Shown here piece after piece: positions 1 through 42,219 of a stretch of 42,219 bases of DNA (positions within the stretch are counted from its first letter, which is position 1; each line of letters opens with the position of its first letter). The notes beneath the pieces are model-generated. The model made no database searches and was not told where the DNA came from. It worked only from the letters and a program-made list of their open reading frames with translations. The DNA comes from a virus. Its lineage: Duplodnaviria > Caudoviricetes. Made by a program: the position numbers and the translations under genes. Location of the stretch: positions 1 to 42,219 of IMG/VR virus record IMGVR_UViG_3300044878_000044. One strand, given 5' to 3'.

Positions 1-80
1 GCGTGACCTTCCAATCGGTCTACAAGTCCGTGCGCCGCTTCAAGAAAGCATTCGAGCTGGCTAAGGCTGTCCATCAGTAG
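1..80 (+). CDS. 3' end of a TrfB/KorA-like HTH protein resembling Aca4 (partial, truncated by window edge)
   Basis: Frame from nt 3 reads VTFQSVYKSVRRFKKAFELAKAVHQ*, resembling the Aca4/TrfB C-terminus as recalled (xTxQxVxK...ELAKxV); only 25 aa visible. Confidence 0.5.
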   Translation, partial: VTFQSVYKSVRRFKKAFELAKAVHQ

Positions 81-120
81 AGCCTAGATTTTCGCTTCAA
101 GGCGGTATACCGTGCAAGCC

Positions 121-138
121 AGTCTCTCTGAAGGGACC
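121..138. promoter_or_regulatory. 18-bp palindromic operator-like site, copy 1
   Basis: AGTCTCT-CTGA-AGGGACC; same motif at 5442, 11053, 13601, 29384. Confidence 0.7.
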
Positions 139-147
139 GGAGCACAC

Positions 148-178
148 AAAAAAATGCCCCGGCGGACTAGGTCGGGGC
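148..178 (-). terminator. Intrinsic terminator for leftward transcription
   Basis: GCCCCG...CGGGGC stem preceded by A7 (U-tract on minus strand). Confidence 0.55.
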
Positions 179-299
179 GGATGTATCTACAGCGTACAAC
201 GAAGAAAGGAAGCGTAATTATGGCAGGTTTTAAGGGTGGCGCAATAGCTTGCGCCCGCGGGGTTATTCTATCTTTCGGCGCGTTTGTCGGGGGTGGCTT

Positions 300-1217
300 G
301 TGACCGATATCCCGCGCCAGTTCAAAGGAGTATGGATTCCGGCTGAGGTCTGGCTTGATCGCGACCTATCAATAACCGAAAAGGTCATGATGGTAGAGAT
401 CAGCAGCCTGCAAGACCCGGATCGGGGCTGCTACGCCAGCAATAGTCATTTTGGGAGGTTCTTCAACCTTTCAAACTCTCGCATTTCCGAAATCATCAGT
501 TCTCTCGCAGCGAAAGGGCTTGTCACGATAGAGCTTGTTCGTGATGGGAGGCAGGTTGTGGAGCGAAGAGTTCGCCTTACGGACCTATTCGGAAAATCGA
601 ATACCTATTCGGAAAAGGCTTCGAACCCTATTCGACTTCCCGAAGAACCCTATTCGGGAAAGGCGAAGGGAAGTAATACAAAAATCAGTAATACAAGTAA
701 GGGGGAGAAAGGCGAGCGCGCTGAAGCGCAATCCCCCCCGAATGTTGAGTTCGATGGAACGGATTTTGTCGTTAGCGAAGCGTTGTTGGCCAAGTGGTCA
801 AAAGCATTCCCTGGCGTGAACATCGATCTTGAAATCGAACGGGCCTCCGTATGGGCTGCAAGCAACCCGCCGAAGAAGGACTGGCAACGCTTCCTGTCCA
901 ACTGGCTTTCCAAGAAGTCCGGCACGGTGGTCGACGAAACGAATGTCCCTGTCGACCAGATCATTGGTCTGTACGGTCAGGTTTGCCCGAACCTTCCGGC
1001 CGTGACCGTGGCGAGCGACAAGGTGCTTCGGTCGATGATCGTTGAGCGATGGAATGAATCGCCAACCCACCAAAGCGGGAAAGACTTCTGGCTTCCGTTC
1101 TTCCAGAAGGCCAACAACCGCAATCAGGTTTTTTTCCGCGGCTCCAACGTTGCCCCGCGCCTTGAGGCTCTGGTCAGTCGCTCAGTCTTTCGCGAGATCT
1201 CGGAGGCAGCGCAATGA
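300..1217 (+). CDS. Phage replication initiator (N-terminal winged HTH, lambda O analogue)
   Basis: FKGVWIP...CYASNSHF...SRISEIISSL HTH signature; internal iterons; overlaps dnaB start; GTG at 300 is the likely start. Confidence 0.85.
   Translation: MTDIPRQFKGVWIPAEVWLDRDLSITEKVMMVEISSLQDPDRGCYASNSHFGRFFNLSNSRISEIISSLAAKGLVTIELVRDGRQVVERRVRLTDLFGKSNTYSEKASNPIRLPEEPYSGKAKGSNTKISNTSKGEKGERAEAQSPPNVEFDGTDFVVSEALLAKWSKAFPGVNIDLEIERASVWAASNPPKKDWQRFLSNWLSKKSGTVVDETNVPVDQIIGLYGQVCPNLPAVTVASDKVLRSMIVERWNESPTHQSGKDFWLPFFQKANNRNQVFFRGSNVAPRLEALVSRSVFREISEAAQ
583..700. repeat. Replication origin: four iterons plus AT-rich tract
   Basis: CCTATTCG cores at 584, 604, 627, 649, then AGTAATACAA twice in 671-700. 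Confidence 0.8.
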
Positions 1218-2557
1218 TGGACCTTCACAGTCTTGAGGCTGAGCACGGCGTTATTGGCGCCATGCTTTGCCAGCCGCACCTGATCGATGTTCTGAGCGAT
1301 GACCTGTCGCCTGACGCGTTCTCCTGGGAAGACAACGCCGAACTGTATCGACTCATTCTGGAAATGCACGCCGACGGCCATCCAGTTGACATTGTTACCC
1401 TGAATGATCGCCGCGCTGAGCTGTCTAGCGGCGTTCGCGTCATGGCCTATGCCGCGCAGATTCAAGCTAACACTCCGAGCGTGGCCAACGCACAGGTCTA
1501 CGCTCGGATCATTCGTGAGCGCGCTGTTTGCCGTCTGATGGCGGCTGCCGCTTCACGAATCAACGAGGTGGCGCACGAAGAGGTCAGCATCGAGGATAAA
1601 ATCTCGCAAGCGCAGTCGATCATCCTGGGCCTAGATGCCAGCGGCAGCGATGGTGAGTGCCAGATGATCGGTGACATCTTGGCCGAGCACGTCGAGGTGC
1701 TTCAGGAGCGGCACGACAAGTTTGTCGCCGGGGTCACTATCGACGGGCTGGGCTCGGGTATTCCTGATCTGGACGAATACACTCAAGGCTTGAAGCCTGG
1801 GCAGATGATCGTCGTTGCCGGGCGGCCAGCCATGGGCAAGACCACGCTCGCTATGAACATCGCCGCTGACGTGGCTATCAACCAGAAAAAGCCGGTACTG
1901 GTTATCAGTCTTGAAATGAGCAAAAAGCAGCTGATGGATCGTCTCCTTGCGGCTGTCGGAGGCATTCCGCTTCCATCCCTCAAGACTGGCGAATGCAGCA
2001 GCGACTACAGCACCGAGCTTTCGCTGGCGGCCATGAAGCTGCGCGATGCGCCCATAGCCGTTTCTGACGTTCCGGTCATGACTATGCCTCGCGTGCGGTC
2101 GATTGCTCGCCGTCAGTCGCACCGCATGGGTGGAGTGGGGCTTGTGGTCATCGACTATCTCGGGCTTGTCGAGGGCGAAGGGAAGGGTCGAACCGAAGAT
2201 GTCACCGCGATGTCGCGCCAGATCAAGCTTCTCGCTCGCGAGCTGGACTGCCCGGTTATCGTCCTGTCCCAGCTCAATCGGGGCTGCGAAGGTCGACCAG
2301 ACAAGCGACCGGTGCTGAGCGACCTGCGCGAGTCGGGGGCAATTGAGCAGGATGCCGATATCGTGATGTTCGTGTATCGCGACGAGGTGTATCACCCAAA
2401 CACCCAAGACAAGGGCATTGGCGAGATCCTGATCCGCAAGAATCGCGACGGCGAGATCGGAATTGTCCCGACCGTTTTCCAGGGTAACCGATCAAGGTTT
2501 GTTCCGCTGGCCAACCATTGCCGCGATGACAGCAACGTCGTGAAGGTGAATTTCTGA
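1214..2557 (+). CDS. dnaB: Replicative DNA helicase DnaB
   Basis: Walker A GRPAMGKT, SLEMS, VIDYL, LSQLNR, SDLRESGAIEQDAD, KNRDG motifs. Confidence 0.97.
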   Translation: MMDLHSLEAEHGVIGAMLCQPHLIDVLSDDLSPDAFSWEDNAELYRLILEMHADGHPVDIVTLNDRRAELSSGVRVMAYAAQIQANTPSVANAQVYARIIRERAVCRLMAAAASRINEVAHEEVSIEDKISQAQSIILGLDASGSDGECQMIGDILAEHVEVLQERHDKFVAGVTIDGLGSGIPDLDEYTQGLKPGQMIVVAGRPAMGKTTLAMNIAADVAINQKKPVLVISLEMSKKQLMDRLLAAVGGIPLPSLKTGECSSDYSTELSLAAMKLRDAPIAVSDVPVMTMPRVRSIARRQSHRMGGVGLVVIDYLGLVEGEGKGRTEDVTAMSRQIKLLARELDCPVIVLSQLNRGCEGRPDKRPVLSDLRESGAIEQDADIVMFVYRDEVYHPNTQDKGIGEILIRKNRDGEIGIVPTVFQGNRSRFVPLANHCRDDSNVVKVNF

Positions 2558-3237
2558 TGAGAGATCGCAGAACGGTTTATCTGCACAAGGGTTATCGGTT
2601 GCGCTCTTACACTGAGCTGATGTGGGCTCGGGCGTTGGATGCCGTCGATATTTTCTATCTGTACGAGCCGCACCTTCAGCGCGTCGAAGGTGGCAGCTAT
2701 CTCCCGGACTTTTACCTGCCAAATATCGGTATCTATCTCGAAGTGAAAGGGAAAGACCCGAGCCAGGAAGAAATCAGGAAAGCGGATGACGTCATGCATC
2801 GCACGGGAACGCCGGTGGTTTTCCTGGTTGGCAGGCCCGAGAGCGATGTTAATGGGCTTACCAACTGCGCAATGTTGTCGAAAGGCGCGGCCGGCTGGAC
2901 GAGCAATATCTGTCCGCACGACCTTGACCAAATTTACAAGGAGCATGCCGGCATAGGCGCATGGCTGAAGCTTCTGGTTTCCGTCCGCCAAGATGACAGC
3001 GATTACGTCAGGCAGGTTTCCGATATCGTCGAGGAATACTTGATGGATCTGATGGGGCGGTCGGTCATGGAAACGCACTTGCGAATGACTCACATGCGAG
3101 TGAATGAGCAGCGATCTGCGGAGCATCGGGAAATCTCCATGGCGGAGCGCGGCCTGAGGATGTTCGTTGAGCGGCAGGCCGCTAGACGCGCGCTAGAGCA
3201 TCCGGATGCGTTCAGGGCGATCTCAGCGACCGTTTAA
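2557..3237 (+). CDS. Putative PD-(D/E)XK nuclease
   Basis: RSYTELMWA...YEP...YLPDFYLP...YLEVKG motif pattern. Confidence 0.7.
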   Translation: MRDRRTVYLHKGYRLRSYTELMWARALDAVDIFYLYEPHLQRVEGGSYLPDFYLPNIGIYLEVKGKDPSQEEIRKADDVMHRTGTPVVFLVGRPESDVNGLTNCAMLSKGAAGWTSNICPHDLDQIYKEHAGIGAWLKLLVSVRQDDSDYVRQVSDIVEEYLMDLMGRSVMETHLRMTHMRVNEQRSAEHREISMAERGLRMFVERQAARRALEHPDAFRAISATV

Positions 3238-3337
3238 TCCCGCGTGGATAAGCAAGCGCGATGGTTGCTCGCAAAGCGGAATAGAACCTGCCTGGCGCGA
3301 TGTCAGGCAGGATCAACGGGATATAGGGGTGGAAGGG

Positions 3338-4198
3338 ATGAGTGATCACAGTGATTTGAAGAAGAAGGCCGAGGCAGCGCTTGTCGTTCATGACTCTTTC
3401 GAAGAGAACGCGAAGGCTGCACACCTTTACGTCTCGGCATCTGAGCCTGAAGTAATCCTTGAGCTGCTCGCCGAGATCGATCGCCTGCGAACTGCCGAAG
3501 GCGATGCCATGACCTACAAGGCCGGAATGGAGAACGTTGCCCAGCAGCGCGATCAGCTCAAGGTCGATCTCGAGCAGCTGGCAAAGAAAATTAAGCATAG
3601 CGACTACTGGCACGGGACGCGCTTCGAGACTCTTTTCCACTGGGCGCATCGCGAGCTGAACGACTCCCAAAAGAATCAGTATTTCAGCATCGTGGCGAAC
3701 GGCAGCTCCTACCCAGATGACCCGCCGACCTATGCCCAGCAGATGAATCAGCTGAAGTGGAAGGTTGAGGCTGCCGAGAAAGAGCGCGATCAGCTCAAGG
3801 TCGATCTCGAGCGACTGAAGCATGAACATCGGCTGCTGACCGAGCACAACGAATTTCTGGCCAGCTCCGACAGTCGACTCGCCCCTGAGCTGCGCGCCGT
3901 GAAAGACGCGCTCGGCCTTGATTTTACGGCCAGCGTTAGCGGTGAGGTGGTTCCGCTCATCGAGCGCCTGCGCAAGCTGCCGACCTGCTGGACTGAGGTT
4001 CTGGAGCAGTCCGAGGCGAACGATCAGCTGCTGGATCAGGTCCTGGAGCTGAGCCGGGACGCCGATCGACTGACTTGGCTTGACGAGTCCGCCGAGGTCG
4101 AGTCAGTCGGGCCGATGCGGTGCTGTGGGAAACATCTGCCGAGCCTTCGCGAAGCGATCGATGCCGCAATGGCATTGGAGAAATCGCTAACCCAGTGA
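3338..4198 (+). CDS. Ead/Ea22-like modular coiled-coil protein
   Basis: PEVILELLAEIDRL and RDADRLTWL...LREAIDAAM segments; purine-rich RBS-like GGAAGGG before ATG 3338. Confidence 0.65.
   Translation: MSDHSDLKKKAEAALVVHDSFEENAKAAHLYVSASEPEVILELLAEIDRLRTAEGDAMTYKAGMENVAQQRDQLKVDLEQLAKKIKHSDYWHGTRFETLFHWAHRELNDSQKNQYFSIVANGSSYPDDPPTYAQQMNQLKWKVEAAEKERDQLKVDLERLKHEHRLLTEHNEFLASSDSRLAPELRAVKDALGLDFTASVSGEVVPLIERLRKLPTCWTEVLEQSEANDQLLDQVLELSRDADRLTWLDESAEVESVGPMRCCGKHLPSLREAIDAAMALEKSLTQ
3546..3812 (+). repeat. 30-bp exact direct repeat (3546-3575, 3783-3812)
   Basis: AGCGCGATCAGCTCAAGGTCGATCTCGAGC twice, in frame, starts 237 bp apart. Confidence 0.9.
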
Positions 4199-4239
4199 GT
4201 GCAGTGCGCACCATGAGTACCATGCTCACGGTGCGCCTT
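4195..4239. repeat. 9-bp tandem repeat cluster A (candidate centromere)
   Basis: gtgagtgca/gtgcgcacc/atgagtacc/atgctcacg/gtgcgcctt. Confidence 0.65.
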
Positions 4240-4241
4240 TC

Positions 4242-4478
4242 TCAGCCCCTTGCTCGTAATGCGGCAACCTCGGCCTTCTCCACGGCCGACTCCAGATAAA
4301 ATGCCAGGCACATCTGTAGATGGCCCACTTGCTTGCCCAGCGTCTGACTTTCGTTAATATCGTCGCACGCCTGCCACTGCTGATAGCGCTCACGAAAGTC
4401 ATGCACCATTTTCAGCGCGAAGGCGTCCAGGGTCACGGTGACTTCGTCGGCTTGAGATTGCGGTTGTCCAGTCGGCAT
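4242..4478 (-). CDS. Hypothetical protein downstream of parG-like gene
   Basis: 78-aa ORF with AAGGGAG RBS, same strand as par genes. Confidence 0.65.
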   Translation of the reverse strand: MPTGQPQSQADEVTVTLDAFALKMVHDFRERYQQWQACDDINESQTLGKQVGHLQMCLAFYLESAVEKAEVAALRARG

Positions 4479-4503
4479 AAAACGGGCTCCCTTCTATCTT
4501 GTT

Positions 4504-4539
4504 GTGAGTACGGTGATACCGGTAATCACCGTGAGTTTT
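4504..4539. repeat. 9-bp tandem repeat cluster B (candidate centromere/operator)
   Basis: gtgagtacg/gtgataccg/gtaatcacc/gtgagtttt at the parG-like 3' end. Confidence 0.6.
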
Positions 4540-4744
4540 TGGCAATGTACTCGTCGATAAACCGCTTCACTTCCGTCGTCATGTCGGTCTCGTTGCGGCT
4601 ACACGCCCGCCAGAACTGTTCGTGCTTGTCTGGATCTAGCCGGACATTTAGACGCGCTTCCTTCCTTGCGGACTTGCTGGCCTGGGCCAGGATCTTCGGC
4701 GCCCTGTCGGCGACCTTGCTTGGTGCTGTGGTGAGTAGTTTCAT
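4526..4744 (-). CDS. parG: ParG-like ribbon-helix-helix centromere-binding protein
   Basis: 72 aa; flexible N-terminal tail then RLNVRLDPDKHEQFWRACSRNETDMTTEVKRFIDEYI, matching the recalled TP228 ParG RHH pattern; GGAGG RBS; directly after parA. Confidence 0.8.
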   Translation of the reverse strand: MKLLTTAPSKVADRAPKILAQASKSARKEARLNVRLDPDKHEQFWRACSRNETDMTTEVKRFIDEYIAKNSR

Positions 4745-4746
4745 GA

Positions 4747-5355
4747 TCAGGCCTCCAGTAGCCTCTTGACCGCTTCGGCGAAGCGCAGCGACTCCAGGCG
4801 TATCGCGCTGTCGCCGCTTCTCGTTGGTGTTCTCCCTCTGGCGATGGCTGTCGGGTATCCGATCCGGTCGCACAAGGGCACGCTAAGCACGGGCAGGCCG
4901 TAGCCGTTCAGGGCCTCGGAAATGTCCCGGCCGAGCAGCGTGTTCTGGTCCAGGCGGTTGACGTACAGCGCGGCGATGAACTCGGGTCGGTGCGCCAGGT
5001 GCGCCTTCATCAGCTCGATGGAGTCGGCGGCCGCCCAAATGTCAAAGATGCTCGGCGCGCACGGCAGCAGCGCCATGTCCAGGTATGGCAGCGCATCCGC
5101 AGACAACTCCCCCTTTGTGTCGATCACCGCGTAGTCAAACCCCGATAGGCCCTTCAGGTCTGACAGGCGCTCGGCGGTGAATATCTCAAGCGTGGTCGGC
5201 AGATTCGCAATCTCCACCCACCGGCTGACGCTGCCTTGCGGGTCGGTATCGATCAGGGCAACACGGTGTTTCTGAGCCAGCGCCCCGGCCAGGGTGACCG
5301 CACTGGTTGACTTGCCGGCCCCGCCCTTCTGCGTCCATAGCCCGATCTTCTTCAT
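4747..5355 (-). CDS. parA: ParA/ParF-family partition ATPase (short, type Ib)
   Basis: Deviant Walker A QKGGAGKST, IDTDPQGS, YAVIDT; no N-terminal HTH; start at 5355 or 5370. Confidence 0.92.
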   Translation of the reverse strand: MKKIGLWTQKGGAGKSTSAVTLAGALAQKHRVALIDTDPQGSVSRWVEIANLPTTLEIFTAERLSDLKGLSGFDYAVIDTKGELSADALPYLDMALLPCAPSIFDIWAAADSIELMKAHLAHRPEFIAALYVNRLDQNTLLGRDISEALNGYGLPVLSVPLCDRIGYPTAIARGRTPTRSGDSAIRLESLRFAEAVKRLLEA

Positions 5356-5389
5356 GAGTACGGTTCTCATTGTGAGTATTTGACTCACA
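5354..5389. repeat. 9-bp repeat cluster C over the parA start (two TGAG-N7-CTCA palindromes)
   Basis: atgagtacg/gttctcatt/gtgagtatt/tgactcaca; abuts a minus-strand TATTCT at 5389-5394. Confidence 0.7.
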
Positions 5390-5404
5390 GAATACATCTG
5401 GCTT

Positions 5405-5459
5405 GCGGATTCCGCTTGCATTGGTTGCAGATTCCGCCTAAAGTCTCTTCAGAGGGACC
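5405..5459 (+). promoter_or_regulatory. Sigma70 promoter with paired operators and 18-bp palindrome copy 2
   Basis: TTGCAT(5416)-N17-TAAAGT(5439); GCGGATTCCGC 5405-5415 and GCAGATTCCGC 5427-5437; AGTCTCT-TCAG-AGGGACC 5442-5459. Confidence 0.8.
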
Positions 5460-5487
5460 AGAAAGGGACCAGATCAGGGGTGAAGTT

Positions 5488-5637
5488 ATGTCGTTCAAGC
5501 AACTAGCCGTCGAAACAGCTCGCTATCACGGTCGCATGGCCGTCCGCGACCTGAAGTATTTCTGTAATTCCATCTCTGCTCGCAGCAACCGCGCCGAGCG
5601 TGACCGCTGGATGCAGCTTGCAAGGTCCGCTGCATGA
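5488..5637 (+). CDS. 49-aa protein, candidate anti-defence (Acr-like by context)
   Basis: AGGGGTGA RBS, ATG 5488, ATGA overlap with the downstream Aca-like gene. Confidence 0.7.
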   Translation: MSFKQLAVETARYHGRMAVRDLKYFCNSISARSNRAERDRWMQLARSAA

Positions 5638-5843
5638 AGCTGGACACAAACAACACGCAGAGCAACCCGGACTACATCCGGGATCTGATCAAGAAGTCCG
5701 GGATGACTCAGAAGGGCGCTGCCGAATCTATCGGCGTGGCCCCACGGACCTTGGCGGACTGGCTCAACGGAAATGCAAAGTGGTCCTACCCGGCGCAGTA
5801 CGCGCTGGAGTGTTTGGTTAAATACGGGGCGAAGACAAAGTGA
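5634..5843 (+). CDS. Aca-like XRE HTH regulator
   Basis: PDYIRDLIKKSGMTQKGAAESIGVAPRTL...YPAQYALECL aligns with the Aca1 homologue at 40162. Confidence 0.75.
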   Translation: MKLDTNNTQSNPDYIRDLIKKSGMTQKGAAESIGVAPRTLADWLNGNAKWSYPAQYALECLVKYGAKTK

Positions 5844-6841
5844 ACGACAAATCGAATCCGGTTGGCTGGATGGTGGAAATTTCCGGCGCTGACAAGTTCT
5901 TCTACAGCGAGAAATCCGCGCTCAATGCTCGCAAGCGGTACGAGCGCGACATGGATGCTGAGTCAGGCCCAGTTCCGTACGCGCTCTACAAAGCCGCGCC
6001 GCAACCCGCCGCCCACCTGACCATCCCCGGCGCGCTGGAGTGGGATGGTGATAATGGTACTCACGGTGTTGTTGGTACTCACGGTGCGGACGGTGAGTCG
6101 CGTGCGGACGGTGAGTCTGAAGTCGCGCCTTCGGCATACACCGCCGTCGACATGGCCACCGCTGCGGCTGACGGTTTCCGGGATGGGCTGGCTGCCTTTT
6201 CCGCCGACGGCAATCGAAACGTGCTCGCTGAGGTGTTTTTCCAGAAGGGCGACGATCCATTCATCTGCGCCGTGCGCGGGCGTGTCTGTGTCGAGCAGCT
6301 TGAGGCGGCTCAGCGAGACTTCCGCGAGAACCTGCCGGATGTGCTTGAGCAGGGCGACGGCATCTACACCTTCGACTTCTTCTACGAGAAAGGTCAGTAC
6401 GACGACTGGGGCCGCTGTGAGATCGCGCCGGGCTGGGGTTTCGACTTTGTCAGCTTCGCCGCATTTGAGGCTGGCGATGAGTCGCCGGTCGAGGTTAAAG
6501 CGGCATGCTCCCGCTGCGGCGGCTGGGGCCACATCGAAACCGAAGACAGCGCCCATGATTGCCCTGAGTGCGGGCCGAGCGTGGTCGAGCGGGCTGTCGA
6601 GGCTGGGGTGATGAATGCGCCGAAGCCATACGCAGCCATGAGCGAGGCGGAGGCTGACGAATTCCTGTCGTCGTTCGGCGGAGGCAGTGGCAACAAGGCG
6701 AAGCGTCGGATCGCGGAAATCGAAAAGGCCAAGCAAAAGACCTGCATCGAATGCGACCAGCCCTACTGCCACGGCGTATGCGTCGAGCGCGGCGATCAGG
6801 ACTATGACCGGGACCAGGCTGCGAAGGGTGGCGACCAATGA
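5840..6841 (+). CDS. Mosaic hypothetical protein with Cys-pair zinc ribbons
   Basis: CSRCGG...CPECG and CIECDQPYC motifs; contains 9-bp repeat cluster D. Confidence 0.75.
   Translation: MNDKSNPVGWMVEISGADKFFYSEKSALNARKRYERDMDAESGPVPYALYKAAPQPAAHLTIPGALEWDGDNGTHGVVGTHGADGESRADGESEVAPSAYTAVDMATAAADGFRDGLAAFSADGNRNVLAEVFFQKGDDPFICAVRGRVCVEQLEAAQRDFRENLPDVLEQGDGIYTFDFFYEKGQYDDWGRCEIAPGWGFDFVSFAAFEAGDESPVEVKAACSRCGGWGHIETEDSAHDCPECGPSVVERAVEAGVMNAPKPYAAMSEAEADEFLSSFGGGSGNKAKRRIAEIEKAKQKTCIECDQPYCHGVCVERGDQDYDRDQAAKGGDQ
6048..6119. repeat. 9-bp tandem repeat cluster D, 8 units, inside CDS
   Basis: gtgataatg/gtactcacg/gtgttgttg/gtactcacg/gtgcggacg/gtgagtcgc/gtgcggacg/gtgagtctg. Confidence 0.8.
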
Positions 6842-7194
6842 AGGCCCGTATCGAGAAGAAGCTGAGCAAGCGCCTGGTGCAAGCCTATCCATCGAGCTAC
6901 GGCTGCGCCTGGATTGACGATGAGCCGTCGGAACTTGCCTACGAACAGAACAGCCGGGTACGCCACTGCCCAAGTGTCGGCGGCGAGTACGACTCGTACG
7001 CCGGTGACTGCAATGAATCCTACACGGCCTGGGCGTCCTGGCTGATGCATTGGCCTTGGCATGGTCCGTTCGGCGATTACCCCGCTGGACACCAGTTCGA
7101 GCACTACCCAAACACAGACGGCTTCAAGCCGACCGCAAGGAATTTGCTGAAGTTGGCCGCCGAGTGCGAGCAGGCTGAGAGGGCGAAGCCATGA
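6838..7194 (+). CDS. Hypothetical protein
   Basis: 118 aa, ATGA-coupled on both sides. Confidence 0.75.
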   Translation: MKARIEKKLSKRLVQAYPSSYGCAWIDDEPSELAYEQNSRVRHCPSVGGEYDSYAGDCNESYTAWASWLMHWPWHGPFGDYPAGHQFEHYPNTDGFKPTARNLLKLAAECEQAERAKP

Positions 7195-7433
7195 GCGACT
7201 TCATCTACGACGTGGTGCACTTCGCTCGTGACACTGACGGCGGCCTGATCTGCCGGTGCCCGCACTGCCAGGCTGTGATCGGCATCGAGGGCGAGGAGGG
7301 CGACGACGTGCGCGGCGAGCAGTTCCAGTGCCGCTGTGGTGGGTGGTTGGAAATCACATCGCATGCCCGTTACATCAAGTTGCGCGGTGACGACACGCTG
7401 CCGGCCAACAAGGGGATTCCTGATGAAGACTGA
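7191..7433 (+). CDS. Small zinc-ribbon protein
   Basis: CRCPHC and QCRCGG motifs; ATGA coupling. Confidence 0.7.
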   Translation: MSDFIYDVVHFARDTDGGLICRCPHCQAVIGIEGEEGDDVRGEQFQCRCGGWLEITSHARYIKLRGDDTLPANKGIPDED

Positions 7434-7653
7434 GTACAAGGACACCATCCTCATCGAGTACCACTCGGCGATCAAAAAGACTCGCCATGTGAAGGTGCTT
7501 CGCAAGCAGGTCACCGGCCTATGCACGCCATTCAGCAAGGTGATCCAGAACGCCAAGCGGCGCCCGGTTGTGCAGGCCCGCATCAAGAAGCTGCGCAAAT
7601 ACCAAGCCCGCGCCTGGAAAGGTTACAGCTTCGGAAAGGTGATCAAGCCATGA
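7423..7653 (+). CDS. Small basic hypothetical protein
   Basis: AAGGGG RBS, ATG 7423, coupled to next gene. Confidence 0.65.
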   Translation: MKTEYKDTILIEYHSAIKKTRHVKVLRKQVTGLCTPFSKVIQNAKRRPVVQARIKKLRKYQARAWKGYSFGKVIKP

Positions 7654-7889
7654 GAAATATCCAAACCCGCGAGGGATACGACCTGTGGGACAAGGTTCAT
7701 GAATTGCCACGCTTCAACTTTTGGCGCGGCGGCGAGGATGAAAAAGGCAGCGTTATCCGGGCGCCGGAAAAGCACGGTAACTGGGTAAACTTCAACGACC
7801 TTACGGACTTGGCCGACCAGTACCAAGACGAGATCAATAGCCTGCGTGAGCGTCTTGCGCGCCTTGAGCCGAAGGCGGTGCATCCATGA
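7650..7889 (+). CDS. Hypothetical protein
   Basis: ATGA overlap at 7650, AAGGTG RBS. Confidence 0.7.
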   Translation: MRNIQTREGYDLWDKVHELPRFNFWRGGEDEKGSVIRAPEKHGNWVNFNDLTDLADQYQDEINSLRERLARLEPKAVHP

Positions 7890-7993
7890 TCGGGCTCGCT
7901 CTCTGGCTGGCAATCCAGCTCCCACTTGGTCATCTGATCGGCCGGGCCATGCGCCAAAAGCGCAAGTTTGACGAGGTGTTCAGGCATGGCTGA
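7886..7993 (+). CDS. 35-aa hydrophobic peptide (not in ORF track)
   Basis: MIGLALWLAIQLPLGHLIGRAMRQKRKFDEVFRHG fills the gap with overlaps on both sides. Confidence 0.5.
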   Translation: MIGLALWLAIQLPLGHLIGRAMRQKRKFDEVFRHG

Positions 7994-8456
7994 AAAGATC
8001 AGCGTCAACTGCCAGGCCAAGCTATCCGAGGCCATCACCGCGCTGAGCTCAATGTTCCGCGACAAGAAGTTCGTCGTCGTGTCGCTTCGCCCGGGCAAGG
8101 ATCGCACCCTGGATCAAAACGCGCTGTGGTTCGCCTTTTACAAGCGCATTGCCGAAATGACGCAGATCGGCGACCCGGCTGACGCCCGGCGCTACTGCAA
8201 ATTGCACCACGGCGTGCAGATCCTGCTCAACGATGACCAGGAGTTCCAGAATTCCTGGTACCGGGTCATGCGCCATCTGCCCTACGAGGAAAAGCTTTCC
8301 ATGATGGGCGATTGCAAGTTGTTCGGGCCGGATGGCTTCCCTGTGACCAGCTTGTTCAATCGCGCCCAGGGCATCGCCTACACCGATCGCATTGTCGCCG
8401 AGTTCACAGCGCAAGGCGTGTTCTTCGGTGATCTGCTGAGCGAGGTGGCTGCATGA
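7986..8456 (+). CDS. ninB: NinB/Orf-like recombination protein
   Basis: RTLDQNALW motif; position before ninG; GAGGTG RBS. Confidence 0.7.
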   Translation: MAEKISVNCQAKLSEAITALSSMFRDKKFVVVSLRPGKDRTLDQNALWFAFYKRIAEMTQIGDPADARRYCKLHHGVQILLNDDQEFQNSWYRVMRHLPYEEKLSMMGDCKLFGPDGFPVTSLFNRAQGIAYTDRIVAEFTAQGVFFGDLLSEVAA

Positions 8457-9037
8457 CGATCGAGCGCAAGCAGCCGCGACCGAAAAAGTGCAAAAACCCA
8501 GCCTGCAAGACCTCGTTCGTCCCGCAGCGACTCGGGCAAGCCGTCTGCAACTACGCCTGCGGCCTGGCCATCAAGGACGTGAACCAGGAGAAGGCGCGCA
8601 AGGCTCTGGCTGATGTAGGGCGCAAGGAGTTGAAAGCCGCCAAGGAGCGCATCAAGCCGAAGGGTCAGTACATGCGTGAGGCGCAGGCCGCTTTCAATGC
8701 CTGGGTGCGCGCCAGGGATGCAGGCCTTCCATGCATATCGTGCGGAACAACGGCGGATATCCAGTATGCAGCCGGGCATTTCAGATCTGCCGGAGGGCAC
8801 CCAGAGCTTAGGTTTGACCCTCTCAATGTCCACCTTCAATGCAATCGCAATTGCAACATGGCCAAGTCTGGAAACCTTGGGCCTTACCGGATCGAGCTGA
8901 TAAAGCGCATCGGGCAGGAAAAGGTCGATTGGCTGGAGGGCCCGCATGAGCCAAAGCGCTACACCATCGAAGACCTGAAGGCCATCAAGGCCCACTACCG
9001 GGCGCTGGCCCGCGAACTGAAGAGAGCGACAGCATGA
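8453..9037 (+). CDS. ninG: NinG/Rap endonuclease
   Basis: AQAAFNAWVRARD, CISCG, AGHFRS, LRFDPLNVHLQC, WLEGPH. Confidence 0.92.
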   Translation: MTIERKQPRPKKCKNPACKTSFVPQRLGQAVCNYACGLAIKDVNQEKARKALADVGRKELKAAKERIKPKGQYMREAQAAFNAWVRARDAGLPCISCGTTADIQYAAGHFRSAGGHPELRFDPLNVHLQCNRNCNMAKSGNLGPYRIELIKRIGQEKVDWLEGPHEPKRYTIEDLKAIKAHYRALARELKRATA

Positions 9038-9297
9038 AGAATATCGACAAGATGCGCGAAGAGTTTGAGGCGTGGCATCGGAGTGTTGTTGCTGGCGATC
9101 CGCCCCATGAAAAATACAACTCCGGGGATTATCGCAATCAGCACGTTCAGCGGTACTGGCTTGGCTGGAGATCGTCCCGTGAGGCGATGGTGATTGAACT
9201 ACCTAAGTTCGACGACTACCCGGCCAGCATGGAGCTCGAAATGCAGGAGTCGCTGAGGGGTGTCATCGAGGCCGCCGGCCTGAAGGTGAGGCCATGA
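9034..9297 (+). CDS. Hypothetical protein (MREEFEAW...W..SRE module)
   Basis: ATGA-coupled ORF; N-terminus resembles that of 40382..40945. Confidence 0.75.
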   Translation: MKNIDKMREEFEAWHRSVVAGDPPHEKYNSGDYRNQHVQRYWLGWRSSREAMVIELPKFDDYPASMELEMQESLRGVIEAAGLKVRP

Positions 9298-9452
9298 ACC
9301 GCCGCCCATCCATGTTTCAGCAGCCAGCGCCATCGCCCTGGTACGTCACCAAAACCAAATGCACCGAGTGCGGCAAGTCTCGCGCCACGGGCAGTCATGC
9401 GAAGTGCAGTCGGGCGCGGCAGATGCGCTTTGCGGGGGAGAACAAGGCATGA
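9294..9452 (+). CDS. 52-aa Cys/His peptide (not in ORF track)
   Basis: MNRRPSMFQQ...CTECGKSRATGSHAKCS...; ATGA overlaps at both ends. Confidence 0.6.
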   Translation: MNRRPSMFQQPAPSPWYVTKTKCTECGKSRATGSHAKCSRARQMRFAGENKA

Positions 9453-10339
9453 GCCTGATCAAGGAGCGGAAAGCCATTGTGTTGGGCGCTCGTTTCAGTC
9501 GGCTTGTAGCCATGCACCAAAGCGAAAGCCGAGGCAAAAAAGCATTTTGGTTTTTTATTTGTGATTGCGGCGAGCGTGTAGAGCGAGCGGCGGGCGACGT
9601 TCTGTCTGGAAGGACCAAGAGTTGCGGCTGTTTGAGGCGTGAAATGTCGGCCAGCAGGAAGCCAGATGATCTATCAGGGGAACGATATGGCCGCCTGAGA
9701 CCAGTCCGGCGACTGGATAAGTCTATGGGGAAATCTCGCTGGATATGCCTTTGTGATTGCGGGAAAACTACCGAGGTTGCCGCTTCAGAGCTTCGCAAGG
9801 GAAGCACGGTAAGTTGCGGCTGCTACCGCGCAGAGCGGGCGTCTATAGGGAACTCCCTGAATATCCAGGGGCAGACGTTTGGCCGGCTGACCGCAATCGA
9901 AAAAACATCTAGCGGATCTTGCGGGGTCACATGGTCTTGCAGGTGTGCGTGCGGGAAGGATCACAAAGCCTTGGCAGCTGACCTATCTGGAGGCCGGGTG
10001 ATTTCATGCGGATGCGCCGTATTAGACAAGCCAGGGCTTATAAATTCAGCATTGAATAGCAGGAAGTTGGCGTCTAATCATTCTCGTCGGGCAAAGGCTC
10101 GCGGGGCTGGCGGAAGTTTCACGGCTCTTCAGGTTTCCGACCTTTTTAAAAAGCAGAGGGGTCGATGCGCCTGCTGCAAGAAGAGAGTAAGAAAATATCA
10201 CCGAGATCATCGCCTGGCTCTAGCCAATGGCGGAGACAACAGCATCCGCAATATTGAGCTTTTGTGTTCCTTGTGCAATTTGAAGAAGGGCGCAAAGGAC
10301 GAAATTATCTGGGCGAATCAAAACGGAAGGCTTCTATGA
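9449..10339 (+). CDS. HNH endonuclease with three Cys-rich repeats (homing-type)
   Basis: 3x GxxF/YxRL...WxxxCxCG...SCGC; C-terminal HRDH...GGDN...NIELLCSLCN; AT-richer than flanks. Confidence 0.85.
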   Translation: MSLIKERKAIVLGARFSRLVAMHQSESRGKKAFWFFICDCGERVERAAGDVLSGRTKSCGCLRREMSASRKPDDLSGERYGRLRPVRRLDKSMGKSRWICLCDCGKTTEVAASELRKGSTVSCGCYRAERASIGNSLNIQGQTFGRLTAIEKTSSGSCGVTWSCRCACGKDHKALAADLSGGRVISCGCAVLDKPGLINSALNSRKLASNHSRRAKARGAGGSFTALQVSDLFKKQRGRCACCKKRVRKYHRDHRLALANGGDNSIRNIELLCSLCNLKKGAKDEIIWANQNGRLL

Positions 10340-11034
10340 CTGGATTAATTAAGCGCTTCGGAATCAACCCCAGCGGTACAGATTATTGTGTTGGGGACAT
10401 TCATGGTCATTTTACCCGACTACAGGCCGCGCTTGATGCCATCGGCTTCGATCCTGCCGTTGACCGTCTGTTCAGTGTTGGCGATCTGGTCGACCGCGGG
10501 CCTGAATGCCGCGACGTGCTGGCCTGGCTGGATAAGCCGTGGTTCAACGCGGTGCGCGGCAACCATGATGATTACGTCGTGCGCTTCGACACTTGCGACG
10601 TGGAAAACTGGATCTACAACGGCGGCTCTTGGTTCGCTGGGCTGAATCGCGACGAGCAGGAAGAGTTTCGCGTCCAGTTCGCCGAGCTGCCGATCGCCAT
10701 CGAGGTCGAGACTGCCGGCGGGCTGGTTGGCCTGGTGCACGCTGACTGCCCGTTCCCGTCCTGGCATGAGCTCCAGTTCGAACTGGAAGGCGCGACGACA
10801 CCGAAACGCCTGAAGCTGGTGCAGAACAGCTGCATGTGGTCGCGCTCCAGAATTGAGCAGGGCGACGTGTCGGGAGTGCTGGATATTCGGGCGCTGGTGG
10901 TTGGGCATACGCCGCTGAGCGAGATCACCGTCCTCGGCAACGTCTACCACATCGACACCGCCGGGTGGGTGCCGGATCGCGGCCACTTCACGCTGCTGAA
11001 CCTGGACACCCTGGAGTCGGCCAAAAATAAGTGA
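10336..11034 (+). CDS. Ser/Thr protein phosphatase (lambda NinI/PphA family)
   Basis: GDIHG, VGDLVDRG, RGNHD, VHA, GHTP, IDT motifs. Confidence 0.93.
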   Translation: MTGLIKRFGINPSGTDYCVGDIHGHFTRLQAALDAIGFDPAVDRLFSVGDLVDRGPECRDVLAWLDKPWFNAVRGNHDDYVVRFDTCDVENWIYNGGSWFAGLNRDEQEEFRVQFAELPIAIEVETAGGLVGLVHADCPFPSWHELQFELEGATTPKRLKLVQNSCMWSRSRIEQGDVSGVLDIRALVVGHTPLSEITVLGNVYHIDTAGWVPDRGHFTLLNLDTLESAKNK

Positions 11035-11052
11035 TGGCATTCTGATTATTAC

Positions 11053-11070
11053 GGTCCCTACAGAGGGACT
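11053..11070. promoter_or_regulatory. 18-bp palindrome copy 3
   Basis: GGTCCCT-ACAG-AGGGACT, intergenic. Confidence 0.7.
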
Positions 11071-11117
11071 GTATCGGATATGATAGCGCGCGTAGGCAAA
11101 CAAACAGGGAGTGACCC

Positions 11118-11399
11118 ATGAAGGCGCACGAATTTCTAGGAAAGGCCCAGGCTCTGATGCTTGAGCGCGGGAAGCATTACGACAAGCCAGAAGGCGAGCG
11201 CAGCATGGGAACTGCCGTGAGCGCCTTCAACACTATCACCGGACAATCGCTGACCGAGGCCGAGGGATGGTTGTTGCTCCAGGTGCTGAAAGACGTGCGC
11301 CAGTGGCAGAACCCGGATAAGTACCACGCCGACTCCGCTGAAGACTGCGTAGCCTATGCTGCACTCAAGGCTGAAGCCCTGGCGGGTGCCGACCAATGA
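11118..11399 (+). CDS. DUF6378-like small helical protein
   Basis: ERGKHYD...ERSM...LLQVLKDVR...DSAEDCVAYAAL pattern. Confidence 0.65.
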   Translation: MKAHEFLGKAQALMLERGKHYDKPEGERSMGTAVSAFNTITGQSLTEAEGWLLLQVLKDVRQWQNPDKYHADSAEDCVAYAALKAEALAGADQ

Positions 11400-12931
11400 G
11401 GGCGAAGGCGACCGACGATCAATTGCGCGAGGCTCTGGCCACCATGACCGTGGCGCAGACCGCCGATCACTTCGGCATGAACGAGCGCACCGTCTGGTCG
11501 CGTAAAGCCAAGCTGACCGGCTTGGAGTCATCGCCGGCACGCCCAGTCGCCCAAGCATCCGCTAAGACCATCGACGCCACCAACTCCAAGACCTTCGTCG
11601 TCACCGCCGCGGTAAACGCCACCAAGGCGCACGCCGGGTTCATGAAGACGCTGCAGCTCTACTGCGCACTGCGCGGGGCTCAGCTGATCGTTATCCCGAT
11701 GCGGTACCGCAACCCGACCAGCCGAAACGAAGACGGCTCGGATGAATGGTGGGATGAGCGCCTTGTCCCGTACCTGACGCATGAGCGCACCCGGATTGCC
11801 AAGAGCCTGGTCGTGCTGGCCGACATCAAGATCCAGCCGACCGCGATCAACCCACTGCAAGGCTGGCTGACCGTTAGCGGTACCGACTCGGCGATCCTGG
11901 GTCACACCAAGATCGCACTGAAGTCCGTCGCATCCAAGATGGGCAGCCCGGCCAAGCTGGTCATGACCACAGGCGCCTGCACCGTCGAGAACTACAGCGA
12001 CACCAACGCCGGGGCCAAAGGCCAGTTTCACCACACGCTCGGCGCCTGCGTGGTCGAGGTCAGCGGTGACCATGCGCACACCCGGCAGATCTGCCCGCTC
12101 AAGGACGGATCGTTTATCGACCTGGCGACCAAGTACACCAGCAAGGGCATCGAGCCTGCGCCACGGGCCGAAGCGCTGACCATGGGCGACATCCATGCCG
12201 AGGTGGCAGAACGACGCGTGCTGAAGGCCACCGCCGAGCTGGCGACCATGCTCAAGCCAAAGACCATTGTTGCGCATGACGTGCTCAACTTCGGATCGGC
12301 TAGCCATCACAGCAAATACTTCGAGAAGTTTGAGCGCCAGATGCGCGGAACTTCCAGCGTACTCAAGGAATTGCAGGCCACCGCCAAGGTGCTGGACGAG
12401 ATCAGCGGCCTGGCCGATCAAGTGGTCATGGTCAACTCGAACCATCACGACCACTTCAAACAGTGGCTGGAGAAGGCCGAGCACGCCAACGACCTGGAAA
12501 ACGCCCTGGTCTACCACGAAACCAAGACCGTCATGCTCCAGGCGATCCACGACGGCGGCTATATCGACCCGTTCCAGCACTGGATGGCCAAGCTGATGCG
12601 CCAAGGCAATCTGCGCTGGCTTAAGCCTGCTGAATCGTTCTCCCGCTTCGGTATCGAGTATTCGTTCCATGGCCACAAGGGGCCGAACGGCGCCAGGGGC
12701 TCAACCAAGGGATTCGCCAACATCGGCGCCAAGATCGTCAAGGGCCACAGTCATGGGGCAGAGATCGTCGACGGCGCCCGCTCGGTCGGCACCACGTCCA
12801 AGATGAACATGGGCTACAACGCCGACTCGCCATCAGGTTGGACCTGGACGCACGACATTACCTACGCCAACGGCAAGCAGACGCTGATCCACTGCATCGG
12901 TGGCTCGTTCTTCCGTAACGATCAGGCGTAG
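11396..12931 (+). CDS. HTH plus calcineurin-like metallophosphoesterase, T5 A1-like
   Basis: N-terminal HTH (VAQTADHFGMNERTVW); MGDIH, HD, SNHHDH, HGHKGPNGARGS, GHSH motifs. Confidence 0.75.
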   Translation: MRAKATDDQLREALATMTVAQTADHFGMNERTVWSRKAKLTGLESSPARPVAQASAKTIDATNSKTFVVTAAVNATKAHAGFMKTLQLYCALRGAQLIVIPMRYRNPTSRNEDGSDEWWDERLVPYLTHERTRIAKSLVVLADIKIQPTAINPLQGWLTVSGTDSAILGHTKIALKSVASKMGSPAKLVMTTGACTVENYSDTNAGAKGQFHHTLGACVVEVSGDHAHTRQICPLKDGSFIDLATKYTSKGIEPAPRAEALTMGDIHAEVAERRVLKATAELATMLKPKTIVAHDVLNFGSASHHSKYFEKFERQMRGTSSVLKELQATAKVLDEISGLADQVVMVNSNHHDHFKQWLEKAEHANDLENALVYHETKTVMLQAIHDGGYIDPFQHWMAKLMRQGNLRWLKPAESFSRFGIEYSFHGHKGPNGARGSTKGFANIGAKIVKGHSHGAEIVDGARSVGTTSKMNMGYNADSPSGWTWTHDITYANGKQTLIHCIGGSFFRNDQA

Positions 12932-12969
12932 CAACTCATGACGAGTGAAGCAACAACCAAGGGGGAAAC

Positions 12970-13509
12970 ATGAACTACATCAACATCGTTACCGCAGTAG
13001 TCCGCGCACTATCGAACGACAACATGGGCGGCGGCATGAGCTTCGAGCCCCGCGTCCAAGATACAAAGCTGAAGGGGGAGATCACCGGCAAGGATGATCA
13101 GCTTCTGCATGACAGCATGATCCGGGCTCGTCTGCATAACGTGCTAGCTCTGGAGCACTGGGAGATCCTGAAAGCCAAGTTCTCGCCGGACCTGAATCAC
13201 AAGCGCGAGGCCATCCGCGCCGTGCGAGCCCGTGTGAAGTCGGCTGCACCTGAGCGGTTCCGTGATGCAGCGGTGCTCACTTGGGCGATGCCAAAGCTGC
13301 CAGGCAAGGATGGGAAGCGGTCGGTCACTACGCTGCCGGAGAAATGGTATTGCATGGACGAATGGTGCGATGAGCCGGTGCATGTCAGAACCCAGCAGCG
13401 CTGGAGGCGGGTAATCACCGAGGGGTTGGAGGCCGAAGTAAACAAGGCGCTGGCAATCGCTCAGGAGGCACTTGAGCCGTTGGGCGTGATAGGTAGCCGG
13501 GCAGCGTGA
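12970..13509 (+). CDS. Putative Q-like late antiterminator
   Basis: Last early gene before the late noncoding region; C-terminal helical RTQQRWRR segment; mainly positional call. Confidence 0.6.
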   Translation: MNYINIVTAVVRALSNDNMGGGMSFEPRVQDTKLKGEITGKDDQLLHDSMIRARLHNVLALEHWEILKAKFSPDLNHKREAIRAVRARVKSAAPERFRDAAVLTWAMPKLPGKDGKRSVTTLPEKWYCMDEWCDEPVHVRTQQRWRRVITEGLEAEVNKALAIAQEALEPLGVIGSRAA

Positions 13510-13575
13510 AAATAATTTCAATGGGTACTATCTTTATTTGTCGCGCTGTCGCATTATTACGTCATCCTGTGGCAA

Positions 13576-13618
13576 TTGCGTTCAGGGTTTGAATATATAT
13601 AGTCCCTAGCAAGAGACC
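13576..13618 (+). promoter_or_regulatory. Sigma70-like promoter overlapped by 18-bp palindrome copy 4
   Basis: TTGCGT(13576)-N16-TATAGT(13598); AGTCCCT-AGCA-AGAGACC 13601-13618. Confidence 0.7.
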
Positions 13619-13978
13619 TGAAGAACAACCAACGCCACCGACGCGGATAAAACAGCCAGCCCGCACCCGCGGAAATCAAGGAAACAGGGCCGTGTCTGTC
13701 CGATCTCACTTGGCGCGCACCTTTAAGCGCGTTAGAGGCAACCCCGTCCGTTCTGCGTGAATGCCGGCTTATGGGGAGAATTCGTCCGGCAACACCCTGC
13801 TTCAAGAAACACTTTAGATCGTCTTTATTGGAATGCCAGCTCGATCGACAGGAAGCTCTCACCCCTGGCGAAATGTTGATTGAGCTGGCACCCCAATGCA
13901 GATGTCTGCAACAGAGCACACCACGCGCTCCCTGTGACACCTCGCCCAGCCCGCCCTAACGGCCCGGGCTTTTTATTT
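13610..13978 (+). ncRNA. Candidate structured noncoding RNA / late leader
   Basis: Bounded by promoter and terminator, no convincing ORF; 17-bp stem 13834-13850/13874-13890 with two G-U pairs. Confidence 0.4.
13948..13978 (+). terminator. Intrinsic terminator
   Basis: AGCCCG...CGGGCT followed by TTTTATTT. Confidence 0.7.
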
Positions 13979-14012
13979 CCTGTGAAAAATAACCCTAAGG
14001 GGATGTTGAATA

Positions 14013-14321
14013 ATGAAGCGAGTATCGATGTATCTGGGGCTGGCATTCGCCGCCTGTATGGCCTGTTTCTCGATGGGCGCAATGGCTGAGCCACTGCGAG
14101 CCGCAAGCTATCACCTGGCCGCCTTGACCGCTCTGCCCGAGCCGCAAGGTGTCGCCATGCAGCGACTGGAACTCACTCTCGCCATGTGGCGAGCGGGTAG
14201 CCAGTCCGATGGCAAAGACCTGAAAAGTAATCTGCGCGCATCCAGCAATCACTTCGTGATGACCTCTGCCAAGCCTGAGCCCGATGGCATCGGCGTTGGT
14301 GCCGGCCTGATGCGCTGCTGA
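14013..14321 (+). CDS. Hypothetical exported protein
   Basis: Signal-peptide-like N-terminus MKRVSMYLGLAFAACMACFSMGAMA; AAGGGG RBS. Confidence 0.7.
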   Translation: MKRVSMYLGLAFAACMACFSMGAMAEPLRAASYHLAALTALPEPQGVAMQRLELTLAMWRAGSQSDGKDLKSNLRASSNHFVMTSAKPEPDGIGVGAGLMRC

Positions 14322-14340
14322 ATACGCCTGATTGAAAGTG

Positions 14341-14370
14341 AAAAAGCCCGTACATGCTGCGGGCTTTTTT
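14341..14370. terminator. Bidirectional intrinsic terminator
   Basis: AAAAAGCCCG...CGGGCTTTTTT. Confidence 0.8.
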
Positions 14371-14515
14371 GTACCTCCGAGGAAAGCCGCTACCCAAGTG
14401 GATGCTTTCCCGGATGTATCAAGTCCACTCCCTTCCGGCTCCCGTGCAGCCTCTAATCGCTTCGGCAAGGCCATGCACGGGAGCCGGATCTAATTCAGCC
14501 CCGAGGGGCCAGAGA

Positions 14516-14845
14516 ATGCGCCCCATGAACGAAAGCCCTGACAACCTATCGCGCCTGCTCGCGTGGCTGAGCATCAATTCACCGATGCTCTACGCCGCCG
14601 CCCTGTCGTGCTGGATCGCCTTCTTGCGCGTGATGTACAACCGCGGCGGATGGCGCCAGTCGATCCTTGAGGCTGCATTGTGCGGCGCGATCACTGCCGG
14701 GGCATTCCCGCTGCTGGAGTACCTGGGCCTGCCGCTGAACCTTGCGGCTGCGCTGGGGGCAATCATCGGCACGCTGGGCGTGAAAAAGATCGTTTCCATG
14801 GCAGAGCAATACGCCGACATCAAATTCCCGACCCGAGGGCAATAA
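14516..14845 (+). CDS. Holin, lambda S-like, with possible dual start
   Basis: Three hydrophobic segments, LEAALCG, IIGTLGVKKI; Met-Arg-Pro-Met start (14516/14525). Confidence 0.85.
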   Translation: MRPMNESPDNLSRLLAWLSINSPMLYAAALSCWIAFLRVMYNRGGWRQSILEAALCGAITAGAFPLLEYLGLPLNLAAALGAIIGTLGVKKIVSMAEQYADIKFPTRGQ

Positions 14846-14846
14846 C

Positions 14847-15041
14847 ATGCAACTGATCGACAACTGGAAACAAGCGCTGAGCATGACCAGCGTTCAGGCG
14901 GGCGGCGCAGTTGCTGCGCTGGGTATCGCTGAGCAGCTGATGCCGCAACTACAGGCCGTCCTCCCACCGATTGCCTATGGTGCGCTCGGCCTTCTGGTGA
15001 TGATCGCTCGCGTGATCGTTCAGAAGAAGCTGATCAAGTAA
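14847..15041 (+). CDS. Small two-TM membrane protein (holin/antiholin-like)
   Basis: MQLIDNWKQA...SVQ...ARVIVQKKL; directly after holin. Confidence 0.7.
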   Translation: MQLIDNWKQALSMTSVQAGGAVAALGIAEQLMPQLQAVLPPIAYGALGLLVMIARVIVQKKLIK

Positions 15042-15043
15042 TC

Positions 15044-15079
15044 CGCGCTACGAAATTGAATTGCGCCAATCGTGGCGCG
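15044..15079. repeat. 36-bp inverted-repeat element, copy 1
   Basis: CGCGCTACG-N18-CGTGGCGCG; copy 2 at 20046. Confidence 0.6.
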
Positions 15080-15095
15080 AACTTTTGAAAGGGGA

Positions 15096-15200
15096 ATGAC
15101 CATGTCAGCGAATACCAATTCATCGAAAGGCGTTTCAACCCTCGGCTGGTCGGCTATCGGCCTGATTGTGCTGGTCCTTGCTGCCTTCAGCTTCGTATGA
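15096..15200 (+). CDS. 34-aa single-TM peptide (not in ORF track)
   Basis: AAGGGG RBS; MTMSANTNSSKGVSTLGWSAIGLIVLVLAAFSFV; ATGA overlap with 15197. Confidence 0.55.
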   Translation: MTMSANTNSSKGVSTLGWSAIGLIVLVLAAFSFV

Positions 15201-15625
15201 CGACCATTGCCTACAAAGACGGCGTGATCGCCTATGACTCACGCGAGACCCTTGGCACAACCATCGTCGATGACGACTGCGACAAGTGCCAGACCCGCGA
15301 CGGGGTTCAGTTCTTCTGTACCGGCTCGACGCCCGACTACGACGCTCTGCTGTCCGCATACTTCGGTGAAGTGTCCGCTGTGGTGATTGAGGCGGGTGGC
15401 ATCGCGCTGGACAAAGGCGTGTTGTGGTTGCTCGGGTACAGCGAGGACACAGGCTTTTGGAAGGACCGACTTAGGCTGGATAACCCTTTCGCCGTAGGCT
15501 CGGGCTCGCTTCACGCCCTCACAGCAATGGACATGGGCGCATCAGCCTATCAAGCCGTAGAGATGGCCATGAAGCGTGATAGCTGCACTGGCGGCCTGAT
15601 CCGCACGCTGACCATCAAGGCATGA
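15197..15625 (+). CDS. Proteasome-beta/HslV-like Ntn hydrolase
   Basis: N-terminal MTTIA...IAYDSR, AVGSG, AMKRDSCTGG motifs. Confidence 0.75.
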   Translation: MTTIAYKDGVIAYDSRETLGTTIVDDDCDKCQTRDGVQFFCTGSTPDYDALLSAYFGEVSAVVIEAGGIALDKGVLWLLGYSEDTGFWKDRLRLDNPFAVGSGSLHALTAMDMGASAYQAVEMAMKRDSCTGGLIRTLTIKA

Positions 15626-15720
15626 CCGTATCCCCTGAGCGCATTCGCTGAGTGCGCTGACGAGATACCAACACCAAACACTGACAACCTGAAAAGGCAC
15701 CAAAGTCTCAAGGAATCCTT

Positions 15721-16341
15721 ATGGCGCTGACAGCAAAGCAGCGGCGCTTCGTGGATGAATACCTTAAAGACCTGAACGCCACGCAGGCCGCCATACGCAC
15801 TGGCTACAGCCAGAAGACGGCAAGGCAGATGGGGGCAGAGAACCTGTCGAAACCTGTCATTCAGGCGGCTATCGCTGAAAGCATGGCTGATAGGTCGTCC
15901 AGAACCGGTATTACGGCCGATAGAGTGCTGCAGGAGCTGTCTCGGCTGGCCTTCCTGGATATCCGCAAGGCATTCAACGCTGACGGCTCTCTGAAGCCCC
16001 TGCATGAGCTTGACGACGACACGGCGGCAGCAGTTGCCGGAATGGACGTTGTTGAGATCGGCTCGGGCGACTCCGTTGTCGGGGTTACCAAGAAGATCAA
16101 GCTGAGTGACAAGAAAGGCGCGCTGGAGCTGGTCATGCGCCACTTGGGAATGCTCAGCCCGCCTGGTCACCTCGACCTTGACACCGAGCAGAAGCGGATC
16201 GACCTCGAAAACAGGCGACTCACCAACGAAAAACTACGCCGCGAACTGGAAGACCCTAACAAGGGGCTGCCCGAACCGAAGCAAGTCATCATCGGGGTAG
16301 AGGATGCAAGCGACCCTGAAGCTGAACAAGCCGCAGTTTGA
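15721..16341 (+). CDS. terS: Terminase small subunit
   Basis: LTAKQRRFVDEYLKDLNATQAAIRTGYS. Confidence 0.95.
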   Translation: MALTAKQRRFVDEYLKDLNATQAAIRTGYSQKTARQMGAENLSKPVIQAAIAESMADRSSRTGITADRVLQELSRLAFLDIRKAFNADGSLKPLHELDDDTAAAVAGMDVVEIGSGDSVVGVTKKIKLSDKKGALELVMRHLGMLSPPGHLDLDTEQKRIDLENRRLTNEKLRRELEDPNKGLPEPKQVIIGVEDASDPEAEQAAV

Positions 16342-17584
16342 TTTCATCAAGCACCCCAAGAAGTTTTCAGCGTTCGTCGGCGGCTATCGAAGCGGCAAGA
16401 CGTTCGTCGGGTGCGTGCGGATGTGCATCAACGCACTGGAGCATCCCGGCATACCGCAGGGCTACTTCGCGCCGACGTATCCGCAGATCACCGACATTTT
16501 CTTCGACACCATGCCGGGCGTTGCTGAGGCGTTCGGCCTGTTCGCCGACATCGTGGCCAGCAAGAAGCGTGTTTACCTGCGCGACAACCGCGGGCGCTGC
16601 CTGTCGACCATTGTCTGCAAGAGCATGGAGCACCCGCACCGCATTGTCGGCTTCAACATCGCGCACGCCCTGGTCGACGAAATCGACTGTATGCCGATCA
16701 AGAAGGCCGACAGCGCCTGGAAGAAGATCATTGCGCGGATGTCGACCGTTTGGCCTGGCCGCGACGAGAACACCATCGACGTCACGACGACGCCCGAGGG
16801 GTTCAACTGGGTCTATCGGAAGTTCGTCAAGGAGCTGGCAGAGACGCCAGATCAGCGAGAGTTCTACGGCATCGTGCACGCCAGTACGCGGCAGAACGCC
16901 AAGAACCTGCCGAAGGACTACATCCCATCGCTGCGCAAGTCGTACCCGGCCAACCTGGTAGACGCCTACATCGACGGGCTGTTCGTCAACCTGACCTCGG
17001 GCAGTGTTTACCCGAACTTCTGCCGCAAGCTGAACCACACCAACGAAACGATTCGCCCCGGCGAGCCGCTGCATATTGGCCTCGACTTCAACATCAACCG
17101 CATGGCGGCCTGCATCTTCGTGATCCGCGACGGCCGAGCGATGCAGTTGGGCGAGATTACCAAGCTGTTTGACACGCCTGCGATGGTGGCCGCTATCAAG
17201 CTGCGCTACCCGGGCCGAAGCATCACGGTCTACCCGGACGCCAGCGGCAAGAACCGCAAGAGCGTCAACGGTAGCGAATCTGACCATGCATTGCTGCGCC
17301 AGGCTGGCTTCGCCGTCCAGGTCAATCCTGCAAACCCATTGGTGCGCGACCGGGTGCTGGCGGTGAACGCCCAGTTCCTGAATGGCGATGGCGAGCGCGC
17401 CCTACTGATCAATACCGACCTTTGCCCACATACGACGCAGGTTCTTGAGCAGCAGGCCTACACCGAGCAGGGCGAGCCCAACAAAGACGGCACGGAAGAC
17501 CCGGCAGACGCCTTTGGGTACTTCGTCGTCCAGCGCTACCCAATCGACGTCGCAATGACCATGACCCAATCCCTGAGAATGTGA
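16304..17584 (+). CDS. terL: Terminase large subunit
   Basis: GGYRSGKT Walker A, ALVDE Walker B, TTTPEG, GLDFN, DPADAFGY. Confidence 0.93.
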   Translation: MQATLKLNKPQFDFIKHPKKFSAFVGGYRSGKTFVGCVRMCINALEHPGIPQGYFAPTYPQITDIFFDTMPGVAEAFGLFADIVASKKRVYLRDNRGRCLSTIVCKSMEHPHRIVGFNIAHALVDEIDCMPIKKADSAWKKIIARMSTVWPGRDENTIDVTTTPEGFNWVYRKFVKELAETPDQREFYGIVHASTRQNAKNLPKDYIPSLRKSYPANLVDAYIDGLFVNLTSGSVYPNFCRKLNHTNETIRPGEPLHIGLDFNINRMAACIFVIRDGRAMQLGEITKLFDTPAMVAAIKLRYPGRSITVYPDASGKNRKSVNGSESDHALLRQAGFAVQVNPANPLVRDRVLAVNAQFLNGDGERALLINTDLCPHTTQVLEQQAYTEQGEPNKDGTEDPADAFGYFVVQRYPIDVAMTMTQSLRM

Positions 17585-17586
17585 AT

Positions 17587-18963
17587 ATGTCCGATAACCC
17601 AGCAGTCACGATCCCCGCTGTCGAGGCCATGCGCGCCTATTGGGCCGTGATCACGCCGCTCATGCGCGGGACGCTGGCTATGCGGGAGGCCGGTGTGGTT
17701 TTGCTGCCGCAGTACCCGGCTGAGGATTCCGCCTCGTACAAGGAGCGCTTGCGCCTATCCACGCTGCTGCCGGCCTATTCCGAGACGGTGGGCAACATGA
17801 CCTCTCGGGTATTCGCAGAGCCGCTGCAGGTGGGCGACGACGTCCCGGACGACATCAAGGCGATGACCAAGGACATCGACCACGCGGGCAATGACCTGAA
17901 TTCGTGGTCGGTTGAGTTCTTCCGCGAAGGCCTGAGCCATGGCTTGTGCCACGCCTTCGTTGATCACCCGTCGTCTGAGGGTGTTCGCACCCAGGCCCAG
18001 GAGCAGGCATTGGGTCTGCGGCCATGGTTCGTCCTGGTCAAGCCCGAGCAGGTGCTTGGGTGGCGCTCCAAGAATGGCCAGCTGACGATGGTCCGCTACA
18101 GCGAGAAGGTCGAGGAGGATGATGGCGCTTTCGGCTGTCAGCTCGTCGAGCAGATTCGCGTCCTGGAGGTCGGCAAGTGGACTACCTACCGAAAAGGCGA
18201 GAAAGGCGGCTGGGAGAAACACGACGAAGGCAATAGCAGCCTCAAGCAAATCCCATGGGTGACGTTCTACACCGGGCGCACCGGTTACATGACGGCTCGC
18301 CCACCATTGCTGGAGCTGGCCCATCTCAACGTCAAACACTGGCAGAGCCAGAGCGACCAGGACAACATCCTGCACGTTATCCGCGTGCCGATCCTGGTCC
18401 GCATCGGCGTGCAGGCGATGTACGACAATCAGGGCAAACCGGTTCCGCCTGAGTTCAAGGTGGGCACCGGGGCACTGACTGACCTGCCAACCAATGGTGA
18501 CCTGAAGTACGTCGAGCACACCGGCAAGGCCGTCGAGGCGGGCCGAGTGGCGCTGCAAGACCTGATTGCCGAAATGCGCATGGCCGGCGCCAAGCTGCTG
18601 ACGCCGGACAAGTCGGTCACCAAGACTGCCACGCAAGCCGAGGAAGAGGCGGCGCAGGAGCTGTCACCGCTGGCGCGCATGGCGAACCACTTCGCTGACT
18701 GCCTGGCTCAGCTGCTGCAGTACATGGCCGACTACCGCGGCCTGGGCGAAGGCGGAACGGTCGAGATGCGCGGGAACTTCGACGCGGACTTCATCCCTGA
18801 GATTTCGCTGCCGGTACTGGTCAGCATGGCGAACGCCGGCATGATCTCCAAGGAGACGCTGTTCGCCGAGATGCAGCGCCGCGGCGTGATCAGCGATGAA
18901 TACGACTGGGAAGAAGAGTTGGCCAAGATTGAATCGCAAGGCCCTGCTCTCGGGACATTGTGA
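17587..18963 (+). CDS. Portal protein (DUF4055-like)
   Basis: Position after terL, size, PPLLELAHLNVKHWQSQSD motif. Confidence 0.88.
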   Translation: MSDNPAVTIPAVEAMRAYWAVITPLMRGTLAMREAGVVLLPQYPAEDSASYKERLRLSTLLPAYSETVGNMTSRVFAEPLQVGDDVPDDIKAMTKDIDHAGNDLNSWSVEFFREGLSHGLCHAFVDHPSSEGVRTQAQEQALGLRPWFVLVKPEQVLGWRSKNGQLTMVRYSEKVEEDDGAFGCQLVEQIRVLEVGKWTTYRKGEKGGWEKHDEGNSSLKQIPWVTFYTGRTGYMTARPPLLELAHLNVKHWQSQSDQDNILHVIRVPILVRIGVQAMYDNQGKPVPPEFKVGTGALTDLPTNGDLKYVEHTGKAVEAGRVALQDLIAEMRMAGAKLLTPDKSVTKTATQAEEEAAQELSPLARMANHFADCLAQLLQYMADYRGLGEGGTVEMRGNFDADFIPEISLPVLVSMANAGMISKETLFAEMQRRGVISDEYDWEEELAKIESQGPALGTL

Positions 18964-20039
18964 TGGGATCGGCTAACGAGCAGCTGCTCGACAAGCTGAT
19001 TGGGCATGAAGTCGATCTGAACCAGCTGAGCAACAGCCAGGTCGCCATCATCGTCAAGATCCTGAACGGCAATGACGCCAAGCTTCGTGCTGCGCTGATC
19101 GAGGTGATTGACGGTCTCGGCACCAACCTATCTGCGGCGGCCGTTGACGCTGCGCTGGCTCCAGTCATTGAGCTGAACAGCAACACCTTCGCTGCGATCA
19201 ATGCCGAGATGGCCTCAGCCACCAGCGGCCTGATCAAGTACGAGATTGCGTTCCAGAAGGGCGCGATGCAGGCGGTGATACCCGCGCTGGTGCAGGACAT
19301 CTACCCGATCAAGGCGCCGAACTTCAGTCAGGTGCAGGCACTGGTCAATTCCAGGCCATTCCAGGGCAAGCTGCTCAAGGAGTGGATGGCGGGCATCGAG
19401 TCGGATCGGGCGGTATCCATTCGTGATGCGATCCGCTCTGGTGTCGTTGATGGGCGGACCACTGCCGATATAGTCCGCACCATCATGGGCACAAGGGCCG
19501 AGCAGTACGCTGACGGCATCCTGCAAAAGCCACGGCGTGAGGTTGAGGCGGTTGTCAGGTCGGCCATTTCGCACACTGCCGAGACGGCCAGTGAGAAGTC
19601 GTTCGAGGCGAACAGCGACATCATCAGCCATGTTGAGTGGCTGAGCACCCTGGATACGCGAACGACCGACAAATGCATCATCCGCGACAGAAAGCCGTAC
19701 ACGCTGGTCACCTACAAGCCGATCGGCCATGAAATCCCATGGCTGGCCGGGCCTGGAAAGATCCATTGGTGCTGCCGTTCGACCAAGCTGCCGATCCTCA
19801 AGGACGCCCGCTCACTGGGCATCAAGGATGCCGCGGCACGGGCCAGCATGGATGGTCAGGTGCCGAAGGAAATGAACTACGCCGAGTGGCTGACCAAGCA
19901 GTCGGCGGCACGCCAGGACGAGGTGCTGGGCCCGACTCGCGGCAAGATGATGCGCGAAGGCGACCTGAAGGTTGGAGTCTTCTTCAACGACAAAGGCCAA
20001 TTCCTCACGCTGGATCAGCTGAATGAGCGGCTGAACTGA
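18960..20039 (+). CDS. Head morphogenesis protein (SPP1 gp7/MuF-like)
   Basis: WLSTLDTRTT...C...HWCCRS motif. Confidence 0.85.
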   Translation: MMGSANEQLLDKLIGHEVDLNQLSNSQVAIIVKILNGNDAKLRAALIEVIDGLGTNLSAAAVDAALAPVIELNSNTFAAINAEMASATSGLIKYEIAFQKGAMQAVIPALVQDIYPIKAPNFSQVQALVNSRPFQGKLLKEWMAGIESDRAVSIRDAIRSGVVDGRTTADIVRTIMGTRAEQYADGILQKPRREVEAVVRSAISHTAETASEKSFEANSDIISHVEWLSTLDTRTTDKCIIRDRKPYTLVTYKPIGHEIPWLAGPGKIHWCCRSTKLPILKDARSLGIKDAAARASMDGQVPKEMNYAEWLTKQSAARQDEVLGPTRGKMMREGDLKVGVFFNDKGQFLTLDQLNERLN

Positions 20040-20045
20040 TACGTG

Positions 20046-20081
20046 CGCGCCACGAAACGCAATAACGCAAAACGTAGCGCG
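20046..20081. repeat. 36-bp inverted-repeat element, copy 2
   Basis: CGCGCCACG-N18-CGTAGCGCG. Confidence 0.6.
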
Positions 20082-20090
20082 CAACTCAAT

Positions 20091-20114
20091 GCCTCGCATC
20101 TGCGGGGCTTTTTT
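20091..20114 (+). terminator. Intrinsic terminator
   Basis: GCCTCGCA-TC-TGCGGGGC-TTTTTT. Confidence 0.7.
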
Positions 20115-20124
20115 ATGCCTGAAA

Positions 20125-20177
20125 CCCGGACGGGAAGGGCGAATAGCGGCGGATGCCGTACAGATGGGCGGATGCCC
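20125..20177 (+). promoter_or_regulatory. Three GGAY-loop hairpins in the scaffold leader
   Basis: CCC-GGAC-GGG, GCGGC-GGAT-GCCGT, GGGC-GGAT-GCCC. Confidence 0.55.
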
Positions 20178-20187
20178 GGAGAGACGA

Positions 20188-20952
20188 ATGAAACTCAAGC
20201 TTGATGACCAAGGCCATGCGGTACTGCAAGACGGCAAACCGGTTTATGTGCACGACGACGGCAAAGAGATCGCCTTCGACGCGCCTGGAACCGTAGCGAC
20301 CATCTCCCGCTTGAATGGCGAGGCCAAGTCGCACCGCGAGCGCGCCGAAGCTGCCGAGAGCACGCTGAAGGGCTTCGAGGGTATCGCCGATCCGGCTGCT
20401 GCGCTCAAGGCGCTAAACACCGTCAAGAACCTGGACGACAAGAAGCTGGTTGATGCCGGCGAAGTCGAGCGGGTGAAGAACGAGGCGATCAAGGCCTACG
20501 AGGAAAAGTACGGTCCGGTTGTCAAGGAGAACGAATCTCTGAAGGGCCAGCTGAACAACCACCTGATCGGTGGAGCCTTCGCCTCGTCCAAGTTCATCGC
20601 TGACAAATTCGCCGCTGAAGGCCCGGCCGGCGTTGAGATCGCCCGCGCCCTGTTCGGTGCAAGCCTCAAGGTCGAAGACGGCAAGGTCGTTGGTCATGAC
20701 GCCAACGGCAACAAGCTGTACTCCCGCGCCCGCCCTGGCGAGCTGGCCTCCGCAGACGAAGCAATCGAGCTGCTGGTCGACTCCTACCCGCACAAGGCGC
20801 ACATCCTCAAAAGCTCCGGTGCCAATGGCGGCGGCGCAACCCAGGCCAGTAATCCTGGCGGCAAGAAATCCATGTCTCGCACGAACTTCGACACCCTGGC
20901 GCCAGGCGATCAGGCCGCGTTCGCGCGTGAAGGCGGCGTCGTCACTGAATGA
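20188..20952 (+). CDS. Capsid scaffolding protein (DUF6651-like)
   Basis: Coiled-coil, directly before MCP; GGAGAG RBS before ATG 20188. Confidence 0.85.
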   Translation: MKLKLDDQGHAVLQDGKPVYVHDDGKEIAFDAPGTVATISRLNGEAKSHRERAEAAESTLKGFEGIADPAAALKALNTVKNLDDKKLVDAGEVERVKNEAIKAYEEKYGPVVKENESLKGQLNNHLIGGAFASSKFIADKFAAEGPAGVEIARALFGASLKVEDGKVVGHDANGNKLYSRARPGELASADEAIELLVDSYPHKAHILKSSGANGGGATQASNPGGKKSMSRTNFDTLAPGDQAAFAREGGVVTE

Positions 20953-20965
20953 CGCCAAACAACAT

Positions 20966-21009
20966 GCCGGTCCTCGGATGGGGATCGGTGCTTGGGTCGG
21001 ATGGCCCGA
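20966..21009 (+). promoter_or_regulatory. Two GGAU-loop hairpins in the capsid leader
   Basis: GCCGGTCCTC-GGAT-GGGGATCGGT and TTGGGTC-GGAT-GGCCCGA. Confidence 0.55.
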
Positions 21010-21050
21010 AAGTCTGAAAACTCAATCATCGATCCATTAGGAAAAATATC

Positions 21051-22214
21051 ATGGCGAACACGCTTACTAGCCTCATCCCTACCCTGTACAACGCCCTGGA
21101 CGTCGTGTCCCGCGAACTGGTCGGCTTCATCCCGGCCGTCACCTCCGACATGACCTACGACCGCGCTGCTGTCGGTCAGACCGTTATGTCTCCGGTCACC
21201 CAGCCTGCCGCTGCGAGCGACATCACTCCAGCTGTGACCCCGCCGAACGACGGCGACCAGACCATCGGCAACGCGCCGATGACCATCACCAAGGCGCGCC
21301 GCGTGCCGATCCGCTGGAACGGTGAAGAGAAGAAAGGTCTCGACAACAACGGCGCCAGCTTCAACACCATTCTGTCCGGTCAGATCCAGCAGGGTATGCG
21401 TACTCTGGTGAACGAGATCGAGGCCGATCTGGCTGCCCTGCACGTCAAGGCCTCGCGCGCCTATGGCACCGCCGGCAACGCCCCGTTCGGCACTGCTGCT
21501 GACCTGAGCGATTCGGCCGGCGCCCTGCGCATTCTGGAAGAGAACGGCGCTCAAGGCTTGGACTTCCAGCTGGTGCTCGGCACTGCTGCAATGGCCAACC
21601 TGCGCGGCAAGCAATCCGTCCTGTTCAAAGTGAACGAGTCGGGTCGTGAAGACATGCTGCGCAACGGCATGACCGACCGCATTCAAGGCCTGGCCCTGCG
21701 CCAATCGGCCCAGGTCAAGAACGTCATCGCCGGTACTGGCGCGGCATCCACCACCAACGCTGCAGGCTACGCGGCCGGCGCAACCACCATCACTCTGGCC
21801 TTGGCCGGCACCGGCACCATCCTGGCGGGCGACGTGGTCAGCTTCGCGGGCGACCCGAACAAGTACGTGGTGGCTGCGGGCGATACCGACGTATCCAACG
21901 GCGGCACCATCACCCTGGCTGCTCCAGGTCTGAAACAGGCCATCCCGGCATCGGCTACCGCTATCACCCTGGCCGCTGCCAGCGCCCGCAACATGTTCTT
22001 CGCTCGCTCGTCCATCGCCCTGGCAACCCGTGCTCCAGCACTGCCAGAGCAAGGCGACTCGGCGGTTGACCGCATGCTGATCACCGATCCACTGACCGGC
22101 CTGACCTTCGAAATCTCGATGTACGCCCAGTACCGTCAAATGCAGTACGAGATTGCACTGGCATGGGGCTGTGCAGCGGTGAAAACCGATCACATCGGCC
22201 TGCTGCTGGGCTGA
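21051..22214 (+). CDS. Major capsid protein (P22 coat-like)
   Basis: 387 aa, MANTL...ALDVVSRELVGFIPAV; follows scaffold; terminator after. Confidence 0.9.
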   Translation: MANTLTSLIPTLYNALDVVSRELVGFIPAVTSDMTYDRAAVGQTVMSPVTQPAAASDITPAVTPPNDGDQTIGNAPMTITKARRVPIRWNGEEKKGLDNNGASFNTILSGQIQQGMRTLVNEIEADLAALHVKASRAYGTAGNAPFGTAADLSDSAGALRILEENGAQGLDFQLVLGTAAMANLRGKQSVLFKVNESGREDMLRNGMTDRIQGLALRQSAQVKNVIAGTGAASTTNAAGYAAGATTITLALAGTGTILAGDVVSFAGDPNKYVVAAGDTDVSNGGTITLAAPGLKQAIPASATAITLAAASARNMFFARSSIALATRAPALPEQGDSAVDRMLITDPLTGLTFEISMYAQYRQMQYEIALAWGCAAVKTDHIGLLLG

Positions 22215-22227
22215 TAGGCGTTCAACT

Positions 22228-22251
22228 ACGGGGCCTTCGGGCCTCGTTTCT
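22228..22251 (+). terminator. Terminator after capsid gene
   Basis: ACGGGGCC-TTCG-GGCCTCGT-TTCT. Confidence 0.6.
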
Positions 22252-22264
22252 GATGGAGATTCAC

Positions 22265-22432
22265 ATGTCGCTATTGAAAGTAAAGCCATGGGGCGAAGGC
22301 CAGGGCGATCACGTGTTGATCAACGAGGAAGACTTCAACGAAGTGTTCCATTCCCTGCTGGATGCCGAGGACAAGCCCAAGGCGCCCGCCAAGGCAGACA
22401 AGGCCAAGCCTGAAGCCAAGAGCGCCGACTAA
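22265..22432 (+). CDS. Small hypothetical virion-region protein
   Basis: GGAG RBS, ATG 22265. Confidence 0.65.
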   Translation: MSLLKVKPWGEGQGDHVLINEEDFNEVFHSLLDAEDKPKAPAKADKAKPEAKSAD

Positions 22433-22803
22433 TGACAACCTACATCACCACCGAGCAGGTGGACGCCCTTCTTGGGTCCGGCTGGACGACTGAAGACAAG
22501 AAGCCGCGCGCGGTGCTGATGGCGAACACCTGGCTCACTAACCTGGGCCTTCCCGGGTTCGACCCTGTGCCCGACGACGTGATTCAGGCGGGCGCAGAGG
22601 TTGCGCGAGAGGCGGCAGCAGGGAAGCTGTACGCAGCCAAAGAAACTGGTGTGACGAGCAAGTCTGTCAAGGCTGGCAGCGTCGCAACCAGCAAATCCTA
22701 TTCCGAGTCGTCGCGCTCCATCAGCGCTGGCGAGTCGTTTGCGCTGGCTCTTCTGGCTCACTACCTGAATGGCAGCGGACAGACCAAAGTCGTGAGGTGC
22801 TGA
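22432..22803 (+). CDS. Head-tail adaptor
   Basis: MTTYIT..., VTSKSVKAGSV...SY; position. Confidence 0.7.
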   Translation: MTTYITTEQVDALLGSGWTTEDKKPRAVLMANTWLTNLGLPGFDPVPDDVIQAGAEVAREAAAGKLYAAKETGVTSKSVKAGSVATSKSYSESSRSISAGESFALALLAHYLNGSGQTKVVRC

Positions 22804-22804
22804 C

Positions 22805-23185
22805 ATGGGCCTGCGCGACGATATCCAAGCAGATTTGGCCGAAGCCTTCGACACCGATCTCGCCGACGCGGTGCAGCCGTTTACTGGCTCATACCTCGGG
22901 CCAGGCGTCTTTGACCCGGTTACCGAAACCGATACCGCCGAAACGATCGCTTACACCGGGCGCGGCGTGCTGGACAGCTACGACAGTCGGCGCATCGATA
23001 ACGTGAACATCAAGGTCGGCGACGTGCTGCTGATTGCCCTGGTCAACGAGATCAACGACACCCCGGCCATCGGGCACAAGATCACCGTCGAGGATCTGCT
23101 GACCGGCGAACCGGCGGTTTACACCGTCGTCAGCCCTGGCATCGATCCGGCCAAGGCTCATCTGGAATTGCAGTTGAGGAAGTAG
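22805..23185 (+). CDS. Head closure / head-tail joining protein
   Basis: FDPVT, IKVGD, DPA...LQLRK; position. Confidence 0.7.
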   Translation: MGLRDDIQADLAEAFDTDLADAVQPFTGSYLGPGVFDPVTETDTAETIAYTGRGVLDSYDSRRIDNVNIKVGDVLLIALVNEINDTPAIGHKITVEDLLTGEPAVYTVVSPGIDPAKAHLELQLRK

Positions 23186-23187
23186 CC

Positions 23188-23580
23188 ATGGCAGGAAAAG
23201 GAAGCTGGAGCACGCCGCCAAGCCTGTTTTCCGAAGTGATCGAGGCTGAACTGTCCAGCCGGGTGCGCACCATTGCGCTTTCGATGCTTAACGAGATCGT
23301 TCTGCGCTCGCCAGTCGACACCGGACGATTCCGGGCAAACAACATCGTCTCAGTCGGCAGGCCGGTCTATACCGCGACGGTCGACGTGGACAAAACCGGC
23401 GGCGCGACGATTGAAAAAGGGGTGGCAGTCTTGACGGGGCTGGAGCCCTACAGCGTCGTCTACTTGCAGAACTCCCTTCCATACGCGCAAAGGCTCGAAG
23501 ACGGGCATTCAAAGCAAGCTCCGCCTGGTGGTATTTACGCGGTGTCCTTCCATGGCGTCTCACAGGCCTACAGCAAATGA
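23188..23580 (+). CDS. HK97 gp10-like tail completion protein
   Basis: SPVDTGRFRAN, PYAQRLEDGHSKQAP. Confidence 0.88.
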   Translation: MAGKGSWSTPPSLFSEVIEAELSSRVRTIALSMLNEIVLRSPVDTGRFRANNIVSVGRPVYTATVDVDKTGGATIEKGVAVLTGLEPYSVVYLQNSLPYAQRLEDGHSKQAPPGGIYAVSFHGVSQAYSK

Positions 23581-23972
23581 CCTTCGAACAGATCCGCGCC
23601 ATCGTCATCACCCGAATGACGCAGTGGACCGGCATCCCTGCGGCAAACGTCGATTACCCGAACAACAAGATTTTTGACCCAGCCGGGAAAACCATCTGGG
23701 CGCGACTGGCGAACATCCCCGGCCTGTCCAGTACGCCCGAAGTCGGCCTGACGCCGTGCGTGCGCAAGACCGGCATCGTCATTGTTCAACTGTTCGTGCC
23801 GAACTACACCGGCACCCTCGCCATCACCAAGGCCGCAGACACACTGGTCGAGCAGTTCCAGTTCTTCAGCCAGGGCACCTTTGAGTGCTTCGCAGCCTCG
23901 TCCGCGCAGATCGGCGACGACGGCAACGGCTGGTTCCAAGTGAACATCCAGATCCCATACCGGGCGCACTGA
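23577..23972 (+). CDS. Tail terminator
   Basis: YPN...FDP, GIVIVQLFVP, WFQVNIQIPY; precedes tail tube. Confidence 0.75.
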   Translation: MTFEQIRAIVITRMTQWTGIPAANVDYPNNKIFDPAGKTIWARLANIPGLSSTPEVGLTPCVRKTGIVIVQLFVPNYTGTLAITKAADTLVEQFQFFSQGTFECFAASSAQIGDDGNGWFQVNIQIPYRAH

Positions 23973-24003
23973 GCCCCAAACCCCCGCAGCAGGAGAAACA
24001 CCA

Positions 24004-25173
24004 ATGAGTTCAGGCGCCAAGAACCGGACGGCCTATGTCCGCGAAATCACCCCGGGCATTACCCCTGGGTCCGGATGGAAAGAGCTGATCCGCACGTCCT
24101 ACGGCCTCGGTCCAACCCAAAACACCGCCGAAAACAACGAGATTGCGCAAACTCGCATGTCTCAAGGCACCACCGCGACCACCGTTGATGTGGCGGGCGA
24201 AGTCGGCCAGAAGTGGCGCTACGGCGGCGCGATTGACGATTTTCTGGCCTCCTGCTTCGGCAAGGACTGGGCGGCCGACTCGCTGACCCTGGGCGATGAG
24301 CGTATTTCGTTCTCCCTGGCATCGTTTGCCAGTGATGTGCTGGTCTCGTCGATTGCCCGTGGTGCGCAAGTCGCCTCGATGGCCTTCACCTTCGGTACCG
24401 ACGACGACATCACCATTGCCACCAACTTCACGGCGACTGGCTGGGAAGGCAAGGTCGACGCCACGCCGTACTTCAGCGGTGCCGCCGCCGAGCCGCACGC
24501 CGCACGCTACAACTTCAAGGACTTCATCAGCCTGACCCTGGATGGCGTGGAAGCGGCGCCGGGCAGTGGTACTTGCATCAGCGCCATGGACCTGACGTTT
24601 GACAACAACGTCCAGACCCAGCGCTGCATCAACAACGGCGCGTTCGCGGGTAACGTCATTCCGACCATCTTCGGCGTGACTGGCTCGATCACCATCGCAT
24701 GGTCGGCGGCCTCCTACGCGCTGTGGATCAAGCAGCAAACGGGCGATTCCGTGGCGGTGGCCTTCACCATCGAGAACAACGATGGTCGCTACACCTTCAC
24801 CCTCCCAGAAATGGAAGTGAACGGCGATTGGCCGGACGGTGGCGCGACTGACGTGATCGAGGTCCAGCTTAACGTGGCAGCCCGCCGCACGGCCCCGACC
24901 GTCACCCGCGCTGTGTATGTGGCACCGACCGGCATCACCCTGGCTCCGGCTTCGGTGTCCATCGCGGTCGCCGCCACCCAGCAGCTGACCCCGACCGTCG
25001 CCCCGGCTGGCGCATACCAAGGCGTAACCTGGTCGAGCAGCGACCCTACCAAGGCCACTGTATCGGCTACCGGCCTGGTCACCGGCGTGGCGATCGGCTC
25101 GGCAGTCATCACTGCCACCAGCATTTCCGATCCGACCAAGACCGCGACCCGCAACGTCACCGTCACCGCCTAA
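24004..25173 (+). CDS. Major tail tube protein with C-terminal Ig-like (Big_2) domain
   Basis: MSSGAK...; C-terminal VTWSSSDPTKATVSATGLVTGV. Confidence 0.88.
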   Translation: MSSGAKNRTAYVREITPGITPGSGWKELIRTSYGLGPTQNTAENNEIAQTRMSQGTTATTVDVAGEVGQKWRYGGAIDDFLASCFGKDWAADSLTLGDERISFSLASFASDVLVSSIARGAQVASMAFTFGTDDDITIATNFTATGWEGKVDATPYFSGAAAEPHAARYNFKDFISLTLDGVEAAPGSGTCISAMDLTFDNNVQTQRCINNGAFAGNVIPTIFGVTGSITIAWSAASYALWIKQQTGDSVAVAFTIENNDGRYTFTLPEMEVNGDWPDGGATDVIEVQLNVAARRTAPTVTRAVYVAPTGITLAPASVSIAVAATQQLTPTVAPAGAYQGVTWSSSDPTKATVSATGLVTGVAIGSAVITATSISDPTKTATRNVTVTA

Positions 25174-25221
25174 CCACCTACATGCAGCCGCTCCACCCGG
25201 GGCGGCCACAAGGATTGCCGC

Positions 25222-25737
25222 ATGACCTTCATTCTCCAGAAAAAAGAACACCTCGACGCCCTGTCCACCCGATGGATTGAACCGGTCGAGGGCCTGCGCA
25301 TTAAGGTGGCCTCGGCGGCGAAGGAAGGCTACAAGAACGATTTCCGCGTGGTGATGCGCCATGTGCAGGCCCTGTCAGGTCAGCACGGAATCGGCACCGA
25401 AGGCTTCAGCGTCCTGAAAATGGCCGACCTGCCGCCGCTCGACTCAGACAAGCTGTTTGTCGAACTGGCGTGCAAGCACCTGGTCATCGACTGGGAAGGC
25501 GTGGCCGAGGCCGACGACCCGAGCAAGCCGACCCCGTACACCCCGGAGCGCGGTGTGCTGCTGATGGAACAGCTGCCCGAGATTTACTTTGTCGTCATGC
25601 AGGCCGCCCAGGCCATCGCCCTGCGCCAGAAGGAGCAGGCAGCGGAAACCCTGGGAAAGTCCTCGAAGCCTACCGCTGGGCCGTCGAGTGGGCGGGCGAA
25701 GCGAACGAGCGAAAAAGGAAAGTCCACGAGCGCTTGA
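25222..25737 (+). CDS. Tail assembly chaperone (lambda G-like)
   Basis: Between tail tube and TMP; DWEGV...PYTPE; slippery site near its end. Confidence 0.8.
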   Translation: MTFILQKKEHLDALSTRWIEPVEGLRIKVASAAKEGYKNDFRVVMRHVQALSGQHGIGTEGFSVLKMADLPPLDSDKLFVELACKHLVIDWEGVAEADDPSKPTPYTPERGVLLMEQLPEIYFVVMQAAQAIALRQKEQAAETLGKSSKPTAGPSSGRAKRTSEKGKSTSA

Positions 25738-26003
25738 GGGTGGCGGTACCGGATCAGCCCGAGATTGACGTTGTAGGCGATGAGCTGCTGACCGCCTATT
25801 ACGCGATAAGCCGCGGCCGGCAGTATGTCGGCATGGCTGCCGCGCCCGCGCCGATATCCATCAGCGCAATCAGCGACTACCTGTCTGCCTACGGATCATC
25901 CGTGGATCGGCGAGAGTTCGACGAGGCGATCTTTGTCCTGGACGACGTGTTCCGCAAGAACTGGGAAGACGAGCAGGACAAAAAGAAGACGAAGGACAAG
26001 TAG
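25653..26003 (+). CDS. -1 frameshift extension of tail chaperone (lambda T-like)
   Basis: G GGA AAG at 25653-25659; -1 frame open to 26003 (AYYAISRGRQY...PAPIS). Confidence 0.85.
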   Translation, partial: GKVLEAYRWAVEWAGEANERKRKVHERLRVAVPDQPEIDVVGDELLTAYYAISRGRQYVGMAAAPAPISISAISDYLSAYGSSVDRREFDEAIFVLDDVFRKNWEDEQDKKKTKDK

Positions 26004-26054
26004 TGAACCGCGCACGGTCAGTGGTAGATTGCCTTCATCGACAAGGAGGTATCT

Positions 26055-26411
26055 ATGCAACCGATTTGGGGCTTTGTCCTCTTCGCACTGATCTGCGGCC
26101 TGTCAGCGCTCATCGCTCGCAAGCGCGGCAACAGCGGCCTGCTTCACGCCGCCATTACCGTGGCGCTGGGCTTCGGGTTGGTTATCGTTGTGGCCAAGGC
26201 TACGGGCGGCACCGATCCATTCTCGGCGGCACTGGGCGGCTTCATCGGTGGCGCCGCGGGCGTGCTGTTCGCCTGGCTGCGTCGATCCGACGCCCAACAG
26301 GCCGAGCGTTCCGGGTCATCCGCAGGACACAAGACCTGCAAGTTCTGCGCTGAAGTCGTCAAGCTGGAAGCGCTCAAGTGCAAGCACTGCGGATCTGACC
26401 TGTCCGGGTGA
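26055..26411 (+). CDS. Moron: membrane protein with C-terminal zinc ribbon
   Basis: Three hydrophobic segments plus CKFCAE...CKHCG; AAGGAGGT RBS; extended -10 TGGTAGATT at 26022-26030. Confidence 0.8.
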   Translation: MQPIWGFVLFALICGLSALIARKRGNSGLLHAAITVALGFGLVIVVAKATGGTDPFSAALGGFIGGAAGVLFAWLRRSDAQQAERSGSSAGHKTCKFCAEVVKLEALKCKHCGSDLSG

Positions 26412-26429
26412 CTCATCATTGAAATAAGA

Positions 26430-26452
26430 GACCGCCTACGGGCGGTTTTTTT
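26430..26452 (+). terminator. Terminator of the moron
   Basis: ACCGCC-TACG-GGCGGT-TTTTTT. Confidence 0.8.
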
Positions 26453-26469
26453 ATGCCCGGAGAAAACTC

Positions 26470-29370
26470 ATGGCGCAAGAATCACGCCTCGCGATAGTCA
26501 TCGATTCAAGGCCAGCAGAGAAGAATGCCGACAGCCTGAGCGAATCGCTACAGCGCGTAGAGAAGGCGGGCGATAGCGCCGCTGCATCAGTTAGTGGCGC
26601 CAATACCAGCGTCGACCTGCTTGGCAAAACAGCCGGGAAAACGACGGCTCCGCTTGATAAGGCTACTCGGGCACTGTCGGCAACCGGCATGACCGCCGCG
26701 CAAACGGCCAACAACCTACGCATGCTGCCGGCACAGATCACCGACATAACTGTCGGCCTGGCCACTGGACAAGCACCGCTGATGGTATTCCTTCAGCAAG
26801 GCGGCCAGCTCAAGGACATCTTCGGCGGCGCGATCCCGGCGCTGAAGGCGGTCGGCGGCTATATCGTCGGCCTGATCAACCCATTCACCCTGGCGGCTGC
26901 GGCAGCGGCAGCGCTGGGCGTAGCCTACTTCCAGGGCTCCAAGGAAGCGGAAGGCTTCAGCAAGGCGCTGATCGCCAATGGCAATGCCGCCAACACCAGC
27001 ACCGACGAACTGATCAATGCCGCCGAGCAAGCGTCCCGCATGGGCGTCTCGGTCGGCGCTGCCGCTGAGGCACTGACCAAGCTGGCGGCCTCGGGCAACC
27101 CGGTCACGATCATGTACGCCGGCATGGCAGCGGCGGCGGTCAAGTGGTCGAGCGCTACGGGCGAATCCATTGATGAAGTGGTCGCCAACTTCGGCAAGAT
27201 CGCCAAAGACCCAGTAAACGCCATCCGCGAACTGGACAAGGAACTGAACATCCTCACTGCCACGCAGTACGAGGAAATCCGAGTACTTCAGGAGCGGGGC
27301 GACAAGCAACAGGCCGCCATGGTGGCGGAAGAGGCCTATGCCAGCGCGATCAGTCGCCGCGCAGACGAGATCAAAGGCAATCTCGGTACCCTTGAAAGCG
27401 CCTGGAACTCGATCACCGGTGCCGCCAAGTCGGCCTGGGATTCCATGCTCAACATCGGTCGACAGGCTACGCCCGAGCAGGAACTGGCCGGCGCCTACGA
27501 GGCACTAGCCAAGCTGAACAAGCAAGGGCAAAACTCGATTGTGGGTAGCTCTGCCGACTTCAAGAAGCAGATGTCCGAGGTTGAAGCGGAGATTACCCGC
27601 CTTCAGCTGAAGATCGCCGAGAACGGCGCACAATCCCTGGACACAGCCTACAAAAACACCCGCGAGACGGCCGCCAAGGCGGCGATGGACACGCTGCGCA
27701 CCGCCACCGCTGACTCCATGTCCGAACTGGACAGGCTGCAAAAGAAGCTGACAGAGCTTGATGTGGCCAAGAAGACCGCCACCGATGCCGGGGCGTTTGG
27801 CGATAAGCAGCAGGCCGAATACGCCAAGGCCCGCGCCGGATACGAGCAGAAGATTGCCGACATCAAGGAGCGGGAGGCGAAGAAAAACAAGCCAAAAAGC
27901 GAAAATGGCGCACTGAGTGCTGCCGAGTCCACTTTCGCCAGTCTGTACAAGCAGGCCGACCCGGCACTGGCCGCAGCGCGCGAACTGACCAAGCAGCAAG
28001 GCCAGCTTCAATTTGCACTGGATCGCGGGAAGCTCAGCCAAGTTCAGTACAGCGAAGCGCTGGCCCAGGCCTCGCGTAACTATGCGGCCGTCATCGAAAA
28101 AACCGGCGAACTGTCGCAGGCCGAGCAATACCGCCTGCAGATCCAGAAGCAGCTGCAGAACCAGCAGGACGCGGCCAATGCAGCAGCGGCTGCGGTCGGC
28201 ATGGGTAGTGAGCGCGCAGGACGCGAGCAAGAGCGCCTGAAGTTGGAGAAGGACACCAACGACCGGCTACTTGAGTTGCGTACCGAACTGGCGAACGCCC
28301 AAGGCGAGAAGCAGCGCAAGGCCCTGCAAGACCAGATCGACATCACCAACGAGATGTATCCCCAGCAAGTCGCCATCATGGAGAACGGCTGGGCGCAGGT
28401 GGATGCGGCGCAAGAAAACTGGCTGAACGGTATCTCGGCAGGCTGGGACAACTACCAGGCCAAGGTCGCTGACGTGGCCCTGCAAACCGAAACGGTGATG
28501 AGCGATTCGCTCGACTCAATCACTGCCGGTTACGGTAGCGCCTTCTCGAAAATGGCCCTGGATGGGCAGACCTTCGGCGAAGTCAGCCGCGGGGTGTTCG
28601 ACAGCCTGGCGCGTACCGTTCTCGACGGTCTTGGGCAGATGGGCGCGCAATGGCTGGTATTGCAGGGAATCAAGATGGCCTTCGGTCAAACCGAGCAGGC
28701 CATGCACATCGCTCGCCTGGCCGGCATTTCCACGGAAATGACCGCCGAAGTCGCCAAGGAAGCCACCGTAACCGCTGCCAAGGTCACCGCGGACGGCGTC
28801 GCCACGGCATCCTCCTTGGCAGCAACCGCCACCACTACGACCGCGCAAGTCGCAGCCGCTGGCACTACGCTGTCGGCCTGGCTGCCTGCTGCCTTGGTGT
28901 CGTCTATCGGCACCTTTGGCGCAGCGGCAGTCGTCGGCGGTACCGCATTGCTTGCCGCTTTCGCGCTGTTCAACGGGTTCTCCGAGGGCGGCTACACCGG
29001 GCCTGGCGGCGTCAATGATCCGGCCGGTATCGTCCACAAGGGCGAGGTGGTCTGGTCGCAGGCCGATATCAGCCGGTTCGGGGGGGTCGCGGCGGTTGAG
29101 GCCATGCGCCGTGGCGAGGCCATGCCGGCGGGAGTCAGCTCGTCGGGCGGAAGCGCCTCAAAGCCTTCCGGCGGTACGACCAGTGCTGCGCCAAGCGAAA
29201 GGCCTCTGACCGTCAATCTGCACGAGGACGCCAGCCGAGCAGGCCAAGTCAATCGCCGGCAGCTCTCCGAGCAGGATGTCGTCGACATCTATGTAGCCAA
29301 CATCCGCGGCGAGAAGGAAATCCACCAGGTGAACCAGGAGAAGTACGGCTTGCAGTCGCAAGGTGTCTAA
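26470..29370 (+). CDS. Tail tape measure protein
   Basis: 966 aa Ala-rich helical; LPAQITDI...LQQGGQLKD; GGYTG...PAGIVHKGE. Confidence 0.95.
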
Positions 29371-29383
29371 TGCGTTATCATAG

Positions 29384-29401
29384 GGTCCCTTGCTAGGGAC
29401 C
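29384..29401. promoter_or_regulatory. 18-bp palindrome copy 5 (perfect arms)
   Basis: GGTCCCT-TGCT-AGGGACC in the short TMP / tail-tip gap. Confidence 0.7.
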
Positions 29402-29414
29402 GCACGGAGCCCCA

Positions 29415-29900
29415 ATGAGCAACCCCATCAACATCGCCTACGCCTCAGTCGGCAACGACATGTTCGTCGATACGATCGAGGCGACCTGTTCCGCCTGGGC
29501 GGCGCCGATCCTCATCTGCTCCGGCTATGAGGATCGCGTCTGCGGAACAGAGGACGGGCGCACGCTCGTCTTTTTGGCGATGGCGGTGGAAGAGGCCCTG
29601 CCCGTTCGCGACAACAGCGGCTACCAGAACCTGAACATTGCGCTGGATAACACCGACGGCAAGGTCCAGGCGGCCATCGAAATGGCGCGCGCGGCCTCAG
29701 CGCGCATTGTGCTGACCAAGCGTCGATACCTCGAAAGCAATCTGGCCTACCCGGCAGAGCGCTATCGGCTATCGGTGCTCAATCGGCAGTACGCCAACGA
29801 CGTGGCCACGCTGACCTGCGGCATTAACGACTTGCTGGGGACGGCTTTCCCGCGCAACAAGCTGACGGCCCTCGTCGCACCAGGGCTGATCTTCATATGA
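29415..29900 (+). CDS. Minor tail protein (DUF1833-like)
   Basis: QNLNIALDN, RRYLES, FPR...APGL; position. Confidence 0.75.
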   Translation: MSNPINIAYASVGNDMFVDTIEATCSAWAAPILICSGYEDRVCGTEDGRTLVFLAMAVEEALPVRDNSGYQNLNIALDNTDGKVQAAIEMARAASARIVLTKRRYLESNLAYPAERYRLSVLNRQYANDVATLTCGINDLLGTAFPRNKLTALVAPGLIFI

Positions 29901-30280
29901 AGGCCATTGCGGACTACCTGTCGGCACCCTACCGGGACGGCGCTCGCGGGCCTCTGGCCTACGACTGCTACGGCTTAGTCATTTCCGTGCGGCACGAAGT
30001 GTTCGGGCTGCCGCTGTTGCCCTCGCTGGGCGGTGTCGGTCGGTCCAAGGTGCGCGAGAACACCAAGGCCTACCGCGAGGTCAGCGCCGGCCTGGAAGAG
30101 TGCCTGCCAGAGCCTGGCGCCATTGCCTCGGCCATGGTTGGTGAGTTCCTGGATCACGTCGGTGTGGTCGTGTACCTGGACGGCCAACTGAAGGTGCTCG
30201 ACACCAACCCGGGCGGACCCCGCATTCGCACCGTGCGCGACTTCGAGCAGCGCTATCAACGAGTGGTGTACTACCGATGA
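29897..30280 (+). CDS. NlpC/P60-like tail assembly protein
   Basis: YDCYGLV and DHVGV catalytic-type motifs. Confidence 0.8.
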   Translation: MKAIADYLSAPYRDGARGPLAYDCYGLVISVRHEVFGLPLLPSLGGVGRSKVRENTKAYREVSAGLEECLPEPGAIASAMVGEFLDHVGVVVYLDGQLKVLDTNPGGPRIRTVRDFEQRYQRVVYYR

Positions 30281-33200
30281 CTGTTGAATTCTTCCCGAAC
30301 AAAATGGCCGGCTGCCAACCGCTGGCCACCTACACCACGCACGAACGCATGACGATCGAGGCTTGGCTCAAGGGCATGACGGAACACTACCAACGCGCCC
30401 CGGTGCAGCCGGTCAGCGTCGAGCTCAACGGTGAACTGATCTGCCCGACACTCTGGCACAAGGTCAAGTTCAAGCCTGCCGATCACGTGCAGATCTGGAA
30501 CGAGCCGAAAGGCTCCGACCCGTTCACCATCACCGCCTTGCTGATTGTTGGCGCATTTGCCGCAAGCAAGCTGCTCATGCCGAAGATGCCCGGGATGCCG
30601 GCCAACACCGGTGTAGCCCAAGGCAGCCCGCTCGATGAAGCCAGCGCCAAGGGTAACAAGGTCAAGCTCGGCGAACTGATCCGCAACATTGCCGGCTGGC
30701 AGAAGGTGTACCCGTCGTACCTGGCCGAGCCGCGCACCTACTTTGCCGCACCACGGGAAAAGTGGGTGGAGATGCTGCTGTATGTCTCCGAGGGAGCGGT
30801 GGACATTCCAATCAACAAGCTCAAGGTCGGCGAAACCCCGCTGATTTCCTTGGGTGCTGATGCTCAGGTAACGATCTACGCGCCAGGCGCCGATGTGTCG
30901 GCCGATACTGCCTCGATGCTGTGGTTCAATGCCAAAGAAGTTGGCGCCAGTTCCAGTGGTACGTCAGGGCTTGAGTTGACCGTGGCAACCAACCTGACCC
31001 CGTCAGCCACGGCCTCGGCCTATCAGTTCAACGGCGATACGATTGCCATTCCGTCCGGCGCCGGCAGCTTCCCGTCAGATTGGGAAACAGGCCTGGTGAT
31101 TCGTGCGCTGGCACCCTACACCTACACCGTCGTCGATGGCGGCGCGGGCCGCGACATCGTGCAAGGCCCATTGGAAATGCTGGCCCCATTCCCTGGCATG
31201 CTGATTGAGGTCGCCGGGGCGAACGCGGGCAACTACGTCGTCAACTCGTACACGCCGTATGCGCCAGCGGTGCCGCCGACCTCGGGCACCGCCTCGACGA
31301 TCCTCGGCTCGAGCATTCCGGCGCGCTATGACTTCGACGTGACACCGCTGTCGGTCACCGTGACATTGGGCGCCACGCCGTATGCAGTCAACCTGACGAC
31401 GGCAACGACCGACCTTGCAGGCTTGGTCTCGGCCTTCAATACCGCCAAGGGTTCTGCGCCATTCCTGGCCAGCGCCTCGTCCGGCAAGCTGTTGATCGCG
31501 CAGTTCGGCACCTTCGGCGGCGAAACGATGGTGGCCACCGGTGGCGCCGACATCCTCGGTTCCAGCCCGATCAACACCACCGGCACAGCGGCTAGCTCCG
31601 GCACGCCAGAAGTCCCGGCGCAAATGACCCTGAACTATGACGGTGGCGAACCGGTTGTTGGCCTGGCCCTTGGTTCTGGCCTGGCCACCATCGGCCCGCG
31701 CGGCCTGCGCTACCGGATCACGGCGTTCGGCACCTCGATCATGACCGTGGACCGGCTCACCGCGTCGGGCTCGGTGGATGCGGGGTGGATCGGTTTCAAC
31801 CCGATGGAGACCGTAAACGGTTTGGTCACCCTTGACCCATCCAGCCTGGAGGGCGGCTATCGTGGGCCGTTCATGTGCTCGCCAGAGAACGAAAAGGTCA
31901 CGCGCATCGAATACACCATCGCCTTCGACGGCCTGATCGGCATGGGTCGGAAGGGTGATGAATACACAATCTACTCGCAGCATCAGTTCGAGTGGCGCGA
32001 CGCGGATGTTGCCGGGGCGTGGAACGTTCGCACGGAAAGCGTCACCGGCCACTCGCGGGATGCGCAAGGCTTCACCTTTGCCTTCGATCTGCCCTACCCG
32101 ATGAACCCCGAAACCAGGCTCAAGCGCCTGCCCAAGGGTGGCGGCGCCAACAGCGCTGAGTGGGTCGATAGTCCAAGGTGGGAAAGCCTGCGCGGCCTGC
32201 GTCAGACACGTCCGGCCAGCTACCCAGGCATGACCGTCATGAGTGTGAAGATTCGCGGCGGTGATCGACTGTCTGCGCAATCGGAAAGCCAGGTCAACGG
32301 CGAGGCCACCCGCGTGCTACCAGTGCGTTCGGGCGGGGCTTGGCAGCCACCGGTAGCAACGCGCGGCATCGTGCCATGGTGCCTCAACGCGCTGAAGTCG
32401 TTGGGTTATGAGGACGGCGACATCGACCTCGAGGAGTGGGATCGGCTGGACCTGGTATTCAACGCCGCCGGCCAGTATTACGACGAGACCATCGATGACA
32501 GCAGTACCGCCAAGGATCGGCTCAACGATGCGCTGGCTTGCGGCTTTGCCGAGCTGACCATCAAGAACGGCCTGGTCAGTCTGGTGCGTGACGAGCCGCG
32601 GGCGATATTCGATATCACCTACGGCCCGAAGACGCAGACCTACAGTCCGCAAAACATGACCAAAAAGCTCAGCATCGCCGGGCCGCTGACCTCGCTCAAC
32701 GACATCGACGGCGTGGATGTCGAGTATTACTCGAACATCACTTGGGCCTGGGAAACCGTGCCGTGCCGCTGGCCGGGCGATGCCGGAAACAAGGTCGAGA
32801 AGGTCAAGCTGCCTGGTGTAGGTGACCGCGATCGCGCTTACCAGTTCGGCATGCGCCGTCGTGGCCACCAGAAGTTCCGCCAGGACACCTACACCTGGGA
32901 AACCGAACTCGCCGGCATGAACTCGGGTTACCTGAGTTTCGCCGCGGTGGCCAGCGATACTCCCGGGCAATGCCAGAGCGCCGAACTGGTCAGCGTGCAG
33001 GCGGTCAGCGGCGGCTTCCTGCTGGAGTCGTCAGAGCCGATCGACTGGTCAGTGCCTGAGATCTACAAAGTCGGCATCAGTCGTGCCGATGGCTCTCTCT
33101 CTGGTCCCTTCCAAGCGACTGAAATCGATGAATATCACATGCATGTCGCCGATCTCGACTTCGTGCCCGACACCAGCATGAGCGGAAACATGTCGCTGCC

Positions 33201-33342
33201 TCAGTTGCTGATCGGGCCCTGGTCGAAGTGGGCCTACCCGGTCCTCGTCACGCGCTCAGACCCATCCAACGGCAACGTCGCGCTCAAGGGCATGCCCTAT
33301 GACGCTCGCGTTTACACCTACGACAGCGCCACGGCGCCATAA
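30277..33342 (+). CDS. Tail tip / central hub protein (J-like)
   Basis: 1021 aa; NKVKLGELI, YPGMTVM, VRDEP, YDARVY. Confidence 0.8.
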   Translation: MTVEFFPNKMAGCQPLATYTTHERMTIEAWLKGMTEHYQRAPVQPVSVELNGELICPTLWHKVKFKPADHVQIWNEPKGSDPFTITALLIVGAFAASKLLMPKMPGMPANTGVAQGSPLDEASAKGNKVKLGELIRNIAGWQKVYPSYLAEPRTYFAAPREKWVEMLLYVSEGAVDIPINKLKVGETPLISLGADAQVTIYAPGADVSADTASMLWFNAKEVGASSSGTSGLELTVATNLTPSATASAYQFNGDTIAIPSGAGSFPSDWETGLVIRALAPYTYTVVDGGAGRDIVQGPLEMLAPFPGMLIEVAGANAGNYVVNSYTPYAPAVPPTSGTASTILGSSIPARYDFDVTPLSVTVTLGATPYAVNLTTATTDLAGLVSAFNTAKGSAPFLASASSGKLLIAQFGTFGGETMVATGGADILGSSPINTTGTAASSGTPEVPAQMTLNYDGGEPVVGLALGSGLATIGPRGLRYRITAFGTSIMTVDRLTASGSVDAGWIGFNPMETVNGLVTLDPSSLEGGYRGPFMCSPENEKVTRIEYTIAFDGLIGMGRKGDEYTIYSQHQFEWRDADVAGAWNVRTESVTGHSRDAQGFTFAFDLPYPMNPETRLKRLPKGGGANSAEWVDSPRWESLRGLRQTRPASYPGMTVMSVKIRGGDRLSAQSESQVNGEATRVLPVRSGGAWQPPVATRGIVPWCLNALKSLGYEDGDIDLEEWDRLDLVFNAAGQYYDETIDDSSTAKDRLNDALACGFAELTIKNGLVSLVRDEPRAIFDITYGPKTQTYSPQNMTKKLSIAGPLTSLNDIDGVDVEYYSNITWAWETVPCRWPGDAGNKVEKVKLPGVGDRDRAYQFGMRRRGHQKFRQDTYTWETELAGMNSGYLSFAAVASDTPGQCQSAELVSVQAVSGGFLLESSEPIDWSVPEIYKVGISRADGSLSGPFQATEIDEYHMHVADLDFVPDTSMSGNMSLPQLLIGPWSKWAYPVLVTRSDPSNGNVALKGMPYDARVYTYDSATAP

Positions 33343-33351
33343 GGACGGCAA

Positions 33352-33807
33352 ATGATCCCATACCCGGAAGGCCTGCCGTATCCGCTGCGCGACGGCTACG
33401 ACATGAACACGACGGACCCGGCCGCGCACACCCCCTTGGCTAACGGCCAGATCATCTCGCGCCGAAGGTTCAGCAATGTTCCGACCTTCCCGTCAGTCAC
33501 CTGGGAAATGGACGACGGCCAGGCGCAGATTTTCATGGCCTGGCACCAGTACACGCTGAATGAGGGTGTCGAGTGGTTCGACTGTCCGCTCAAGACTCCG
33601 CTCGGCATTGATACCTATCAAGCCAGATTCAAAGAGATGTACAGCGGGCCAACCCTCGTTGGGATTTCCCGCTGGCGTTTCAGAGCCGTCCTGCAGCTGC
33701 TCAAGCGCCCAATCATCGACAAGGACTGGCTGATCTACGCCCCCGAATACGTCCTGCACTCGAACATCGTCGACATCGCTGCGAATCGCGAGTGGCCCGA
33801 GGCATGA
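33352..33807 (+). CDS. Minor (distal) tail protein
   Basis: YPEGLPYPLRDGY, RRRF, GVEWF...LKTP. Confidence 0.75.
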   Translation: MIPYPEGLPYPLRDGYDMNTTDPAAHTPLANGQIISRRRFSNVPTFPSVTWEMDDGQAQIFMAWHQYTLNEGVEWFDCPLKTPLGIDTYQARFKEMYSGPTLVGISRWRFRAVLQLLKRPIIDKDWLIYAPEYVLHSNIVDIAANREWPEA

Positions 33808-33866
33808 CCGTGGACGCACAAAAAAACCAATTCGCCCATCGGGCTCAGCATGCCTGGAGCTAGCGC

Positions 33867-35963
33867 ATGACAATTTACGCAACCGGCAACGCAGTCGGCT
33901 CGACCAACCCGAAAGACCTGATCGACAACGTGCAGAACATCGATTACCTGATTCTTGGCCCGCTGCTCAGCTACCCGGACCGGAGAGGCGTCAACCGCCT
34001 GTCGTGGTCCGGCATCGAGGCGTCATTTGCCGCAGCGCAAACTCAGCGAACCACTGACTTCAATGCAGCCCAGGCCCAGCGTGCAGCCGACTACGCCGCA
34101 TCCGAGGCGAACCGTGGCTATGAAGCCCCGGTGCCGTATGCTGCCAGCATCGCCCTGACTCGCGTCACCCAGCTCGTTCAGTACAGCTCGGAGCTGTACA
34201 AGGCGAAAGCCGGCACCCTGCCGTGGACGACCACCGGCGTCTGGGCGACCGATTCGGCCAAGCTGGTTTCGGTGGGTGATGCCGCACTACGCCAAGAGCT
34301 GGCCGCGCCTACCGGCTCGACAAAGTTGGGCCATGTCAGGGCGCCCCTGGCAGCGGCAATCGACGGCACCATTAGCAAGCGGCTGTCTCAGCTCATGGTG
34401 GACATTGGGGATTTTTCGCACCTTGTTACCTCCAAGCCGAACCCTGCCGATTACCAGACATGGGATTGGACGCCAGCCATGGAGGCGGCGCAGGTCACAG
34501 TTGCGGGGCTTGGTGGCGGGCGGATCACCATGGGTACTGGCGGCGTCTTTCTGCTCTCCCTGATCACCAAGCGGCGCTTCGTGGTAATCGACGGCCAGGG
34601 CTGTAGCGAGCTGAAGCAAATCGGTGGGTCCAACAAAGACTTTATCGTGTCCGAGAACTTCGCTGCCCTGACCGGCACCGGTGCCACGGTTTCCGGTAGT
34701 GCGCTGGTGCCGAGCTGGTTCGGTCTCAGGGACATTCGGGTCAACGGGAACCGGTACAACGCAACAACCAACCCGACCGGCAACACCTCGGGGCGCGCCA
34801 TTGCGTGGTATGGACCTGCGATGATCATGCAAGGTAACGTCCTGGTCTATGGCGCGGCTGGCAACAACATCTATACCGAGTACTCGAACACCTCGGGCTC
34901 CAGTGGCTGGCAGGGTCAGGAGGAAGGACAGTTTGACAACGTGTTTTCGCGTGATAGCGGAGGAGCTGGTTGGGTTTTTCGCGGGCCGCACAACAGCCGG
35001 TTGAATTCCTACATCGGCGCATTCAACGACGGTTACGGATTCAAAAGTGAGTCGGGATCGAACTACGACGGCGGGTTCGACTGGATCGGCTCGATTCACA
35101 CCTATGCTAACGGTCGCGGCACTACGCCCGCCGCTGATACCGGGATCAGCCTGGGCGAGATTGCGCGCATCGGCGCGATGATCACGGATGGCGACAACGC
35201 GGTATTGGTCGGCTCGAATATCCAGATCGGCAGTTACCGGGGCTACAACCTCGGCGGCGAGATGGACGGCCTGACCATCAGCGGCAATGCCAACTTGATC
35301 AGCAACATCAACGCGGTGGTTTGGGCTAGCTCGGTCGGTCGCACCGCTATCAAAGTCACCGGGTCACGCAATAAGATCGGCGAGATTGATCTGGTGACGA
35401 ACAATCCCGACAACCACGCAATCTCTGTCACCGGCAACAGCAACCAGATTGCCGGTGGGTACGTTCAAGGGTTCTCTAGCGCTGGCCGGGTTGGTCTTGC
35501 ACTGGCGGGCACGAAAAATAAGGTCGACCTGGAGATTACTGGCTGCGCCACGGCCTTCAACTACACGGCCGGCAACAACAACCGGGTCACCCTGGAGATC
35601 AACACGTCTGCTGGCCAAGTGGCTGTGGCGGGCTCCGCACCTGGTTCATCGGATCGCTTCAACATCCGCTCGGGCGGCGACACGGTCGGCGGCTGTAAGA
35701 CGAACTTCCAGACCGGCTTGCTAGCCATGGATATTTCGACCTATACCATCGTCACCGTGGCCCATGGGCTTCTGTACACGCCAGCACCCAACGCCGTGCG
35801 TATTGACTGGCTGGTCAGTTCTCCAGATTCTTCGGTATGGGACGAGGCGCTTTTGCGCGTGGTGTCAACGACTTCGACCGATGTTGTCCTGGGTTACAAG
35901 CTGGCCTCTGCCGCGCCTGCCGGTACGCAGGCCAGAATCGGTATATCGATTAACCTCACCTGA
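33867..35963 (+). CDS. Tailspike / polysaccharide depolymerase
   Basis: YATGNAVGSTNPKDL attachment N-terminus; DWTPAMEAA then Gly/Asn/Ser-rich beta-helix-like body. Confidence 0.75.
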   Translation: MTIYATGNAVGSTNPKDLIDNVQNIDYLILGPLLSYPDRRGVNRLSWSGIEASFAAAQTQRTTDFNAAQAQRAADYAASEANRGYEAPVPYAASIALTRVTQLVQYSSELYKAKAGTLPWTTTGVWATDSAKLVSVGDAALRQELAAPTGSTKLGHVRAPLAAAIDGTISKRLSQLMVDIGDFSHLVTSKPNPADYQTWDWTPAMEAAQVTVAGLGGGRITMGTGGVFLLSLITKRRFVVIDGQGCSELKQIGGSNKDFIVSENFAALTGTGATVSGSALVPSWFGLRDIRVNGNRYNATTNPTGNTSGRAIAWYGPAMIMQGNVLVYGAAGNNIYTEYSNTSGSSGWQGQEEGQFDNVFSRDSGGAGWVFRGPHNSRLNSYIGAFNDGYGFKSESGSNYDGGFDWIGSIHTYANGRGTTPAADTGISLGEIARIGAMITDGDNAVLVGSNIQIGSYRGYNLGGEMDGLTISGNANLISNINAVVWASSVGRTAIKVTGSRNKIGEIDLVTNNPDNHAISVTGNSNQIAGGYVQGFSSAGRVGLALAGTKNKVDLEITGCATAFNYTAGNNNRVTLEINTSAGQVAVAGSAPGSSDRFNIRSGGDTVGGCKTNFQTGLLAMDISTYTIVTVAHGLLYTPAPNAVRIDWLVSSPDSSVWDEALLRVVSTTSTDVVLGYKLASAAPAGTQARIGISINLT

Positions 35964-35964
35964 C

Positions 35965-36001
35965 AAACAAATAAGCCCGCGCATTGCGCGGGCTATCGTT
36001 T
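35965..36001. terminator. Terminator between convergent genes
   Basis: AGCCCGCGCA-T-TGCGCGGGCT with A-rich left flank. Confidence 0.7.
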
Positions 36002-36006
36002 CTCAA

Positions 36007-37020
36007 CTAAGCCACCGATACGACTTTTGGGCTACCAACTTTAAAAAGCTTATTCAGTGGCACCTCAAGCCATGCGTAACATATATACCCCGAGACAAGA
36101 GCCGCCGAGATCAGAATGAGCGACGAGATCATAACGTTCGACTGAAGATGTAAGGCCTTTATAACAACTGCGGAAAGTGACAGTGCAAAGGGGTGGAATA
36201 AATAAAGCGAGTAGGAAGAGTCTCCAAGCACTTTAAATGACCACAGTATTTTTTTGTGGCTGGCCTTTTTTAGGTCCGACTCAAAACCGACAAAGCCAAT
36301 GAATATGCAAAGCATTGGAAGGCCAAAGCAGAGCGCTCGGTATGGCGTTTTCCCATACTCAGAAAATGCACACAGCGCAATCATCCCCAAAATAATTAAG
36401 CCAGCATTTATCAACTTGTGGCCTGAATATTTCTGCAGGTAAAGGTAGGCCGCCATACCCATGGCGAACTCCAAGAGTAGCGAGCTGGTTAGAAAACCTA
36501 ATGCGGCGCCGCTCGGCTCAAGCAGGAGGCCTGCACAAACAAGCGAACAGAGTACGATTATTGTATTTCGTATTTTGTTATCAGCATTAATGGAAATAGA
36601 GGCCGCGAAAAGTATATAGAATAAAAACTCAAAGCTTAATGTCCATCCATTCTGTATTAGTAGTTTTTCACCAATCGGGAACAGGGTGAAGGAATGCAGA
36701 ACGGTGGTGGTTCCGCCACTGCTATTCACCAGTTCAGGCCGCATGATGAATATGGCGAGTGCTACAAGACTCAAAAACCAATACAAAGGGATGATTCGTT
36801 TAACTCGCGCCAACATAAAAGATGTCGGTGAGATTGCTTTCTTCTCTGTTGCTTTACACATGATAAAGCCTGAAATTATAAAGAACAGATCAACTCCAGC
36901 TGGACCAATAGAAAACCACTCTCCCTTGTATCCTGATAGCTGACTAGTCTTTGTAAAAACGTGAGATATCACAACTAGCAGTGCGGCAAATCCGCGTAGG
37001 TATTGCACTGAGTAAACCAT
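36007..37020 (-). CDS. Acyltransferase-3 family membrane O-acetyltransferase (moron)
   Basis: QYLRGFAALLVVISH, GVDLFFIISGF, RVKRIIP, WTLSFE, SYSLYLFH, LEVP; AT-rich, opposite strand, AAGGAG RBS. Confidence 0.92.
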   Translation of the reverse strand: MVYSVQYLRGFAALLVVISHVFTKTSQLSGYKGEWFSIGPAGVDLFFIISGFIMCKATEKKAISPTSFMLARVKRIIPLYWFLSLVALAIFIMRPELVNSSGGTTTVLHSFTLFPIGEKLLIQNGWTLSFEFLFYILFAASISINADNKIRNTIIVLCSLVCAGLLLEPSGAALGFLTSSLLLEFAMGMAAYLYLQKYSGHKLINAGLIILGMIALCAFSEYGKTPYRALCFGLPMLCIFIGFVGFESDLKKASHKKILWSFKVLGDSSYSLYLFHPFALSLSAVVIKALHLQSNVMISSLILISAALVSGYICYAWLEVPLNKLFKVGSPKVVSVA

Positions 37021-37095
37021 TAACGCTCCTTATTAAGCTTCCAGCTTTGTGGTCGGTCCGATTGAAAAAACAATTGAATATACAGGAGAAAAGGA

Positions 37096-37647
37096 ATGCC
37101 TATCACCCAGCAGCAACTCCTGCAGATCCTTCCGAAGTCCGGCAAGCAGGCCGGCGTGTTCGCCTCGGCGCTAACCCTGGCCATGGATCGCTTCCAGATC
37201 AATACGCGCCTGCGCATGGCTGCCTTCATTGCCCAGGTCGGTCATGAGTCCGGCCAGTTCCGCTACGTGCGCGAGCTGGGCGGCGACCAGTACCTGAGCA
37301 AGTACGACACCGGCACGCTGGCCGCTCGCCTGGGCAATACGCCCGAGGCTGACGGCGATGGGCAGCTCTACCGTGGCCGTGGGCTTTTGCAGATCACCGG
37401 GCACGACAACTACCTCGCGTGCAGCAAAGCGCTGTTCGGCGATGATCGATTGCTTCGCACGCCTGAGTTGCTCGAGCAGGCCGAATGGGCGTGCAAGTCG
37501 GCAGCCTGGTTCTGGAATTCCCGCAACCTGAACGCGCTGGCTGATAAGGGTGACTTCCAAGGGATTACCCGTCGTATCAATGGCGGACTGAACGGCCTGG
37601 CAGAGCGCTTGGAGTTCTACGAGCGCGCCAAGAAGGCTCTTGCGTAA
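37096..37647 (+). CDS. Endolysin, glycoside hydrolase family 19
   Basis: AAFIAQVGHES, YRGRGLLQITGHDNY, SAAWFW, ITRRINGG. Confidence 0.93.
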   Translation: MPITQQQLLQILPKSGKQAGVFASALTLAMDRFQINTRLRMAAFIAQVGHESGQFRYVRELGGDQYLSKYDTGTLAARLGNTPEADGDGQLYRGRGLLQITGHDNYLACSKALFGDDRLLRTPELLEQAEWACKSAAWFWNSRNLNALADKGDFQGITRRINGGLNGLAERLEFYERAKKALA

Positions 37648-37662
37648 CAGGAGATTGGTCGG

Positions 37663-37941
37663 TCATGGCGTCAGGTCCAGCGCAGACGACCCGGCATAGG
37701 CGATGACGGCTGATCGATCTGACCTGTTCCCCCATGTGAATTGGAGAGGTCGCCAGAGCCTGTCCGGCTTTACATTGTCTACCTTCATCTTGAAGTTGAC
37801 GTCCCAAGTATTAACCGTTCCATCCTCGTTCAGAGATTCAACAACAAGCGCCGTGACGTCCGGTCCGGGCGAGCTAAATCTGAATAGGTACGCAACCCCG
37901 GTCTTTATTTTGAACCCCTGCTGATCTATGTAATCGCTCAT
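37663..37941 (-). CDS. Hypothetical protein
   Basis: 92-aa ORF, GAGG upstream, somewhat AT-richer. Confidence 0.55.
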   Translation of the reverse strand: MSDYIDQQGFKIKTGVAYLFRFSSPGPDVTALVVESLNEDGTVNTWDVNFKMKVDNVKPDRLWRPLQFTWGNRSDRSAVIAYAGSSALDLTP

Positions 37942-37974
37942 CCCTGCCGCCTCATCAGTTATTGGTTGTCGCAT

Positions 37975-37995
37975 CCGGGGGATTTAAACCCCCGG
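37975..37995 (-). other. Degenerate att core resembling a tmRNA/tRNA T-arm
   Basis: Minus strand CCGGGGG-TTTAAAT-CCCCCGG; lies at the late/early convergence point. Confidence 0.5.
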
Positions 37996-38062
37996 TCGGT
38001 CGTTGTATTCCGTGGCCTGTAGCGGTGTGGTAGCTGAAAAGCTGCTGAAACCGCATTTAGGC

Positions 38063-38096
38063 GTGACTGATAGTCCCTTGCGAGTCACCTTTTTTT
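38063..38096 (+). terminator. Terminator-like hairpin overlapping a degenerate 18-bp palindrome
   Basis: GTGACT...AGTCAC then T7; AGTCCCT-TGCG-AGTCACC at 38072-38089. Confidence 0.5.
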
Positions 38097-38103
38097 CCGA
38101 TGC

Positions 38104-38769
38104 TCAGTGTGTCGCATCATCGGCGGCAAGATCCCGCTGGATTTCAGCTTTTCGCCGCTCATACCAGTGACTCCAAGTGCGAACCTCTCCGCGCTTGCGG
38201 ATAGTCACGCCTCGCTGCTTCAGTGTCCTTGCGCGCGCTGCGCTCACAGGGCGATCACTGAAGGACGGATCGGCGTATTGCTTGTCGAGCCACTCTATCG
38301 AATGCTGCTTGTCATATTTTCGGTAGTTCCGGCTCGGCTTACTGGTCGACAGCCAAGCCTCAAGCTTCGACTTTGAAATCTGGCCACCAAAGAAGCAGTA
38401 GCAGGAATGAAGCTTCTCAATCGTGCATACGCCAACCTGAACAACGGGCTCTGGACGGCTGGGGTCGAATTCGTCCCACACCTGACCATCACACTCAAGT
38501 GATCCGCCATCATCCAGCGCGATGGTGAATTTACGTCCTGCGAACGCGTCAGTGGTGCCCGGTCGCTCCACCATGAAGGAATAGAAGCCGCTGTCATTCG
38601 CCATCAGTCGACGCTGCTTGCGGTAGCCGTGCCAAGTTTCCTCTTCGCCGCGCCGGTAGATAAATTCAGGCATGCGGTCAACGACAACGGAATACTGGGT
38701 GTGCTTGCCGTAGAGGCTTGTGGTGACGATTACGTCGATTATCTGGATTTCTGCCTTGTCGATGTTCAT
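38104..38769 (-). CDS. Hypothetical protein
   Basis: 221 aa, AAGGAG RBS, ATGA overlap. Confidence 0.75.
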   Translation of the reverse strand: MNIDKAEIQIIDVIVTTSLYGKHTQYSVVVDRMPEFIYRRGEEETWHGYRKQRRLMANDSGFYSFMVERPGTTDAFAGRKFTIALDDGGSLECDGQVWDEFDPSRPEPVVQVGVCTIEKLHSCYCFFGGQISKSKLEAWLSTSKPSRNYRKYDKQHSIEWLDKQYADPSFSDRPVSAARARTLKQRGVTIRKRGEVRTWSHWYERRKAEIQRDLAADDATH

Positions 38770-38975
38770 TGCGCCCGCTCCTTGCTGTTCTCCACTGCCC
38801 CGCGATAAATCGCCCACTTGTCCCAGTGAATGCACGACTCATCGTCGCTCGCTTCGTGGTGCCACATGAAGTGGCCGCTGTCGAGCTGGATCAGGGCGTA
38901 GCCTTCGGGCATCTTGGCGAAACCCAGGCGGTTGGTGTGGTCGATTGCTCCGGTGTCCTGGTAGTAGTAGCTCAT
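38766..38975 (-). CDS. Hypothetical protein
   Basis: 69 aa, coupled to the next gene. Confidence 0.7.
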   Translation of the reverse strand: MSYYYQDTGAIDHTNRLGFAKMPEGYALIQLDSGHFMWHHEASDDESCIHWDKWAIYRGAVENSKERAQ

Positions 38976-38984
38976 GTCTCGCCC

Positions 38985-39794
38985 TCAGTATGGGATGCAC
39001 TTTTCGCAGGCGGCAGTCCAGCCGGGAGTTCCGCAGCCTGAGCACGGCTCAAGCTCGGGGCAGCCTCGTTCTTCTGGTCGAGACCAAAGGTCTTCCGGAT
39101 CTGCTTTGGCAGCCAACCCCTCGACAGCCTTGCTGTAAATGAACTTGATCAGATCCCATGGAATCATGTGTTTCTGTTCGTACTCGCCTTCACCGTCGCA
39201 GATTTCGCAATACTCGTCCGGCTCATCCAGATCGACGCACTCGGGACAGTCGTTGGTTACGCGAACATTGAACTCGCCGAGCAGAAGCGCTTTCGCCCCA
39301 TTCTCAGCAGTCAGCCTTCTCGGCATGACGCAGTAGCCGTCGGGTATCGTGGTGATGCTGTGCGACTCCCGAAGCTCAGCCCGCAGCGAGGCGATGAGGT
39401 TCTTCTGCTGCTCGACGACTGTGTTCAGGCGGTCGACCTCGCCGGCATCGGATCGGGTGAAGAGTGCGCGCGTTTCGTATCCTGGCCATTCACCAGGATT
39501 CGCGATAACCATCAGGTGATGCTCATAACTGCATGGCTGCCAGTCTTTTTGCGACGTGAAGCGTGACTGCCCGGCCACCGGCTGCGCATCAGCTTTCGGT
39601 GTGGCAACTAGCGCGGACTCTTGCCCAAGCTGGAAGTAGTACCAAGCTGACGACTTCCGGTCTGCCATGCTCCGGTTCTTGGCCAGCTCGCAGCCATAAG
39701 TGTTCAGTTCAGGGATGAAGTACAGGCCCTGCTCGTCATTTGTCTGGCCCCATCGGGCCTCAAACTGGTCTCGCATCTCTTCCTTGCTCATCAT
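38985..39794 (-). CDS. Mosaic hypothetical protein with zinc-finger motifs
   Basis: LTAENGAKALL, CPEC...CEICDGEG, CSGC...CEKC. Confidence 0.75.
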   Translation of the reverse strand: MMSKEEMRDQFEARWGQTNDEQGLYFIPELNTYGCELAKNRSMADRKSSAWYYFQLGQESALVATPKADAQPVAGQSRFTSQKDWQPCSYEHHLMVIANPGEWPGYETRALFTRSDAGEVDRLNTVVEQQKNLIASLRAELRESHSITTIPDGYCVMPRRLTAENGAKALLLGEFNVRVTNDCPECVDLDEPDEYCEICDGEGEYEQKHMIPWDLIKFIYSKAVEGLAAKADPEDLWSRPEERGCPELEPCSGCGTPGWTAACEKCIPY

Positions 39795-39967
39795 TCGCCT
39801 TTCCTCTTTCCTTTGTGGCCGCAGATAACTCCGAAGGCATAAGGTGCAAACGGCATTGGCTTGCGAGCCATCTCAAAACAATTCCAGATACAGGCCAACA
39901 GTAGCGCCCATGGCGTGAACTTCCAGAATGACAACACTGGCCACATGAAGCGCTTTGGCTTGCTCAT
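39791..39967 (-). CDS. 58-aa hydrophobic protein (not in ORF track)
   Basis: MSKPKRFMWPVLSFWKFTPWALLLACIWNC...; ATGA overlaps both sides. Confidence 0.6.
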   Translation of the reverse strand: MSKPKRFMWPVLSFWKFTPWALLLACIWNCFEMARKPMPFAPYAFGVICGHKGKRKGE

Positions 39968-40149
39968 GAGTTGATAGCTCGACTCGCCAGCGCTTCAAGC
40001 TCCGAGGCCTGACGAGAAAAATCGTCGTAATCCCACTTCGGATGTTCGTTGCGCGCTTCGCATCCGGCGTTGTCTGCCTGCATGCCGAGCACGTATGCGT
40101 TATTAGCCAAGATCAGGGCCATAATTTGAAGCTGCTCATTGCTCATCAC
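39964..40149 (-). CDS. Hypothetical protein
   Basis: 61 aa, AAGGGGTG RBS. Confidence 0.65.
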   Translation of the reverse strand: MMSNEQLQIMALILANNAYVLGMQADNAGCEARNEHPKWDYDDFSRQASELEALASRAINS

Positions 40150-40161
40150 TCACCCCTTCGT

Positions 40162-40407
40162 TTATTTGTCGCCGGACTGCCCGGCCTCATTTGCCAGCGC
40201 CTCAAGCGCGAACTGCACGGTGTACGGTGCTTTGCGGTACGTTTCGTGGTCGGTGGCCACTAGGTAGTAGCGCAGCGCCCGGTCACTCATGCCGAGTGCG
40301 GCGGCAGCCTTTCGCTGGCTGATGCCGGCCTTCTCCAGCAGCCCGCGCAGATATGCCGGGTCTGGGTTGTACAGTGAGGCATCAGGCTTCATTTGATTTG
40401 GCTTCAT
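40162..40407 (-). CDS. aca1: Anti-CRISPR-associated protein Aca1 homologue
   Basis: PDAS.Y.PDPAYLRGLLEKAGISQRKAA..LGMSDR.LRYYL...YRKAPYTVQFALEALAN closely matches JBD30 Aca1 as recalled; start 40407 or 40392. Confidence 0.9.
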   Translation of the reverse strand: MKPNQMKPDASLYNPDPAYLRGLLEKAGISQRKAAAALGMSDRALRYYLVATDHETYRKAPYTVQFALEALANEAGQSGDK

Positions 40408-40945
40408 CTTCAATCGCCGCGTCGATAGCTGCATCGTCCAGATGCTCGAACCATGCCGCCGCATTGAATTCGTGAACGTGGTGATAGCTGCCGGTGTCGT
40501 AGTTGTTGGCTCGAAGCCAGCGATGGCGCTCGGCATCCTTCCTGTCCCGATCCATGATCTTGTCGGCCTGGCGCATGTCACCCTGCGAGCATTCAAGTAG
40601 AGCGGAAAGGCGTTTGTTATCGATCCTGAGCTGTTCGCGCTCAGCCATTGCGACTTTGACGAAATCAATAGCCTGCTGAAGTGGCGCATCCTCGGTCATA
40701 TCTGCATGGGTTAGGGCTATCGCGGACAGCTCGCCAGCGATTCGAACGAAAGCCTTTTGCCATTGGCCTGCATCCGCCATCGCAGCCTCGCGGGAAGCCT
40801 GCCATGCCCACCAACCAGTCTTGACCCAGTCGCAATCATAGGAGCCATCAGGTCGAAGCTTGAGGACTTCCTCTCGCTCTTCCTCGAAGCTGTTGATCGC
40901 AATGTAGGCCGCCTCGAACTCTTCGCGAATCTTGTTGATATCCAT
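40382..40945 (-). CDS. 187-aa protein in the acr position upstream of aca1
   Basis: First gene after the operator-bearing promoter; overlaps aca1 start; acidic, helical. Confidence 0.75.
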   Translation of the reverse strand: MDINKIREEFEAAYIAINSFEEEREEVLKLRPDGSYDCDWVKTGWWAWQASREAAMADAGQWQKAFVRIAGELSAIALTHADMTEDAPLQQAIDFVKVAMAEREQLRIDNKRLSALLECSQGDMRQADKIMDRDRKDAERHRWLRANNYDTGSYHHVHEFNAAAWFEHLDDAAIDAAIEDEAKSNEA

Positions 40946-40994
40946 CCCGTCCCACTCCGATATTCGCCTCGCCCGATTGGCTGGCATGGGCCTT

Positions 40995-41023
40995 ACTATA
41001 GGAACACTGTTCCTACCTTGCAA
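40995..41023 (-). promoter_or_regulatory. Sigma70 promoter with Aca1-type inverted repeat
   Basis: Minus strand TTGCAA-N17-TATAGT; 17-bp palindrome TAGGAACA-C-TGTTCCTA at 40999-41015. Confidence 0.88.
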
Positions 41024-42185
41024 GAGCCTGAGCAGGATATTTTTCAGCGCTGCCAAACATCGCCGCCGCTTTATCTCCAGACGAGTCGCCATCGGTTGGA
41101 ATCCAGCGCCCGTATACCCGGGCAATCATCAACCACGACGCATGCCCCATCTGCTTCGCCACCCACATCGGATGCTCGCCCGCGCTCAGCATCATCGAGG
41201 CGTAGGTGTGCCGGGTCTGGTACGGGTTCCGGTAGCGCACGCCGGCCCGGCGGATGGTCGGCGTCCAGAGTGACTTGCGCAGCTCCTGGTCACCGTTGAA
41301 TGCCCGGTTGTGCCTCGGGTCGTGGAAAACGGCCTTCCCTTCTATATAGGTGTGCTCGCGCTGGGACTTCAGTGCCTCGAACGACATCGGCAGCAGACGC
41401 ACGCTACGCACCCCGGCCGCTGTCTTCGGCGTCTCTGCCTCACTGGCCGCCGCCGTCAGCCCTCGCGACACCCTCACTTCCCCGCGATGCCAGTCGATGT
41501 CGCCCCACTCCAGCGCCACAAGCTCCGACGTGCGCAGCCCGGTCCAGAAGGCGAACTGCAACAGGTTCCGATACTGCCCGGTCGCTGCCGCCAGAATGGC
41601 CCGCTGTTCGTCCGGACTGAACGGGTCGATCTCGTCCTCGGTGCGCGGCTTGCCCTTCACTGAATACGTCCAGCCGGCCAGTGGGTTCGACTCGATCAGC
41701 TCGTCGTCCACGGCATCGCTCAGGGCCGATCTCAGGCATGACTGAGCGTTGGCCAGCCGCTTGTTCGTCGCCGACATCCTGGCCATGGCCGCCTTGACCT
41801 CTTTGCGCGTGACCGAGGCCAGCGCCAGGCTGCCCAGCGTCGGGACCAGAACACCGGCAACGATCTTGCGGTAACCGTCCAGCGTGGACGCCTTCAGGAT
41901 GCCGGCCTTGCGCTCAAGCCATTCGTCCAGGTACTGGCCCAGCGGCACCTGTCCCGACTGGCCGACAGCCGACGCCGCCCGCTTCGACCGTGGAAACGCC
42001 TCGGCATAGTCGAATTCCCCCCGGTGAATCGCCAGATCAATCGAGGCCTTCTGCTGCTGCGCCCGCTTCAGGTTGGCCGGAGTAGGCTCCAACGGCAGGC
42101 GCTCCCGGCACTGCTTGCCGTCGACCATAAAGCTGATCTCGATACTGCTTTTCGATGCCGCACGCACCCCGCGCTTCGCAGCCAT
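41013..42185 (-). CDS. int: Tyrosine integrase with N-terminal arm-binding domain
   Basis: TGLRTSEL, PKT, YQTRH, QMGH, RVYG catalytic motifs; uninterrupted 390 aa. Confidence 0.95.
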   Translation of the reverse strand: MAAKRGVRAASKSSIEISFMVDGKQCRERLPLEPTPANLKRAQQQKASIDLAIHRGEFDYAEAFPRSKRAASAVGQSGQVPLGQYLDEWLERKAGILKASTLDGYRKIVAGVLVPTLGSLALASVTRKEVKAAMARMSATNKRLANAQSCLRSALSDAVDDELIESNPLAGWTYSVKGKPRTEDEIDPFSPDEQRAILAAATGQYRNLLQFAFWTGLRTSELVALEWGDIDWHRGEVRVSRGLTAAASEAETPKTAAGVRSVRLLPMSFEALKSQREHTYIEGKAVFHDPRHNRAFNGDQELRKSLWTPTIRRAGVRYRNPYQTRHTYASMMLSAGEHPMWVAKQMGHASWLMIARVYGRWIPTDGDSSGDKAAAMFGSAEKYPAQALAR

Positions 42186-42219
42186 ACGCCACCCCTGACG
42201 ATTCGTTTAGTTGGCCGAC

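Follow-up and report, generated by a model that had tools for sequence, protein, structure and literature searches.

An Aca1-related HTH gene behind a variable gene slot in a putative self-limiting early cassette of uncultured tailed phages

The closest described counterparts of the locus analysed here are the acr-aca1 operons of the Pseudomonas phages JBD30, MP29 and DMS3 (PDB 7C0G, 7FA3 and 7VJM). Published work reports that Aca1 operons carry motifs at both the DNA and the RNA level, and that Aca regulators are linked to genes for R-M and DNA modification (PMC13551039); that methyltransferases, some of them orphan ones, cluster with acr genes (PMC7648647); that aca-like genes often occur without acr neighbours (PMC9410906); and that 7 of 27 candidates linked to aca1 or aca4 were Acrs (PMC7913775). 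Aca1 is reported to contact bases through Arg44, Val45, Arg47, Tyr48 and Arg59, its Ser42 to Ala mutant to bind hardly at all, and IR1 to have a buffering role (PMC8633003). Bidirectional control is reported for Aca11 and Aca13 (PMC12282945).

We analysed a viral record of 42,219 nucleotides, hereafter the window, in which database profile annotation identified a tailed phage with replication genes, NinB/NinG, lysis, head and tail genes and an integrase. An earlier note on this DNA had proposed an acr-aca operon at 5405-5843. The locus resembles acr-aca1 in its homologous small HTH protein (41% identity), in a cargo gene placed upstream and coupled by ATGA, and in having one operator 5' of the -35 hexamer and the other in the spacer; as in MP29, an 11-bp core of the form G-C-x-x-n3-x-x-G-C ends 1 bp before the -10. 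It differs in that the HTH belongs to a separate clade and keeps one of the five base-contacting residues, in operators with GCGG, GCGA or GCGC instead of the GGCAC of Aca1 (GGCAC-n3-GTGCC), and in a core spacing of 22 bp as compared with 25 bp in MP29. By inspection, the 5'UTR hairpin sequence of MP29-type Aca1 is absent, and an 18-bp phage-wide site stands in its place. Unlike acr-aca1, the locus is always placed between parA and the nin region, and a recognisable Acr was found in none of 31 slots. A further likeness is to Aca-regulated non-CRISPR anti-defence operons, in which an Aca-type repressor stands over R-M, DNA-modification or unknown genes (PMC13551039; PMC7648647); those operons were found beside known acr homologues or Aca motifs, whereas here a distinct HTH clade marks the slot. 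From the sequences, the locus appears to work like an acr-aca module that has an operator code of its own. In the text of the largely open-access papers covered by our search, no account of this HTH clade or its operators was found.

Genomic setting and promoter region

The window begins within a small regulator gene and is without the cro/left-arm region that is present in a complete 51-kb relative (G001). All named relatives of the phage's parts come from Pseudomonas or close genera, and the related loci are metagenomic virus contigs. The close HTH clade was absent from the 401 Pseudomonas-genus genomes searched, where each of the 6 matches was either more distant or a true Aca1, and the GTDB species genomes yielded one distant HTH locus. 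Contigs of one public run, which may be the same sample, were identical to positions 5264-6032 with zero differences. A contig in one run skips 5471-5634. The sequence recovered from an RNA run was that of a diverged relative and is uninformative on expression here.

The genes parG (4526-4744) and parA (4747-5355) lie on the minus strand, divergent from the cassette. On the parA side of this part (4526-5394), a 17-bp palindrome occupies 5372-5388, and a minus-strand -10-like hexamer for parA at 5389-5394 is conserved in 31/31 loci. The phage combines parA-parG and GTGAGTA-type repeats (4190-5394 and 6045-6120) with a tyrosine integrase (41013-42185). The presence of parA-parG together with an integrase suggests a phage that may either be maintained as an episome or integrate.

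On the plus strand, a sigma-70 promoter, TTGCAT-N17-TAAAGT, is predicted at 5416-5444, with TTGCAT at 5416-5421 and TAAAGT at 5439-5444. Operator IR1 (GCGGATTCCGC, GCGG-n3-CCGC; 5405-5415) abuts the -35, is kept in 31/31 loci and also falls within the -35/spacer region of the promoter predicted for the divergent parA gene. Operator IR2 (GCAGATTCCGC; 5427-5437) is located inside the 17-nt spacer, 22 bp from IR1, and ends 1 bp before the -10. The promoter and both palindromes are therefore present as the earlier note had described them, with the pair in all 31 loci, and its comparison of the IR1/IR2 layout with acr-aca1 held, given the MP29-like end of the IR2 core. The predicted promoter has 7 of 12 consensus bases, and a promoter scan did not report it; in 27 of the 31 related loci the -10 is TATAGT, closer to consensus than the TAAAGT of this phage. 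The frequency of a single 11-mer operator was within chance (6 sites against 3.63 expected, allowing up to 1 mismatch), whereas that of the pair was above chance, with 1 in the window against 0 in 30 base shuffles.

An 18-bp palindrome, GGTCCCT-N4-AGGGACC, lies at 5442-5459, overlapping the -10 and start site, with an extra half-site at 5464-5470. It was present in all 31 cassette promoters. When up to 3 mismatches were allowed, the window contained 7 such sites, where 1.51 were expected; they lie at 121, 5442, 11053, 13601, 29384, 33103 and 38072, several of them promoter-like spots. Five related phages had 5-6 exact degenerate sites each, and the reversed-pattern control gave 0. The global motif that the earlier note had placed in this promoter is thus real, and a second, phage-wide control site is supported. 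Dual control by the HTH protein and a repressor acting on the 18-bp sites is plausible from this distribution, and a KorA/TrfB-like gene that precedes the replication operon (E 3.7e-4, below the cut-off) is a candidate binder. The alternative that the 18-bp element forms a 5'UTR hairpin was rejected, because in most loci one of its halves overlaps the -10. In G001, cro and a cII-like gene were present; the interval from cro to the left operon contained zero cI ORFs and was flanked by 18-bp-like sites (8718-9630 of locus L048). A cro gene without an adjoining cI, together with phage-wide 18-bp sites, is an unusual immunity design.

Downstream of the HTH gene, overlap-coupled genes that include NinB and NinG homologues (5840-9452, plus strand) are joined by 11 successive start/stop overlaps, and a scan of the plus strand from 5843 to 9000 gave zero intergenic terminator-like sites. 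By this arrangement, the genes at 5840-9452 likely share the HTH transcript, and the operon likely extends into the nin region.

The HTH protein and its operator classes

The gene at 5634-5843 (plus strand) encodes a predicted HTH repressor of 69 aa and is joined to the slot ORF by the ATGA overlap. The protein matched the Aca1 structure PDB 7c0g over residues 4-62 (E 2.7e-8) and phrog_3865 (E 2.4e-11), and was identical to MP29 Aca1 at 28 of 68 positions (41%). Among GenBank phages it had 131 matches, all below 60% identity, and the best among the matches listed, about 40% identical, were Aca1 genes from acr loci. In a 20-row tree (short proteins, midpoint root), five Aca1-type rows, namely MP29 Aca1, the second Aca1 of this phage, L055, L056 and L058, grouped at 99/96, and this HTH fell outside them. 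The earlier note had related the HTH to an Aca1 homologue; the homology was confirmed by the structure match, yet the protein lies outside the Aca1 clade. We regard it, from its sequence, as Aca1-related but not a member of Aca1 proper; it would represent a sister clade (WSYPAQYALECL type) with several operator specificities. Weak matches to MqsA/HigA-type antitoxins were all below the cut-off.

Of the five base contacts of Aca1, the HTH keeps Arg44 alone (as Arg38), which matches an altered operator that keeps G5-C6; Val45, Arg47 and Tyr48 are replaced by Thr, Ala and Asp, and a gap stands opposite Arg59. The Aca1 backbone contacts Arg22 and Gln32 are retained, and Ala36 occupies the position of Ser42, which counts against binding.

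Related loci numbered 39, from which L028, L029 and L043 (distant, without the promoter anchor), L040-L042 (contig edge) and L032, L038 and L039 (duplicates) were dropped, so that 30 loci and this phage made up the final set of 31, including the near-identical pairs L034/L035 and L001/L002. A search with the operator DNA pattern returned the same 4 contigs as another locus search. All 31 loci carried the divergent parA-side anchor, the 18-bp site and two 11-bp operators 22 bp apart. The inverted repeats lie over the operon's own promoter in every locus and match the recognition helix, as is expected of an Aca-type regulator. Six loci with the helix APRTLAD had G at position 4 of the half-site in 24/24 cases; the 19 loci with GHRTIGD had GCGA in 53 and GCGG in 23 of 76 half-sites; the four with GQRTLVD had GCGA in 12/16; and the single loci with SRRAMNE and APRTIAN had GCGC and GCAG, respectively, in 3/4 each. 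The same cargo can accompany different HTH classes, as the 87-aa cargo does in L004 and L013 and the methyltransferase cargo in L003 and L017, and the operators stay with the HTH class while the cargo reassorts, with 0 to 1.3 kb of DNA separating the two. The matching of half-site and recognition helix is suggestive; the classes come from about five lineages, which leaves the matching confounded with descent. Since the operator pair is present in 31/31 loci and its bases vary in step with the recognition helix, autorepression by the HTH protein is likely.

Contents of the slot and the 49-aa protein

The slot ahead of the HTH gene was hypervariable, being occupied by a methyltransferase-like gene in 9 of the 31 loci (once frameshifted, once followed by an HNH-like gene), empty in 6, and filled in the remaining 16 by small proteins of eight unrelated families. 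The small cargos were proteins of 87 aa (4 loci), 60-65 aa, 89 aa and 140-143 aa (3 loci each), and, in one locus each, 61 aa, a 49+74 aa pair and the 49-aa protein of this phage. The six empty slots keep the operators and the HTH gene, so the regulator does not exist solely for the cargo. Five of them (L010, L027, L033, L036 and L037) retain a four-codon minigene that overlaps the HTH start.

The methyltransferase-like cargo was assigned to PHROG 757 'DNA methyltransferase' in all nine loci, and its P-x-C and ENP motifs were invariant in 8 aligned rows. Its nearest Atlas clusters were DNA cytosine methyltransferases (score 0.95-0.96), with PF00145 on 28% of one cluster. Direct searches of Pfam, NCBIfam and PDB gave zero matches, and the structure model was poor (pLDDT 38.7). 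On these family and motif assignments, the commonest cargo is likely a DNA (cytosine) methyltransferase. In the distant loci L029 and L043/L054, reading of the translations placed the HTH gene between a methyltransferase-like gene on its upstream side and parA downstream.

No recognisable Acr was found among the slot cargos of the 31 loci by Pfam, PHROGs and NCBIfam, with PDB searched for four cargo types and with the 49-aa profile. In control searches, AcrF2 was found by Pfam, missed by NCBIfam and labelled unknown in PHROGs, and Pfam gave zero matches for the gene that precedes a true aca1 in L055; the libraries are therefore incomplete, and the absence of Acrs is a soft negative. The earlier note's identification of the operon as an acr operon is not supported by these slots, the commonest cargo of which is methyltransferase-like and six of which are empty. 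Within the same incomplete libraries, the HTH homologues had no acr neighbour in any of the 31 close loci, one of the outcomes that the earlier note had set beforehand as refuting its proposal.

The slot gene of this phage (5488-5637, plus strand; RBS AGGGGTGA at 5476-5483) encodes a 49-aa protein predicted to form a basic two-helix hairpin and belonging to an unnamed phage early-gene family with the motif RYHxRMAVR...RD. Its basic nature (pI 10.8) and its coupling to the HTH gene through the ATGA overlap agreed with the earlier note; its description as an orphan was refuted by 19 other clusters in a profile search, which gave 20 of 28 candidates. The 20 clusters comprise proteins of 46-70 aa, 50-80% identical, one of them from Pseudomonas amygdali, and the 19 aligned members had pI values of 10.3-11.9 and invariant RYHxRMAVR and RD. 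With the 49-aa sequence as direct query, Pfam, NCBIfam, PDB, IMG/VR and GenBank phages gave zero matches, the Atlas no usable match and PHROGs weak rows alone (E 0.06-0.3), and a PDB search with the profile yielded a single row, attributable to chance (E 1). The model was a confident hairpin (pLDDT 96); Foldseek gave zero matches at E 0.001, and the best of 658 chains at Z of at least 5 reached Z 8.3. The matches listed in these fold searches were generic hairpins with no Acr among them, and kinship is still possible.

Four relatives of the 49-aa gene could be placed in context (L045-L047 and L053). Reading of the ORFs located them in the early-left operons of lambdoid phages, none adjoining an HTH gene, which likens the 49-aa gene to the accessory genes of that region, presumably including kil, cIII, ral and N. 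Unlike those genes, it has no sequence match to any named family, and it has moved into an Aca-type slot. The relatives in L045 and L047 come after a terminator; in L046 and L053 the relative is first or second after a leader that we take to be boxA-like. Long, structured-looking non-coding leaders and repeated hairpins surround the relatives in all four. The gene next to the relative in L045 is itself a relative of the 89-aa cargo, which has another early-left relative in P. fluorescens phage UFJF_PfDIW6. The occurrence of both families in early-left operons elsewhere indicates that the slot draws on a general pool of early accessory genes. A second slot occurrence is hinted at by P0003, 80% identical to the 49-aa protein, and the HTH protein P0017, whose longest contigs have the same length (44,576). 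The 49-aa protein presumably resembles an N-like antiterminator in being basic and, in two relatives, near boxA-like leaders; this role was rejected, because the protein is dispensable in 30/31 slots. In our reading, it is a small basic protein that would bind either nucleic acid or an acidic host protein. A part in counter-defence of any kind is conceivable but rather doubtful for it.

Readings of the cassette and a second aca1 operon

On balance, we favour the reading that the promoter, the swappable slot and the Aca1-related HTH gene form a self-limiting early cassette whose slot protein would likely aid the phage against its host. In such a cassette, transcription by host RNA polymerase would start at the promoter once the DNA has entered the cell or upon induction, producing an early burst of cargo, HTH protein and coupled nin-region products, until HTH dimers occupied IR2 and blocked the promoter. 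IR1 might buffer, as in Aca1, or govern divergent transcription of parA. During dormancy, the cassette and other promoters could be silenced by another phage repressor bound at the 18-bp sites. The slot protein would help the phage against the host. Counter-defence functions are known for none of the cargos. Restriction is a likelier target than CRISPR, and the cassette more likely times anti-restriction or host-manipulating genes than CRISPR inhibitors.

The main competitor, to which we give a minor but appreciable weight, is a housekeeping switch. The promoter would restart rightward nin-region transcription past the opposite-strand parA-parG insert, the HTH protein would cap it and perhaps tune parA via IR1, and the slot would hold accessory genes without an anti-defence role. 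The six empty slots with intact operators and HTH gene fit this, as do the 11 overlaps that couple the HTH gene to NinB/NinG, the parA -10-like hexamer conserved in 31/31 loci with IR1 at its -35/spacer region, and the early-left location of the 49-aa and 89-aa families elsewhere; the report that aca-like genes often lack acr neighbours (PMC9410906) points the same way. However, the fast turnover of small genes right behind an Aca-type promoter, and the methyltransferase-like cargo in 9/31 slots, fit selection by host defences. We consider it unlikely that this is a true acr-aca operon whose 49-aa product inhibits type I CRISPR-Cas, and the protein is correspondingly improbable as an anti-CRISPR. 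A small gene directly 5' of an Aca1 relative, the acr-aca1 promoter geometry, the 7 Acrs among 27 linked candidates (PMC7913775) and the gaps in the Acr libraries that AcrF2 exposed speak for it; they are opposed by the lack of any recognisable Acr in 31 slots, the position of the HTH outside the 99/96 Aca1 clade, the four relatives without an HTH neighbour and the single chance row of the profile against PDB. A toxin-antitoxin pair that stabilises an episomal phage, with a toxic 49-aa protein and the HTH as antidote, would suit two small coupled genes beside parA-parG and the sub-threshold MqsA/HigA-type matches, but is very improbable, as the HTH accompanies ten unrelated slot contents or none, and relatives of the 49-aa protein exist without it.

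The self-limiting cassette could be extended to a broader, tentative proposal that we think unlikely to hold in full: a sister family of Aca1 with an operator code (GCGG, GCGA, GCGC) would mark a counter-defence slot of constant position in a group of uncultured phages, of which a complete relative has no cI beside cro. The eight small cargo families of that slot, the 49-aa hairpin included, would be inhibitors of host defences, whether or not CRISPR is among these, and would be released under the joint control of the HTH protein and a phage-wide repressor. The HTH clade provides a guilt-by-association marker and a shortlist of eight small phage protein families for defence screens, and the natural series of repressors and operators could reveal how Aca1-type proteins shift their DNA specificity. 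The locus also cautions that acr-aca architecture by itself does not make a cargo anti-CRISPR.

A second, canonical-looking aca1 operon lies on the minus strand at 40162-41023, just after the integrase gene. Its promoter, TTGCAA-N17-TATAGT (41023-40995), contains the operator GGAAC-n3-GTTCC (41013-41001), and its Aca1 (40162-40392) is identical to MP29 Aca1 at 49 of 73 positions (67%). The MP29-type 5'UTR hairpin sequence is present, together with a 187-aa cargo gene. The operon was found in 3 of 10 relatives searched, with different cargos (74; 55+68; 59 aa), and these small cargos had zero Pfam matches. As Acr candidates, the cargos of this second operon rank above the 49-aa gene. Elsewhere in the phage, an O-acetyltransferase (PF01757) moron at 36007-37020 (minus strand) lies between the tail fibre and endolysin genes, and its family assignment makes a role in serotype conversion likely.

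Follow-up and report, generated by a model that had tools for sequence, protein, structure and literature searches.

The closest described relative of the locus studied here is the acrIF1-aca1 operon in the head region of the Mu-like phage JBD30 (PDB 7vjm, 7c0g). In this operon the anti-CRISPR gene is followed by the gene of the repressor Aca1, the promoter spacer carries a palindromic operator, a leader hairpin stops 20 nt short of the first start codon, and the first gene overlaps the start of aca1. JBD30 has two operators, of which IR2 is given as ATTAGGCACAATGTGCCTAAT in PMC8633003. The acr-aca1 layout is well known, and genes next to aca genes proved to be Acrs in 7 of 27 cases reported in bioRxiv 2020.06.15.151498 and in 9 of 9 reported in PMC7648647. 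Control of unannotated genes by Aca1 has already been predicted as well: PMC13551039 describes Aca1 and Aca2 as predicted regulators of many non-acr genes, with an assigned function for fewer than half of 450.

Two further families concern the cargo. Lambda Ea22 (Ead/Ea22, PF13935) is a tetrameric pro-lysogenic protein (PMC10834534; PMC7093339) and consists, as described in PMC10834534, of an N-domain, a coiled coil and an alpha/beta C-domain. The family PF26207 (Phage_phiTE_015, PHROG 343), of unknown function, is among the most frequent unannotated modules in phages of Pseudomonas and enterobacteria; its members usually carry a short C-half and lie mostly away from aca1. In the literature searched we found nothing on phiTE_015, or on aca1 together with Ead and anti-CRISPR. 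New in the present locus are the cargo and its setting; neither the cargo, nor its position between int and attP, nor a repeated capture of phrog_343 was found in the literature searched (the Aca-regulated clusters in Figure S9 of PMC13551039 may include the family).

The window analysed here, 42,219 nt in length, is an entire virus contig. Its PHROG matches (replication initiator, DnaB, ninB, ninG, holin, terminase, head and tail genes) indicate a lambdoid siphovirus, and the kin of its Aca1 and integrase suggest a Pseudomonas as host. Megablast with positions 20000-42219 matched no GenBank phage. Elsewhere in the window we noted a ParA-like partition ATPase (4750-5421, minus strand), alongside the integrase and attP-like site of the same phage, and an acyltransferase moron (PF01757; 36007-37020, minus strand) between the tail fibre and the glycoside hydrolase 19 endolysin, possibly serving host-surface modification.

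Unlike the JBD30 operon, the cassette lies between the integrase gene and an attP-like site. The tyrosine integrase (Arm-DNA-bind_2 and Phage_integrase by Pfam; 41013..42185, minus strand) overlaps the aca1 promoter with its final codons, its stop falling inside the promoter, and the same gene precedes the promoter in 13 of 13 sister loci. The promoter heads seven packed genes, all on the minus strand. The first encodes an acidic mosaic protein of 187 aa (40382..40945; pI 4.7) and the second is aca1 (40162..40392). Five more genes follow here, in contrast to JBD30, with gaps of -4 to 12 nt: a 61-aa gene of no recognised family 12 nt behind aca1 (39964..40149), a 58-aa gene without an assigned family (39791..39967), a 269-aa mosaic gene whose start is weakly phrog_343-like (38985..39794; E 0.007), a 69-aa gene, again with no family assigned (38766..38975), and a 221-aa gene of phrog_26990, function unknown (38104..38769), which closes the run. 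Judged by spacing alone, the seven genes would share a single transcript. The cassette is closed by the attP-like site (37974..38050, minus strand), with arm-type repeats and a core resembling a tmRNA 3' end, about 50 nt past the last packed gene and 3 kb behind the integrase stop. The promoter and all seven genes lie between int and this site, which recurs in 10 of 13 sister loci and is similar to the one that immediately follows related integrases in Pseudomonas genomes (L278-L281; a tmRNA was called in L280). The phage would probably integrate at a tmRNA 3' end. Six of the seven sisters examined showed no excisionase-like gene directly before int; a conserved short leader is found there instead, unlike in related chromosomal integrases.

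The promoter is composed of the -35 hexamer TTGCAA (41018..41023, minus strand), whose TTGC is invariant across 13 aligned leaders, and the -10 hexamer TATAGT (40995..41000, minus strand), separated by a 17-nt spacer; the region contains three promoter-like sites, against 1.1 +/- 1.3 in shuffles. The spacer is filled by the single predicted Aca1 operator, a perfect 8-1-8 inverted repeat TAGGAACA-N-TGTTCCTA (40999..41015). Perfect 8-1-8 palindromes occur three times in the window with about 0.9 expected, and a palindrome alone is unexceptional. This one is credible because it fills the spacer between -35 and -10 and recurs there before aca1 in the sisters and before recognised acr homologues, an identical or near-identical repeat preceding those of L019 (phrog_8786) and L024 (PF25703). 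Its half-site is GGAAC, whereas JBD30 has GGCAC; the predicted operator departs from IR2 at a cytosine which, according to PMC8633003, is of lesser contribution. Behind the promoter follows a 5' leader hairpin of 3 + 3 pairs (40966..40985, minus strand), of the type of the Aca1 RNA motif (PMC13551039), which ends 20 nt before the start codon as in JBD30. Its stability is not unusual (fold z 0.28); 91% of cells are paired in 13 leaders, with no compensatory change. A ribosome-binding site GGAG (40955..40958, minus strand) stands 9 nt before the ATG.

Two observations on operators may be added. In L001-L013, L152, L231, L233 and L240 the operator and the recognition helix of Aca1 covary by eye, kinship not being factored out: GGAAC/GGCAC half-sites go with DR-x-x-RYY, GACA(T/A)AC with AAG(F/L)QNY, and GGGTAAC with W(P/E)G(F/L)RNY. 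The same operator and promoter also stand before an AcrF2-family gene in L021 (3001-3370; PF25704) and L026, beside a cI-like repressor and with no aca1 match within the 3-kb flanks.

The helix-turn-helix repressor of the second gene (76 aa) overlaps the 187-aa ORF by 11 nt and is about 70% identical to JBD30 Aca1. Over residues 2-70 it matches the solved Aca1 proteins (7vjn, 7c0g, 7fa3) with a phmmer E of 5e-26, and in tblastn 125 of the 128 phage records matched are 60-80% identical to it. Nine of the ten DNA-contact positions listed in PMC8633003 (R22, S31, Q32, R33, S42, R44, V45, R47, Y48/Y49 and R59) are kept in the alignment. The exception is V45, replaced by alanine, and in JBD30 Aca1 the V45A exchange merely weakened binding (Kd 364 vs 74 nM; PMC8633003). 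Judged by its sequence the second gene is a true Aca1, and the regulatory reading of repressor, predicted operator and leader appears sound. The preliminary description had seen a TTGCAA-N17-TATAGT promoter with a 17-bp palindrome, one 187-aa ORF and then aca1; all are present where it placed them, and the JBD30 operator it gave agrees with IR2 as printed in PMC8633003. The leader hairpin, the five genes behind aca1, the integrase stop in the promoter and the attP-like site go beyond it.

Strong Aca1 matches are present in 6 of 401 Pseudomonas genomes. The 30 loci fetched in the genus search for Aca1 yielded no new module case, and a metagenome scan for aca1 gave one irrelevant locus among the matches listed; the unpublished genome G375 underlies none of the statements made here. 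About 110 of the 401 genomes carry a more distant Aca1-like helix-turn-helix gene (E 1e-9 to 1e-14; L254-L277); two such loci inspected show a chromosomal-looking context and no obvious acr. In L002 and L006 an Ead-like gene overlaps aca1, and aca1 starts with ATA rather than ATG (position 2998 in both), which means that it may be poorly made there or start elsewhere.

The 187-aa gene is a mosaic and begins where acr genes canonically do, 20 nt behind the hairpin. Its N-terminal module (residues 1-55; 40781..40945, minus strand) is a phrog_343/PF26207 phiTE_015-like helical hairpin with the motifs R-x-x-F-E and W-x-x-W-x-A-S-R. It matches phrog_343 at E 6e-5 and a 76-homologue profile at E 8e-18; the PF26207 label is taken from homologues, the Pfam search giving no direct PF26207 match even for the homologue P0014. 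The middle (about residues 57-130; 40556..40777, minus strand) consists of pieces common to Ead/Ea22-like mosaics. The C-terminal head (residues 131-183; 40397..40555, minus strand) is of phrog_4029 type with the motif DAxRxRWLR ... DxxID, the phrog_4029 match extending over residues 94-182. A single long helix, probably forming a coiled coil, is predicted for residues 97-146, and in the AF2 model of residues 96-187 (mean pLDDT 87) a helix of 50 residues is joined to a small helical head. Whereas the phiTE_015 family usually has a short C-half, the module is extended here by a coiled coil and a head. We dismissed a longer start (TTG at 41125, 247 aa) because it falls within the integrase, upstream of the promoter.

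No full-length relative of the protein was found in 5.8 billion or in 1.84 billion proteins (1.84e9 representatives); besides the protein itself, the two sets gave 11 and 75 partial matches, respectively. In P0015, P0018, P0030 and P0033 similar N- and C-modules are apparently combined, as judged by eye. A fold search against the PDB with models of the C-part (96-187) and of the related N-module gene of L110 gave nothing significant (best VIA Z 4.5 and 5.6). The BFVD fold matches are uncharacterised phage proteins only, and absence there is no sign of a new fold; ESM Atlas matches, all below 0.9, serve as leads only. Matches to RFC lid, NUDE and bZIP were rejected as coiled-coil noise.

Positions 40202-41114 are covered by a contig from another study, which shows 58 differences, no gaps and a distance of about 6% from the window (a single record, depth 6.8). 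This sole near-full-length copy is linked to aca1, occupies the same slot and has kept its reading frame intact. Over 40382-40965, 40 differences between the two copies were counted; 37 were listed in the ORF, seven of them in one block. The remaining 30 are scattered, with 22 at third positions (p 9e-6); 21 are synonymous, eight non-synonymous and one ambiguous. This amounts to about 0.18 synonymous versus 0.018 non-synonymous changes per site, a rate ratio near 0.1 (0.17 with the block). As the pattern between the two copies is that of purifying selection, the gene is maintained in the slot. In the one RNA-labelled run compared, which is probably DNA, the ORF has no coverage.

Thirteen IMG/VR contigs of a sister phage family from soil and sediment share the integrase end, promoter, leader and aca1. 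Their first genes belong by eye to 10 unrelated types of 40-126 aa (L001:2548-2826, L002:2249-2371, L003:2764-2943, L004:2563-2787, L005:2495-2662, L006:2150-2416, L008:2762-2947, L012:2783-3004, L013:2624-3004, L183:1327-1608), compared with 187 aa in the window. The first slot is hypervariable and swappable among the sisters. An Ead/Ea22-like gene stands directly before aca1 in L002 and L006, behind small first genes, and a phrog_343 gene is in third place in L009; this second or third place is that of accessory cargo. Near the 3' end of the integrase, L003 has an HNH-like endonuclease ORF (2071-2750, by eye) together with a duplicated integrase tail and an intact aca1 promoter. One sediment run contains 97% of the sampled window words and may represent the sample of origin. 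Over window 40143-41053, the best-matching run also has sister-phage contigs that carry different slot genes (a loose end at 40955, for instance, matches an L003-type gene), so several slot variants coexist within one sample.

We tentatively favour, at a little under even probability, the reading that the 187-aa protein is an Aca1-timed, Ea22-like coiled-coil accessory protein which binds a host factor early in infection. By analogy with acr-aca1 operons, entry of the DNA would switch the promoter on. Subsequent repression would come from Aca1 bound to the palindrome that lies between -35 and -10, and probably to the mRNA hairpin too, as the nine kept contacts and the published JBD30 data suggest. 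The first slot, which holds unrelated genes in the sisters, would have been filled here, probably by recombination, with a gene made of modules present elsewhere in these phages; the mosaicism and the paralogues are observed, the route is presumed. Since then the gene has been kept under purifying selection, as the two copies show. The protein probably oligomerises via its long helix, and its two small end domains would face the host partner, as proposed for lambda Ea22.

This Ea22-like reading agrees with the distribution of the modules, which are common and seldom linked to aca1. With flanks of up to 3 kb, shorter at contig ends, aca1 was found at 3 of 80 N-module loci (the best 80 of 104) and at 1 of 39 C-module loci; of the four aca1-linked loci, two are search seeds (L093 = L009, L031 = L002). 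The module gene of L081 is located shortly past attP. The window itself has paralogues far from aca1, a phrog_343 gene after ninG (9034-9282) and a phrog_4029 gene (3206-4198). The short N-domain, predicted long central helix and small C-terminal head, at about 180 aa, recall the layout of Ea22 and of PHROG 4029, as does the early accessory position, and PF13935 was found in 8 of 51 aligned C-part homologues. The presence of partial matches alone among the 1.84e9 representatives, the second or third place of module genes in L002, L006 and L009, and the length of the gene relative to the sister first genes also fit. Of the CRISPR types, only I-F was counted: its protein Csy3 occurs in 8 of 201 sampled Pseudomonas genomes. 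However, the gene starts exactly where an acr gene would and encodes an acidic protein, an unrelated prophage lineage has an N-module gene as the sole cargo of its aca1 cassette, and the published success rates for aca neighbours speak for an Acr. Pfam finds no PF13935 in the protein at E 0.1, the Ead N-terminus is absent and replaced by phrog_343, the predicted head is helical where that of lambda Ea22 is alpha/beta, and the pro-lysogenic role of Ea22 is known from lambda and Stx phages only.

The main rival, which we consider unlikely, is that a non-CRISPR defence is the target of the protein, whose phiTE_015-like N-domain would be responsible for the inhibition, Aca1 timing its expression as it does for acr genes. 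It draws on the lineage just mentioned. Counted from the aca1 side, in 97 loci (not dereplicated, 96 with a profile match), the N-module stands directly upstream in three and the C-module in two, and the three N-module cases represent a single lineage with two phages: the Pseudomonas proteolytica prophage L110 (L149 = L187 = L110) and its relative L195. In both, a two-gene cassette of a phrog_343-type gene and aca1 (L110:2926-3503; L195:2129-2722) is inserted antisense between the head protease and head morphogenesis genes. They share with the window the promoter type, operator and leader as well as an N-module gene directly before aca1; in contrast, the N-module gene there is a stand-alone gene of 92-97 aa and the sole cargo, in the head region, on the opposite strand and with nothing downstream of aca1. 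The model of the L110 gene product (pLDDT 90) shows a helical hairpin and a small C-subdomain. The literature searched contained no description of the function of such a cassette.

The leader-to-gene junctions of the window and L110 align at 72% over 102 nt, which had suggested a single aca1-linked ancestor of the two modules. Such an ancestor is unsupported: L110 ranks 22nd of 65 by BLAST score, and a weak tree joins the two at 0% bootstrap. As this tree, weak as it is, does not join them, the N-module family probably entered the first slot twice, and a double capture suggests selection for a function in conflict. The non-CRISPR reading gains from two aca1 cassettes, probably independent of each other, that have the N-module as their first or sole cargo, from the N-half that L110 and L195 share while their C-halves differ, from the purifying selection on the gene of the window, from the many non-acr genes predicted under Aca1/Aca2 in PMC13551039, and from the rarity of I-F systems in the sampled genus. 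On the other hand, aca1 is missing from the vicinity of 77 of 80 N-module loci, a family as common as this could have been captured twice by chance, and no sequence link leads to any described anti-defence protein.

Still less probable, in our view, is a new anti-CRISPR against type I systems (I-F, I-E or I-C) evolved from common phage modules. The gene has the canonical first position behind operator, hairpin and ribosome-binding site, the same operator type precedes the recognised acr homologues of L019 and L024, the protein is acidic and below 200 aa (at the long end), and the success rates of 7/27 and 9/9 favour any aca neighbour. However, Pfam, PHROGs and PDB sequences gave no match to an Acr family, and the control Acr homologues L019, L021 and L024 were detected by Pfam or PHROGs; NCBIfam gave no Acr match to the protein but missed the controls too and is uninformative. 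Names such as AcrIE3 or AcrIE4-IF7 may apply to these control genes, for which the tools returned the library labels. The protein is also longer than all 10 sister first-gene types, and the nine types scanned with Pfam and PHROGs (all but L011) match no known Acr, although the three controls did in that scan; an acr slot is therefore not established here. The first genes of L012 and L013, acidic sole cargo with pI 4.5 and 4.1, are better-shaped Acr candidates than that of the window. A classical Acr is less likely than the preliminary description supposed because CRISPR is rare in the likely hosts, the slot is without a recognised Acr, the modules are common and the helix is long.

The preliminary description had proposed the gene as occupant of an anti-CRISPR slot. 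Of this, the setting of Aca1, operator, leader and canonical start stands, and it had likewise not recognised a described Acr in the protein; against the proposal are the mosaic of common modules, already suspected there from the ends of the protein and now identified as phrog_343 and phrog_4029, and the paralogues away from aca genes. It had stated that rare linkage of homologues to aca genes would refute the proposal, and the modules are indeed seldom so linked. Its own caveat, a non-CRISPR anti-defence gene or a gene that displaced the original acr, fits better.

Least likely, and very improbable to us, is a near-neutral passenger left in front after loss of an original small first gene, its position being meaningless: the order of small gene(s), module gene and aca1 in L002, L006 and L009 would give the layout of the window by loss of the small gene, and short shared words (GGAG, and ATGAAGCC twice at the ORF/aca1 junction) are possible recombination points, but two copies about 6% apart keep the slot and an intact frame with 21 synonymous versus eight non-synonymous scattered changes, and the stretch from leader to ATG contains no leftover of a lost gene.

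A wider proposal, doubtful but possible, is that phiTE_015/phrog_343 is an anti-defence domain recruited at least twice to first slots under Aca1, here on a coiled-coil scaffold, and that Aca1 controls a hypervariable cassette between int and attP with at least 10 other first genes. If the 187-aa protein or the 92-aa gene of L110 does block a defence, this would be the first function for a very widespread family of unannotated modules. If not, ordinary accessory genes too can stand next to aca1 behind a perfect operator and leader, which calls for caution in guilt-by-association searches. The sister phages supply about 10 small, better-shaped candidates and thereby a ready-made screen for anti-CRISPR and non-CRISPR inhibitors.
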